36,886 bases of DNA from Dehalococcoidales bacterium (GTDB lineage Bacteria; Chloroflexota; Dehalococcoidia; Dehalococcoidales; JAQTVP01). Positions 1 through 36,886 of the stretch are shown here, piece by piece. The translations under genes were made by a program, and so were the position numbers. Under the pieces are notes generated by a model. That model made no database searches and had not been told where the DNA came from. It saw only the letters and a program-made list of their open reading frames with translations. Position 1 is the first letter of the stretch, and each line of letters begins with the position of its first letter. The stretch is taken from the NCBI GenBank assembly GCA_028707015.1, contig JAQTVP010000001.1:1-36886 (forward strand). Reading direction: 5' to 3'.

Positions 1-531
1 CCCTTTACTCTTATCTGTCTGTGCAATAACAATATTTATGTCAGCAATTCCACCATTCGTAATCCACATCTTGCTGCCGTTTAGTACCCAATCATCCCCT
101 TGTTGAGTTGCGGTAGTTTCAATACTGGAAACATCACTCCCCACATTAGGTTCAGTTGTCCCAAAGCCAGCAATCATTTCACCACTACACAGTTTTGGTA
201 AGTATTTCTTTTTCTGCTCCTCATTTCCCCATTGCTCAATACTTCCGCCACCGAGAGATATATGCGCAGATATACCGACTGTTATTCCCAGATCAGCTTT
301 GGCAAGCTCTTCCAGCATAATACAATAAGATACATAGTCGGCGCCCCCGCCTCCATATTCAGCAGGCAAATCAAGCCCCATAAAGCCCATCTCACCCATC
401 TTTTTAATTAGCTCCATAGGAAAACGTTCTTCGCGATTAATATCACGTGCAATCGGGGCAATTTCTTTCTCCGCAAAAGCTCGCGCCATCGTTCGAATCA
501 TCGCTTGTTCTTCAGTATATTCAAAGTCCAT
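1..531 (-). CDS. acyl-CoA dehydrogenase, N-terminal part (3' end runs off the window)
   Basis: Not in the ORF track because it is open at the edge. My translation from ATG (revcomp of 529-531) reads MDFEYTEEQAMIRTMARAFAEKEIAPIARDINREERFPMELIKKMGEMGFMGLDLPAEYGGGG...GFGTTEPNVGSDVSSIETTA...WITNGG. This is the typical ACAD N-terminal and middle domain pattern. A GGAGG SD (revcomp of 539-543) lies 7 nt upstream. Confidence 0.8.
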   Translation of the reverse strand, partial: MDFEYTEEQAMIRTMARAFAEKEIAPIARDINREERFPMELIKKMGEMGFMGLDLPAEYGGGGADYVSYCIMLEELAKADLGITVGISAHISLGGGSIEQWGNEEQKKKYLPKLCSGEMIAGFGTTEPNVGSDVSSIETTATQQGDDWVLNGSKMWITNGGIADINIVIAQTDKSKG

Positions 532-555
532 CCAAATTCCTCCTTTTATTTATCT

Positions 556-575
556 AACCTCAGTAATCTGAGGTT
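556..575 (-). other. 8-bp stem / 4-nt loop hairpin between the Lrp-like gene and acd
   Basis: aacctcag-taat-ctgaggtt is a perfect inverted repeat. No U-tract follows on the minus strand, so it is not a convincing intrinsic terminator. Confidence 0.3.
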
Positions 576-595
576 TGAATTTCAAATCGGGTTAC

Positions 596-835
596 TCATA
601 TTGCTAAACAAGTCACTGTTCTGGAAATACCAGCAATAGGATGAATTTTAATAGTGACCAAGTCACCGATAAAGTTGAGGTTATCCCCTTCCACCGTAGC
701 AATAACATCATAAGGACCAGTTACAGAATTTACTGACGTCACGCCCTCCAATTGCATAAGAGCAGTAACAACCTCCTTGTTTCTACCTACTAATGTTTCA
801 ATTAGAACGAACGCTTTTTCTGCCACTGAAGCCAC
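596..835 (-). CDS. stand-alone Lrp/AsnC-type ligand-binding (RAM) domain protein, no HTH
   Basis: 79-aa ORF. The pattern AFVLIET..G....V...L..LEGV.SV..VTGPYDVIATVE is typical of the AsnC/Lrp C-terminal domain. Length allows only this one domain. Confidence 0.65.
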   Translation of the reverse strand: MASVAEKAFVLIETLVGRNKEVVTALMQLEGVTSVNSVTGPYDVIATVEGDNLNFIGDLVTIKIHPIAGISRTVTCLAI

Positions 836-1004
836 CCCCTTTTATTTAGCTACCCGCCAATTATTTTTCTCAGCCCAACTTAATAATTTTTGTTTGTTAT
901 ATTAAGAGCTTAATAATTTCATTATTTGGAGTACTTCAGCTTCAAAATCTACCAAATTTATTATAGCTGAAGCCTGATACTATAGTCAATAAGCAAACAT
1001 CAGC

Positions 1005-1035
1005 TTGACAGCAGGTATGCAACTTTCCTTATAAT
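1005..1035 (+). promoter_or_regulatory. sigma70-like promoter candidate upstream of acd
   Basis: TTGACA (1005-1010), 19-nt spacer, TATAAT (1030-1035). Alternatively an 18-nt spacer to TTATAA. Located 127 nt upstream of the start at 1162. Confidence 0.35.
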
Positions 1036-1161
1036 AAGCAAATATTACTCAGGATTTCCTAGCCTTCAGGTTCAATTTTTATAGTTTAACTCCAGAGTAA
1101 TAGTAATGTATATACTTCATTATACAATTAACAAATAATAGATAAATGAAAGGGGATTTTT

Positions 1162-2313
1162 TTGGAATATTTCCTAAATGAACTACAGGATACAGTAAAA
1201 AAAATGGCAAGGACAATTGCCAAGGAAAGAGTATTACCAGCACGAGCAACCCTTGACGAAAAAGAGGAGTTTCCCTGGGACATAATGAAAGACCTTGCGG
1301 ATACCGACCTGTTTCGTGTCTTTGTTCCGGAGAAATATGGAGGTTTGGGAGGAGGATGCCTCGACTTATGTCTGGTTATTGAAGAGTTGAGTCGTGCCTG
1401 CGCCGGGGTAGCTGTTAGCTATGCGGGTAGCTCTTTAGGGACTTTTCACCTGATAAAATATGGGGATGAAGAGCAGAAACAAAAATACCTGCCTGATATT
1501 GCCAGCGGTAAAAAACTGGCTGCCTTTGCAGTTACTGAAGCAGATGCCGGCAGTGATATTGGTAACATACAGACAACTGCTACTCGAACCGATACGGGTT
1601 ATATAATTAACGGAACTAAACAGTTTATTACCAATGGTGGGGAGGCTGAATTATATACTGTTATTGCTTTAACTAACAAAGCAAAAGGTGCCCGCGGTGC
1701 CAGTGCTTTCCTGGTAGAAAAGGATACTCCCGGTTTTTCCTTCGGCAGGAAAGAAAAGAAAATGGGAATAAGAACCTCAGCAACCAGAGAACTGGTTTTT
1801 GAGGATTGCCACATACCGGCAGAAAATCTTATCGGCCGAGAGGGAATGGGGTTCATCATGACAATAAAAATGTTTGATAATACCCGTCCCGGAATAGCAG
1901 CTCAAGCACTAGGAATAGCTCAGGGAGCATTAGAAGCAGCAACAGATTATGCCCGGGAGCGTATCCAATTCGGACATCCCATCATTTCTTCTCAGGCCGT
2001 TCAGCATATGTTAGCTAATATGGCTATAGATGTGGAAGTAGCCAGAGCGATAGTCTATGCAACCGCCAGGACTATTGACAGCGGGGCAAAGGATTTCAGC
2101 AAGGAATCAGCCATAGCTAAGGTTTTTGCCTCAGAGGCAGCAATGAGAGTTACCACTGATGCAGTACAAATTTTTGGCGGCGTTGGTTACATGCGTGATT
2201 ATCCCATTGAGAAAATGATGAGGGACGCTAAAATCACACAAATATATGAAGGCGCTAACCAAGTTTTAAGAAATGCTATAGCCTCAGAATTACGAAAGGG
2301 AAAAGCAGCATAA
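1162..2313 (+). CDS. acyl-CoA dehydrogenase (short/medium-chain type)
   Basis: 383-aa ORF with ACAD hallmarks: AFAVTEADAGSD, ..NG.K.FITNGG, and C-terminal QIYEGANQV carrying the catalytic Glu context. The TTG start at 1162 is uncertain; an in-frame ATG lies 14 codons downstream. Confidence 0.9.
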   Translation: MEYFLNELQDTVKKMARTIAKERVLPARATLDEKEEFPWDIMKDLADTDLFRVFVPEKYGGLGGGCLDLCLVIEELSRACAGVAVSYAGSSLGTFHLIKYGDEEQKQKYLPDIASGKKLAAFAVTEADAGSDIGNIQTTATRTDTGYIINGTKQFITNGGEAELYTVIALTNKAKGARGASAFLVEKDTPGFSFGRKEKKMGIRTSATRELVFEDCHIPAENLIGREGMGFIMTIKMFDNTRPGIAAQALGIAQGALEAATDYARERIQFGHPIISSQAVQHMLANMAIDVEVARAIVYATARTIDSGAKDFSKESAIAKVFASEAAMRVTTDAVQIFGGVGYMRDYPIEKMMRDAKITQIYEGANQVLRNAIASELRKGKAA

Positions 2314-2443
2314 GAATAATAACTGCTTTTCCCTATAACATTAACGCAAAAGCAGTAAATCATAACACTACCAGGCACTTATTCAGTATAGCATACCACT
2401 AAGAGACTAGTTTAAAACTGGCCGCTACTTGTTTGCATTAAAT

Positions 2444-2473
2444 TTGCAGTATACATATACATTACCTTATAAT
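2444..2473 (+). promoter_or_regulatory. sigma70-like promoter candidate upstream of yceD-rpmF
   Basis: TTGCAG (2444-2449), 18-nt spacer, TATAAT (2468-2473). It lies inside the 5' extension of track ORF 2429-3055, which argues for the ATG at 2507 as the true start. Confidence 0.35.
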
Positions 2474-2506
2474 AAATTGATAATAGCTATATTAAAGGTA
2501 ACGTTT

Positions 2507-3055
2507 ATGCAATTCAATGTATCCCAGCAAATGCAATCGCCCATAGGATCAATACGGGAATATGATGTGAATGGGATTATCGATCTTGGGAAGGATAAAG
2601 TTACAGTTGCAGGTAATATTAAGCTAATTCGGACTGACCGGGGTATTCTGGCCACAGGGAAGCTAAACACTAAGGTAAATATTACCTGCAGTCGTTGTCT
2701 AGTTACATTTAGTTGTCCCTTGGTTCTAAACATTGAAGAGGAATATTTTCCTACCATAGATACGTATACCGGCGCTTCATTACCCTCACCTGAAGAAGAT
2801 GAGGAATTTGATAGTTTCATGATTGATGAGCATCATATTCTTGATTTAACCGATGCCATACGTCAATATGAACTACTGGCTATTCCGATGAAGCCGCTTT
2901 GCCGTGAGAATTGTGCCGGATTATGCTATAATTGCGGACATAATCTTAATGAGGGTTTATGCAATTGTATACCCCCGGACTCTAAACATAATTCGGGTTT
3001 GAATAAATTAGCATCTACAGATACAATAGCAAATAAGCAGAAAGGAATTAAATAA
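2507..3055 (+). CDS. yceD: YceD/DUF177 family protein (23S rRNA accumulation protein)
   Basis: Conserved position immediately upstream of rpmF. Cys-rich C-terminus CRENCAGLCYNCGHNLNEGLCNC. Start moved from the TTG at 2429 to the ATG at 2507. Confidence 0.75.
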   Translation: MQFNVSQQMQSPIGSIREYDVNGIIDLGKDKVTVAGNIKLIRTDRGILATGKLNTKVNITCSRCLVTFSCPLVLNIEEEYFPTIDTYTGASLPSPEEDEEFDSFMIDEHHILDLTDAIRQYELLAIPMKPLCRENCAGLCYNCGHNLNEGLCNCIPPDSKHNSGLNKLASTDTIANKQKGIK

Positions 3056-3058
3056 ATT

Positions 3059-3241
3059 ATGGGAGCATTACCCAAACGTAAATATGCTAAGGCGCGTCAA
3101 GGTAAAAGGCGGGGTCATCTTGGATTAAAGGCTCCTGCCCTGCAGCTTTGCCCTCAGTGTAATAGCCCAAAACTACCTCATCATGTTTGCCCCGTTTGTG
3201 GAACCTACTCTGATAGGGAAGTAATTGAAACTAAAACGTAA
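3059..3241 (+). CDS. rpmF: 50S ribosomal protein L32
   Basis: 60 aa: MGALPKRKYAKARQGKRRGH.. with CPQC...CPVCG zinc ribbon. Classic L32. Confidence 0.92.
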   Translation: MGALPKRKYAKARQGKRRGHLGLKAPALQLCPQCNSPKLPHHVCPVCGTYSDREVIETKT

Positions 3242-3343
3242 TTACTGTTATAAAAAGCGTATTTGATTTAACATTTTATAAACAGGGTAACTGCGTATTT
3301 AGATACTTACTTATCAGAGAGTTTTTTTAATGGAGCGTCAGCT

Positions 3344-4284
3344 GTGGTTAAAACGATTAAATTAGCTTATGTTTTCCCCGGACAGGCTTCCCAGAAGGCA
3401 GGTATGGGGCGTGATCTTTATGATAATTTTGATTCAGCTAGAGCGGTCTTTAAACTAGCCGATGAAACCTTAGGATTTCCTTTATCCCAATTATGCTTTG
3501 AAGGCCCAGAAGAGGTACTTCGCCAGACTATTAATACCCAGCCAGCATTACTAACAGTCAGTTTTGCCTGCTTGAAAGCCATCCAGGATATTAACGAAAG
3601 CAAAGGATTACCACCACCATCCTTCGTGGCAGGTCACAGCCTAGGAGAATATACCGCTCTGGCAGCAGCAGGAGTTCTTGATTTTGCAGATGCAGTTTAC
3701 CTTGCCCGGGAAAGAGGAAGACTTATGTACGAAGCCGGACTGGAAAAACCGGGCGGAATGGCAGCTCTTATTGGCCTTGACGAAGCATCTTTGGCCGCAA
3801 TATGTAATGAAACTGGCGCTCAAATTGCTAATATTAACTGCCCGGAACAACTGGTTATCAGCGGAGAAGAGGATAAATTAGCCAAAGCTACAGCTCTAGC
3901 TAAAGCTAGAGGAGCTAAACGTATCATGCCTTGGCGGTGAGTGGGGCATTTCATACACCACTAATGCAACCGGCAGTTGATGGCATGTCTGAGTTACTAC
4001 CTACCATAAACTTTCAAGAACCGCTTGTTCAAATTATAGCTAATACCACTGCTCAACCAATAACCACAACAGAAGAGATAAAAGCGGAACTTCTTAAGCA
4101 GTTGTGTAATAGCGTTCAATGGCAACGTTCTATCGAGTATATGATAAATGAGGGAGTATCTACCTTCATTGAGGTAGGACCAGGGAAAGTACTGAGCAAC
4201 CTTATCAGACGAATAAATAAAAATGTTAATACCATGAGCATCGGTGATTCACAAGCAGTAAATAATATAGGTACTTTTAGTTAA
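3344..4284 (+). pseudogene. fabD: malonyl CoA-ACP transacylase FabD, split by a 1-nt frameshift near 3931 (pseudogene or assembly error)
   Basis: ORFs 3344-3940 (198 aa: YVFPGQASQ, active-site GHSLGEY) and 3931-4284 (117 aa: AVSGAFHTPLM) together make one normal ~313-aa FabD. Restoring one T in cct-t(t)g gives ..GAKRIMPLAVSGAFHTPLM.. Confidence 0.85.
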
Positions 4285-4491
4285 AAAACAACATACTCTT
4301 CAACTTAATTTATTTCACGCGATTAAGTCAGGAATTATCGAACGAAAGATAAATATCAATTATATTCCAATAATATTACTAATCATATACTATTATTTAC
4401 CGTTCACTCAGAACAATTACCTCCTGCGTATTATTTACTGGAAATACAAAGTGAAATTTTATCTTTCGCTCTTAATATAATTATTAATTAA

Positions 4492-4500
4492 TGGTATAAT
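4492..4500 (+). promoter_or_regulatory. extended -10 element (TGgTATAAT) just upstream of nusB
   Basis: tggtataat at 4492-4500, only 9 nt before the GTG at 4510. Confidence 0.3.
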
Positions 4501-4509
4501 GTTAGGTTT

Positions 4510-4947
4510 GTGGCCGGGGGTAATCTATTGACAGGGGAACGAAGAAAAGCAAGAGCACTTGCCCTGCAAGCGCTATACGAAATTGACTCTGTGAATCACG
4601 ATCCAGAAGAGGTAGTAGCTAGACTTCTGGCTAAAGGAGATTTATCAGAAGAAAATAATATTTTTATCCGTACGCTAGTTAACGGTATTATCCAAAATAA
4701 AGAAAAGATTGATATTGATATCCATAATTTTGCCCCGGCTTGGCCGCTAAAGCAAATATCCGTAGTTGACCGAAATATTTTAAGGCTTGCAATATTCGAA
4801 ATTTTACTTGATAATAGGGTACCAATTAAGGTAGCTATAAATGAAGCGGTTGAACTAGCCAAGACCTTTGGCAGTAATAACTCATCGAAGTTTGTTAATG
4901 GAGTCCTTGGTTCAGTTAGTATACATGCGAAAGACAGAAATTTATAG
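4510..4947 (+). CDS. nusB: transcription antitermination factor NusB
   Basis: RRKARALALQALYEID.., DR.ILRLAIFE.., P.KV.INEAVELAK.FG are the NusB signature. The start is ambiguous. The in-frame TTG at 4528 is preceded by GGGGG (4515-4519) and may be the real start. Confidence 0.85.
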   Translation: MAGGNLLTGERRKARALALQALYEIDSVNHDPEEVVARLLAKGDLSEENNIFIRTLVNGIIQNKEKIDIDIHNFAPAWPLKQISVVDRNILRLAIFEILLDNRVPIKVAINEAVELAKTFGSNNSSKFVNGVLGSVSIHAKDRNL

Positions 4948-4962
4948 AAAGGGAGGAAGAAA

Positions 4963-5223
4963 GTGGCAACCATTTTTACAAGAATCAAGAAGATAGCTGC
5001 AGAACAATTAGGAGTTGAGGAAGAAGAGGTAGTTCTAACAGCTAGTTATGTTGACGACCTTGGTGCTGATTCTCTGGATTTAGTCGAACTAATAATGTCT
5101 CTAGAAGAAGAATTCAGTAACCAATCTCATAAGATTGAAATTCCAGATGAAGACGCCGAAAAAATAACAACCGTTCAGGATACAATTGACTATCTCAAAG
5201 ACTTAGGCATAGAGGATGATTAG
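4963..5223 (+). CDS. acpP: acyl carrier protein
   Basis: 86 aa with [19 protein letters not shown], the phosphopantetheine Ser in a DSL motif. GGGAGG SD lies upstream of the GTG start. Confidence 0.85.
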
Positions 5224-5917
5224 GGCAGTATTCTTTGATTGGTTTCATACTCTAGCCCGCTTTGATCCTCCACGTGAGCAGTTATATTGCCAGGCTTTTC
5301 TCAAGTCTGGCATTAAACTATCTCCAGAAGCGATTATGCACAGTATTCTAATTGCCGATCAGTATTTCTTTGCTGAAAATACCAAATCGCCGATAGCAGA
5401 TAGAAACCCCGAAGAACAGTTAAGTGTCTATATCAAATATCCGCAAACAATACTAAACGAGGCGAAAATTAATGCTCCTAAAGAGCTCTGCATAGAAGTA
5501 ATTAAAAATGTAAGAGAAAATTTTACAAATGTGGCCTTTTCTCTCTTTGATGATGTGTTATTAACCTTGAAAGACTTAAAGCAGCAGAAACTCACATTAG
5601 GTTTACTAACCAATTTAGACAGTGACATGGTTTCTATCTGTCGCAATCTGGGATTAGAAGCCTATATTGATTTTATGGTTACCGCTAAAGAGGCAGGAGC
5701 GGATAAACCAAACCCTCCAATTTTTCTCGCCGCACTAGTCAAAGCAGAAACAAATGCTCAAGAAGCAATTCATGTTGGTGACCAGTATAATTTTGATGTA
5801 GTTGGTGCCCGAAACGTAGGTATTAATCCAATACTTATTGATCGCTATGACACTCACCCCGAAGTTAGTGACTGTCCTCAAATTCACAGTTTAACTGAAA
5901 TAAGTCAATATCTCTAG
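5216..5917 (+). CDS. HAD-superfamily (subfamily IA) hydrolase
   Basis: Motif I FFDWFHTL, motif II LGLLTN, motif III KPNPPIF, motif [15 protein letters not shown]. Overlaps the acpP end by 8 nt. Confidence 0.75.
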
Positions 5918-5940
5918 ATTACTATAATAATCACCGTCAG

Positions 5941-6969
5941 CTATCTTTGGGATTCAATAATCACTTTAATAGAATTATTAGCTTCGGCGACAAGTTGAAA
6001 TCCCTTTCCTGCTTCCGCCAGACCAAAGCGATGGCTAATCATCCCAGTCACATTTACTCTGTGTCCCCTAATCAATTCCAATGCTAGTATATGATCTGCC
6101 GGACTACCAGCATAAGTAGTAGTTAGTGTTATATCATTACGCCAGAAAAGGTCATTTATTGATAAAGGAATAGTAACATCGGGCTCAGTTGAAGCAAAAA
6201 ACAGAACGGTGCCACCGCGTTCTACGGATTTGAGTGCCTGATTAATAGCTGGAACAACACCGGTGCATATTATTACCAAGTCAGCTAAACGTCCCTGATT
6301 ATTTTGGCGCAAGCGGCCGGGTATGTCTTCACTAGCGTGAATAGTCACATCAGCACCAAATTTTCGTGCCGCTTCCAACCGATATTCATTTATATCCGTA
6401 GCAATTATACTGCCCGCACCCAATGCCCGAGCTATTTGGATATGAAGTAATCCAGATATTCCACTACCAATTACAAGCACACTTTTACCTGGTTTAAGAC
6501 GTGCCAATCTCTGTCCACGCAAGACACAGGCTATTGGCTCAATAAAAGTTGCTTCTTCATAAGATACTTCATCGGAAAGTTTAAATACACCACGGTCAAC
6601 ATTTATGACCGGTAACCGAAGATATTCAGCGAAACCGCCAGGATAAAAATTTGTCCGGCGAAGAGTATCACAAACAGTATGATGCCCGTTCAGGCAATAA
6701 TGACAGGTGTTACACGGGACATGATGTGCTGCTGATATTCTGTCACCCTTCTGGTAATGCTCCACCCCTTCACCCACCGCCACAACCTGTCCACCAATCT
6801 CATGACCCAGCACCAGAGGCACTCGGTCACGACGATACCACTCTAAAACATCACTGCCGCAAATTCCACAAGCCTCAACCCGTACTAATAGTTCACCGGG
6901 ACCAATCTGTGGAATAGGCATCTCTTCCAACCGTACATCACGGTTGCTGTAATACATGGCAACACGCAT
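5941..6969 (-). CDS. zinc-dependent medium-chain alcohol/polyol dehydrogenase
   Basis: CGICGSD and GHEIGG catalytic-Zn motifs, structural-Zn CNTCHYCLNGHHTVC, Rossmann VIGSGISGL. 342 aa. Confidence 0.85.
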   Translation of the reverse strand: MRVAMYYSNRDVRLEEMPIPQIGPGELLVRVEACGICGSDVLEWYRRDRVPLVLGHEIGGQVVAVGEGVEHYQKGDRISAAHHVPCNTCHYCLNGHHTVCDTLRRTNFYPGGFAEYLRLPVINVDRGVFKLSDEVSYEEATFIEPIACVLRGQRLARLKPGKSVLVIGSGISGLLHIQIARALGAGSIIATDINEYRLEAARKFGADVTIHASEDIPGRLRQNNQGRLADLVIICTGVVPAINQALKSVERGGTVLFFASTEPDVTIPLSINDLFWRNDITLTTTYAGSPADHILALELIRGHRVNVTGMISHRFGLAEAGKGFQLVAEANNSIKVIIESQR

Positions 6970-6992
6970 GTTATTTTTCCCTGATTTGATGT

Positions 6993-7781
6993 TTAATTAT
7001 TTTTCAAACTCTCGTAAATATCTTGAGCTTCATTAGGTGATGCATGCTCATGAATAATGGCACGGATACCTTTAATCATAGCTATTGGAAAATCATTTTG
7101 CCATATATTTCTGCCCAGATTTACCCCTATAGCCCCTTTTTGCATACCATCATGGACAAATTCAAATACTTCAAGCTCAGTATCCGCATGAGGTCCACCA
7201 GCCATTACAACCGGAACCGGGCAACCCTTTACTACCGTTTCAAAATCTTCACACCAGTAGGTTTTCACTACACGAGCACCTAATTCAGCAGCTATGCGTG
7301 AAGATAGAGCTAAAAAACGAGCATCTCGTTTACCCAATTCTCTCCCTACAGCAGTTACTGCCATCACAGGGATACCATACCTTTCACCTTCATTAACCAG
7401 TTTGGCTAGATTTACCAGTGAATTGTGCTCATAATCAGTACCAACAAAGATAGATATTCCTACTGCTGAGGCATTAAGCCGAATAGCCTCTTCCATAGAG
7501 GTCGTAATTCCTTCATTAGCCAAATCTTTACCCGCCATGCTGGTACCACCGGATACTCGCAAAATAATCGGTTTGGTATTACCAGGGTCTACCGATGAAC
7601 GCAACACTCCCCTCGTTACAAAAAGGGCATCAGCATGAGGCAACAGCGGTTCAATAGTTTTACTCGGCTCTTCCAATTTTCTGGTAGGTCCCTGAAAATA
7701 ACCATGATCCACCGGTAAAAACAAACAATGACCATCGGACTTAATCAGCTGTGCTAAACGGTTTTGTATTCCCCAACCCAT
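6993..7781 (-). CDS. class I aldolase of the DhnA/FbaB/LsrF (DeoC-like) family
   Basis: 262 aa. Resembles the archaeal-type class I FBP aldolase / ADH-synthase / LsrF family (..LFLPVDHG.., ..ARVVKTYW.. with a probable Schiff-base Lys, ..VVMAGGP.., GAIGVNLGRNIWQ). Confidence 0.75.
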   Translation of the reverse strand: MGWGIQNRLAQLIKSDGHCLFLPVDHGYFQGPTRKLEEPSKTIEPLLPHADALFVTRGVLRSSVDPGNTKPIILRVSGGTSMAGKDLANEGITTSMEEAIRLNASAVGISIFVGTDYEHNSLVNLAKLVNEGERYGIPVMAVTAVGRELGKRDARFLALSSRIAAELGARVVKTYWCEDFETVVKGCPVPVVMAGGPHADTELEVFEFVHDGMQKGAIGVNLGRNIWQNDFPIAMIKGIRAIIHEHASPNEAQDIYESLKNN

Positions 7782-7843
7782 TAATGATAACCCCCTATAT
7801 AATTTAAGGAATTTTTAGGTCAACAAACAACTAATCCTATTTA

Positions 7844-9373
7844 TCAGGAGCTTGCCTGTTCCATATCCAAGATATTTTTATTTGGTATTTCAATATATTT
7901 ATCAACAACTTTGCGGAAATGGAATCCATAAACCGTAAGAGTTACCGATAAAGGAAAAGAACGGGGATGTTTTAACAAGACAGAAGCTATAAAATTCCAA
8001 TAATATCTCTTACCTTTCCCTCTTACACCTAACAACCACATAGATTTAAATAATGCCCGTAGATGATAATACTGCAATTTAGATCTTCGTCCTTTTCTCT
8101 CCGGCTTAAATTCTTTCAAGAATGTTTTAATCCTCTCATAATACTGACTTGGAGAATATATGGTATTCAATATATGTTTATAGCCATTAATCAAGGTATC
8201 ATGATTCATTTTTGGAATGAAATTCATCGAAAAATCCATATTATCTCCAGACATACCTTTTAATAACCGGTTTTCTTTTTCTAAACGATGATATAATTGG
8301 GTTCCGCGGGGCGCATTCAGCAAACCGACCATCGCTGTAACAATACCGCTTTTTTGTATGAAACTAACCTGGTTTTTGAAAATAGAGAGCGGATCGCTAT
8401 CAAAACCAACAATAAATCCTCCCTGTACTTCCAATCCATAGTTTTGTATTTTTTTCACCGAGGCAACTAAATCACGGTTTTTATTCTGGAATTTATTACA
8501 TTCCTCAAGACTCTCTTCATTAGGTGTTTCAATACCAATAAACACCCTGTTAAAGCCAGCCTCAACCATCAACCTCATTAACTCATCATCATCAGCGAGG
8601 TTGACAGAACTTTCAGTAAGAAAAGTGAATGGATAATTTCTCTCTTTCATCCATTCAATTATTGCCGGAAGCACTTCTTTCTTTAGTTTCTTTTTATTAC
8701 CAATAAAATTATCATCGACAAAAAATACAGCTTCCCGCCAACCATTAGCGTATAATGACTCCAGCTCCGCCAATACCTGTTCAGTATCTTTTGTTCGCGG
8801 GTTATGCCCATTCAAGATAATAATATCGCAAAATTCACAGTTAAATGGACACCCGCGGGAATATTGAATGGGCATTGCCGAATATTTTCTCAAATCAATC
8901 AGTGACCAACTTGGAATGGGACTCTGAGTTATATCCGGAAATTCATCAGCTATATAAATATGCCGAGCACATCCTTTCTCTAAATCACTTAAAAAGCTAG
9001 GGAGGATAACCTCCGTTTCTCCGAGCACAAAATGATCTACACCATCGAATTCATCATACCCGGTAGTAAACACTGGCCCACCGGCAACAATCTTGGTATT
9101 CAGTTTCTTACATCGGGCAATAATTTCTTTTACTGACTTTCCCTGTACAACCATCGCACTGATAAAAACGTAATCAGCCCAGATAATATCTTTTTCGGTA
9201 AGATTTGTCGCATTCATATCAACTAACTTTTTCTCCCATTTTTCAGGAAGCATAGCCGCTACTGTCAGCAAACCCAGCGGGGGATAAGCTGCCGTTTTAG
9301 CAACAAGTTTAAGGGCGTGTTGAAAACCCCAAAAAGTTTCAGGATACTTTGGGTAAACCAAAAGTATTTTCAA
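7844..9373 (-). CDS. B12-binding domain radical SAM protein (DUF4070-type C-terminus)
   Basis: N-terminal MKILLVYPKYP...PPLGLL cobalamin-binding-domain pattern. Radical SAM cluster motif CPFNCEFC (CxxxCxxC). 509 aa. Confidence 0.85.
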   Translation of the reverse strand: MKILLVYPKYPETFWGFQHALKLVAKTAAYPPLGLLTVAAMLPEKWEKKLVDMNATNLTEKDIIWADYVFISAMVVQGKSVKEIIARCKKLNTKIVAGGPVFTTGYDEFDGVDHFVLGETEVILPSFLSDLEKGCARHIYIADEFPDITQSPIPSWSLIDLRKYSAMPIQYSRGCPFNCEFCDIIILNGHNPRTKDTEQVLAELESLYANGWREAVFFVDDNFIGNKKKLKKEVLPAIIEWMKERNYPFTFLTESSVNLADDDELMRLMVEAGFNRVFIGIETPNEESLEECNKFQNKNRDLVASVKKIQNYGLEVQGGFIVGFDSDPLSIFKNQVSFIQKSGIVTAMVGLLNAPRGTQLYHRLEKENRLLKGMSGDNMDFSMNFIPKMNHDTLINGYKHILNTIYSPSQYYERIKTFLKEFKPERKGRRSKLQYYHLRALFKSMWLLGVRGKGKRYYWNFIASVLLKHPRSFPLSVTLTVYGFHFRKVVDKYIEIPNKNILDMEQASS

Positions 9374-9506
9374 AATATATCCTCCTGCTATATTACTATA
9401 GCTAGTACTTAAACAAATTTAGCTTATTATAACAATTTTTCAATAATAAAGTAAGCCGTTATAACTTCCCATAAATTCTGTCCTTCTAGTTGGCTGTATT
9501 AGAAAA

Positions 9507-9534
9507 TTGACAATCATCCTGATATCTCTATAAA
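9507..9534 (+). promoter_or_regulatory. sigma70-like promoter candidate for the tldD array
   Basis: TTGACA (9507-9512), 16-nt spacer, TATAAA (9529-9534), 34 nt before the ATG at 9568. Confidence 0.4.
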
Positions 9535-9567
9535 CTAATCTTATAATCCTCAAAGGAATAATATTTT

Positions 9568-10944
9568 ATGTCAAACATTGAATTCATTACTAATCAATTA
9601 AATGAAGCGTTTACTAAATATAATGCTGATTACATTGAAGCCCATCTTGAAGAAAGCGAAAGCAGCCACATCATCTACCGGGGAAAGAAATTAGAATCTA
9701 TCGGCAGAACAACTATTATTGGGGGGAATGTGCGAGCTCTGGTAAAGGGAGGATGGGGATTTGTCAGCTTCAACGAATACGATAATTTAACAGATAAAGT
9801 AGAACTAGCAGTAAAACAGGCACGATTAGTTGGCAAAACAGAAAGCCGACTGGCTGAGTTAGAACCAATAATTGACACAATACCAGCTAATATAGATAAA
9901 AATCCGGTAACTATACCCCTATCTGATAAAAAACAATTACTCGATGAATATAACAATATTATTTGGCATACCCCAAAACTACAAACATCAACTATCGGCT
10001 ATGGGGATAGCCATAAAAAGACAATTTTTTTAAATTCATCTGGAAGCCATATCAGCCAGGAAAGAATAGATATTACTTTACGCCTGGCAGCAGTTGCTAC
10101 CGAAGGTAATGAGATACAGCAGGTAGGCATAAGTTTAGGTAGCAGTAACGATTTTGACTCTATCAGAGGACTCCATCCACAAGTAGAACAAATGTCTCAA
10201 CACGCAGTAGAGTTACTTTCATCTCCCCAGGTAAAAGGGGGAGAATATACAGTAGTGCTAGATCCCGTCCTGGCTGGGGTCTTTGTTCATGAAGCTTTTG
10301 GGCACCTGTCTGAATCTGATTTTATTTATGAAAATGACCGAATGCGTGAGATTATGGTTCTGGGTAAAAAATTCGGCAGTAATGACCTTAATATTATTGA
10401 CGGAGCAGCCGTACCTCAACTGAGAGGCAGTTACAAATATGATGATGAAGGAGTACCAGCAACTAAAACTCACCTTATTAGGGAAGGAAAATTAGTTGGG
10501 CGGCTCCACTCTCGGGAAACAGCAGCTATAATGAATGAAAAACCAACGGGCAACGCCCGAGCAATTAACTACCGCTACCCGCCAATTGTCCGCATGACCA
10601 ACACATATATCGAACCAAAGACAACCACTTTTGAGGAAATGATAAGCGATATCAACGAAGGGATATATGCTAAAAACTGGTATGGCGGCATGACCAGTAT
10701 GGAAATGTTTACTTTTTCTGCTGGAGAAGCTTATATGATTCGGAACGGTAAGCTTGCTGAAGCACTCAGACCGGTAGTATTAACCGGTAATGTCTTTACC
10801 ACCCTCAATAATATAGATGCCATCGGCAACGATCTTGAGATGAATCAGGGAGGTGGCTGCGGCAAGGGAGCACAATCACCTCTTCCCGTTTCCAATGGCT
10901 CCCCACACATTAGGATTCGCCAGTGTCTAATCGGAGGCAAGTAA
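9568..10944 (+). CDS. tldD: metalloprotease TldD
   Basis: 458 aa. HEAFGH zinc motif (VHEAFGHLSE). C-terminal GGCGK...SP motif typical of the TldD/PmbA fold. Confidence 0.85.
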   Translation: MSNIEFITNQLNEAFTKYNADYIEAHLEESESSHIIYRGKKLESIGRTTIIGGNVRALVKGGWGFVSFNEYDNLTDKVELAVKQARLVGKTESRLAELEPIIDTIPANIDKNPVTIPLSDKKQLLDEYNNIIWHTPKLQTSTIGYGDSHKKTIFLNSSGSHISQERIDITLRLAAVATEGNEIQQVGISLGSSNDFDSIRGLHPQVEQMSQHAVELLSSPQVKGGEYTVVLDPVLAGVFVHEAFGHLSESDFIYENDRMREIMVLGKKFGSNDLNIIDGAAVPQLRGSYKYDDEGVPATKTHLIREGKLVGRLHSRETAAIMNEKPTGNARAINYRYPPIVRMTNTYIEPKTTTFEEMISDINEGIYAKNWYGGMTSMEMFTFSAGEAYMIRNGKLAEALRPVVLTGNVFTTLNNIDAIGNDLEMNQGGGCGKGAQSPLPVSNGSPHIRIRQCLIGGK

Positions 10945-12243
10945 GTGGAAGAACTCTTAGATCAAGCAAAAAAGATAGCAGAAGAAGCCGAGGTTTTTAT
11001 GGTTTCTTCTGAGGCAACACCAATTCAATTTGAAGCTAATCGCCTGAAGAGCATTCAGAACAAGCGAAGTACCAGCATTGCATTGCGTATTATTAGACAG
11101 GGTAAAATTGGTTATGCAACAACTACAGACCTGAATAATAAGCAAAATTTAGTCAGCAATGCTATGGAAACTGCAGAGTTCGGTATGCCTGCCAAGTTTA
11201 AGCTTCCCTCCACAAACTCCTATCCTAATATTGAAATTTACGATCATGCTACGGCGTCTTTATCCTTAGAAAAGATGATTGAGCTAGGCGAAAGTATTAT
11301 AACCCAAGTTAGAAATCACACTTCCGATATTATGTGCGAAGCAGACGTAACCAAGAGCATAATATCAACCCGTATCATAAATTCAAATGGGGGACAGGCA
11401 AGTTACCAGAAAAGTATCTTCAGTCTGGGTATTGAAGGAACCCTAATCCATGATACCGACATGCTTTTTGTAGGTGAAGATAAAAGTTCCTGCCACCCGA
11501 TACTAGAACCCAATGCAATTACTGAGTCAGTATTACAGCAACTTGAACTAGCTAAAAATAAGGCTTCGATACCGAGTAAATCTCTGCCGGTAGTCTTTAC
11601 TCCTAACGGGGTAGCCAGTGCCTTACTTTCACCTTTGATGACAGCTTTTAACGGCAAGACAGTCATAGAAGGAGCTTCACCGATAGGCAACAAACTTAAC
11701 CAGCAGGTTTTTGATGAAAAACTCTGGTTATGGGATGATTCTACCATAGCTTACCGGCCGAGAAGCCAGCCTTGTGACGACGAAGGTATACCCAGCCAAC
11801 GCACTCCACTTATCACACAGGGCAATATCACCAGCTTCCTTTATGACCTGCAAACCGCAGCCCTTGCCAACACCCAAAGTACCGGTAATGGTGGCCGAAG
11901 CGGCGGATTACCCAGCCCCTCCCCCAATGCCTTTATTATTAACCCGAATAGTACCACTTTTAATGAAATGGTTAAAGATATTAAGGAAGGTCTGATTATC
12001 GAGCAATTAATGGGAGCAAATCAAGGTAATATACTGGGTGGAGATTTCAGTGGCAATGTCCTGCTTGGTTATAAAATAGAAAATGGTGAAATTATTGGCA
12101 GGATAAAAGATACTATGGTTTCGGGTAACATTTATCAGGTTCTTAAAAAAATTACGGCTATTGGCAATGAAAACAAATGGGTCGGTGACCTCCTCAATGC
12201 ACCGCATATCTACTGTCCCAATCTATCAGTAGCTAGTAAGTAA
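10945..12243 (+). CDS. pmbA: TldE/PmbA, partner of TldD (no HExxH)
   Basis: 432 aa, same fold family as TldD but lacking the HExxxH motif. The GTG start abuts the tldD stop (10942-10944). Confidence 0.8.
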   Translation: MEELLDQAKKIAEEAEVFMVSSEATPIQFEANRLKSIQNKRSTSIALRIIRQGKIGYATTTDLNNKQNLVSNAMETAEFGMPAKFKLPSTNSYPNIEIYDHATASLSLEKMIELGESIITQVRNHTSDIMCEADVTKSIISTRIINSNGGQASYQKSIFSLGIEGTLIHDTDMLFVGEDKSSCHPILEPNAITESVLQQLELAKNKASIPSKSLPVVFTPNGVASALLSPLMTAFNGKTVIEGASPIGNKLNQQVFDEKLWLWDDSTIAYRPRSQPCDDEGIPSQRTPLITQGNITSFLYDLQTAALANTQSTGNGGRSGGLPSPSPNAFIINPNSTTFNEMVKDIKEGLIIEQLMGANQGNILGGDFSGNVLLGYKIENGEIIGRIKDTMVSGNIYQVLKKITAIGNENKWVGDLLNAPHIYCPNLSVASK

Positions 12244-12285
12244 AGATATTTATCAGGACGGATTAAAAGAGAGGCAGATAACATA

Positions 12286-13083
12286 ATGAGTAGATTAGTT
12301 AAGCTTCACGCTAGACCAAAGCTTAATTCACCAAATATGCTGGCCAGCTGGCCCGGCATCAGCAATGTTTCCATGATTGTGGCAAAATACCTGAAAAAAA
12401 AGCTGGAGTTTAAAAAATTAGCCGAGGTTGAGGCTTTTCACTTTTTTGATCCCATCGGAGTGTCTGTTGAGAATAGTATAATAGAAGCACCACGTTTTCC
12501 AAAAAGTGAGTTTTTCTACTGGAAAAACAGGAGCGGAGGTAACGATATTATATTATTTATCGGTGAGGACCAACCTGCGGCAAAAGGGTATGAACTAGCT
12601 AACTGTGTCCTTGATATGGGAATAAGATTTCAGGTTAAAAGAATATATACCTGTGCGGCCGCTTTAACTCGCATTCACCATACCGAAGAACCCAATGTTT
12701 GGGGAGTAGCCACCAACCAACAGGTGGCTGAAGATTTAAACACGTATAACTTACTACGCAGTGGGAACCTGCATATCGCCGGATTAAACGGATTATTGCT
12801 GGGCTTAGCTAAAGAAAAAGACATGGATGGTACCTGTCTGCTTGGTGAAGTACCAATGTACGCTACCAAGATAGAAAACCCCATGGCTGCTCTGGCTATA
12901 CTCAAGGTTTTAACTAAAATACTGGACATTGAAATTAATACGTCCGATTTGTCACAGCTAGCTGAGGAAACAAAAGAAAGAATGAAACAAGCAGCGGCAA
13001 CAGCTATGGGAGAATATATAGACTATTTTACTGAACCTATCTGGGAATACGGAACAGAAGAGGAAGAGGAAGAAGAAGAGTAA
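12286..13083 (+). CDS. PAC2 (proteasome assembly chaperone 2-like) family protein with poly-Glu tail
   Basis: 265 aa. The N-terminal pattern ...L.SP.MLASWPGI.NV...., ..LLGEVP.Y is as I remember it for bacterial/archaeal PAC2 (COG2047-like) proteins. Ends ..EYGTEEEEEEEE. Confidence 0.6.
   Translation: MSRLVKLHARPKLNSPNMLASWPGISNVSMIVAKYLKKKLEFKKLAEVEAFHFFDPIGVSVENSIIEAPRFPKSEFFYWKNRSGGNDIILFIGEDQPAAKGYELANCVLDMGIRFQVKRIYTCAAALTRIHHTEEPNVWGVATNQQVAEDLNTYNLLRSGNLHIAGLNGLLLGLAKEKDMDGTCLLGEVPMYATKIENPMAALAILKVLTKILDIEINTSDLSQLAEETKERMKQAAATAMGEYIDYFTEPIWEYGTEEEEEEEE
13057..13080 (+). repeat. (GAR)8 tract encoding eight consecutive Glu at the PAC2 C-terminus
   Basis: gaa gag gaa gag gaa gaa gaa gag followed by taa. 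Confidence 0.95.
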
Positions 13084-13099
13084 AAAACCGGAAAGTATT

Positions 13100-14011
13100 A
13101 TGTTATCGTCTTTTAAAGAAATCATTACTGATATGGTTGAAAATAGTAGGCCTCTACTCAATTCCGAACTGATTTGCTTATCCAATATCAGCCCCGAAGA
13201 ATCAGAGCTATTTACAACAATTCAGTTAAAACGGCGACGGGAAATTATATATCGGCTGGTTGAGCTTAGTAAGGATAATATTGAGCTTAATTTTGATAAG
13301 ATATTCAAGAGATGCCTGAGTGATGAGGATGCTTGTTTGCGGAATAAAGCCATCGAGGGTTTGTGGGAAAATGAAGAAGCATCTCTGGTCAACCCCTTGG
13401 CTAATCTGCTGGAGAATGACAGTTCAGAAAAAGTACAAGCAGCAGCAGCTACCGCTTTGGGTATATTTGCCTTGTTAGCTGAATATAATAAACTGCGTTC
13501 CTGTTATATATCCAGAGTGTACCAAGTTCTACTAACTACAGTTGATGATAAAAAGAAATCCATAAATATAAGGCGTTGTACGTTGGAAGCAATAGCTCCA
13601 CTGAATTGCCCCGAGGTACAAAATGTTATTAAAGAAACTTATAAAGGTCAAAACTCTAAACTTAGAATCAGTTCTATTCGCGCAATGGGTAAAAACTGTG
13701 ACCAACTCTGGCTACCAATACTATTAAAAGAATTATCTAGCACCGATGTTAAAATACGCTACGAAGCAGCCTGGGCATGCGGTGAATTGGGAGAAGACAA
13801 AGCAGTTCCCAAGCTCATCAATCTTACATATGACTCTGATATTAGTGTGCAGTTAGCCGCTATTCATGCCCTGGGTAAAACAGGTGGTAATATTGCCAAG
13901 GAATACTTGGAACAGTATCTGAATTACCCAAGTGAGACAATAAGTATGGCAGCAGAACAAGCTTTACAGGAATTAGAAGCATGGGGAGACCCATTCTCTT
14001 TCCAATCCTAG
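13100..14011 (+). CDS. HEAT-repeat (PBS-lyase-type HEAT) protein
   Basis: Repeated ..D....VR..A...LG.. units, for example DVKIRYEAAWACGELGEDKAVPKLINLTYDSDISVQLAAIHALGKTGG. Confidence 0.7.
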   Translation: MLSSFKEIITDMVENSRPLLNSELICLSNISPEESELFTTIQLKRRREIIYRLVELSKDNIELNFDKIFKRCLSDEDACLRNKAIEGLWENEEASLVNPLANLLENDSSEKVQAAAATALGIFALLAEYNKLRSCYISRVYQVLLTTVDDKKKSINIRRCTLEAIAPLNCPEVQNVIKETYKGQNSKLRISSIRAMGKNCDQLWLPILLKELSSTDVKIRYEAAWACGELGEDKAVPKLINLTYDSDISVQLAAIHALGKTGGNIAKEYLEQYLNYPSETISMAAEQALQELEAWGDPFSFQS

Positions 14012-14024
14012 AGTTAAGTTTAAT

Positions 14025-14552
14025 ATGATTACTGGCAGTAAAATTATACTCCGCAGCAAATTATTAGATGACGCCCTGAACGACTACGCATGGCAAACTG
14101 ACGACGAACTATCACACCTTGACGCCGCTCGACCGTTAGACATCAATTTTATGGAATATTTTTCAGTTTATAAAAGGCAGCTGCGCTACCCGTCATTAAT
14201 CAGCCATCAGTTTGCTATTGAAACTCCAGATGGTAATCATATCGGTAACTGCTCATTTTATCATTTTGATGAAAACAAAAGCGAAACTGAACTGGGAATT
14301 ATGATTGGTAACCGCCATTACTGGGATAAATGTTATGGCACTGATGCCATAAATACTCTGGTCAACCATATTTTCAGTCAAACCAGTATCAAGCACATAT
14401 ATTTAAAGACGCTGGATTCTAATATACGGGCACAAAAATGTTTTCACAAATGCGGCTTTACTAAATATGGTCATTCCGCTATGGGTGTTTATAAATTTAC
14501 ATTAATGGAGATATACCGCAGTAATTGGGAAAAACAGCAACAAAAAACCTGA
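14025..14552 (+). CDS. GNAT family N-acetyltransferase (RimJ/RimL-like)
   Basis: 175 aa. ..ELGIMIG....W.KCYGTDA...L..H.F......I.L.....N..A.K.F.KCGF is the GNAT motif A/B pattern. Confidence 0.7.
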   Translation: MITGSKIILRSKLLDDALNDYAWQTDDELSHLDAARPLDINFMEYFSVYKRQLRYPSLISHQFAIETPDGNHIGNCSFYHFDENKSETELGIMIGNRHYWDKCYGTDAINTLVNHIFSQTSIKHIYLKTLDSNIRAQKCFHKCGFTKYGHSAMGVYKFTLMEIYRSNWEKQQQKT

Positions 14553-14736
14553 TTTTCTACATTTAACTATAACGTAAATATTAATGTTATTTTTCCGATA
14601 GTAATCCGGCCATAATAACCTATAGTCTAGCCTTAATTTACCGCCTTGCCGGCAGTAAAAGTCATTTTTAAACACAATTGTCCACACTTTAATTTTAAAT
14701 ATGCTATTATATTGATGAATCAGGAGTTATACAGTA

Positions 14737-15762
14737 ATGAAAGCAATTGAGTGGATGGGTAATACAGCAAAAATTCTAGACCAGACACAACTTCCTCATA
14801 AAGAAGTTTTTCTAGAGCTTGCCCGCTACCAGGATATGGTTTCAGCCATCACAGAATTGAAAATAAGGGGTGCACCTGCCATTGGGGTGGCTGGAGGTTA
14901 TGGAGCGGCTTTGGGCGCCCTGAAAATTAAAACTGCATCAATAAGCGAATTCCAGAGAGAATTTCACACGGTTTGCCAAAAACTCGCTGCCACCCGTCCC
15001 ACCGCCAAGAACCTTTTTCTGGCTCTGGAGCGAATGGAAAATACAGCCAGTAAAATCACCGATATAAAACAGGCTAAAGAGATACTGGTTGCGGAAGCGA
15101 TTAAAATACATAATGAAGAGATTGAAGCCACGCGTAAGCTGAGCCGACTCGGTGCAGAGCTGATTAAAGACGGCGCTACCATTCTGACCCACTGTAACGC
15201 CGGACCACTGGCAACCACCGGCTACGGTACCGCGCTGGGCGTAATCATACAAGCCAAAGAGCAGGGGAAAAAGATTAAGGTATTTGCCGATGAAACCCGC
15301 CCGCTGCTGCAGGGAGCACGGCTGACCACCTGGGAACTGAAGAATGCCGGCGTACCGGTTACCCTGATTACGGACTCTATGGCAGGCTATTTTATGAGCC
15401 AGAGAAAAATCAGCTGCGTTATTGTGGGAGCAGACCGCATCACCACCAATGGCGATACCGCCAACAAAATCGGCACCTACAGCGTGGCAGTGCTGGCAAA
15501 GGAGAACAACATACCTTTCTACGTGGCGGCGCCAACCACCACCTTTGACCTGTCCCTGGCCAGCGGCGAGTTAATCCCCATTGAAGAGAGAAAAGCAAAT
15601 GAAGTAACCCATTTTCAGGGGGTAAGCACCGCCCCGGAGGGCATCAGCGTAGCTAACCCCGCTTTTGACGTTACACCGCACCGCTATATCACCGCTATCA
15701 TTACGGAAAAAGGGATATTACGAAAGCCATTTGAAGAGGGGATAAGGAGAATGCTGAAGTGA
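14737..15762 (+). CDS. mtnA: S-methyl-5-thioribose-1-phosphate isomerase
   Basis: 341 aa. eIF-2B-like fold signatures IRGAPAIGV, THCNAG.LAT..YGTALG, GADRITTNGDTANKIGTY. Confidence 0.9.
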   Translation: MKAIEWMGNTAKILDQTQLPHKEVFLELARYQDMVSAITELKIRGAPAIGVAGGYGAALGALKIKTASISEFQREFHTVCQKLAATRPTAKNLFLALERMENTASKITDIKQAKEILVAEAIKIHNEEIEATRKLSRLGAELIKDGATILTHCNAGPLATTGYGTALGVIIQAKEQGKKIKVFADETRPLLQGARLTTWELKNAGVPVTLITDSMAGYFMSQRKISCVIVGADRITTNGDTANKIGTYSVAVLAKENNIPFYVAAPTTTFDLSLASGELIPIEERKANEVTHFQGVSTAPEGISVANPAFDVTPHRYITAIITEKGILRKPFEEGIRRMLK

Positions 15763-16421
15763 AGGATTTAATAAGCATATGTAACTTTTGGAAAAAGCAT
15801 AAGGTTAAGATTTTAACAGTTTTGGTAGTCATTCTATTATTTTATGCAATAGGAATAAAGTTTAATTTATTAAAGAGTATCCTAAACATTAATGTAAATA
15901 GTGATCTTGTCAATATTATTTCGGTTACTGGCGTTTTATTAGCAGTATTTGTTGCCTGGAAACAGCTAGGCTCTATCAATAAGCATAATAGACATGCTAT
16001 TTTCCTGCAATTACTAAAGGAACTAGGAGAACGAGATAAAAGAAAGAGCAGGCGACTAATCCTTGAACTATACGAGGAAACTAACCTTAAAGATATTAAA
16101 GAAATAATAGGAGACTCTAAAAAACATTACTATCGCATTAAAAACGGCAGAACAAGTATTGATGAATATAGGGATGCCATTGAGGAAACAATTAGCTTTC
16201 TAGATAGACTAAGTTATTTCTTAATAAAAGGCGGAAATGAATTTATAAAAGATGCTCCTATTTGGATCTGGACAATAACCTCACAGATGTATGAAAAAAC
16301 GGATTGGTATATTGACTTCAGGGAGAAAACGCACCCAGGATATGTCAAATATTTTAAAGAGTTAAATAAAATAGCAGAAGAGGAATTGAAAAAACAGGAG
16401 GACAACCATGCCACAGGCTAA
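15759..16421 (+). CDS. hypothetical membrane-anchored protein (DUF4760-like by eye)
   Basis: 220 aa. Two N-terminal hydrophobic helices (ILTVLVVILLFYAIGI; IISVTGVLLAVFVAW) precede a charged helical domain. AAGGAG SD (15744-15749) lies 9 nt before the GTG. The start overlaps the mtnA stop (GTGA) and the 3' end overlaps the mtnP start by 14 nt. Confidence 0.55.
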   Translation: MKDLISICNFWKKHKVKILTVLVVILLFYAIGIKFNLLKSILNINVNSDLVNIISVTGVLLAVFVAWKQLGSINKHNRHAIFLQLLKELGERDKRKSRRLILELYEETNLKDIKEIIGDSKKHYYRIKNGRTSIDEYRDAIEETISFLDRLSYFLIKGGNEFIKDAPIWIWTITSQMYEKTDWYIDFREKTHPGYVKYFKELNKIAEEELKKQEDNHATG

Positions 16422-17271
16422 AATCGGGGTAATCGGGGGCACGGGGCTTTATGATATTGAGGGGCTGACTGATATTGAAGAGGTTAATATTGATACACCC
16501 TTCGGCAAGCCCAGTGACAGCATCACCATCGGCACGCTGGAGGGCAAAAGAGTCGCCTTTCTGCCCCGCCACGGCAAGGGGCACCGCATCTCCCCCAGTG
16601 AGCTGCCGGTAAAGGCTAACATCTATGCCCTCAAATCACTCGGAGTAGAGCACATCATCGCCGTCTGCTCGGCAGGGAGCTTCAAGCAGGAGATAAAGCC
16701 GGGAGACCTCGTTATACCTGACCAGATCATTGACCGCACCAAAGGACGGGAAAGCACCTTTTTTACTGACGGCATCGTGGCACACATCGCCTTTGCCGAC
16801 CCCTTCTGTGAAACATTATGTCAAATATTATATGAATCCGCTCAAGAAACGGGCGCCAGCGTGCACCCCAAAGGCACCTATGTCACCATGGAAGGACCTG
16901 CCTTCTCCACCAGAGCTGAATCCCGCCTCTACCGCTCCTGGGGAGCAGACCTCATTGGCATGACCGCTCTGCCCGAAGCCAAACTGGCACGTGAAGCCGA
17001 GATTTGCTATGCTATGATTGGGTGCGCCACCGATTATGACAGCTGGTGGCAACCGGGAGAACCGGTAACTATAGATATCATCCTGAGCACACTATTTAAA
17101 AATATCAGCACCGCCAGGCAGATTATCAAACTGGCGGTAAGCAAGATAGCAGATGAACGCATTTGTACCTGTGCCAATGCTCTTGAGATGGCAATTGTTA
17201 CCGCACCAGAGCAGATACCAGCGGCACAAAAAGAAAAGCTGGACCTGCTCATCGGTAAATATATTAAATAA
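16408..17271 (+). CDS. mtnP: S-methyl-5'-thioadenosine phosphorylase
   Basis: 287 aa. IGVIGGTGLYD, PFGKPSD, FLPRHG.GH...PSE are MTAP signatures. AGGAGG SD 6 nt upstream. Confidence 0.9.
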   Translation: MPQAKIGVIGGTGLYDIEGLTDIEEVNIDTPFGKPSDSITIGTLEGKRVAFLPRHGKGHRISPSELPVKANIYALKSLGVEHIIAVCSAGSFKQEIKPGDLVIPDQIIDRTKGRESTFFTDGIVAHIAFADPFCETLCQILYESAQETGASVHPKGTYVTMEGPAFSTRAESRLYRSWGADLIGMTALPEAKLAREAEICYAMIGCATDYDSWWQPGEPVTIDIILSTLFKNISTARQIIKLAVSKIADERICTCANALEMAIVTAPEQIPAAQKEKLDLLIGKYIK

Positions 17272-17289
17272 AGAGGGAACCTGCAACCA

Positions 17290-18318
17290 ATGCCTAAAAA
17301 TGAATTTGGCTGTTTACCCACTATCATCGGCAGTATGCCCCATACTGACGCCAAAGAAGCCTGCGCGCTGATAACCCACTACCTGAAGGACATACCAGCC
17401 TGGCCACAGTTACCGCAGCGCTCTTTTCTGGAAAATATGAACGTTCAGTACAGCGAGGGTTTCCCGGGCGTAGTGATTGCAGATAATAAAATCTCAATTG
17501 ACCGCTCCCAAAATATAGAAAGCTCTCTGGAAAAGCTTTATCATGCCTATCTGGAAGATGACTATAATAAATTCCCCACCAGTGCAGAATACGCCGCCGG
17601 TCTCCACGAGTTTCTAGATATAGATAACTTTTCTCCGCGGGCAGTAAAGGGACAGGTGGTAGGACCGGTAACCTGGGGGCTGACCGTTACTGATGACAGC
17701 AAACGCGCCATCATCTATGATGACATTCTTGGTGACGCTGTTGGCAGGTTTCTCAAGCTAAAGGCTAGCTGGCAGGAAAAAAAGCTGAGAGAAATCTGCC
17801 GCCAGACCATTATCTTCCTCGATGAACCCTATATGTCCGCCTACGGCTCTGTGGGAATATCATTATCTAAAGAAAAGATAATCAGCCTGCTGGAAGAAGT
17901 CTTCAGCGGCATCAGTGGCATTAAAGGCATTCACTGCTGCGGTAACACCGATTGGTCAGTGCTGTTAGCAACCAGCACCGATATCATCAGCTTTGATGCT
18001 TACGGTTACGCTCAATCGCTCAGCCTGTACCCCGCAGAGGTAAAAAGGTTTTTAGATAGAGGCGGCACAATTGCCTGGGGAATCATCCCCTGCGAACCCG
18101 CACTATTAAATAAAGAGACCGCCACCAGTCTTAAGGACCGTCTTGAGGAAGCAATGGCACCTTTCACCAGAAATGGTATCCGCTTTAAACAATTAATAGA
18201 GCAAGGTCTGCTCACCCCCAGTTGCGGACTAGGGACAATGAACGGCACTGAACCTGCCGCTCAGGCTCTAGAAATACTGACCGAGCTTTCTCAAAGGATA
18301 AGAAGCCAATATATGTAA
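17290..18318 (+). CDS. single-barrel (core) MetE-like methionine synthase family protein
   Basis: 342 aa. Zn-ligand contexts IHCCGN and TPSCGLG match the C-terminal catalytic barrel of cobalamin-independent methionine synthase. The N-terminal barrel of the ~750-aa MetE is absent. Confidence 0.7.
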   Translation: MPKNEFGCLPTIIGSMPHTDAKEACALITHYLKDIPAWPQLPQRSFLENMNVQYSEGFPGVVIADNKISIDRSQNIESSLEKLYHAYLEDDYNKFPTSAEYAAGLHEFLDIDNFSPRAVKGQVVGPVTWGLTVTDDSKRAIIYDDILGDAVGRFLKLKASWQEKKLREICRQTIIFLDEPYMSAYGSVGISLSKEKIISLLEEVFSGISGIKGIHCCGNTDWSVLLATSTDIISFDAYGYAQSLSLYPAEVKRFLDRGGTIAWGIIPCEPALLNKETATSLKDRLEEAMAPFTRNGIRFKQLIEQGLLTPSCGLGTMNGTEPAAQALEILTELSQRIRSQYM

Positions 18319-18410
18319 ACACCAGAAAAGCATTTCATATCCACAACTAAAACTAAACGCCAGTAAGTGATGAATGATTTATTACCATGGGTAAAGGAGA
18401 GTAAACACTA

Positions 18411-19427
18411 ATGCCAGAGTTACCGGAAATATTCCAGGCATTAACTAATCCGAAAGCTTACCCTGAAAAAACGCAAATTATACAGCTGATACAAACGCAG
18501 ATGTCTTTTGTTTTTCTGACTGATAATTATGTTTATAAGGTAAAAAAGCCAGTAAATTTAGGGTATCTTGATTACACCACTCTGGAAAAACGCCACATTC
18601 TTTGTCAGCGTGAGGTTGAACTTAACCGCCGGCTTTGTCCTGAGGTATATCTGGGAGTAGTACCAATAATCCGGGATAAGGGTAATATTTCTATAGAAGG
18701 TCAGGGTGAGATTATTGAATATGCAGTGAAAATGCGCCGCCTACCGCAAGACCAAATGATGGACATATTACTAGCAAAGAACCAGGTCTCACTGCAAATG
18801 ATAACTAAAGTGGCACAAAAGATGGCAGAGTTCCACAAGCAGGCAAAAACTAATGCTGATATCAGCGCTTTTGGTAACCTGGACATTATTAACAGAAATA
18901 CAGAAGAGAACTTCAGTCAAACCCAGAAATACATTGGAAAAACTATCTCCGGGGAAGTGTATCAGCATATAAAGAGCTATACCGATAACTTCATCAAACA
19001 AAATGGTTCTTTATTTCAGCAAAGAATAACTAATAGTAAGATAAAAGATAACCATGGGGACCTCCATGCCGCTCACATCTGTTTCACCAAGAATGGCATT
19101 TGTATTTATGACTGTATAGAATTTAATGACCGCTTCAGATACTGTGATGTAGCCTCCGAGGTTGCCTTTCTGGCTATGGATTTAGACCACTACGGACACC
19201 ATGATTTATCCCGGAACTTCGTTAATTCTTACATAATTCAGAGCGGTGATGAGGAGTTACGGCAGCTGCTCAATTTTTACAAGTGCTACCTGGCTTATGT
19301 CAGGGGTAAGGTAGAGGGTTTTAAACTTGACGACCCTTACATTCCGAAAGGAGAAAAGGAAAGAATTCTAGGTATTGCCCGAGATTATTTTAAGCTGGCT
19401 GAATCATATGTAAGTGAAAAGAAATGA
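18411..19427 (+). CDS. APH/protein-kinase-fold phosphotransferase (N-terminal half of the 'bifunctional aminoglycoside phosphotransferase/ATP-binding protein' family)
   Basis: 338 aa. VYKVKKP (ATP Lys), catalytic loop HGDLHAAHI, metal loop IYDCIEFND. AAGGAG SD upstream. Confidence 0.7.
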   Translation: MPELPEIFQALTNPKAYPEKTQIIQLIQTQMSFVFLTDNYVYKVKKPVNLGYLDYTTLEKRHILCQREVELNRRLCPEVYLGVVPIIRDKGNISIEGQGEIIEYAVKMRRLPQDQMMDILLAKNQVSLQMITKVAQKMAEFHKQAKTNADISAFGNLDIINRNTEENFSQTQKYIGKTISGEVYQHIKSYTDNFIKQNGSLFQQRITNSKIKDNHGDLHAAHICFTKNGICIYDCIEFNDRFRYCDVASEVAFLAMDLDHYGHHDLSRNFVNSYIIQSGDEELRQLLNFYKCYLAYVRGKVEGFKLDDPYIPKGEKERILGIARDYFKLAESYVSEKK

Positions 19428-20116
19428 TAGAATTTGGAAATATTATTTCATATTCAGAAATGTGCAAAGAAGAAGATGCTAACTTACAACGAGGGATGTA
19501 CTTCCGATTACATAATAAATACAGCGTTTTGCTAATGAGCCTAAGGAAAAATGCTCCTTACGCCGATAGGATTGAGGAAAATGGGCAAATATTAATTTAT
19601 GAAGGTCACGATAATCCTAAATCGCAAGGTGAAAGTAATAAGGAAAATACAAATCAATCACTATATAATCCTAGTGGTTCATTAAACCAAAACGGATTAT
19701 TTTATACATCAGCATTAAAATATAAAAATGATCAGGAACAAGCGGAAATTATTAAGGTATATGAAAAATTACGTCCTGGTATTTGGGTTTATAACGGTTT
19801 TTATAAGCTAGAAGACGCTTGGCAAGAAATTAGTGATAGTAGAACTGTATTTAAATTTAAATTGCTACTATTAAATAATTCCGAAGATATTAAAATACAG
19901 AACAGGCAAATCGACCACACTCGTATTATTCCTACGTCTGTAAAATTAGAGGTCTGGAAACGAGATAAGGGGCAATGCATAATATGCAAAAGTAAAGACA
20001 ATTTGCATTTTGACCATATAATCCCCTATTCAAAAGGAGGGTCTTCTCTTGTAGCTAGTAATATTCAACTCTTATGTGCCAGGCATAATTTAACTAAAAG
20101 AGATAACATAGAATAA
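19424..20116 (+). CDS. HNH endonuclease with SRA/YDG-like N-terminal domain (candidate Type IV modification-dependent nuclease)
   Basis: C-terminus VWKRDKGQCIICKSKDNLHFDHIIPYSKGGSS..NIQLLCARHNLTKRD is canonical HNH. The N-terminus shows YSVLLMS..YADRIEENGQILIYEGHD ... WVYNGFYKLEDAW ... FKFKLLL, which resembles the SRA signature order. ATGA overlap with the upstream stop. Confidence 0.7.
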   Translation: MIEFGNIISYSEMCKEEDANLQRGMYFRLHNKYSVLLMSLRKNAPYADRIEENGQILIYEGHDNPKSQGESNKENTNQSLYNPSGSLNQNGLFYTSALKYKNDQEQAEIIKVYEKLRPGIWVYNGFYKLEDAWQEISDSRTVFKFKLLLLNNSEDIKIQNRQIDHTRIIPTSVKLEVWKRDKGQCIICKSKDNLHFDHIIPYSKGGSSLVASNIQLLCARHNLTKRDNIE

Positions 20117-20139
20117 CACTAATCGGGAGATTAACACTA

Positions 20140-20742
20140 TTGCGAGAACTATTTTCAGAATTTATAAAAAATAAATTAAGATTCGAATCCCTAGTCATCA
20201 CCTGTGGCTTACCAGCTACCGCTAAAAGCGGTCTGGCTGAAATAACCGCAAAAATTAAAGGGTATTGCCTTCTGCAAAGTGACCAGATTAGACTTGATGT
20301 ACTGAAAAATGAGGATATTTTTGATGAAAAGATTGCCTCAAATATGAATAAACGAACCATAGTTTATGATGAAATGTTCCGGCAAGCAGATATATGCTTG
20401 AGAAAAGACAATGGGGTGATACTGGATGCCACCTTTGTTACAAACGCATTAAGAAGACGGGCAGCAAAAATAGCCGCCCAAAATAACCTGGCACTGGTCA
20501 TTCTGCAAACAGATTGTCCGCAGGAAGTAGCCATCAGACGAATATTGAACCGGACGAAAGATAATTATGAATCTAACGCACTTACTGAAAAAGCATACTA
20601 CAATAATAAAATGGCGTTTGAAAAAGTAAATTTAGATAGCTTAAAACAATTACACCCTAATCTTGATATTATCCACTTAATTGTTGCTACGCAATATGAT
20701 TCTCCGGAGGATTGGTATATTACCAGTATAACCAAGAAATAA
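20140..20742 (+). CDS. AAA_33/zeta-toxin-like P-loop kinase-fold protein
   Basis: 200 aa. P-loop GLPATAKS (a variant of GxxxxGK[ST]), followed by ..QSD.IR.. and ..ILDATF.. (Walker B-like), as in gluconate-kinase/AAA_33 proteins. TTG start, GGGAG 11 nt upstream. Confidence 0.6.
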   Translation: MRELFSEFIKNKLRFESLVITCGLPATAKSGLAEITAKIKGYCLLQSDQIRLDVLKNEDIFDEKIASNMNKRTIVYDEMFRQADICLRKDNGVILDATFVTNALRRRAAKIAAQNNLALVILQTDCPQEVAIRRILNRTKDNYESNALTEKAYYNNKMAFEKVNLDSLKQLHPNLDIIHLIVATQYDSPEDWYITSITKK

Positions 20743-20744
20743 CT

Positions 20745-21620
20745 ATGAAAATAGATTTACATATACATACCAGCACTGGCTCCGATGGTAACTTACCCAT
20801 TGAGCAGGTTTTCCAGGAGGCAAAGAAACGGGATATTGATTTAATGTCAATAACGGACCATGATTATATTGATAACCAACCACAGGCAATCACCCTGGCA
20901 CAGAAACATGGAATCAGCTACATACCCGGCGTAGAATTAAATATAACATTCCAGTATACGGACAGTAAGCCGATATCTCTAGACTTCCTCGGCTACCAGT
21001 TTGATATTAATAATCAGGCATTAAAGAATAAGCTTAAATTAATAAGAACGCACCGAGTAAATAGAGCACAGCAGATTTTAGATAAACTAAATTTTGAATT
21101 TGATAAAGAGAATCTGCCGAGATTCACTGAGACAGACCTGAAGAACATCCAAAATAGTGTTGATGGTGCCTTTGGCCGCCCTCATATAGCTAACTACTTA
21201 ATAGCAAAAGGAATCGTTAGCGATAAACAAGAAGCATTCGATAAATATCTGGCTAAATGCAATGTACCCAAATATCCGCTATCGCTAGCTGAAGCATCAA
21301 ATTTAATCAGATCTGCTAATGGTATACTGGTGCATGCGCATCCCAGTGATCCACATGGGACTTCATTGGCAACAATTTCACCTGATTTAGCAGAACAGGC
21401 AAGGATTATTCAAAAATTTATGGTAAACTATATAGATGGCATTGAATGCTGGCATACAGGTCATGATGCAGATACCACTGCTTTCTTGATAAAGTTTGCA
21501 CAAAAGCATAATCTGCTAATGACAGGAGGAAGCGATTGTCATCAAAAACCAGTAATTATGGGTACGGTGCCCATACCCAATTGGGTTGCGACTCAGTTTG
21601 GAAAAGAGAAAAAAGGTTAA
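20745..21620 (+). CDS. PHP-domain phosphoesterase, TrpH/YciV family
   Basis: MKIDLHIHTSTGSDG, SITDHD, GVEL, GRPHIANYL, LVHAHP, GIEC.H, TGGSDCH are the full set of PHP metal-ligand motifs in TrpH order. Start taken at the ATG at 20745 (2 nt after the upstream stop), not the track's 20712. Confidence 0.8.
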   Translation: MKIDLHIHTSTGSDGNLPIEQVFQEAKKRDIDLMSITDHDYIDNQPQAITLAQKHGISYIPGVELNITFQYTDSKPISLDFLGYQFDINNQALKNKLKLIRTHRVNRAQQILDKLNFEFDKENLPRFTETDLKNIQNSVDGAFGRPHIANYLIAKGIVSDKQEAFDKYLAKCNVPKYPLSLAEASNLIRSANGILVHAHPSDPHGTSLATISPDLAEQARIIQKFMVNYIDGIECWHTGHDADTTAFLIKFAQKHNLLMTGGSDCHQKPVIMGTVPIPNWVATQFGKEKKG

Positions 21621-21643
21621 AAATAGGGTTGATTAAGGGGTAA

Positions 21644-22912
<1,269 letters not shown>

Positions 22913-22930
22913 AAAGGAAAATGAAAGAAA

Positions 22931-24145
22931 ATGACCAATAGTTTTAAAAATTCACCAAAATATCTGCTTACCTCGGAATCAGTTACCGAAGGACATCCCG
23001 ATAAGATTTGTGATCAAATTTCCGATGCCATACTGGACACCATCATGAAAGATGACCCCAATGGCCGTGTTGCCTGCGAAACGGCGATAACTACCGGCCT
23101 GGTAATTGTAATGGGAGAAATAACGACTAGCTGCTATGTAGACGTACCGAAAATTGTTCGCAAGGTAGTAAAAGATATTGGTTATACTAATCCCGATTAC
23201 GGTTTTGATTATAATTCCTGCGGGATAATGGTATCCATTACCGAACAGTCCACAGATATTGATATGGGAGTCAGCCAGTCTCGAGAGATTAAAGGAAACA
23301 AAACTGATAGTGATGACTTTGATGCTATCGGTGCCGGCGACCAGGGAATGATGTTCGGCTATGCCTGCAACGAAACACCCGAATTTATGCCCCTGCCTAT
23401 TTCTTTAGCTCACAAACTGTGCCACCGTCTGGCACAAGTAAGAAAAGATAAAACTTTACCCTATCTGCGCCCTGATGGTAAATCTCAAATAACCATTGAA
23501 TATTCTAATGGTATCCCAAAACGAGTTACCAATGTTGTCATTGCTGCTCAGCACGATGCCAATGTTAGCCAACAGCAGATAGAGAAAGATATTACCGAAA
23601 AGGTTATCAATACTGTAGTACCATCATCATTAGTAGATGCTGAAACAAAATTCTATATTAACGGTACGGGAAGATTTGTCATTGGCGGCCCAGTATCAGA
23701 TACCGGCTTCACCGGCCGAAAGATTCTGGTTGATACTTATGGAGGGATTGCCCGTCATGGCGGCGGCGCTTTCTCCGGAAAAGATCCGACCAAGGTTGAC
23801 CGTTCTGCCGCCTATATGGCAAGGTATATTGCCAAGAATTTGGTAGCTGCCGACCTGGCGGAACGTCTGGAAGTTCAGATTGCTTACGTTATTGGTGTTG
23901 CTCATCCATTATCTGTTTCTATAGAAACCTTCGGTACCGGTAAGGTCAGTGAAGAGGTTATTAAAAACTTAATCACTAAGCACTTTGACCTTAGACCCAG
24001 AGCTATAATTGAATACTTTAACCTCCGCCGCCCCATCTATCAAGCTACTGCCGCTTATGGCCACTTTGGGCGAGAGGACCTTAACCTGCCTTGGGAAAAA
24101 ACTGATAAAGCTGAAATCTTAAAAAAAGAGGGGCTGAATAAGTAA
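22931..24145 (+). CDS. metK: S-adenosylmethionine synthetase
   Basis: 404 aa. [50 protein letters not shown]. Confidence 0.95.
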
Positions 24146-24156
24146 CACCAAGAGGG

Positions 24157-25596
24157 GTGAGTCAAATAGATAGCCCGATTAAATTTGGTACGGATGGCTG
24201 GCGAGGTATTATCGCTCAGGATTTTACCTTCGATAATGTGCGAATATGTGCCCAGGGAGTAGCCAATTACCTGAAAGAAACTAAACTGGCTGACCGCGGC
24301 TTTATCATCGGTTATGATACGCGCTTTGCCTCTGAAGATTTTGCTGCTGCTACTGCAGAAGTACTCGCCGGCAATGGCATCAAAGTCTATCTCTGCCCTA
24401 AAGCTACTCCAACACCGATAATAAGCTATGGAGTTCTGGCGAAACAGACGAGTGGTGCTGCAATTATAACTGCCAGCCATAATCCAGCTAAGTGGAATGG
24501 TTTTAAGGTTAAGTCTGAGCACGGATCCAGTGCTCCTACTCAAACTATCACCAAAATAGAAAATCATATTTCACACATGCTAACATCGAGAGAGCTTAAG
24601 ATATTATCACTGGATAAAGCTCTAAACCAGGGTATGATTGAATACCTTGACCTCGCGCCAATTTATGGACAGCAGGTAGCTAGACTGATTGACCTTGAAA
24701 AGTTAGCACGAAGCGGATTCAATATAATTATTGACTCAATGTATGGCGCTGGCGCCGGTTATTTTAAAATGCTGCTCGGTAATAAGGCTACCGGGATAAT
24801 AGAGATAAATGACGAACGCAATCCCCTGTTTCCAAACATAAATCCGGAACCAATTGCGAAAAACCTGACCAAGCTCTCAACCACTATAAGAAACAATAAA
24901 GCCAACGTGGGATTAGCCACAGATGGCGACGCTGACCGCATTGGCATTATGGACGAAAATGGAAATTTTCTAACCACGCTCCAGGTTTTTGCCCTGCTAT
25001 GCCTATACCTTCTGGAGATTCGTGGAGAGCGAGGCCCACTAATCAAAACGATAACAACTACCAGCATGATCTACCGGCTTGGTGAACTATTTAACGTACC
25101 GGTTCTTGAGACATCGGTGGGCTTTAAATATGTTGCCCCATTAATGCTCGCTGAAAATGCACTTATTGGCGGTGAGGAAAGCGGTGGTTATGGCTTCCGT
25201 GGCCATGTACTTGAACGTGACGGTATTCTAGCCGGCCTCTATTTCCTGGACCTGATGCTAAAGACCGGCAAAACTCCTTCAGAACTCCTTAAATATCTCT
25301 ATAGCAAAGTAGGTCCACACCATTTCAAACGCGTGGATTTAAAATTCCCGGCAAACGAACGGGAAACAATAATCAACCATATAATAAATAATCCACCCAA
25401 ATATATTAATGGAAGCAAAGTGGTCAAGATAGATACCAACGACGGTTTTCGCTATATTCTCGCTGATACAAGCTGGCTGCTGATAAGATTCTCCGGTACT
25501 GAGCCGGTACTTCGCATATATGCTGAAAGCGCTACTCCAGATCAGGTAGATAATATGATCGAGCTGGGTAAACTACTAGTGAGCCATATAAAATAA
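24157..25596 (+). CDS. phosphoglucomutase/phosphomannomutase family protein
   Basis: 479 aa. Phosphoserine loop TASHNPAKWNG, Mg loop ATDGDADR, sugar loop GGEESGG. The GTG start is uncertain because the SD is too close. Confidence 0.85.
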   Translation: MSQIDSPIKFGTDGWRGIIAQDFTFDNVRICAQGVANYLKETKLADRGFIIGYDTRFASEDFAAATAEVLAGNGIKVYLCPKATPTPIISYGVLAKQTSGAAIITASHNPAKWNGFKVKSEHGSSAPTQTITKIENHISHMLTSRELKILSLDKALNQGMIEYLDLAPIYGQQVARLIDLEKLARSGFNIIIDSMYGAGAGYFKMLLGNKATGIIEINDERNPLFPNINPEPIAKNLTKLSTTIRNNKANVGLATDGDADRIGIMDENGNFLTTLQVFALLCLYLLEIRGERGPLIKTITTTSMIYRLGELFNVPVLETSVGFKYVAPLMLAENALIGGEESGGYGFRGHVLERDGILAGLYFLDLMLKTGKTPSELLKYLYSKVGPHHFKRVDLKFPANERETIINHIINNPPKYINGSKVVKIDTNDGFRYILADTSWLLIRFSGTEPVLRIYAESATPDQVDNMIELGKLLVSHIK

Positions 25597-25679
25597 TATA
25601 GCTCACTTCGAATCTATCCTTTTTTGAATAGACAATTACTCTCCGTGAAAGCACTGTCACTATTCCTCCAAATTGTTAC

Positions 25680-25708
25680 TTGACTAGTCTTAATCTTTAG
25701 TTTATACT
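25680..25708 (+). promoter_or_regulatory. sigma70-like promoter candidate for AOR copy 1
   Basis: TTGACT (25680-25685), 17-nt spacer, TATACT (25703-25708). Confidence 0.4.
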
Positions 25709-25734
25709 CGCCAAAACGTAAATGACATAAATAA

Positions 25735-27569
25735 GGAGGTTAATAATGGCAGGAGGCTTTATGGGAAAGATCTTATTTGTAGATCTTTCAACAGGTAAAT
25801 TGAAGGATGAGCCACTGGATGAAAAACTTTGCCGTGACTTTATTGGCGGTTACGGTATTGGTGCCAGAATTATATACAGCCGGCAAAAAGCAGGTGTTGA
25901 TCCGTTAGGCCCAGAAAACACTCTTGGTTTTATGACTGGTCCACTTACCGGTACTCCCGCCCTGATGGGCGTACGCTACGCCGCAGTGGGAAAATCACCT
26001 CTAACTGGCGGTTGGGGTGATGCCAGCTCGGGAGGAGATTTTGCCCCTCATTTAAAATTCGCTGGCTATGATGGTATCTTTTTTACCGGCATATCAGATA
26101 AGCCTGTTTATCTTTTCATTGAAAGTGGAAAAGCTGAACTGAAAGATGCCAGCCACTTATGGGGAAAGGATGCTTACTACACTGAAGATACGCTACGGGA
26201 GGAATATGGTCAGCAAGCTCACGTTTCCTGCATTGGCCCATCTGCTGAAAATCTCTCGCTCATCTCATGCATTGTTACCAAGCGAGGAGCCGCCGCCGGA
26301 CGCTCTGGTATGGGTGCAGTAATGGGCTCTAAAAAACTGAAGGCAGTAGTAGTCAGAGGTAATCTTGATGTGCCCATTGCCGATTTTGATACTGCACAAA
26401 ATATTAGGGAAAAACATGTTAAAGAATTAATGGAAATAGAGTTCAGAGGAATGAAACGCTTTGAACAAATGCGTAAATATGGCACTTCCGCCTCCTCACA
26501 CCTGTCTGCCCATAGCGGAGATACCCCTGTTAAGAACTGGGGTGGAGTTGGTACTGAGGATTTACCTGAAGTTAGCGGACTAAGTGGTGATGCTATAATC
26601 GCCAATCAGGAGAGAAATGAAACCTGCTGGCACTGTCCGGCCGCCTGCGAAGGTATCATGAAAGAAGGAACCGGAGAGTATAAATATGAGGCAGGTTCTC
26701 GCCGAGCCGAATATGAGACCATCGCTGCCTTCGGGACAATGTGCCTTAATAATAATACGGAATCAATACATATGGCCAATGATATCTGCAATCGCTACGG
26801 GCTTGATACCATTTCCGCTGGTTGTGCCATTGCCTTTGCCATTGAATGTTATGAGAATGGAATCATCACCAGGGAGGATACTGAAGGTATTGAGCTTACC
26901 TGGGGTAATCATAAATCTATTGTCGCCATGACTGAGAAAATGGCAAAAAGAGAAGGCCTTGGTGATATCCTCGCTGATGGAGTCAAGGTAGCAGCTGAGA
27001 GAATTGGTAAGGGTGCTGAGCAATATGCTGTACATATTGGAGGCCAGGAACTAGGAATGCATGACCCCAAATTACGTTCTCCGATGCGCCCTGATGCTCC
27101 ATCAGCTGCCCGCTATCAGATGGATGCCACTCCAGGACGCCATACTCAAGGCTTTGGCCCCACCAGTTTCCAGGGTCACGTGGTTAATGCCACAGGACTT
27201 TGCAGTTTTGGTTATTTCGGAGTGTCTGATCCACCTGGATACATAGCTGATTCTATAAGCGCAGTTACCGGGTGGGATTTCTCCAAAGAAGAAATGCTGA
27301 AAGCCGGTGAGAGAATCGCCACTATGAGACACGTTTTTAATCTCCGTGAAGGTATAAACCCGATTGAACTACCAGTACACCCGAGAATAACCGGTAAGAT
27401 TCCCTACAAGTCAGGCCCACTTGCCGGTGTAGTTACTGATATTGAAGCCCAGAATTACTGGAATCTTGGTGCTCTGGACTGGGATAGGGTAACAACCAAG
27501 CCCAGTAAGAAAAAATTACTGGAATTAGGGCTTGATGATGTTGCTAATGAACTCTGGCCTCCTCCGGAA
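25735..27569 (+). repeat. direct repeat copy 1 (AOR paralog, homology from SD to near the stop)
   Basis: Aligns by eye with 29389-31211 from ggaggt(t/g)aataatg to cctcctccggaa. Includes a 41-nt identical run, gtaacaaccaagcccagtaagaaaaaattactggaattagg. Confidence 0.8.
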
Positions 27570-27590
27570 CCAAAATCACCCAGTAGCTAA
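25746..27590 (+). CDS. aldehyde:ferredoxin oxidoreductase (tungstopterin AOR family), copy 1
   Basis: 614 aa. N-terminal GKILFVDLSTGK, [4Fe-4S] ligands CWHCPAAC plus GLCSF, pterin motif GLDTISAG. AAGGAGG SD. Confidence 0.9.
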   Translation: MAGGFMGKILFVDLSTGKLKDEPLDEKLCRDFIGGYGIGARIIYSRQKAGVDPLGPENTLGFMTGPLTGTPALMGVRYAAVGKSPLTGGWGDASSGGDFAPHLKFAGYDGIFFTGISDKPVYLFIESGKAELKDASHLWGKDAYYTEDTLREEYGQQAHVSCIGPSAENLSLISCIVTKRGAAAGRSGMGAVMGSKKLKAVVVRGNLDVPIADFDTAQNIREKHVKELMEIEFRGMKRFEQMRKYGTSASSHLSAHSGDTPVKNWGGVGTEDLPEVSGLSGDAIIANQERNETCWHCPAACEGIMKEGTGEYKYEAGSRRAEYETIAAFGTMCLNNNTESIHMANDICNRYGLDTISAGCAIAFAIECYENGIITREDTEGIELTWGNHKSIVAMTEKMAKREGLGDILADGVKVAAERIGKGAEQYAVHIGGQELGMHDPKLRSPMRPDAPSAARYQMDATPGRHTQGFGPTSFQGHVVNATGLCSFGYFGVSDPPGYIADSISAVTGWDFSKEEMLKAGERIATMRHVFNLREGINPIELPVHPRITGKIPYKSGPLAGVVTDIEAQNYWNLGALDWDRVTTKPSKKKLLELGLDDVANELWPPPEPKSPSS

Positions 27591-27614
27591 TATTTTGCAG
27601 TAATATAACGCACA

Positions 27615-27652
27615 AAAATGCCAGATACTTATTAATAGGTATCTGGCATTTT
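27615..27652 (+). terminator. intrinsic terminator-like hairpin after AOR copy 1
   Basis: aaaatgccagatac / 10-nt loop / gtatctggcatttt is a perfect 14-bp stem with an A-tract 5' and a T-tract 3', so it could act in both directions. Confidence 0.6.
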
Positions 27653-27765
27653 AAATTAGTGATCGCCTTATTACAGAATACATCGGAGCTTTCTTACCAG
27701 CCGGTTACAAATATTAAGGTCAGCTTTAGTGCCATATCATAGTTTCTTTTACTCAAGCTTGGTCG

Positions 27766-27774
27766 TGGTATAAT
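27766..27774 (+). promoter_or_regulatory. extended -10 element (TGgTATAAT) upstream of the 49-aa ORF
   Basis: tggtataat at 27766-27774, 36 nt before the ATG at 27810. Confidence 0.3.
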
Positions 27775-27809
27775 TCCTCTAAGTCAAGTGAAAAAGAGGA
27801 AATAAGTTA

Positions 27810-27959
27810 ATGAGAAATGAAATATGGCATTTTACTAATGATTTCAATAAATTACCAGCTAGAGATGTGTTACAAAATATCCTTAGAGATGACAGATGGA
27901 ATTATGACAAAGCAGAATTGGAACTAAGTCAAGATATCAAACTATTGGGTTTTCCGTAA
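27810..27959 (+). CDS. hypothetical 49-aa protein (below the ORF-track cutoff)
   Basis: My translation: MRNEIWHFTNDFNKLPARDVLQNILRDDRWNYDKAELELSQDIKLLGFP*. AGAGGA SD 8 nt upstream, and an extended -10 further upstream. Confidence 0.3.
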   Translation: MRNEIWHFTNDFNKLPARDVLQNILRDDRWNYDKAELELSQDIKLLGFP

Positions 27960-28019
27960 TCTTGGTTGTTACTATTTTACTTTTTGTGTTCATGACAGTT
28001 AGCACTATTTATGGACAAT

Positions 28020-28403
28020 CTAAACTCCGAGTTTCTTGTTTATTATTCCAGTAAGTACGGCTATCAATACTTGGAGAGACGCACCACCAATTTTGTTTAT
28101 TGTGTCCTTTGCAGTATTCCATGTGTGATTCTCACGAGCAAGGTCTAAAAATTCATATCCTTGCCAAGTTAAGTTAATAATTCTTGCCCTTGGGCTTTTG
28201 GTTTGGTCGCTAAAATCTGTTAAATCAACTACTGTAGCTAAACCAGCTTGCCCTAGCAGGAAAATATGATAGTTTATTTCTTCTTGGGTGTAGTTAGGAA
28301 TCTCCATTTGCATCTGTGGTGCAAAACCGTGAATGTCTGATTCGGCTTTCAGAAGTATTGCCCTTATTAAATCCATATCTCGTTTCATAATAGTACAAAG
28401 CAT
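28020..28403 (-). CDS. DUF2513-like winged-helix protein
   Basis: 127 aa. MKRDMDLIRAILLKAE... matches the characteristic N-terminus I remember for DUF2513. A strong GGGGG SD lies 8 nt before the ATG at 28403. Confidence 0.6.
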   Translation of the reverse strand: MLCTIMKRDMDLIRAILLKAESDIHGFAPQMQMEIPNYTQEEINYHIFLLGQAGLATVVDLTDFSDQTKSPRARIINLTWQGYEFLDLARENHTWNTAKDTINKIGGASLQVLIAVLTGIINKKLGV

Positions 28404-28416
28404 ATCATATTCCCCC

Positions 28417-28611
28417 TTATCGTTTCACGTTATTAAGGAATATAGTATAATGTGACTGGGATTGGGATAGTAAATATGGTGGAGCGGAAGACTTGTATAA
28501 GTAGTCCGAGCCGAGAGAGAAGAGTGAGTTTTCTTTCTGTGTTTCTTCCCAACCATATTGGACAATTAGGCACAATCTGTCACTTTTTATACTCTTTTCG
28601 CTATAAAACAT
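28417..28611 (-). CDS. possible 64-aa hypothetical protein upstream of the DUF2513-like gene
   Basis: The internal ATG of track ORF 28417-28629 is preceded by AGAGG at 6-nt spacing. The stop lies 13 nt before the next start. No recognisable family. It competes with an overlapping plus-strand ORF. Confidence 0.25.
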   Translation of the reverse strand: MFYSEKSIKSDRLCLIVQYGWEETQKENSLFSLGSDYLYKSSAPPYLLSQSQSHYTIFLNNVKR

Positions 28612-28652
28612 TATTACCTCTTTTACCAACTAAAATTGCGTAAAGGGAACTA

Positions 28653-29339
28653 TTGGATAATGCAATAGTCTTATATTTAGAATCACTACAGGCGGCCTTT
28701 CGGTTCGTAGACAAGTGGAAAGAGAATATTTCTACTCGAGCAGCGATAGCAATGTTAATATCTACTCTAAACTATGTCCTTCTTGCAAGACACGGGATAT
28801 TGCTAGGTTATTATCCAGAAGTTCAGGATTTACTTAGAAGTTGTTATGAACGAACTTACAGATGTTATCTCTTTTTTAATAATTATAAATTCGCCCGTAA
28901 ATTTCTTGAAGGTAAACAAATATCTCAATCGACTGTAGATAAAGAAGTGAGCAATATAGCAAAAGATATGAATAAAAGAGACGAACTTTTGAATAATCTT
29001 AGGAAATACTATGGGTTTTTATCTACAGTTGCACATCCCAATTTAAAGTCATTTCAAGCTCGTTATGGAATTAAAGAAATAAATGAAAGGGTAGGATTAG
29101 TATGTGTATTTGGGGGTTTGATGGGCTTGGAATTAGGGCATGTTTCGATTATCAGAATACTACAGACTACATTGAGTGCACTTAGGATTTTGGGAATCAT
29201 CATCCACGACGAAACAGGAAGCTGGGATAAAGAATTCCAAATAATCAGCAAGAAATGCGATGAAATGATTGTCAATCTTCCTATTAGGGATATAAATTTA
29301 GTTATTATGAAACAACCAAGATTAACTAGAGCCTCATAA
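28653..29339 (+). CDS. hypothetical 228-aa all-helical-looking protein (vaguely DUF5677-like)
   Basis: TTG start with AAGGGA SD. The pattern ..LLRSCYER...C.LFF.N......FLEG ... Y.FLSTVAHPN reminds me of DUF5677-type proteins. No catalytic motif recognised. Confidence 0.5.
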   Translation: MDNAIVLYLESLQAAFRFVDKWKENISTRAAIAMLISTLNYVLLARHGILLGYYPEVQDLLRSCYERTYRCYLFFNNYKFARKFLEGKQISQSTVDKEVSNIAKDMNKRDELLNNLRKYYGFLSTVAHPNLKSFQARYGIKEINERVGLVCVFGGLMGLELGHVSIIRILQTTLSALRILGIIIHDETGSWDKEFQIISKKCDEMIVNLPIRDINLVIMKQPRLTRAS

Positions 29340-29348
29340 TGATCTTCA

Positions 29349-29378
29349 TTGACAAATTAATTCTATTTAAAGTATATT
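29349..29378 (+). promoter_or_regulatory. sigma70-like promoter candidate for AOR copy 2
   Basis: TTGACA (29349-29354), 18-nt spacer, TATATT (29373-29378). Confidence 0.4.
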
Positions 29379-29388
29379 TGAAAAAAAT

Positions 29389-31211
29389 GGAGGTGAATAA
29401 TGACAGGTGGCTATATTGGAAAGACACTATTTGTGGATCTTTCCAAAGGCGAATTAAAAGATGAAGTCCTTGATGAAAAGATTAATCGCGACTTTATCGG
29501 TGGTTATGGCGTTGGTGCTAGAATACTCCATGACCGGCAAAAAGCCGGAGTTGACCCATTAGGTCCAGAGAATACCCTTGGTTTCATAAGTGGCCCTCTC
29601 AGTGGAACTCCTACTCCTTTCGGTTCCAGATATGGGGTTGTTATCGGGAAATCACCTCTAACCGGAGGATGGGGGGATGCTAATTCAGGAGGCGATTTTG
29701 GTCCGCATTTGAAATTCGCAGGTTATGACGGCATCTTTATAACCGGTGCCTCCGAAAAACCAGTTTACCTTTTTATAAATGATGGTAAAGCAGAGCTCAA
29801 AGATGCTTCTCATCTATGGGGAAAGGATACTTCTGACACAGAGGATATGCTTAAGGCTGAACTAGGAAAAGAAGTAAGAGTAGCCAGTATTGGACCCGCT
29901 GGAGAAAAATTATCACTAATCTCTGGCATTATGAATAATAAATGGAGAGCAGCCGCTCGCTCTGGTGTTGGAGCTGTCATGGGATCAAAGAAGTTGAAAG
30001 CAGTAGCCGTATTAGGGACTTCTGCAGTACCCATAGCTGATACAGAGAAACTTAGGACCTTAAGACGAGAATTTTTAGCCAAGATGACAGGTCCAATAGT
30101 TGATATGTTCAGAAAATATGGAACTGCTGGCATGACTGCCGCAAGCGCTCACAGTGGTGATTCTCCAGTGAAAAACTGGGATGGTATCGGTATTAGGGAC
30201 TATCCTAATGCCAACCTTGTGAGTGATGACCATGTTATTGATAATTTAGAAAGTGGCTATGGCTGTTACCGTTGCCCGCTTGCCTGTGGCGGACACATGA
30301 AGGCTGGTAAAGGAGAATATAAGTACCTGGATGGCACCAAGAAACCTGAATATGAAACACTGTGTACCTTTGGTGCCATGTGCCTCAATGATAATGTTGA
30401 TTCAATAATTATGGCCAATGACATATGTAATCGCTACGGGCTTGATACCATCTCTGCTGGATGTGTCATCGCTTTTGCCATTGAATGCTATGAAAATGGA
30501 ATCATTACCAAAGAGGATACCGAAGGTATTGAACTTACTTGGGGTAATCATAAATCTATCGTCGCCATGACCGAAAAAATGGCAAAGAGAGAAGGCCTTG
30601 GTGATATTCTCGCTGATGGCGTCAAAGTAGCGGCAGAGAAAATCGGCAAAGGTGCCGAGCAATACGCCATACACATTGGAGGTCAAGAATTGGGAATGCA
30701 CGACCCCAAATTTAGATCCCCAATGCGCCCTGATGCTCCCGCAGCTGCCCGATACCAGATGGATGCCACTCCAGGCCGCCATACTCAAGGTTTTGGTCCC
30801 AGCGGCTTTCAAGGCCATATTATTAACTCAGCTGGTCTTTGTATGTTCGCCGGCATCGTTGGCGGAGAAGAATACATTAAAAACATTGCGGAATTCATGA
30901 GTGCAATAACTGGCTGGGATATTACCGAAAAAGAAATACTTAAAGCAGCGGAAAGAATTGCCAATATGAGACACGTAATGACCCTGCGCGAAGGTATAAA
31001 CCCGCTGGAGTTACCAGTACACCCAAGGATTATTGGTAATCCTCCACAAGAGGAAGGTCCACTGGCTGGGGTAACAGCTGATAGTGATGCACAGAATTAC
31101 TGGAACCTTGGTGCCTTGGACTGGGATAGAGTAACAACCAAGCCCAGTAAGAAAAAATTACTGGAATTAGGACTTGATGATATCGCTAATGAACTCTGGC
31201 CTCCTCCGGAA
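29389..31211 (+). repeat. direct repeat copy 2 (AOR paralog)
   Basis: See copy 1 (25735-27569). Confidence 0.8.
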
Positions 31212-31235
31212 ACTGATAAGCCAAGCGGAAGCTAA
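29400..31235 (+). CDS. aldehyde:ferredoxin oxidoreductase (tungstopterin AOR family), copy 2
   Basis: 611 aa. GKTLFVDLSKGE, CYRCPLAC plus GLCMF cluster ligands, GLDTISAG. Confidence 0.9.
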   Translation: MTGGYIGKTLFVDLSKGELKDEVLDEKINRDFIGGYGVGARILHDRQKAGVDPLGPENTLGFISGPLSGTPTPFGSRYGVVIGKSPLTGGWGDANSGGDFGPHLKFAGYDGIFITGASEKPVYLFINDGKAELKDASHLWGKDTSDTEDMLKAELGKEVRVASIGPAGEKLSLISGIMNNKWRAAARSGVGAVMGSKKLKAVAVLGTSAVPIADTEKLRTLRREFLAKMTGPIVDMFRKYGTAGMTAASAHSGDSPVKNWDGIGIRDYPNANLVSDDHVIDNLESGYGCYRCPLACGGHMKAGKGEYKYLDGTKKPEYETLCTFGAMCLNDNVDSIIMANDICNRYGLDTISAGCVIAFAIECYENGIITKEDTEGIELTWGNHKSIVAMTEKMAKREGLGDILADGVKVAAEKIGKGAEQYAIHIGGQELGMHDPKFRSPMRPDAPAAARYQMDATPGRHTQGFGPSGFQGHIINSAGLCMFAGIVGGEEYIKNIAEFMSAITGWDITEKEILKAAERIANMRHVMTLREGINPLELPVHPRIIGNPPQEEGPLAGVTADSDAQNYWNLGALDWDRVTTKPSKKKLLELGLDDIANELWPPPETDKPSGS

Positions 31236-31320
31236 GATTTCATTTGTACTTTGGAGATAATTAATTTTTACTAATTCCCCATAAAAGAATAATGTAGAGC
31301 AAAAAGGGGATGGTAGAGCT

Positions 31321-31602
31321 ATGGCTAGATATGTTGTAGAGCTGTTCGGGTTACCTAATGAGATAACAGATTTACGAAAGATAGAAATTAGTCTAAAGGA
31401 TAAACCAAAGTTAGTTGATGTTATCTCCGTACTAAGACGTGAAATTCCGGCACTGGAAGGACAGGTTATTCGCTCTGGAGAGAACCGGTTGGTTGAACAC
31501 TGCGCATTTAATATTAATGGGCATTTCTACTCAGGAGACCATGAGGTTCAGCTTCAGGAAGATGATCAAATTGCTCTCCTGACTCTTGCTACCGGAGGAT
31601 AA
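31321..31602 (+). CDS. MoaD/ThiS-family ubiquitin-like sulfur carrier
   Basis: 93 aa ending in ..LATGG*. The C-terminal Gly-Gly and the size fit MoaD/ThiS. Lies adjacent to pterin-dependent AORs. Confidence 0.7.
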   Translation: MARYVVELFGLPNEITDLRKIEISLKDKPKLVDVISVLRREIPALEGQVIRSGENRLVEHCAFNINGHFYSGDHEVQLQEDDQIALLTLATGG

Positions 31603-31635
31603 TTTTCATAATCAATAATTAGATGTTACATAGAA

Positions 31636-31663
31636 AAGGGGAAGTGAATACTCGCTTCCCCTT
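31636..31663 (-). terminator. terminator hairpin between the convergent moaD-like gene and rpsI
   Basis: aaggggaagtga / atac / tcgcttcccctt is a 12-bp stem with one G-U. On the minus strand it is followed by TTTTCT, so it best fits termination of the ribosomal operon. Confidence 0.55.
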
Positions 31664-31728
31664 AAATTTATTTGTAATCTGACAACAATCAGCTCACCAA
31701 ACTCAAGAAACACAGCCCTGTTACTATT

Positions 31729-32130
31729 CTAACGCTTGGTATACTGAGGTGCTTTACGTGCCCGTTTGAGTCCCGGTTTCTTTCTTTCTTTAACACGGGA
31801 ATCCCGGGTAAGCAAACCTTCCCTACGCAGTATCGGTCTAAGATTTTCATCAGCTTTTACCAAAGCCCGGGCAATTCCATGAGAAATAGCTCCACTCTGC
31901 CCCGAGATACCGCCTCCGGCAACCTTAACCGTAACGTTATACTTGTCAGCATTATCAGTAACCTGAAGAGGTCTCATTATCATTCGGCGGTGCTGAGGAC
32001 GAGTATAAATGTCCTCATAAGTCACACCATTTATAATAATGGTACCACTGCCTGACAGTAATCTCACCTGAGCTACAGCTTCTTTACGCCTACCTGTCCC
32101 CTGAATATAATTTGTTTTTTCCATTTGCAT
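31729..32130 (-). CDS. rpsI: 30S ribosomal protein S9
   Basis: GTGRRKEAVAQVRL ... C-terminal RKKPGLKRARKAPQYTKR. Confidence 0.95.
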   Translation of the reverse strand: MQMEKTNYIQGTGRRKEAVAQVRLLSGSGTIIINGVTYEDIYTRPQHRRMIMRPLQVTDNADKYNVTVKVAGGGISGQSGAISHGIARALVKADENLRPILRREGLLTRDSRVKERKKPGLKRARKAPQYTKR

Positions 32131-32201
32131 CCTGTTTATTTACTTTTTTATTAGCCATCTTTCTATCTTGATATATTCTCCCTAAGAAAATCCATAATTT
32201 C

Positions 32202-32624
32202 TTAGGAGTTAACCTTTACCTGAGCCAGGTGCGGGTGAGAATCACCAACATAGATCCTAAGCTTCTTCATCATACTAGCACCCAGACGATTATGAGGCAA
32301 CATACCCTTTACGGCATGCTCAATCACCCTGGTAGGATGAGTCTCCATCATTTTATCTAAACTGATACTTCTAAATCCTCCCGGATATCCGGAATGACGA
32401 TAATATAGTTTTTGCTCCATTTTATTGCCAGTAACAACAATTTTATCAGCATTGATAATAACAACATAATCACCTGTATCCATATTACGACTGAATATTG
32501 GTTTATGTTTACCCATGAGTAAGGTAGCCACCCTAGTAGCCAACTTACCCAAGATTTCGCCAGAGGCATCAATAACATGCCACTCTCGCTTAACATCAGA
32601 TATTTTCGTACTATATGTTTTCAT
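32202..32624 (-). CDS. rplM: 50S ribosomal protein L13
   Basis: W.VIDA.G..LG.LA..VA..L.GKHKP, YYRHSGYPGG. Confidence 0.95.
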   Translation of the reverse strand: MKTYSTKISDVKREWHVIDASGEILGKLATRVATLLMGKHKPIFSRNMDTGDYVVIINADKIVVTGNKMEQKLYYRHSGYPGGFRSISLDKMMETHPTRVIEHAVKGMLPHNRLGASMMKKLRIYVGDSHPHLAQVKVNS

Positions 32625-33394
32625 TACATTTCTTCCCCAAAAGACTGCGAATAATTAACCTGCATAAGGCATAAACCTTGAGCCGGAGCTGTTGGTCCAG
32701 CCAGTGCACGTTTCCTCTTGCTAATTATACTACAAAATTCTTCGACCTTCATCTTACCCAAGCCAACTCTAACTAGTGATCCTACTGTATTACGTACCTG
32801 ATGGGGTAAAAAAGCGCTAGCTACTATATTAAAAATAACTAACTCATTATCTTTTTTCACCTCGGCACTATACACCCTCCGTATTGTATTCATCATACCA
32901 GCTTCTTTAGAAGAGGCAAATGAGATAAAGTCATGTTCACCAACAAGAAACTCACACGCCCGATTCATAGCTCCAATATCCAGATAACCCCCCACCCGAT
33001 AAGAATAACCTGCCCTGATTGGAGAGCGCGTCCAACTATTTAATATATAATACTTATATTCCCTGTTTCTAGCATCATGCCTAACATTAAAATTACTATT
33101 TACCTTATATACTGCCTTAACTGCAATATCCAGAGGTAAATAAAAATTCAACCCGTGAATAAATCTCTCTACTTCAAGAGATGATTCAGTCCAAAAACTA
33201 ATTACTTGACCTTTAGCATGCACTCCGGCATCAGTGCGGCCAGCTCCCATCACTCGTATATTCTCTTTAGTTAGTTGCCACAGTGCCTTTTCTATTTCCC
33301 CTTGAATGGTAGGTAAACCAACTTGTAACTGAAAACCATAGTAGCAAGTACCATCATACTCGATAATTAAAGCCATCTTGGTAGCCATTACCAA
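32624..33394 (-). CDS. truA: tRNA pseudouridine(38-40) synthase
   Basis: ALIIEYDGT.Y.GFQ.Q, GAGRTDAGVHA (catalytic Asp). The stop overlaps the rplM start by 1 nt. The true start may be a few codons downstream. Confidence 0.9.
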   Translation of the reverse strand: MVMATKMALIIEYDGTCYYGFQLQVGLPTIQGEIEKALWQLTKENIRVMGAGRTDAGVHAKGQVISFWTESSLEVERFIHGLNFYLPLDIAVKAVYKVNSNFNVRHDARNREYKYYILNSWTRSPIRAGYSYRVGGYLDIGAMNRACEFLVGEHDFISFASSKEAGMMNTIRRVYSAEVKKDNELVIFNIVASAFLPHQVRNTVGSLVRVGLGKMKVEEFCSIISKRKRALAGPTAPAQGLCLMQVNYSQSFGEEM

Positions 33395-33414
33395 TCTGTA
33401 TAGTCAGCCTTTCG

Positions 33415-33768
33415 CTATTTTACCAGCTCCAGTTGTACCATAGCTGCTCCATCACCCAATCTAGGCCCTAATTTATTAATACGAGTATAGCCACCAGAAC
33501 GCTCTGCATATCTATCACTGAGTTCAGAAAAAACTTTGTCCACTACCTTTTTATCAAACATATATGACACTACCTGGCGCAATGAAGCCAGCTCACCTTT
33601 TTTACCTAATGTAATCATCTTCTCAGCCAAGCCGCGCACTTCCTTAGCTTTAGCTTCGGTAGTTATAATTTTTTCATAATTCAAAAGGTCAGTCACCAAA
33701 TTACGATACATTGCTATCCTGTGACTCGTATCTCTGCCAAATTTTCTCCCAGCTATTTTATGTCTCAT
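33415..33768 (-). CDS. rplQ: 50S ribosomal protein L17
   Basis: [22 protein letters not shown]...L......I.TT..KAKE.R. Confidence 0.95.
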
Positions 33769-33808
33769 GTTTTCCTTACCTTATACACATCAAGTGAAAC
33801 TATTATTA

Positions 33809-34801
33809 TTATTCCACCGACTCACTATCATCTAAATAATCAGTATCTAAATCTGCTAATTTATCTTTATTTTGTAAAGTAAGAGAAAGACCCAATAAAT
33901 TCATCCGATCTTCTAATTCTTTCATAGACTTCCGCCCAAAATTACGCAGTGAAAGTAATTCTTGCTCGCTCTTACTTAGCAGTTCCCCAACAGTAGTTAT
34001 ACCCCCACGCCTGAGGCAATTCATAGTACGCACCGACAAATCCAACTGTTCTACCAGTATACTATATTTTTCATCGAGAACAGGCTGCTGAATAGTATGC
34101 TCTTCTTCATTAACAGGAGCGACCTCAACATAATTAGCAAACGGAGATAATTGCTTTATTAAAATATCAGCACCTTTACTAATAGCATCCACTGGTTCTA
34201 TAGTACCATCTGTCCATACTTCCAAGGATAACCGCTCACGATTAGTTTCCAATCCTATATGAACTGGCTCAACTGTAAAATTAACCTTTCTCACCGGAGT
34301 AAAAATAGCATCAATTGGAATTGTCCCAATAGGCAGATTATCACCAGCTTCAGCCTCTTTATAACCCTCACCTATTTCTATATCAAATTCCGCATAAAGT
34401 CTGGCTTCAGGCGAATCCAAAGTAGCTAGATAAAGGTCAGGGTTAGTAATTTCAAAATCAGCAGACGGTTTAATATCAGCTGCATAAACCTGCCCTTTTC
34501 CTTCTACCTCCAATGTTAATTTACCTGACTGTCCGGAAATCGGTTTTAATCTTAACGCTTTCACATTAAGAAAAAACTCAATAACATCCTCTTTTACGTA
34601 AGGAATAGAGGAAAATTCATGTTGAATCCCTTCAATCTTAACCCGAGTTACTGCTGCTCCAGGAATATAACCAAGCATTACACGCCTTAAAGCATTTCCC
34701 AGAGTTAGCCCAAAATCTTTTACTAAGGGCTCAGCTAAAAATCGCCCAAAGCCATCTCTACTTTCAACACACTCAACATGAGGTATTACTAGCTGAGACA
34801 A
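33809..34801 (-). CDS. rpoA: DNA-directed RNA polymerase alpha subunit
   Basis: 330 aa. GNALRRV.L, C-terminal domain LDLSVRTMNCLRRGGITTVGEL. Confidence 0.95.
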   Translation of the reverse strand: MSQLVIPHVECVESRDGFGRFLAEPLVKDFGLTLGNALRRVMLGYIPGAAVTRVKIEGIQHEFSSIPYVKEDVIEFFLNVKALRLKPISGQSGKLTLEVEGKGQVYAADIKPSADFEITNPDLYLATLDSPEARLYAEFDIEIGEGYKEAEAGDNLPIGTIPIDAIFTPVRKVNFTVEPVHIGLETNRERLSLEVWTDGTIEPVDAISKGADILIKQLSPFANYVEVAPVNEEEHTIQQPVLDEKYSILVEQLDLSVRTMNCLRRGGITTVGELLSKSEQELLSLRNFGRKSMKELEDRMNLLGLSLTLQNKDKLADLDTDYLDDSESVE

Positions 34802-34825
34802 AGTGCAACCTCCTTATCACAAAAC

Positions 34826-35452
34826 CTACCGCGAGTAGTATTCTACTATAGTTTTCCCATCAAATTTAGCATCAACATCATCAGGAGTTGGTAAAGACGT
34901 AACTTTCCCAATAATATTCTGCCTATCCAAGTTTAACCAACTTAATACCGTAATACTTCCAATACTCTCCTGCAGTTGTTTATAATATTCATTTTTAGTA
35001 CTGCCTTCCCTCCAGCTAATAGTGTCTCCTTCTTTTACTAAACAAGAGGGTATATTAGTCTTACGTCCACTGAGCATAATATGACCGTGCTGAACTAACT
35101 GGCGCGCCTGGTTACGGGAGTCAGCAAATCCTAAGCGATATACAACATTATCCAATCGCCTCTCCAGTAATACCAGCAGATTTTCTCCGGTAATACCTGC
35201 TTGCTTCTCTGCTTTCTCAAAAAGTACTCGGAACTGCTTTTCCATCATCCCATATGTATTCCGCGCTTTTTGCTTCTCATTTAACTGTAAACCACGGTCA
35301 GAAACCCGCCGACGCCGGTTAACCTGCTGTCCCGGAGGTTTATTCCTCCTGTCAATCGCACACTTAGCAGTAAGACACCTACTGCCTTTTAGCATCAACT
35401 TCTCACCGCTACGTCTACATAACCTACAAACCGCTGCTGTATATCTTCCCAT
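34826..35452 (-). CDS. rpsD: 30S ribosomal protein S4
   Basis: MGRYTAAVCRLCRR.GEKL.LKG.RC, RLDNVVYRLGFA.SR.QARQLV.HGHI. Confidence 0.95.
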   Translation of the reverse strand: MGRYTAAVCRLCRRSGEKLMLKGSRCLTAKCAIDRRNKPPGQQVNRRRRVSDRGLQLNEKQKARNTYGMMEKQFRVLFEKAEKQAGITGENLLVLLERRLDNVVYRLGFADSRNQARQLVQHGHIMLSGRKTNIPSCLVKEGDTISWREGSTKNEYYKQLQESIGSITVLSWLNLDRQNIIGKVTSLPTPDDVDAKFDGKTIVEYYSR

Positions 35453-35464
35453 ATTTTTATCCTT

Positions 35465-35854
35465 CTATATCCGTCTTCTTTTAGGCGGACGACAACCATT
35501 ATGTGGAATAGGAGTAACATCCCTAATGCTAGTAATATAAAGCCCCGAACTCTGCAATGAACGAATAGCCGCCTCACGCCCACTACCCGGACCCTTAACA
35601 TAAACCTCTACCTGTCTTAATCCCTGGTCCATAGCCTTACGTGTCGCATCCCGAGCCGCTAATTGTGCAGCATACGGAGTACCTTTACGAGAACCTTTAA
35701 ACCCGGCCGCACCCGGACTACCCCAAGCAATAACATTCCCCTCAGGATCAGTAAGTGTAATTATAGTATTGTTAAAAGTTGCCTGGATATAGGCTTTTCC
35801 CACAGGTATAATTTTACGTTCACGCCTTCTCGTCTTAGTTCGCTTCTTGGGCAT
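35465..35854 (-). CDS. rpsK: 30S ribosomal protein S11
   Basis: [45 protein letters not shown]. Confidence 0.95.
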
Positions 35855-35882
35855 TCTGTTCTCCTTCTAAATATGTGTAATA

Positions 35883-36272
35883 TTATTTCTTGGTCATACC
35901 CCGTCTCTGTCCTCTACCGGCTACAGTTTTACGAGGACCACGCTGGGAACGACCATTAGTTCGTGTCCGCTGTCCCCTAACAGGTAAATTATAACGATGC
36001 CTCATACCCCGATAACTACCAATATCAATGAGACGTTTAATATTGAAGTTAACTTCCTTCCTTAAATCACCTTCTACCATATACTCATGATCAATAACTT
36101 CCCGGAGGCGATTAACCTCCTCTTCGCTAAGGTCATCTGATTTGGTAACAGGATCAATACCAGTCTGAGCCAGTATTTTCTGACTTGATGCAGAACCAAT
36201 ACCATATATATATTGTAACGACACCCAAATTTGCTTATTTCTGGGTATATCCACTCCGGCTATACGCGCCAT
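35883..36272 (-). CDS. rpsM: 30S ribosomal protein S13
   Basis: [13 protein letters not shown]......L.YIYGIG, YRG.RH...[11 protein letters not shown]. Confidence 0.95.
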
Positions 36273-36299
36273 AATACTCCCTCCTTGTCAGCACAGTAA

Positions 36300-36413
36300 T
36301 TAACCCTGTCTCTGCTTATGCCTCGGGTTTTTACATATAACCCTAAGCACCCCATGTCGCTTTATTACCTTACAATTGTCACATCTTACTTTTACTGAAG
36401 CTCTAACTTTCAC
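36300..36413 (-). CDS. rpmJ: 50S ribosomal protein L36
   Basis: Absent from the ORF track (37 aa). My translation from GTG (revcomp of 36411-36413): [37 protein letters not shown]. Canonical position between infA and rpsM. Confidence 0.93.
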
Positions 36414-36458
36414 AACAATTCCTCTTTATTTATCTCTAATATTAACCAATTAACCCAA

Positions 36459-36677
36459 TTAAGTAAACCGAAATATAATTCTCCCCCGACTTAAATCATA
36501 AGGAGACAGTTCTATCAATACCCTGTCGCCAAGTAAGATTCTTATATAATGCATTCTAATCTTACCAGAAATATGAGCTAATATTTTATGTCCATTAGGC
36601 AATTCCACACGAAACATGCCATTAGGTAAAGCCTCCATTACGGTTCCTTCAACTTCTATAGCTTCCTTTTTAGGCAT
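36459..36677 (-). CDS. infA: translation initiation factor IF-1
   Basis: 72 aa. [34 protein letters not shown]...IRIL.GD.V..ELSPYDL.RGRI.FR. Confidence 0.95.
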
Positions 36678-36689
36678 AAATTCCTTTCT

Positions 36690-36886
36690 CTATACAATAG
36701 TTAGTATTTCTGGCTCACCATCAGTAATAGCAACAGTGTGCTCAAAATGTGCAGAGATACTTCCATCAGCTGTACTTACAGTCCAGTGGTCATCTGCAAC
36801 ACGAGTACGCCAACTACCAGTATTCACCATAGGTTCCAGCGCCAGGGTCATTCCTTTCCTGAGCACTGGTCCTACTCCCGGTGAAC
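36690..36886 (-). CDS. map: type I methionine aminopeptidase, C-terminal part (5' end beyond the window)
   Basis: Not in the track because it is open at the edge. My translation: ..[63 protein letters not shown]. The EPM and HFEHT metal-ligand contexts are present. Confidence 0.85.

Follow-up and report, generated by a model that had tools for sequence, protein, structure and literature searches.

A stand-alone SRA-HNH gene in a housekeeping operon of a Dehalococcoidales bacterium probably encodes a modification-dependent restriction endonuclease

Introduction

Type IV restriction enzymes that join an SRA reader to an HNH nuclease are already known as a class, and TagI (PDB 6GHS), ScoA3IV (Sco5333) and TbiR51I (Tbis1) have been characterised. 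These three enzymes possess a glutamine in the thumb as well as a pocket with two aromatic walls and an aspartate, and they have no partner methyltransferase; in all these respects they resemble the protein described here. Characterised members belong mostly to GC-rich Actinobacteria and Proteobacteria, whereas the genes of the clade described here are AT-rich and come from Chloroflexota and from archaeal MAGs. MspJI, LpnPI and PvuRts1I likewise perform modification-dependent restriction with a base-flipping reader of the SRA-like type that is joined to a nuclease. However, their nuclease is of the PD-(D/E)XK type and not HNH. Some modification-dependent enzymes with SRA-type readers serve to map modified cytosine.

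Two further SRA-HNH proteins carry an additional domain. In ScoMcrA (SBD-SRA-HNH, PDB 5ZMM), whose SRA and HNH modules match those of the present protein by fold, a sulfur-binding domain lies N-terminal to the SRA domain. This domain is absent here, and thus no phosphorothioate dependence is expected. HHPV4I (SRA-wH-HNH) is m6A-dependent and, as here, combines SRA and HNH in a single chain. Its specificity stems from the winged-helix domain that separates them, while its SRA domain seems inactive (PMC10101028). In contrast, the present protein has only a ~20-residue linker at this place and its pocket is fully conserved, and m6A specificity as in HHPV4I was rejected because it has no winged-helix domain. 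The best sequence match for the reader is the SRA domain of Arabidopsis SUVH5 (PDB 3Q0B, 4YGI), in which the Tyr-x-Asp spacing is equal. SUVH5, however, is a chromatin protein from a eukaryote, carries a fused SET methyltransferase and reads the mark without cutting.

Here, we describe a gene whose product, judged by domains, residues, fold and context, is most probably a modification-dependent (type IV) restriction endonuclease of the SRA-HNH kind that works alone and needs no NTP. While the SRA-HNH class as such is known, the large and compact 230-residue clade to which the protein belongs is uncharacterised.

Results and Discussion

Gene structure, composition and expression

The window, i.e. 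the whole stretch of DNA that was analysed, comprises 36,886 nt. The SRA-HNH gene is located at 19424..20116 on the forward strand and encodes 230 aa plus a stop codon. According to the ORF list its frame is intact over the full length, and the translation contains all peptides that an earlier, sequence-only reading of this DNA had quoted for an HNH and an SRA-like region. Relatives of ~230 aa form more than 7,900 clusters (90% identity) with 60–72% identity to the protein; by this sequence evidence, which agrees with the Pfam matches and the fold match to TagI, 19424–20116 is a real gene.

Its ATG overlaps the stop codon of the upstream kinase-like gene, as described before; the ATGA is read directly at 19424..19427 (forward strand). 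No Shine-Dalgarno sequence was found in the sequence upstream of the start. Together with the overlap, this suggests that the SRA-HNH gene is translationally coupled to the kinase-like gene, and expression would probably occur by read-through and such coupling. Promoter-like sites occur at the rate of shuffled sequence (25 found versus 26.1 expected) and hence speak neither for nor against the lack of a promoter of its own.

The gene has a G+C content of 31.7% (25% at GC3). Genome-wide (mean 39.8%, sd 3.9%, 693-nt windows) this corresponds to the 2.4th percentile, and within the window it falls into the lowest 0.3%. The earlier hand counts of 19/60 for 19441–19500 and 30/60 for 18601–18660 were exact, and the gene is a genuine compositional outlier, but a moderate one relative to the genome. 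Locally the contrast seems stronger because mtnA and mtnP, at 50–52% G+C, are themselves outliers on the high side.

Domain architecture and predicted fold

The N-terminal residues ~1–150 (19424..19873, forward strand) are predicted to form an SRA (SET and RING associated) reader domain. SAD_SRA (PF02182) scored 30.8 bits over residues 41–148 (E 3e-7), which is 0.1 bit above its cut-off of 30.7. Given this thin margin, the predicted assignment is carried by profile and fold. A family profile built from 25 sequences aligned residues 22–150 to the SRA domain of SUVH5 (E 8e-5). In the AlphaFold model, the strands and helix of residues 7–149 had block-mean pLDDT values mostly of 80–93, with 64–69 in three blocks, and a Foldseek search with this model gave TM-scores of 0.65–0.67 normalised to SRA targets (0.66 for SUVH5 SRA). 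An interdomain linker follows at residues ~151–170 (19874..19933, forward strand), a region that is variable in the alignment and has pLDDT values <50 at residues 159–167. The C-terminal part (19934..20113, forward strand) is an HNH (beta-beta-alpha-Me) nuclease domain, as indicated by matches to HNH (PF01844, 33.1 bits) and HNH_5 (PF14279, 34 bits) covering residues 185–229 and by the invariant residues described below. This domain also aligns to the HNH domains of IscB and Cas9. No additional domain was found by Pfam in the 230-aa protein, and the SRA-type fold starts within the first 10 residues.

The best PDB fold match of the model was TagI (6ghs; E 1.5e-8, 256 aligned columns), followed by SUVH5 SRA-DNA complexes, ScoMcrA, UHRF1, MspJI and LpnPI. 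The whole-chain TM-score to TagI was 0.43 with an rmsd of 15 Å, indicating that the fit holds per domain and not for the domain arrangement. Identity in the fold alignment was 18%, and TagI was not listed among PDB chains at E ≤ 1 by either phmmer or the 25-sequence profile. The link to TagI is thus by fold only and, lacking a sequence-level match, the protein represents a clade of its own in the SRA-HNH architecture. Both domains that the sequence-only reading had recognised by eye were recovered in the Pfam run, the reader barely above its cut-off, the nuclease with its zinc-binding and catalytic residues invariant. The proposed structure prediction returned SRA folds, and the top match to TagI bears out the suggestion that SRA plus HNH is a type IV restriction architecture.

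Predicted pocket, zinc site and catalytic residues

Five residues of the reader, Gln22, Gly24, Tyr46, Asp48 and Tyr59, align with Gln392, Gly394, Tyr416, Asp418 and Tyr428 of SUVH5 and are invariant across 25 aligned relatives (alignment A1). The roles of these SUVH5 residues in base flipping and in the binding of 5mC and 5hmC have been published (PMC4740795, PMC4333417), including that of Gln392 as the thumb residue (PMC4740795). Gln22 (codon at 19487..19489, forward strand) is accordingly predicted to act as the thumb residue and to occupy the space vacated by the flipped base. Within the pocket segment Tyr46-Ala-Asp48 ... Tyr59 (19559..19600, forward strand), the sequence itself shows the codons TAC (19559) and GAT (19565); Tyr46 and Tyr59 are predicted to form the aromatic walls, and Asp48 to supply the carboxylate for the Watson-Crick edge of cytosine.

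In the nuclease domain, Cys185-x2-Cys188, Asp197-His198, Asn213, Cys218-x2-His221 and Asn222 are invariant in the 25 relatives. Cys185, Cys188, Cys218 and His221 are the predicted zinc ligands, and Asp197-His198 (GAC CAT at 20012–20017, read directly from the sequence), Asn213 and Asn222 the predicted catalytic residues. The zinc site is thus CxxC...CxxH, while TagI has CxxD; the CxxH variant is known in the SRA-HNH family from CflDI. A further difference concerns the acidic residue, Asp197, which directly precedes the first histidine (Asp-His...Asn...Asn), whereas TagI has Ala228 in this place and relies on Asp258 farther downstream. In addition, the 6ghs target, with 285 residues, is longer than the protein by about 55 residues. 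Among the 25 aligned sequences, the copy described here diverges most: it shows changes at 12 of 121 conserved columns, and no named pocket, zinc or catalytic residue is affected.

By analogy to TagI, ScoA3IV and SUVH5, the enzyme would act as follows. The N-terminal SRA domain, positioned on DNA, would flip a 5-substituted cytosine (5mC, 5hmC or both) outward; the flipped base would be held between Tyr46 and Tyr59, with Asp48 reading the Watson-Crick edge of this base; after that, the zinc-stabilised C-terminal HNH domain would nick or cut the DNA, at a distance from the modification. His198 would likely serve as the general base and Asp197 and Asn222 as metal ligands, and the enzyme probably acts as a dimer. 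Its likely role would be defence against phages or plasmids with C5-modified cytosine.

Distribution of the clade

The protein is a member of a very large, tightly conserved 230-residue clade that is present in bacteria and archaea. Among 363 genomes of the order, about 30 intact copies were found in a patchy distribution, and decayed copies occur in four genomes (G033, G116, G130 and G318). Homologues adjoin GmrSD_N, belong to an island with HNH_2, NmeDI_C, MazG-like and HNH-HIT genes, or occur singly among housekeeping genes. The G+C content was below that of the flanks in 12/12 homologue loci, as it is in the window. The phylogenetic tree was star-like with a weak backbone and did not resolve a donor. 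In this tree, the protein paired with the metagenomic sequence P0002 (72% identity) and with none of the nine order members, on a long terminal branch of 0.5. The phage and plasmid collections yielded HNH-domain matches only and no full-length SRA-HNH copy. A single biochemical test on the clade would annotate thousands of genes now labelled 'HNH endonuclease' or 'hypothetical', and the clade might yield a small new reagent enzyme.

Cytosine-C5 methyltransferases in host and order

The sequence-only reading had proposed checking the host for the absence of cognate cytosine methyltransferases, which was borne out only in part. In the 88%-complete host MAG, no PF00145 match exceeded the cut-off, while five PF01555 (N6/N4) methyltransferase matches did. 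However, the mobile-element-like contig C255 carries one phage-type C5-like methyltransferase of 221 aa (phrog_757, E 7e-51) with APPC and ENPVG motifs. In the order, PF00145 was present in 4 of the ~30 carriers, compared to 4.0 expected under independence; no depletion was seen across the 363 genomes, in a test of low power that rests on MAGs. Three of the four co-occurring PF00145 matches are atypical or fragmentary, while genome G338 harbours both an intact SRA-HNH copy and a canonical C5 methyltransferase of 331 aa. Thus, a strict incompatibility with any 5mC is not supported by the carriers; the co-occurrence could be due to chimeric MAGs or to methylation that is sparse and restricted by context. 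No methyltransferase is located adjacent to the SRA-HNH gene, and the gene lists of three homologue loci contain, except for one faint UPF0020 match, no C5 methyltransferase family.

This chance-rate coexistence bears on an alternative in which the nuclease is modification-dependent but does not target plain 5mC. It would instead recognise a phage-specific cytosine derivative (5hmC or a hypermodified base) or another flipped base and tolerate 5mC of the host. The specificity of SRA pockets does vary between families (5mC and 5hmC for TagI, 5hmC and g5hmC for PvuRts1I), and the authors of the TagI study consider undiscovered phages with modified genomes as possible targets of SRA-HNH enzymes (PMC6212794). 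However, the pocket residues equal those of SUVH5, whose binding to 5mC and to 5hmC is of about the same strength (PMC4740795), and both the limited power of the MAG-based co-occurrence test and the condition of three of the four methyltransferases lessen the weight of that argument. We consider this alternative unlikely.

A related, more speculative view extends to the clade as a whole. Rather than plain 5mC restriction, it might represent a widely transferred single-gene element that is directed against an undescribed cytosine modification produced by viruses of uncultured Chloroflexota and archaea and that settles precisely between genes of packed housekeeping operons, as at the kinase|AAA_33 junction here, borrowing transcription and translation from its surroundings. 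Such a viral modification as the target would explain the coexistence with host C5 methyltransferases at chance rate; we give this view only a slim chance of being correct.

Genomic context and insertion slot

The SRA-HNH gene has as its neighbours the kinase-like gene, an AAA_33 gene, PHP, ahcY and metK. The left flank of the slot is the kinase-like (APH-like) gene at 18411..19427 (forward strand), identified by its orthologues and the junction alignment; a sequence search with its product against the PDB gave no match. In the junction alignment, its C-terminus extends 4 residues (SEKK) beyond those of its relatives. The right flank is an AAA_33 P-loop kinase gene at 20140..20742 (forward strand; Pfam AAA_33, 70.6 bits) with its own GGGAG Shine-Dalgarno sequence. 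Orthologues of the kinase-like gene were found in 30/40 relatives at 45–73% identity. AAA_33 orthologues come after it in relatives, in which the right junction could be aligned. Open frames of 519–577 aa, as expected for a fused form, were present in 14 of the 30, and an ORF list together with Pfam confirmed two fused ORFs of 517 aa, in which AAA_33 clearly passed its cut-off and APH narrowly missed it.

The slot between the two genes is variable. It is empty in G021 and G040, in which the flanking genes are separate and 26–27 nt apart, does not exist in G001 and G025 owing to a fusion of both genes, and is taken up by unrelated cargo in six other relatives. At least five unrelated cargoes were found: a SAM methyltransferase, Diphthami_syn_2, DUF5714, GIY-YIG and small ORFs. 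That the nuclease split a fused kinase-AAA_33 gene was rejected because the genes are already separate without an insert in G021 and G040, indicating that the split predates the insertion. The order orf342, kinase-like gene, AAA_33, PHP and ahcY is kept without the nuclease in relatives of the Dehalococcoidia-like order, and all nine homologues fetched from the order lie outside this slot.

The juxtaposition with metK and ahcY, which had seemed curious in the sequence-only reading, is hence not a functional one. Given that synteny is conserved without the nuclease and that the slot is empty or otherwise filled, a tie to metK, ahcY or the methionine-salvage genes was rejected. The SRA-HNH gene is without a functional tie to the SAM cycle, and its position among these genes is an accident of the insertion site. 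For SAM-cycle biology the result is therefore negative, the nuclease not being part of it. The gene was acquired horizontally and inserted into a permissive intergenic slot of a housekeeping operon, and the locus illustrates how single defence genes settle in such slots.

The same insertion could also be read as that of a selfish, self-mobilising nuclease gene similar to a free-standing homing endonuclease, in which the SRA domain serves target choice rather than defence. A single AT-rich insert precisely between two genes, neither of which is disrupted, would fit this, as would homologues at many unrelated loci and the very high identity across bacteria and archaea. However, a slot with so many unrelated cargoes is generally permissive and not a homing site, no convincing target-site duplication or terminal repeats were seen on inspection of the junctions, the phage and plasmid collections hold no copy, and a conserved pocket of the 5mC type is without a known use in homing enzymes. 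This reading is improbable in our view. Its narrower form, an HNH homing endonuclease recurring at a single locus, was rejected on account of the nine order homologues outside the slot and of the other fillings of the slot elsewhere. Finally, that the gene is a decaying remnant, or encodes a DNA-binding protein with an inactive nuclease, retained by chance in the operon, is highly improbable despite its divergence and long terminal branch, the lack of its own Shine-Dalgarno sequence and the pseudogenised copies in relatives, as the frame is intact, the pocket, zinc-binding and catalytic residues are all kept, and the changes are mostly conservative or AT-biased.

A minor observation concerns the junctions themselves. 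The sole repeat candidate is the 12-nt AGAWTAACACTA at the right junction; upstream of the start of the kinase-like gene, there is likewise a similar TAACACTA.

Domain architecture and predicted fold of the SRA-HNH protein

An ORF of 230 residues is present at 19424-20116 (+), and its translation holds every peptide quoted in the sequence-only reading, which had described an HNH nuclease with an SRA-like reader domain. Both that observation and the SRA-HNH interpretation stand. Pfam placed HNH_5 (34 bits) and HNH (33.1 bits) on residues 185-229 and SAD_SRA on residues 41-148 (30.8 bits with a cut-off of 30.7, E 3e-7). Matches in PADLOC were limited to restriction-enzyme HNH and similarities in NCBIfam to the HNH of IscB and Cas9. 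A search of PDB sequences with the single protein yielded the SRA domains of SUVH5 and SUVH6 and IscB HNH domains; with a 25-sequence family profile, the SUVH5 SRA match strengthened to E 8e-5. The AlphaFold2 model had a mean pLDDT of 77, with low values confined to the linker (159-167) and one loop (200-207). Its best match in the PDB was TagI (6ghs; E 1.5e-8, 256 aligned columns), followed by SUVH5 SRA-DNA complexes with a target-normalised TM-score of 0.65-0.67 and, further down, KRYPTONITE, ScoMcrA, UHRF1, MspJI and LpnPI. Across the whole chain, the TM-score to TagI was only 0.43 with an rmsd of 15 A, and the agreement is therefore one of domain by domain and not of relative domain orientation. 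Judged from sequence and model, the gene most likely encodes a type IV restriction enzyme of the SRA-HNH class, which is already known.

The residues predicted to contact the modified base were located by HMMER alignment. By chain position in SUVH5, Gln22-Arg-Gly24 falls at 31-33, Tyr46 at 55, Asp48 at 57 and Tyr59 at 67; with a chain offset of 361 these correspond to Gln392, Ser393, Gly394, Tyr416, Asp418 and Tyr428. In SUVH5, the thumb residue Gln392 takes the place of the flipped base, Tyr416 and Tyr428 make stacking contacts with the flipped-out 5mC or 5hmC, and Asp418 forms bonds to this base's Watson-Crick edge (PMC4740795); the TagI equivalents are Tyr55, Asp58, Tyr67 and Gln35 (PMC6212794), and the thumb glutamine is common to bacterial SRA-HNH proteins (PMC4333417). 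In the 25-sequence alignment, Gln22, Gly24, Tyr46, Asp48 and Tyr59 were invariant, as were Asp197-His198, Asn213, Asn222 and a CxxC...CxxH zinc site (Cys185, Cys188, Cys218, His221), a variant already recorded in the SRA-HNH family. In contrast to TagI, the final 'H' of the HNH motif is an asparagine, and an aspartate immediately precedes the catalytic histidine, which resembles HNH domains of the Cas9/IscB type. The window's copy was the most divergent of the alignment, being changed at 12 of the 121 conserved columns against a median of 5; the changes are mainly conservative or AT-biased and spare all the functional residues named here. Substrate, cutting mode and dimerisation would, we infer, follow TagI and SUVH5.

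A large and uniform clade with patchy distribution

A word-indexed search returned at least 7,933 clusters at 90% identity (8,000 candidates scored). Among the best 120 of these, almost all proteins were 228-240 aa long and 60-75% identical, most with precomputed SAD_SRA and HNH domains; the few named sources were Chloroflexota, Dehalococcoidia, Bathyarchaeia and 'Ca. Avalokitesvara'. A library clustered at 50% identity contained only 259 representatives at E <= 1e-30, many of them fragments, and the SRA-HNH clade is thus huge yet very uniform. The papers on characterised SRA-HNH enzymes cover about 160 homologues, mainly from GC-rich Actinobacteria and Proteobacteria (PMC6765204); members of the very large, uncharacterised 230-residue clade are absent from them. 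The maximum-likelihood tree was star-like. The only partner of the window's protein was a metagenomic sequence of 72% identity (support 98/95); none of nine sequences from the protein's own order grouped with it.

Within the order, matches at E <= 1e-10 were spread over 41 genomes, or 34 of the 156 genera, and about 30 of the 363 genomes carry an intact copy. Four further copies are pseudogenised by frameshifts or several stops (G033:C62:28941-29638, G116:C7:4006-4696, G130:C1:867675-868375 and G318:C48:34237-34476, given as genome, contig and positions), which shows that loss occurs beside gain. Such patchy spread and decay are typical for defence genes. No full-length copy was found in PLSDB plasmids or GenBank phages. 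At all 12 homologue loci (L003, L006, L009, L025-L033), as in the window, the gene had a lower G+C content than its surroundings, by 1-18 points at the 12 loci and independently of host base composition. Its neighbourhoods ranged from a position beside GmrSD_N, or alone beside mutS, to an island with HNH_2, NmeDI_C, MazG-like and HNH-HIT genes. The latter, at the metagenomic locus L009 (5062-9313), is a same-strand row in the order HNH_2, SRA-HNH, NmeDI_C, MazG-like, HNH-HIT, and resembles a compact nuclease cluster against modified DNA.

DNA methylation in the host

The notion that the host is without a C5 methyltransferase holds in part: PF00145 had no match over cut-off in the 88%-complete MAG, but one C5-like gene is located on contig C255. 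Five PF01555 (N6/N4) matches over cut-off were obtained in the 1.7-Mb MAG (contigs C151, C66, C55, C136 and C75) and none to PF02384; the host probably methylates its DNA as m6A or m4C. The only C5-like candidate is a 221-aa ORF (L024 3114-3782 (-)) just under the PF00145 cut-off, with a full-length match to the phage family phrog_757 'DNA methyltransferase' (E 7e-51) and the motifs DLCGGTG, APPC and ENPVG in the same order as in C5 methyltransferases. The 15-kb contig C255 (L024 1-15096) also has genes for a DnaB-like helicase, for an MCM-like AAA protein and for an exonuclease-like protein, and resembles a mobile element or virus. This element could be the type of target met by an SRA-HNH nuclease or, alternatively, a binning passenger.

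Of the order's 363 genomes, 48 had PF00145 over cut-off. No match was obtained in the three single-contig genomes that have an intact SRA-HNH copy (G009, G087, G291). Among the roughly 30 carriers, four matched (G219, G223, G300, G338), the number expected under independence; three of these matches are atypical or fragmentary, while G338 has a canonical 331-aa methyltransferase. Co-occurrence at chance level thus does not speak for strict incompatibility, nor, with MAG chimerism and kinship among the genomes, does it refute it.

Insertion into a variable slot between two conserved genes

The SRA-HNH gene lies between a kinase-like (APH-like) gene (18411-19427 (+)) and an AAA_33 gene (20140-20742 (+)). 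Its ATG overlaps the upstream TGA, as proposed (the sequence reads ATGA). No Shine-Dalgarno sequence was found in the 25 bases upstream of the ATG, while neighbouring genes have GGAG-type sites. Promoter-like and terminator-like sites were no more frequent than in shuffled sequence. The earlier base counts of 19/60 and 30/60 were exact on recount, and the gene is compositionally distinct, with 31.7% G+C and a GC3 of 25% compared to 39.8% for the genome (1.7 Mb, 262 contigs). Among 693-nt windows, this is the 2.4th percentile genome-wide and the lowest 0.3% inside the window; the difference from nearby genes is inflated, since mtnA and mtnP (50-52%) lie unusually high.

The relatives compared are labelled Chloroflexota or Dehalococcoidia by their sources. 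Of 40 that were searched, 30 have an orthologue of the kinase-like gene, and the conserved gene order is orf342, kinase-like gene, AAA_33, PHP, ahcY. In 14 relatives the open frame across the kinase-like match spans 519-577 aa, the size expected of an AAA_33 fusion. Fused ORFs of 517 aa were confirmed in G001 and G025 by ORF listing and Pfam (AAA_33 86-92 bits, APH just under cut-off), and the fusion probably extends to other relatives. In closer relatives the two genes are separate, and the split is older than the SRA-HNH insertion. Across the order the slot (window 19427-20140; loci L013-L023) is variable. In G021 and G040 the genes are 26-27 nt apart and the slot is empty, and six genomes hold unrelated cargo, always of lower G+C than the flanking genes: a class I SAM methyltransferase (G019), a Diphthami_syn_2 protein alone (G026) or with DUF5714 (G027), a 118-aa ORF (G018), an 81-aa ORF (G016), and a 182-aa ORF with a GIY-YIG protein (G030). 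All nine SRA-HNH copies fetched from the order reside elsewhere. The adjacency to metK/ahcY, previously regarded as a curious juxtaposition, is therefore real but an accident of a permissive slot; insertion explains it without a special link. In the window, the insert begins directly where the conserved portion of the kinase-like gene closes (...AESYV), and this gene gained four residues there. The insert ends 23 nt upstream of the AAA_33 start and leaves the Shine-Dalgarno sequence of AAA_33 in place. No flanking repeats were found at the insert.

A second AT-rich ORF (15759-16421 (+), 220 aa, 32% G+C) sits between mtnA (50%) and mtnP (52%), with an overlap into each. The ORF matched no Pfam, PHROG or NCBIfam family and only weakly transmembrane effectors in PADLOC; it may be another single-gene insertion. 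Finally, the motif TAACACTA (or TAAACACTA) occurs immediately 5' of two start codons, that of the kinase-like gene and that of AAA_33, and also after the nuclease stop (18399-18410, 20128-20139 and 20113-20121), and could be a common translation-initiation context or else an insertion footprint.

Follow-up and report, generated by a model that had tools for sequence, protein, structure and literature searches.

A DUF2513 mobile insertion cassette probably nested in an accessory gene between tandem AOR paralogs of a Dehalococcoidales bacterium

Mobile insertion cassettes (MICs) and MITEs are non-autonomous derivatives of insertion sequences that are moved in trans, MIC231 of the Bacillus cereus group being one example. 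Typical MICs are young deletion derivatives. Both classes are defined in PMC3129680, and PMC5444012 includes a qnrS2-carrying MIC in the Aeromonas plasmid pAC3. The IS6/IS26 family of insertion sequences has 8-bp direct repeats, GG tips and known MITE derivatives (PMC7986276).

The locus considered here lies between two tandem aldehyde-oxidoreductase (AOR) paralogs (AOR1 and AOR2) in the window, i.e. the whole stretch of 36,886 nucleotides analysed. It was very probably formed by nested insertion: an accessory gene in the AOR spacer, later split by a DUF2513 mini-transposon (Table 1). An AT-rich gene of ~270 codons with its own promoter would have entered the spacer of the old paralogs. A 700-bp non-autonomous DNA transposon with 21-bp terminal inverted repeats would then have inserted at codon 46/47, duplicating 8 bp of target (AACTATTG) and cutting the host gene into ORFs of 49 and 228 aa. 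A 2-nt insertion near the 3' end has also shifted the frame of the tail. The mover may have been a trans-acting DDE-type transposase making cuts staggered by 8 bp.

Table 1. Features of the locus, in order of position in the window.
Feature	Position	Strand	Basis or remark
AOR1 terminator hairpin (AAAATGCCAGATAC...GTATCTGGCATTTT)	27616..27653	+	Sequence reading; bounds the ancestral spacer on the left
Candidate decayed left end of an older element (TCTTTTACTCAAGCTTGGTCG), uncertain	27745..27765	+	13/21 inverted match to 29313-29333, chance ~1e-3
Extended -10 (TGGTATAAT) of split host gene	27766..27774	+	Sequence; putative promoter
Host-gene 5' fragment, codons 1-46	27810..27947	+	Aligns with residues 1-46 of 254-270-aa homologs; DNA alignment to intact L002 gene
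Target-site duplication, left copy (AACTATTG)	27940..27947	.	Direct repeat D18
Non-autonomous transposable element (putative mobile insertion cassette) with DUF2513 gene, 700 bp	27948..28647	-	ORF restored on removal; homologous elements with inverted ends at other sites
Terminal inverted repeat 3' of DUF2513 gene (GGTTTTCCGTAATCTTGGTTG)	27948..27968	+	Family GGT tip; aligns with right ends of L003, L005, L090 and L181
DUF2513 gene, 127 aa, PadR/MarR-like winged helix	28020..28403	-	Strong Shine-Dalgarno GGGGG
Element leader, non-coding	28404..28626	-	Exceeds the leaders of other copies by ~125 nt
Terminal inverted repeat 5' of DUF2513 gene (reverse complement CCCTTTACGCAATTTTAGTTG)	28627..28647	-	Tip CCC, not family GGT
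Target-site duplication, right copy (AACTATTG)	28648..28655	.	Direct repeat D18
Host-gene 3' fragment, codon 46 onward	28653..29339	+	Homologs 55-78% identical; divergent DUF5677
2-nt insertion in T run	29297..29299	+	DNA alignment A5 versus L002 and L085
21-mer at host-gene 3' end, resembling element ends (reverse complement GGCTCTAGTTAATCTTGGTTG)	29313..29333	-	16/21 identical to 27948-27968
AOR2 promoter-like site TTGACA-18-TATATT	29349..29378	+	Promoter scan, 11/12 matches

The G+C content of positions 27591–29399 was 34.3%, compared with 46.8% for AOR1, 45.0% for AOR2 and 41.0% for the whole window. No other 1809-bp interval of the 36.9-kb sequence, sampled every 50 bases, was lower. The original prediction had described this stretch as AT-rich relative to its flanks, and its base counts were exact when recounted (15/60 G+C at 28861–28920 and 35/60 at 26281–26340). 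All four ORFs that it listed were present at or near the positions given. The AOR1 terminator and the extended -10 that it noted were both found in the sequence; the terminator hairpin was absent from the output of a simple terminator scan.

Comparison with a relative carrying the AOR tandem, a kind of check that had been proposed, supports the view that the block is foreign to it. The block is absent from L333, a syntenic relative with the order PGM-PGI-AOR-AOR-ThiS. Because the AOR-AOR spacer of L333 is only 227 bp long and contains no gene, the window's host gene counts as inserted. The ancestral spacer resumes at the AOR2 promoter-like site, which could be aligned by eye with TTGACG...TATACT of the L333 spacer. 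Recombination between the AOR repeats, raised by the original prediction, stays conjectural; the order of the AOR paralogs does seem to be swapped with respect to L333. The left junction was matched at 100% identity in an independent Logan assembly (L001).

Judging by sequence, the 49-aa and 228-aa ORFs are the halves of a single acquired accessory gene. In an alignment of 16 homologs (A1), residues 1–46 matched the 49-aa ORF and the remainder matched the 228-aa ORF. Removal of 27949–28656 (708 bp) gave a continuous ORF of 273 codons, colinear with the homologs. The 49-aa ORF (to 27959) consists of 46 host codons, three element-encoded codons and a stop. The TTG listed as the start of the 228-aa ORF is the internal Leu46 codon inside the duplicated target, so the reading of this ORF as a divergently transcribed partner does not hold. 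The four genes originally counted become two, as the 49-aa ORF encodes the N-terminal part of the gene to which the 228-aa ORF belongs and the 64-aa ORF is probably no gene. Neither is an orphan: the 228-aa protein had 117 homologs at E≤1e-3 (mostly 55–78% identical), and the genomes, metagenomes and viral contigs with DUF2513 number in the hundreds.

The host gene is probably inactive now. Every invariant column of A1 is retained in the window sequence, which means that the inactivation was recent or that the 3' fragment is possibly still expressed. The 2-nt insertion shifts the last ~12 codons, giving ...NLVIMKQPRLTRAS before the stop instead of a tail of the ...ETTKIN type. No empty-site allele of this split gene was found, and the closest intact homolog was 78% identical.

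The host gene belongs to the DUF5677 superfamily, as a divergent and all-alpha member. Among its distant relatives, 24 of 38 matched DUF5677 and no other family, and the model of one homolog (P0002) was all-alpha (pLDDT 80). The conserved C-terminal HPN region of the host family aligns to the DUF5677 model (PF18928), although the window protein scored 17.6 bits against a curated cut-off of 27.1 and most close homologs were also below it. The gene is widespread in Dehalococcoidia (more than 100 homologs of 254–270 aa) and is placed differently in each genome. In other genomes its homologs lie in five or more distinct gene contexts, and in the four other loci measured its G+C content was 5–19 points lower than that of the flanks.

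The original prediction had seen no flanking repeats and had called the acquisition mechanism unclear. A perfect direct repeat and 21-bp inverted ends do bracket the DUF2513 gene. For this inner element, the mechanism is visible in the inverted ends and the target-site duplication; no transposase is encoded in the element. The base after AACTATTG, a G, matches as well, making a 9-bp perfect repeat at the two junctions (27940–27948 and 28648–28656); the length of 8 bp was defined from the family copies L005, L090 and L181. The chance of an 8/8 match at fixed positions is ~3e-5. The two ends of the window element agree in 14 of their 21 positions, for which the chance is ~2e-4, and the end 5' of the DUF2513 gene has a 12+9-nt layout in common with the left ends of L003, L004, L005, L090 and L181. 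Given the 14/21 match and the CCC tip, the window copy may be a fossil.

Four other complete copies were found at unrelated sites, with the end consensus GGTW..GT....T..TGGTTG, and three of them had perfect 8-bp duplications: L005 (557 bp, ends 19/21, TTGTTTAT), L090 (947 bp, ends 20/21, CCCGCCAG) and the viral contig L181 (530 bp, ends 19/21, CTAGCAAT). The L003 copy (580 bp, ends matching at 21/22) was without a target duplication. L004 had one end only, and L093 and L286 had a solo end each. The hosts are Dehalococcoidia MAGs and one viral contig. All complete copies carry DUF2513, with 3' tails of 69–83 nt ending CAACCA...ACC; the searches were seeded with DUF2513, which mostly misses elements with other cargo, and the end-pattern scan covered viral contigs only. 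The cargo proteins of the copies compared were 55–93% identical, yet the ends share one consensus, meaning that cargo and ends have long been together. Two close DUF2513 genes, those of L178 and L180, have inverted repeats of a quite different kind on either side. The element family is apparently undescribed, while the kind of event is ordinary.

DUF2513 is the sole gene of the element, and Pfam detected nothing else inside it. The original assignment of a DUF2513-like winged-helix protein was correct: the 127-aa protein matched PF10711 (E 7.9e-25, 87.6 bits, cut-off 29.6) and the phage family phrog_585 (E 1.3e-23). Its AlphaFold model (pLDDT 77) has a winged helix-turn-helix followed by C-terminal helices, like PadR-like dimers. 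The best Foldseek matches were PadR-like regulators; compared with regulators of the PadR/MarR/ArsR type, however, the structural matches are weak (E 0.04, TM 0.44–0.52). The gene is under purifying selection (dN/dS of 0.07–0.18 for the window copy versus the L003 and L004 copies). Of 160 loci, 19 have it directly behind the hsdS gene of a type I restriction-modification operon, and the Lysobacter locus L055 carries it as an integron cassette, part of an array with 60-bp attC-like sites. One paper was found to mention DUF2513, in passing. DUF2513 may act as a DNA-binding regulator that benefits mobile DNA.

Like MICs and MITEs, the element carries one passenger gene and no transposase between short terminal inverted repeats and is flanked by a target-site duplication; it occurs in several copies at unrelated sites and inserts into genes. 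It differs in that no cognate insertion sequence was found, the cargo is always DUF2513, cargo and ends have co-diverged widely, and the copies come from uncultured Dehalococcoidia and from one putative phage. We infer that trans-mobilisation moves this mobile insertion cassette, as neither the window nor the 333 fetched loci nor the end-pattern scan of IMG/VR yielded an autonomous element whose ends match. With IS6/IS26, the element shares the 8-bp duplication, the GG tip, short ends (15–20 bp in IS6, 21 bp here) and an overall size of 0.5–0.9 kb, and the L005 ends (GGTACTGTTTGC / GGTTCTGTTTGC) have the cTGTt motif at the IS6 position. In contrast to IS6/IS26, it has neither a DDE transposase nor the 'caaa' motif; cTGTt is shifted in L003 and does not occur in the ends of the window copy, L004, L090 or L181. 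An IS6-like partner is our best guess for the mover because of the GG tips and the 8-bp duplication. IS1, IS256, ISL3 and IS1595 also pair GG tips with 8–9-bp duplications, so the family assignment is not fixed to IS6. Integron gene cassettes are likewise single small genes moving as units, and DUF2513 is one in Lysobacter; the window element differs in its target duplication and inverted ends, has no 3' attC hairpin and lies outside any array.

The original prediction took the block as an islet in which DUF2513 is paired with the 228-aa protein for defence, be it as a toxin-antitoxin system, by abortive infection or otherwise. The AT-richness and the absence from the syntenic relative agree with this, as do the type I specificity genes that often adjoin DUF2513, its occurrence in phages and the weak HEPN-like hints in the host fold (Csm6 and AbiV in Foldseek, E 0.8–1.2; PADLOC model CARF_HEPN in 3 of 66 homologs, E 0.003). 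Moreover, DUF5677 is reported to be enriched near serine recombinases marking defence loci, but the DUF5677 ORF assayed in that study did not number among those that gave phage defence (PMC12632615). PADLOC gave no match for any window protein, and for the 66 full-length homologs of the split gene it gave scattered weak matches (1–3 members each) and nothing more. The two putative partners are neighbours only through transposition of one into the other, the element having interrupted the single gene to which both the 49-aa and the 228-aa ORF belong. DUF2513 was not beside the host gene in five other contexts, no DUF5677-like gene was beside other copies of the element, and the families were side by side in no other locus examined. 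A defence pair is therefore hardly credible. Elsewhere, DUF2513 does occur with defence and mobile DNA (hsdS, phrog_585, integron cassette).

Two further readings accept the transposition. It is unlikely that the DUF5677-like gene lay in an older, decayed cassette of the same family (~27745–29333) in which the DUF2513 cassette was nested later. This would account for the AT-richness and changing location of the host gene, and it draws on the element-like 21-mer at the gene's 3' end, its inverted partner and the 8-bp flanks TCATAGTT / TCATAATG, which match at 6/8 (chance ~7e-3). L002 carries the 21-mer after two consecutive genes: at the stop codon of its host-gene homolog and, as a direct copy matching at 17/21, where the preceding gene ends. 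However, in L002 the 21-mer codes for the conserved ETTKIE tail, nothing of the kind flanks the gene in the 254-aa-subfamily loci L086, L087 and L170, two of which have it close behind comEC, and the statistics are marginal and post hoc. Less probable still is a self-sufficient mobile lineage of DUF2513 and its inverted ends, with DUF2513 required for spread. The protein might, for example, bring in a nuclease or transposase of the host or of a phage by binding to subterminal repeats or to TGGTTG, the conserved inner motif of the ends; another option is that it shields incoming DNA from type I restriction. All five complete copies carry DUF2513, none with a transposase or other sole cargo, and the long association of cargo and ends, the strong purifying selection and the rides on integron cassettes, phages and restriction-modification operons point the same way. 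Against this, the protein models as a winged helix with dimerisation helices and no recognisable catalytic domain, most DUF2513 genes of other phyla are without such ends, and five copies from DUF2513-seeded searches are a small sample. Nested insertion of a cassette moved in trans is the reading we prefer.

The leader of the window element had no Rfam match and a fold z-score of -0.83. Measured from the left tip to the conserved MKRDMD codons, the leaders in L003, L005 and L181 span 90–139 nt and do not have the extra segment of the window copy. The 64/70-aa ORF in this segment, where three minus-strand ORFs overlap, is probably not a gene; it had no Pfam, NCBIfam or PADLOC match. A promoter-like TTCACG-16-TATAAT at 28424–28451 (+) points outward from the leader.

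The 49-aa and 228-aa ORFs of the block between the two tandem aldehyde-oxidoreductase genes (AOR1 and AOR2) are pieces of one host gene. With the 228-aa protein as query, 117 homologs came up in assemblies of Chloroflexota and Dehalococcoidales, most of them 55–78% identical and nearly all 254–270 aa long. On alignment, every homolog begins with ~46 residues (MENEIWHLTDDFNKLPARDVLKNILRDDRKNYDRAESELSEDIKLL...) that the 228-aa ORF lacks and that match the 49-aa ORF (MRNEIWHFTNDFNKLPARDVLQNILRDDRWNYDKAELELSQDIKLL-GFP*) instead. The original prediction had seen no flanking repeats; the DUF2513 segment between the two pieces is in fact bracketed by inverted ends and a perfect 9-bp direct repeat (AACTATTGG). 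Removal of 27949–28656 (708 bp) produced an uninterrupted 273-codon ORF, reading ...DIKLLDNAIVLY... over the joint. This ORF is colinear with >100 homologs and, at the DNA level, with the intact gene of L002 (L numbers denote homologous loci fetched from other genomes, metagenomes and viral contigs). Hence what looks like a TTG start of the 228-aa ORF is Leu46 within the duplicated target. The 49-aa ORF ends in three codons that belong to the element.

The window host gene kept all residues that are invariant in the protein alignment of its homologs, and a 2-nt insertion shifted the frame of its last ~12 codons. A look-up of the exact 228-aa ORF sequence gave no record and hence no second copy of the right junction. 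A promoter-like TTCACG-16-TATAAT inside the element faces outward to the 3' fragment of the split gene, and the terminal GTAAAGGG of the element puts an SD-like AAGGGA 5 nt ahead of the TTG codon. Judged from these two sites, the truncated host protein could be expressed.

Coordinates of features in the window and of related copies in other loci
Feature	Position	Strand	Remarks
AOR1	25746–27590		
Low-G+C block	27591–29399		
AOR1 terminator	27616–27653		
Weak partner of the 3' 21-mer	27745–27765		
49-aa ORF	27810–27959	+	ORF listing
9-bp direct repeat	27940–27948, 28648–28656		
Element	27948–28647		700 bp; duplication AACTATTG
Element ends	27948–27968, 28627–28647		
127-aa ORF	28020–28403	-	ORF listing; DUF2513
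70-aa ORF	28417–28629	-	ORF listing; from TTG start, 64 aa from ATG
Promoter-like site in element	28424–28451	+	
228-aa ORF	28653–29339	+	ORF listing; from TTG start
2-nt insertion in host gene	near 29297–29299		
21-mer at host gene 3' end	29313–29333		
AOR2 promoter-like site	29349–29378		
AOR2	29400–31235		
L003 copy	5877–6456		Chloroflexota MAG; protein 87% identical to that of the window; 580 bp; ends 21/22; no duplication
L005 copy	949–1505		Dehalococcoidales MAG; 55%; 557 bp; ends 19/21; duplication TTGTTTAT
L090 copy	68–1014		JGI metagenome; 63%; 947 bp; extra 98-aa ORF; ends 20/21; duplication CCCGCCAG
L181 copy	2411–2940		18-kb IMG/VR viral contig; 60%; 530 bp; ends 19/21; duplication CTAGCAAT
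L286 solo end	2356–2376		IMGVR_UViG_3300034984_000003

The ends of the element are inverted repeats (GGTTTTCCGTAATCTTGGTTG and, on the opposite strand, CCCTTTACGCAATTTTAGTTG). The two window ends are identical at 14 of 21 positions (chance ~2e-4), and the other copies have terminal inverted repeats at both ends with 19–21 identities over 21–22 positions. All family ends fit GGTW..GT....T..TGGTTG; the end consensus is GGTWNNGTNNNNTNNTGGTTG and the conserved leader motif is AGTGACAGATTGTGC. The 3' tails of all copies measure 69–83 nt and terminate in CAACCA...ACC. The window element was delimited with an 8-bp duplication because this is the family norm; the following G also matches (AACTATTG(G)). 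The duplications of L005, L090 and L181 are perfect over 8 bp. The five complete copies lie at unrelated sites with different flanks, and the window copy interrupts its host gene precisely. Among the incomplete copies, L004 kept one end, and L093 and L286 hold one solo end each. The window copy may no longer be mobile, as one of its tips is CCC, not GGT.

The L286 solo end lies between terminase-small-like and terminase-large-like genes, ~4.5 kb from the complete L181 copy on the same viral contig. The L003 copy (4885–6811 region) sits amid gene debris: a 170-aa resolvase lies 480 bp upstream, the stop codon of a 127-aa ORF falls within the left end of the element, and a 133-aa C-terminal fragment of an MmgE/PrpD gene lies on the opposite side. 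The absent target duplication suggests that this region was rearranged later.

No transposase was found inside the element; DUF2513 was the sole family match in Pfam and NCBIfam scans, and the extra ORFs of L090 and L093 had no matches. The dN/dS of DUF2513 between copies was 0.07–0.18, indicating purifying selection. This anatomy is that of a mobile insertion cassette or MITE-type non-autonomous element, a class described in PMC3129680. No cognate autonomous IS sharing these ends was found in the window, the 333 loci or an IMG/VR end-pattern scan; the end-pattern searches of all three returned only the known copy and one solo end. The neighbours of the L003 copy (resolvase, 127-aa ORF) were rejected as an autonomous partner, neither being a transposase with family ends.

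The IS6/IS26 family is characterized by 8-bp direct repeats, a GG tip, cTGTt and caaa motifs, and a 213–254-aa DDE transposase with an HTH (PMC7986276). [quoted passage not shown] However, cTGTt is correctly placed in L005 only and shifted in L003, caaa is absent, and no copy holds such a transposase. The duplication and GG tips appear to resemble those of IS6, the motifs in part only. An integron cassette differs in having attC, an imperfect palindrome (RYYYAAC...GTTRRRY), 3' of the gene and no target duplication, as seen only in the Lysobacter locus L055; target duplication and flanking inverted ends rule out such an origin for the window element. These small transposase-less cassettes of uncultured Dehalococcoidia, whose mobile elements are poorly catalogued, form a new element family. 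Two close DUF2513 genes (73–74% identical to the window protein) at L178:2178–2710 and L180:177–920 have quite different inverted repeats and no obvious target duplication. The L178 repeats are ~64 nt long in phage-like surroundings (ClpP, DUF1353), and the L180 repeat is a perfect 26 nt.

The G+C counts of 15/60 and 35/60 in the original prediction were exact on recount. The block has 34.3% G+C versus 46.8% in AOR1, 45.0% in AOR2 and 41.0% in the whole window, and is the lowest-GC 1809-bp stretch among windows taken at 50-base steps across the whole sequence. The four predicted ORFs are present in the sequence. They do not amount to four genes: two belong to the split gene and the 64/70-aa ORF is probably no gene, because it had no family match (Pfam), its stretch is occupied by three overlapping ORFs, and it lies in a ~125-nt segment of the element leader that is missing from L003, L005 and L181. 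The label 'orphan' does not hold either, given the 117 homologs of the 228-aa protein and the secure DUF2513 membership of the 127-aa protein. For the long leader and the spacers, the idea of an RNA element was rejected: they had no credible Rfam match, and the leader folded at the level of shuffles (z -0.83).

The view of the block as an inserted islet is borne out by its composition and by its absence at the syntenic site of L333. This locus shares the order PGM, PGI, AOR, AOR and ThiS-like with the window, and its inter-AOR spacer is 227 bp. As the spacer is only this long, the DUF5677-like host gene is an addition in the window lineage, placed between the AOR1 terminator and ~29348. An alignment by eye matches the promoter-like site of AOR2 to the right-hand part of the L333 spacer. 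The closest match in the AOR2 search was 80% identical, and no close relative of the source organism was found.

The best-supported account is a nested insertion. On this account, a DUF5677-like gene was acquired between the AORs, and a DUF2513 mobile insertion cassette later landed in this gene and split it. The original prediction had suspected a toxin-antitoxin pair or defence cargo. The host gene (five other contexts seen) and the DUF2513 element (>6 contexts seen) were never together in these contexts, which speaks against a pair. The PADLOC check proposed for the islet gave no defence-model match for any of the four ORFs, nor did NCBIfam. On 66 host-family homologs, PADLOC returned scattered weak matches of 1–3 members each, the best being a lone LmuB match at E 9.5e-5. 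Membership in a defence system was rejected on these PADLOC and NCBIfam results. The two 'orphan' ORFs are pieces of one gene, another ORF is probably spurious, and the suspected pair is a transposition accident. A small insertion element disrupting a gene is ordinary biology; gene callers and defence-island predictors would be led astray likewise by such split genes.

Recent recombination between the AORs was rejected as the acquisition route, the paralogs being only 69–79% identical in DNA and the flanks sharing nothing. There are hints that the host gene arrived on an older element of the same family as the DUF2513 element: the 21-mer at its 3' end is identical to the DUF2513 element end at 16 of 21 positions and has a weak partner upstream, with flanks matching at 6/8. 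However, in L002 this 21-mer is part of a coding sequence, and no such ends occur at loci of the 254-aa subfamily. The 21-mer may be left over from an older cassette system, or it may coincide by chance with coding sequence. Across the window and L002, the host 3' 21-mer is identical to the element end at 16–17 of 21 positions, and in L002 (2245–2266, 3117–3137) a 17/21 direct copy also ends the upstream 80-aa zinc-ribbon gene. Inverted-repeat scans around the host gene (L002, L085–L088) and an end-motif scan (L170) gave nothing convincing, and the idea that the gene generally rides an inverted-end element was rejected.

The host gene had a different neighbourhood in each other genome examined: after comEA-comEC (L086, L087), after CoA-transferase genes (L085), between a MarR-family regulator gene and a YjbQ-family gene (L170), and beside a zinc-ribbon ORF (L002). 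Its G+C was 5–19 points under the flanks at the four loci measured. The window fragment scored 17.6 bits against PF18928, below the gathering threshold of 27.1. Ten of 17 close homologs matched DUF5677 weakly (best E 5e-5), and 24 of 38 distant relatives matched this family and nothing else (best E 1.5e-8). On these sequence matches, the gene can be placed as a divergent branch of DUF5677, related and by the curated cut-off not a member. An exhaustive profile search yielded 132 representative clusters only. The AlphaFold model of one full-length homolog (P0002) is all-alpha (pLDDT 80); it had no PDB or BFVD neighbour with E <0.05, and a profile search of PDB sequences with the host protein found nothing. 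HEPN hints for the model and homologs (Csm6, AbiV, a CARF_HEPN model) stayed below significance, and a fold-based function was rejected because the Csm6/AbiV HEPN-like matches are too weak.

The prediction of a DUF2513-like winged-helix protein was right. The 127-aa protein scored 87.6 bits against PF10711 (gathering threshold 29.6), covering positions 1–99 of 100, and its model (pLDDT 77) shows a winged helix-turn-helix followed by C-terminal helices. The best structural matches were weak (PadR/MarR-type regulators), and a profile search touched ArsR-type proteins. DUF2513 matches phrog_585 and was found in >550 stretches of GTDB species representatives, >500 stretches of JGI metagenomes and 365 of IMG/VR. 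In a neighbour survey of 160 loci from other phyla, 19 (including L012, L018, L021, L023, L037, L048, L054, L081, L099, L101 and L106) had a protein of one cluster, mostly directly upstream and in several cases overlapping the DUF2513 start. All four cluster members scanned with Pfam were type I R-M specificity subunits (Methylase_S). Nine of the 160 loci had an integrase nearby, seven a GGDEF/Cas10-palm gene downstream, and some a DNA methylase-Mrr fusion gene beside DUF2513. In Gemmataceae, DUF2513 is instead followed by a GGDEF/Cas10-palm protein; some of these loci also have a Ser/Thr kinase upstream.

In L055:143–4842 (Lysobacter sp. CFH 32150, NZ_JALDWJ010000015.1), the DUF2513 gene (3001–3357) is an integron-type cassette. 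Six identical 60-bp attC-like sites (GCCTAAC-N46-GTTAGGC) and one variant lie on one strand, where none is expected by chance, and 5 nt separate GTTAGGC from the DUF2513 ATG. Similar palindromes ending in GTTAGCC/GTTAGG lie beside DUF2513 in L161 and L076.

Its spread and its neighbours in phages, R-M operons and integron cassettes mark DUF2513 as a regular passenger of mobile and defence-associated DNA. The vehicles of DUF2513 are of at least three kinds (inverted-end cassettes, integron cassettes and phages), and it also occurs in type I R-M operons. In the searched literature, a single paper mentions DUF2513, and in passing only; its vehicles and R-M linkage give a concrete lead to the role of this function-less family. 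DUF2513 might direct a transposase to TGGTTG, the conserved motif of the ends; if true, this would be a minimal transposon whose only gene encodes a DNA-binding factor, not a recombinase. It might also modulate type I restriction-modification, which would fit its recurrence immediately downstream of hsdS and its occurrence in phages and integron cassettes. A functional tie to either element mobility or type I restriction is improbable in our estimate. We likewise think it unlikely that DUF2513 and the 21-bp ends make up a coherent mobile lineage of long standing in Dehalococcoidia and their phages, one that needs the winged-helix protein for its success.

The AOR order looks swapped relative to L333 (5047–8897): AOR1 is nearest to the second L333 AOR (79.5%) and AOR2 to the first (73.6%). 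AOR1 and AOR2 of the window are 70% identical to each other overall and ~95% identical at residues 351–450, which could be a gene-conversion tract.
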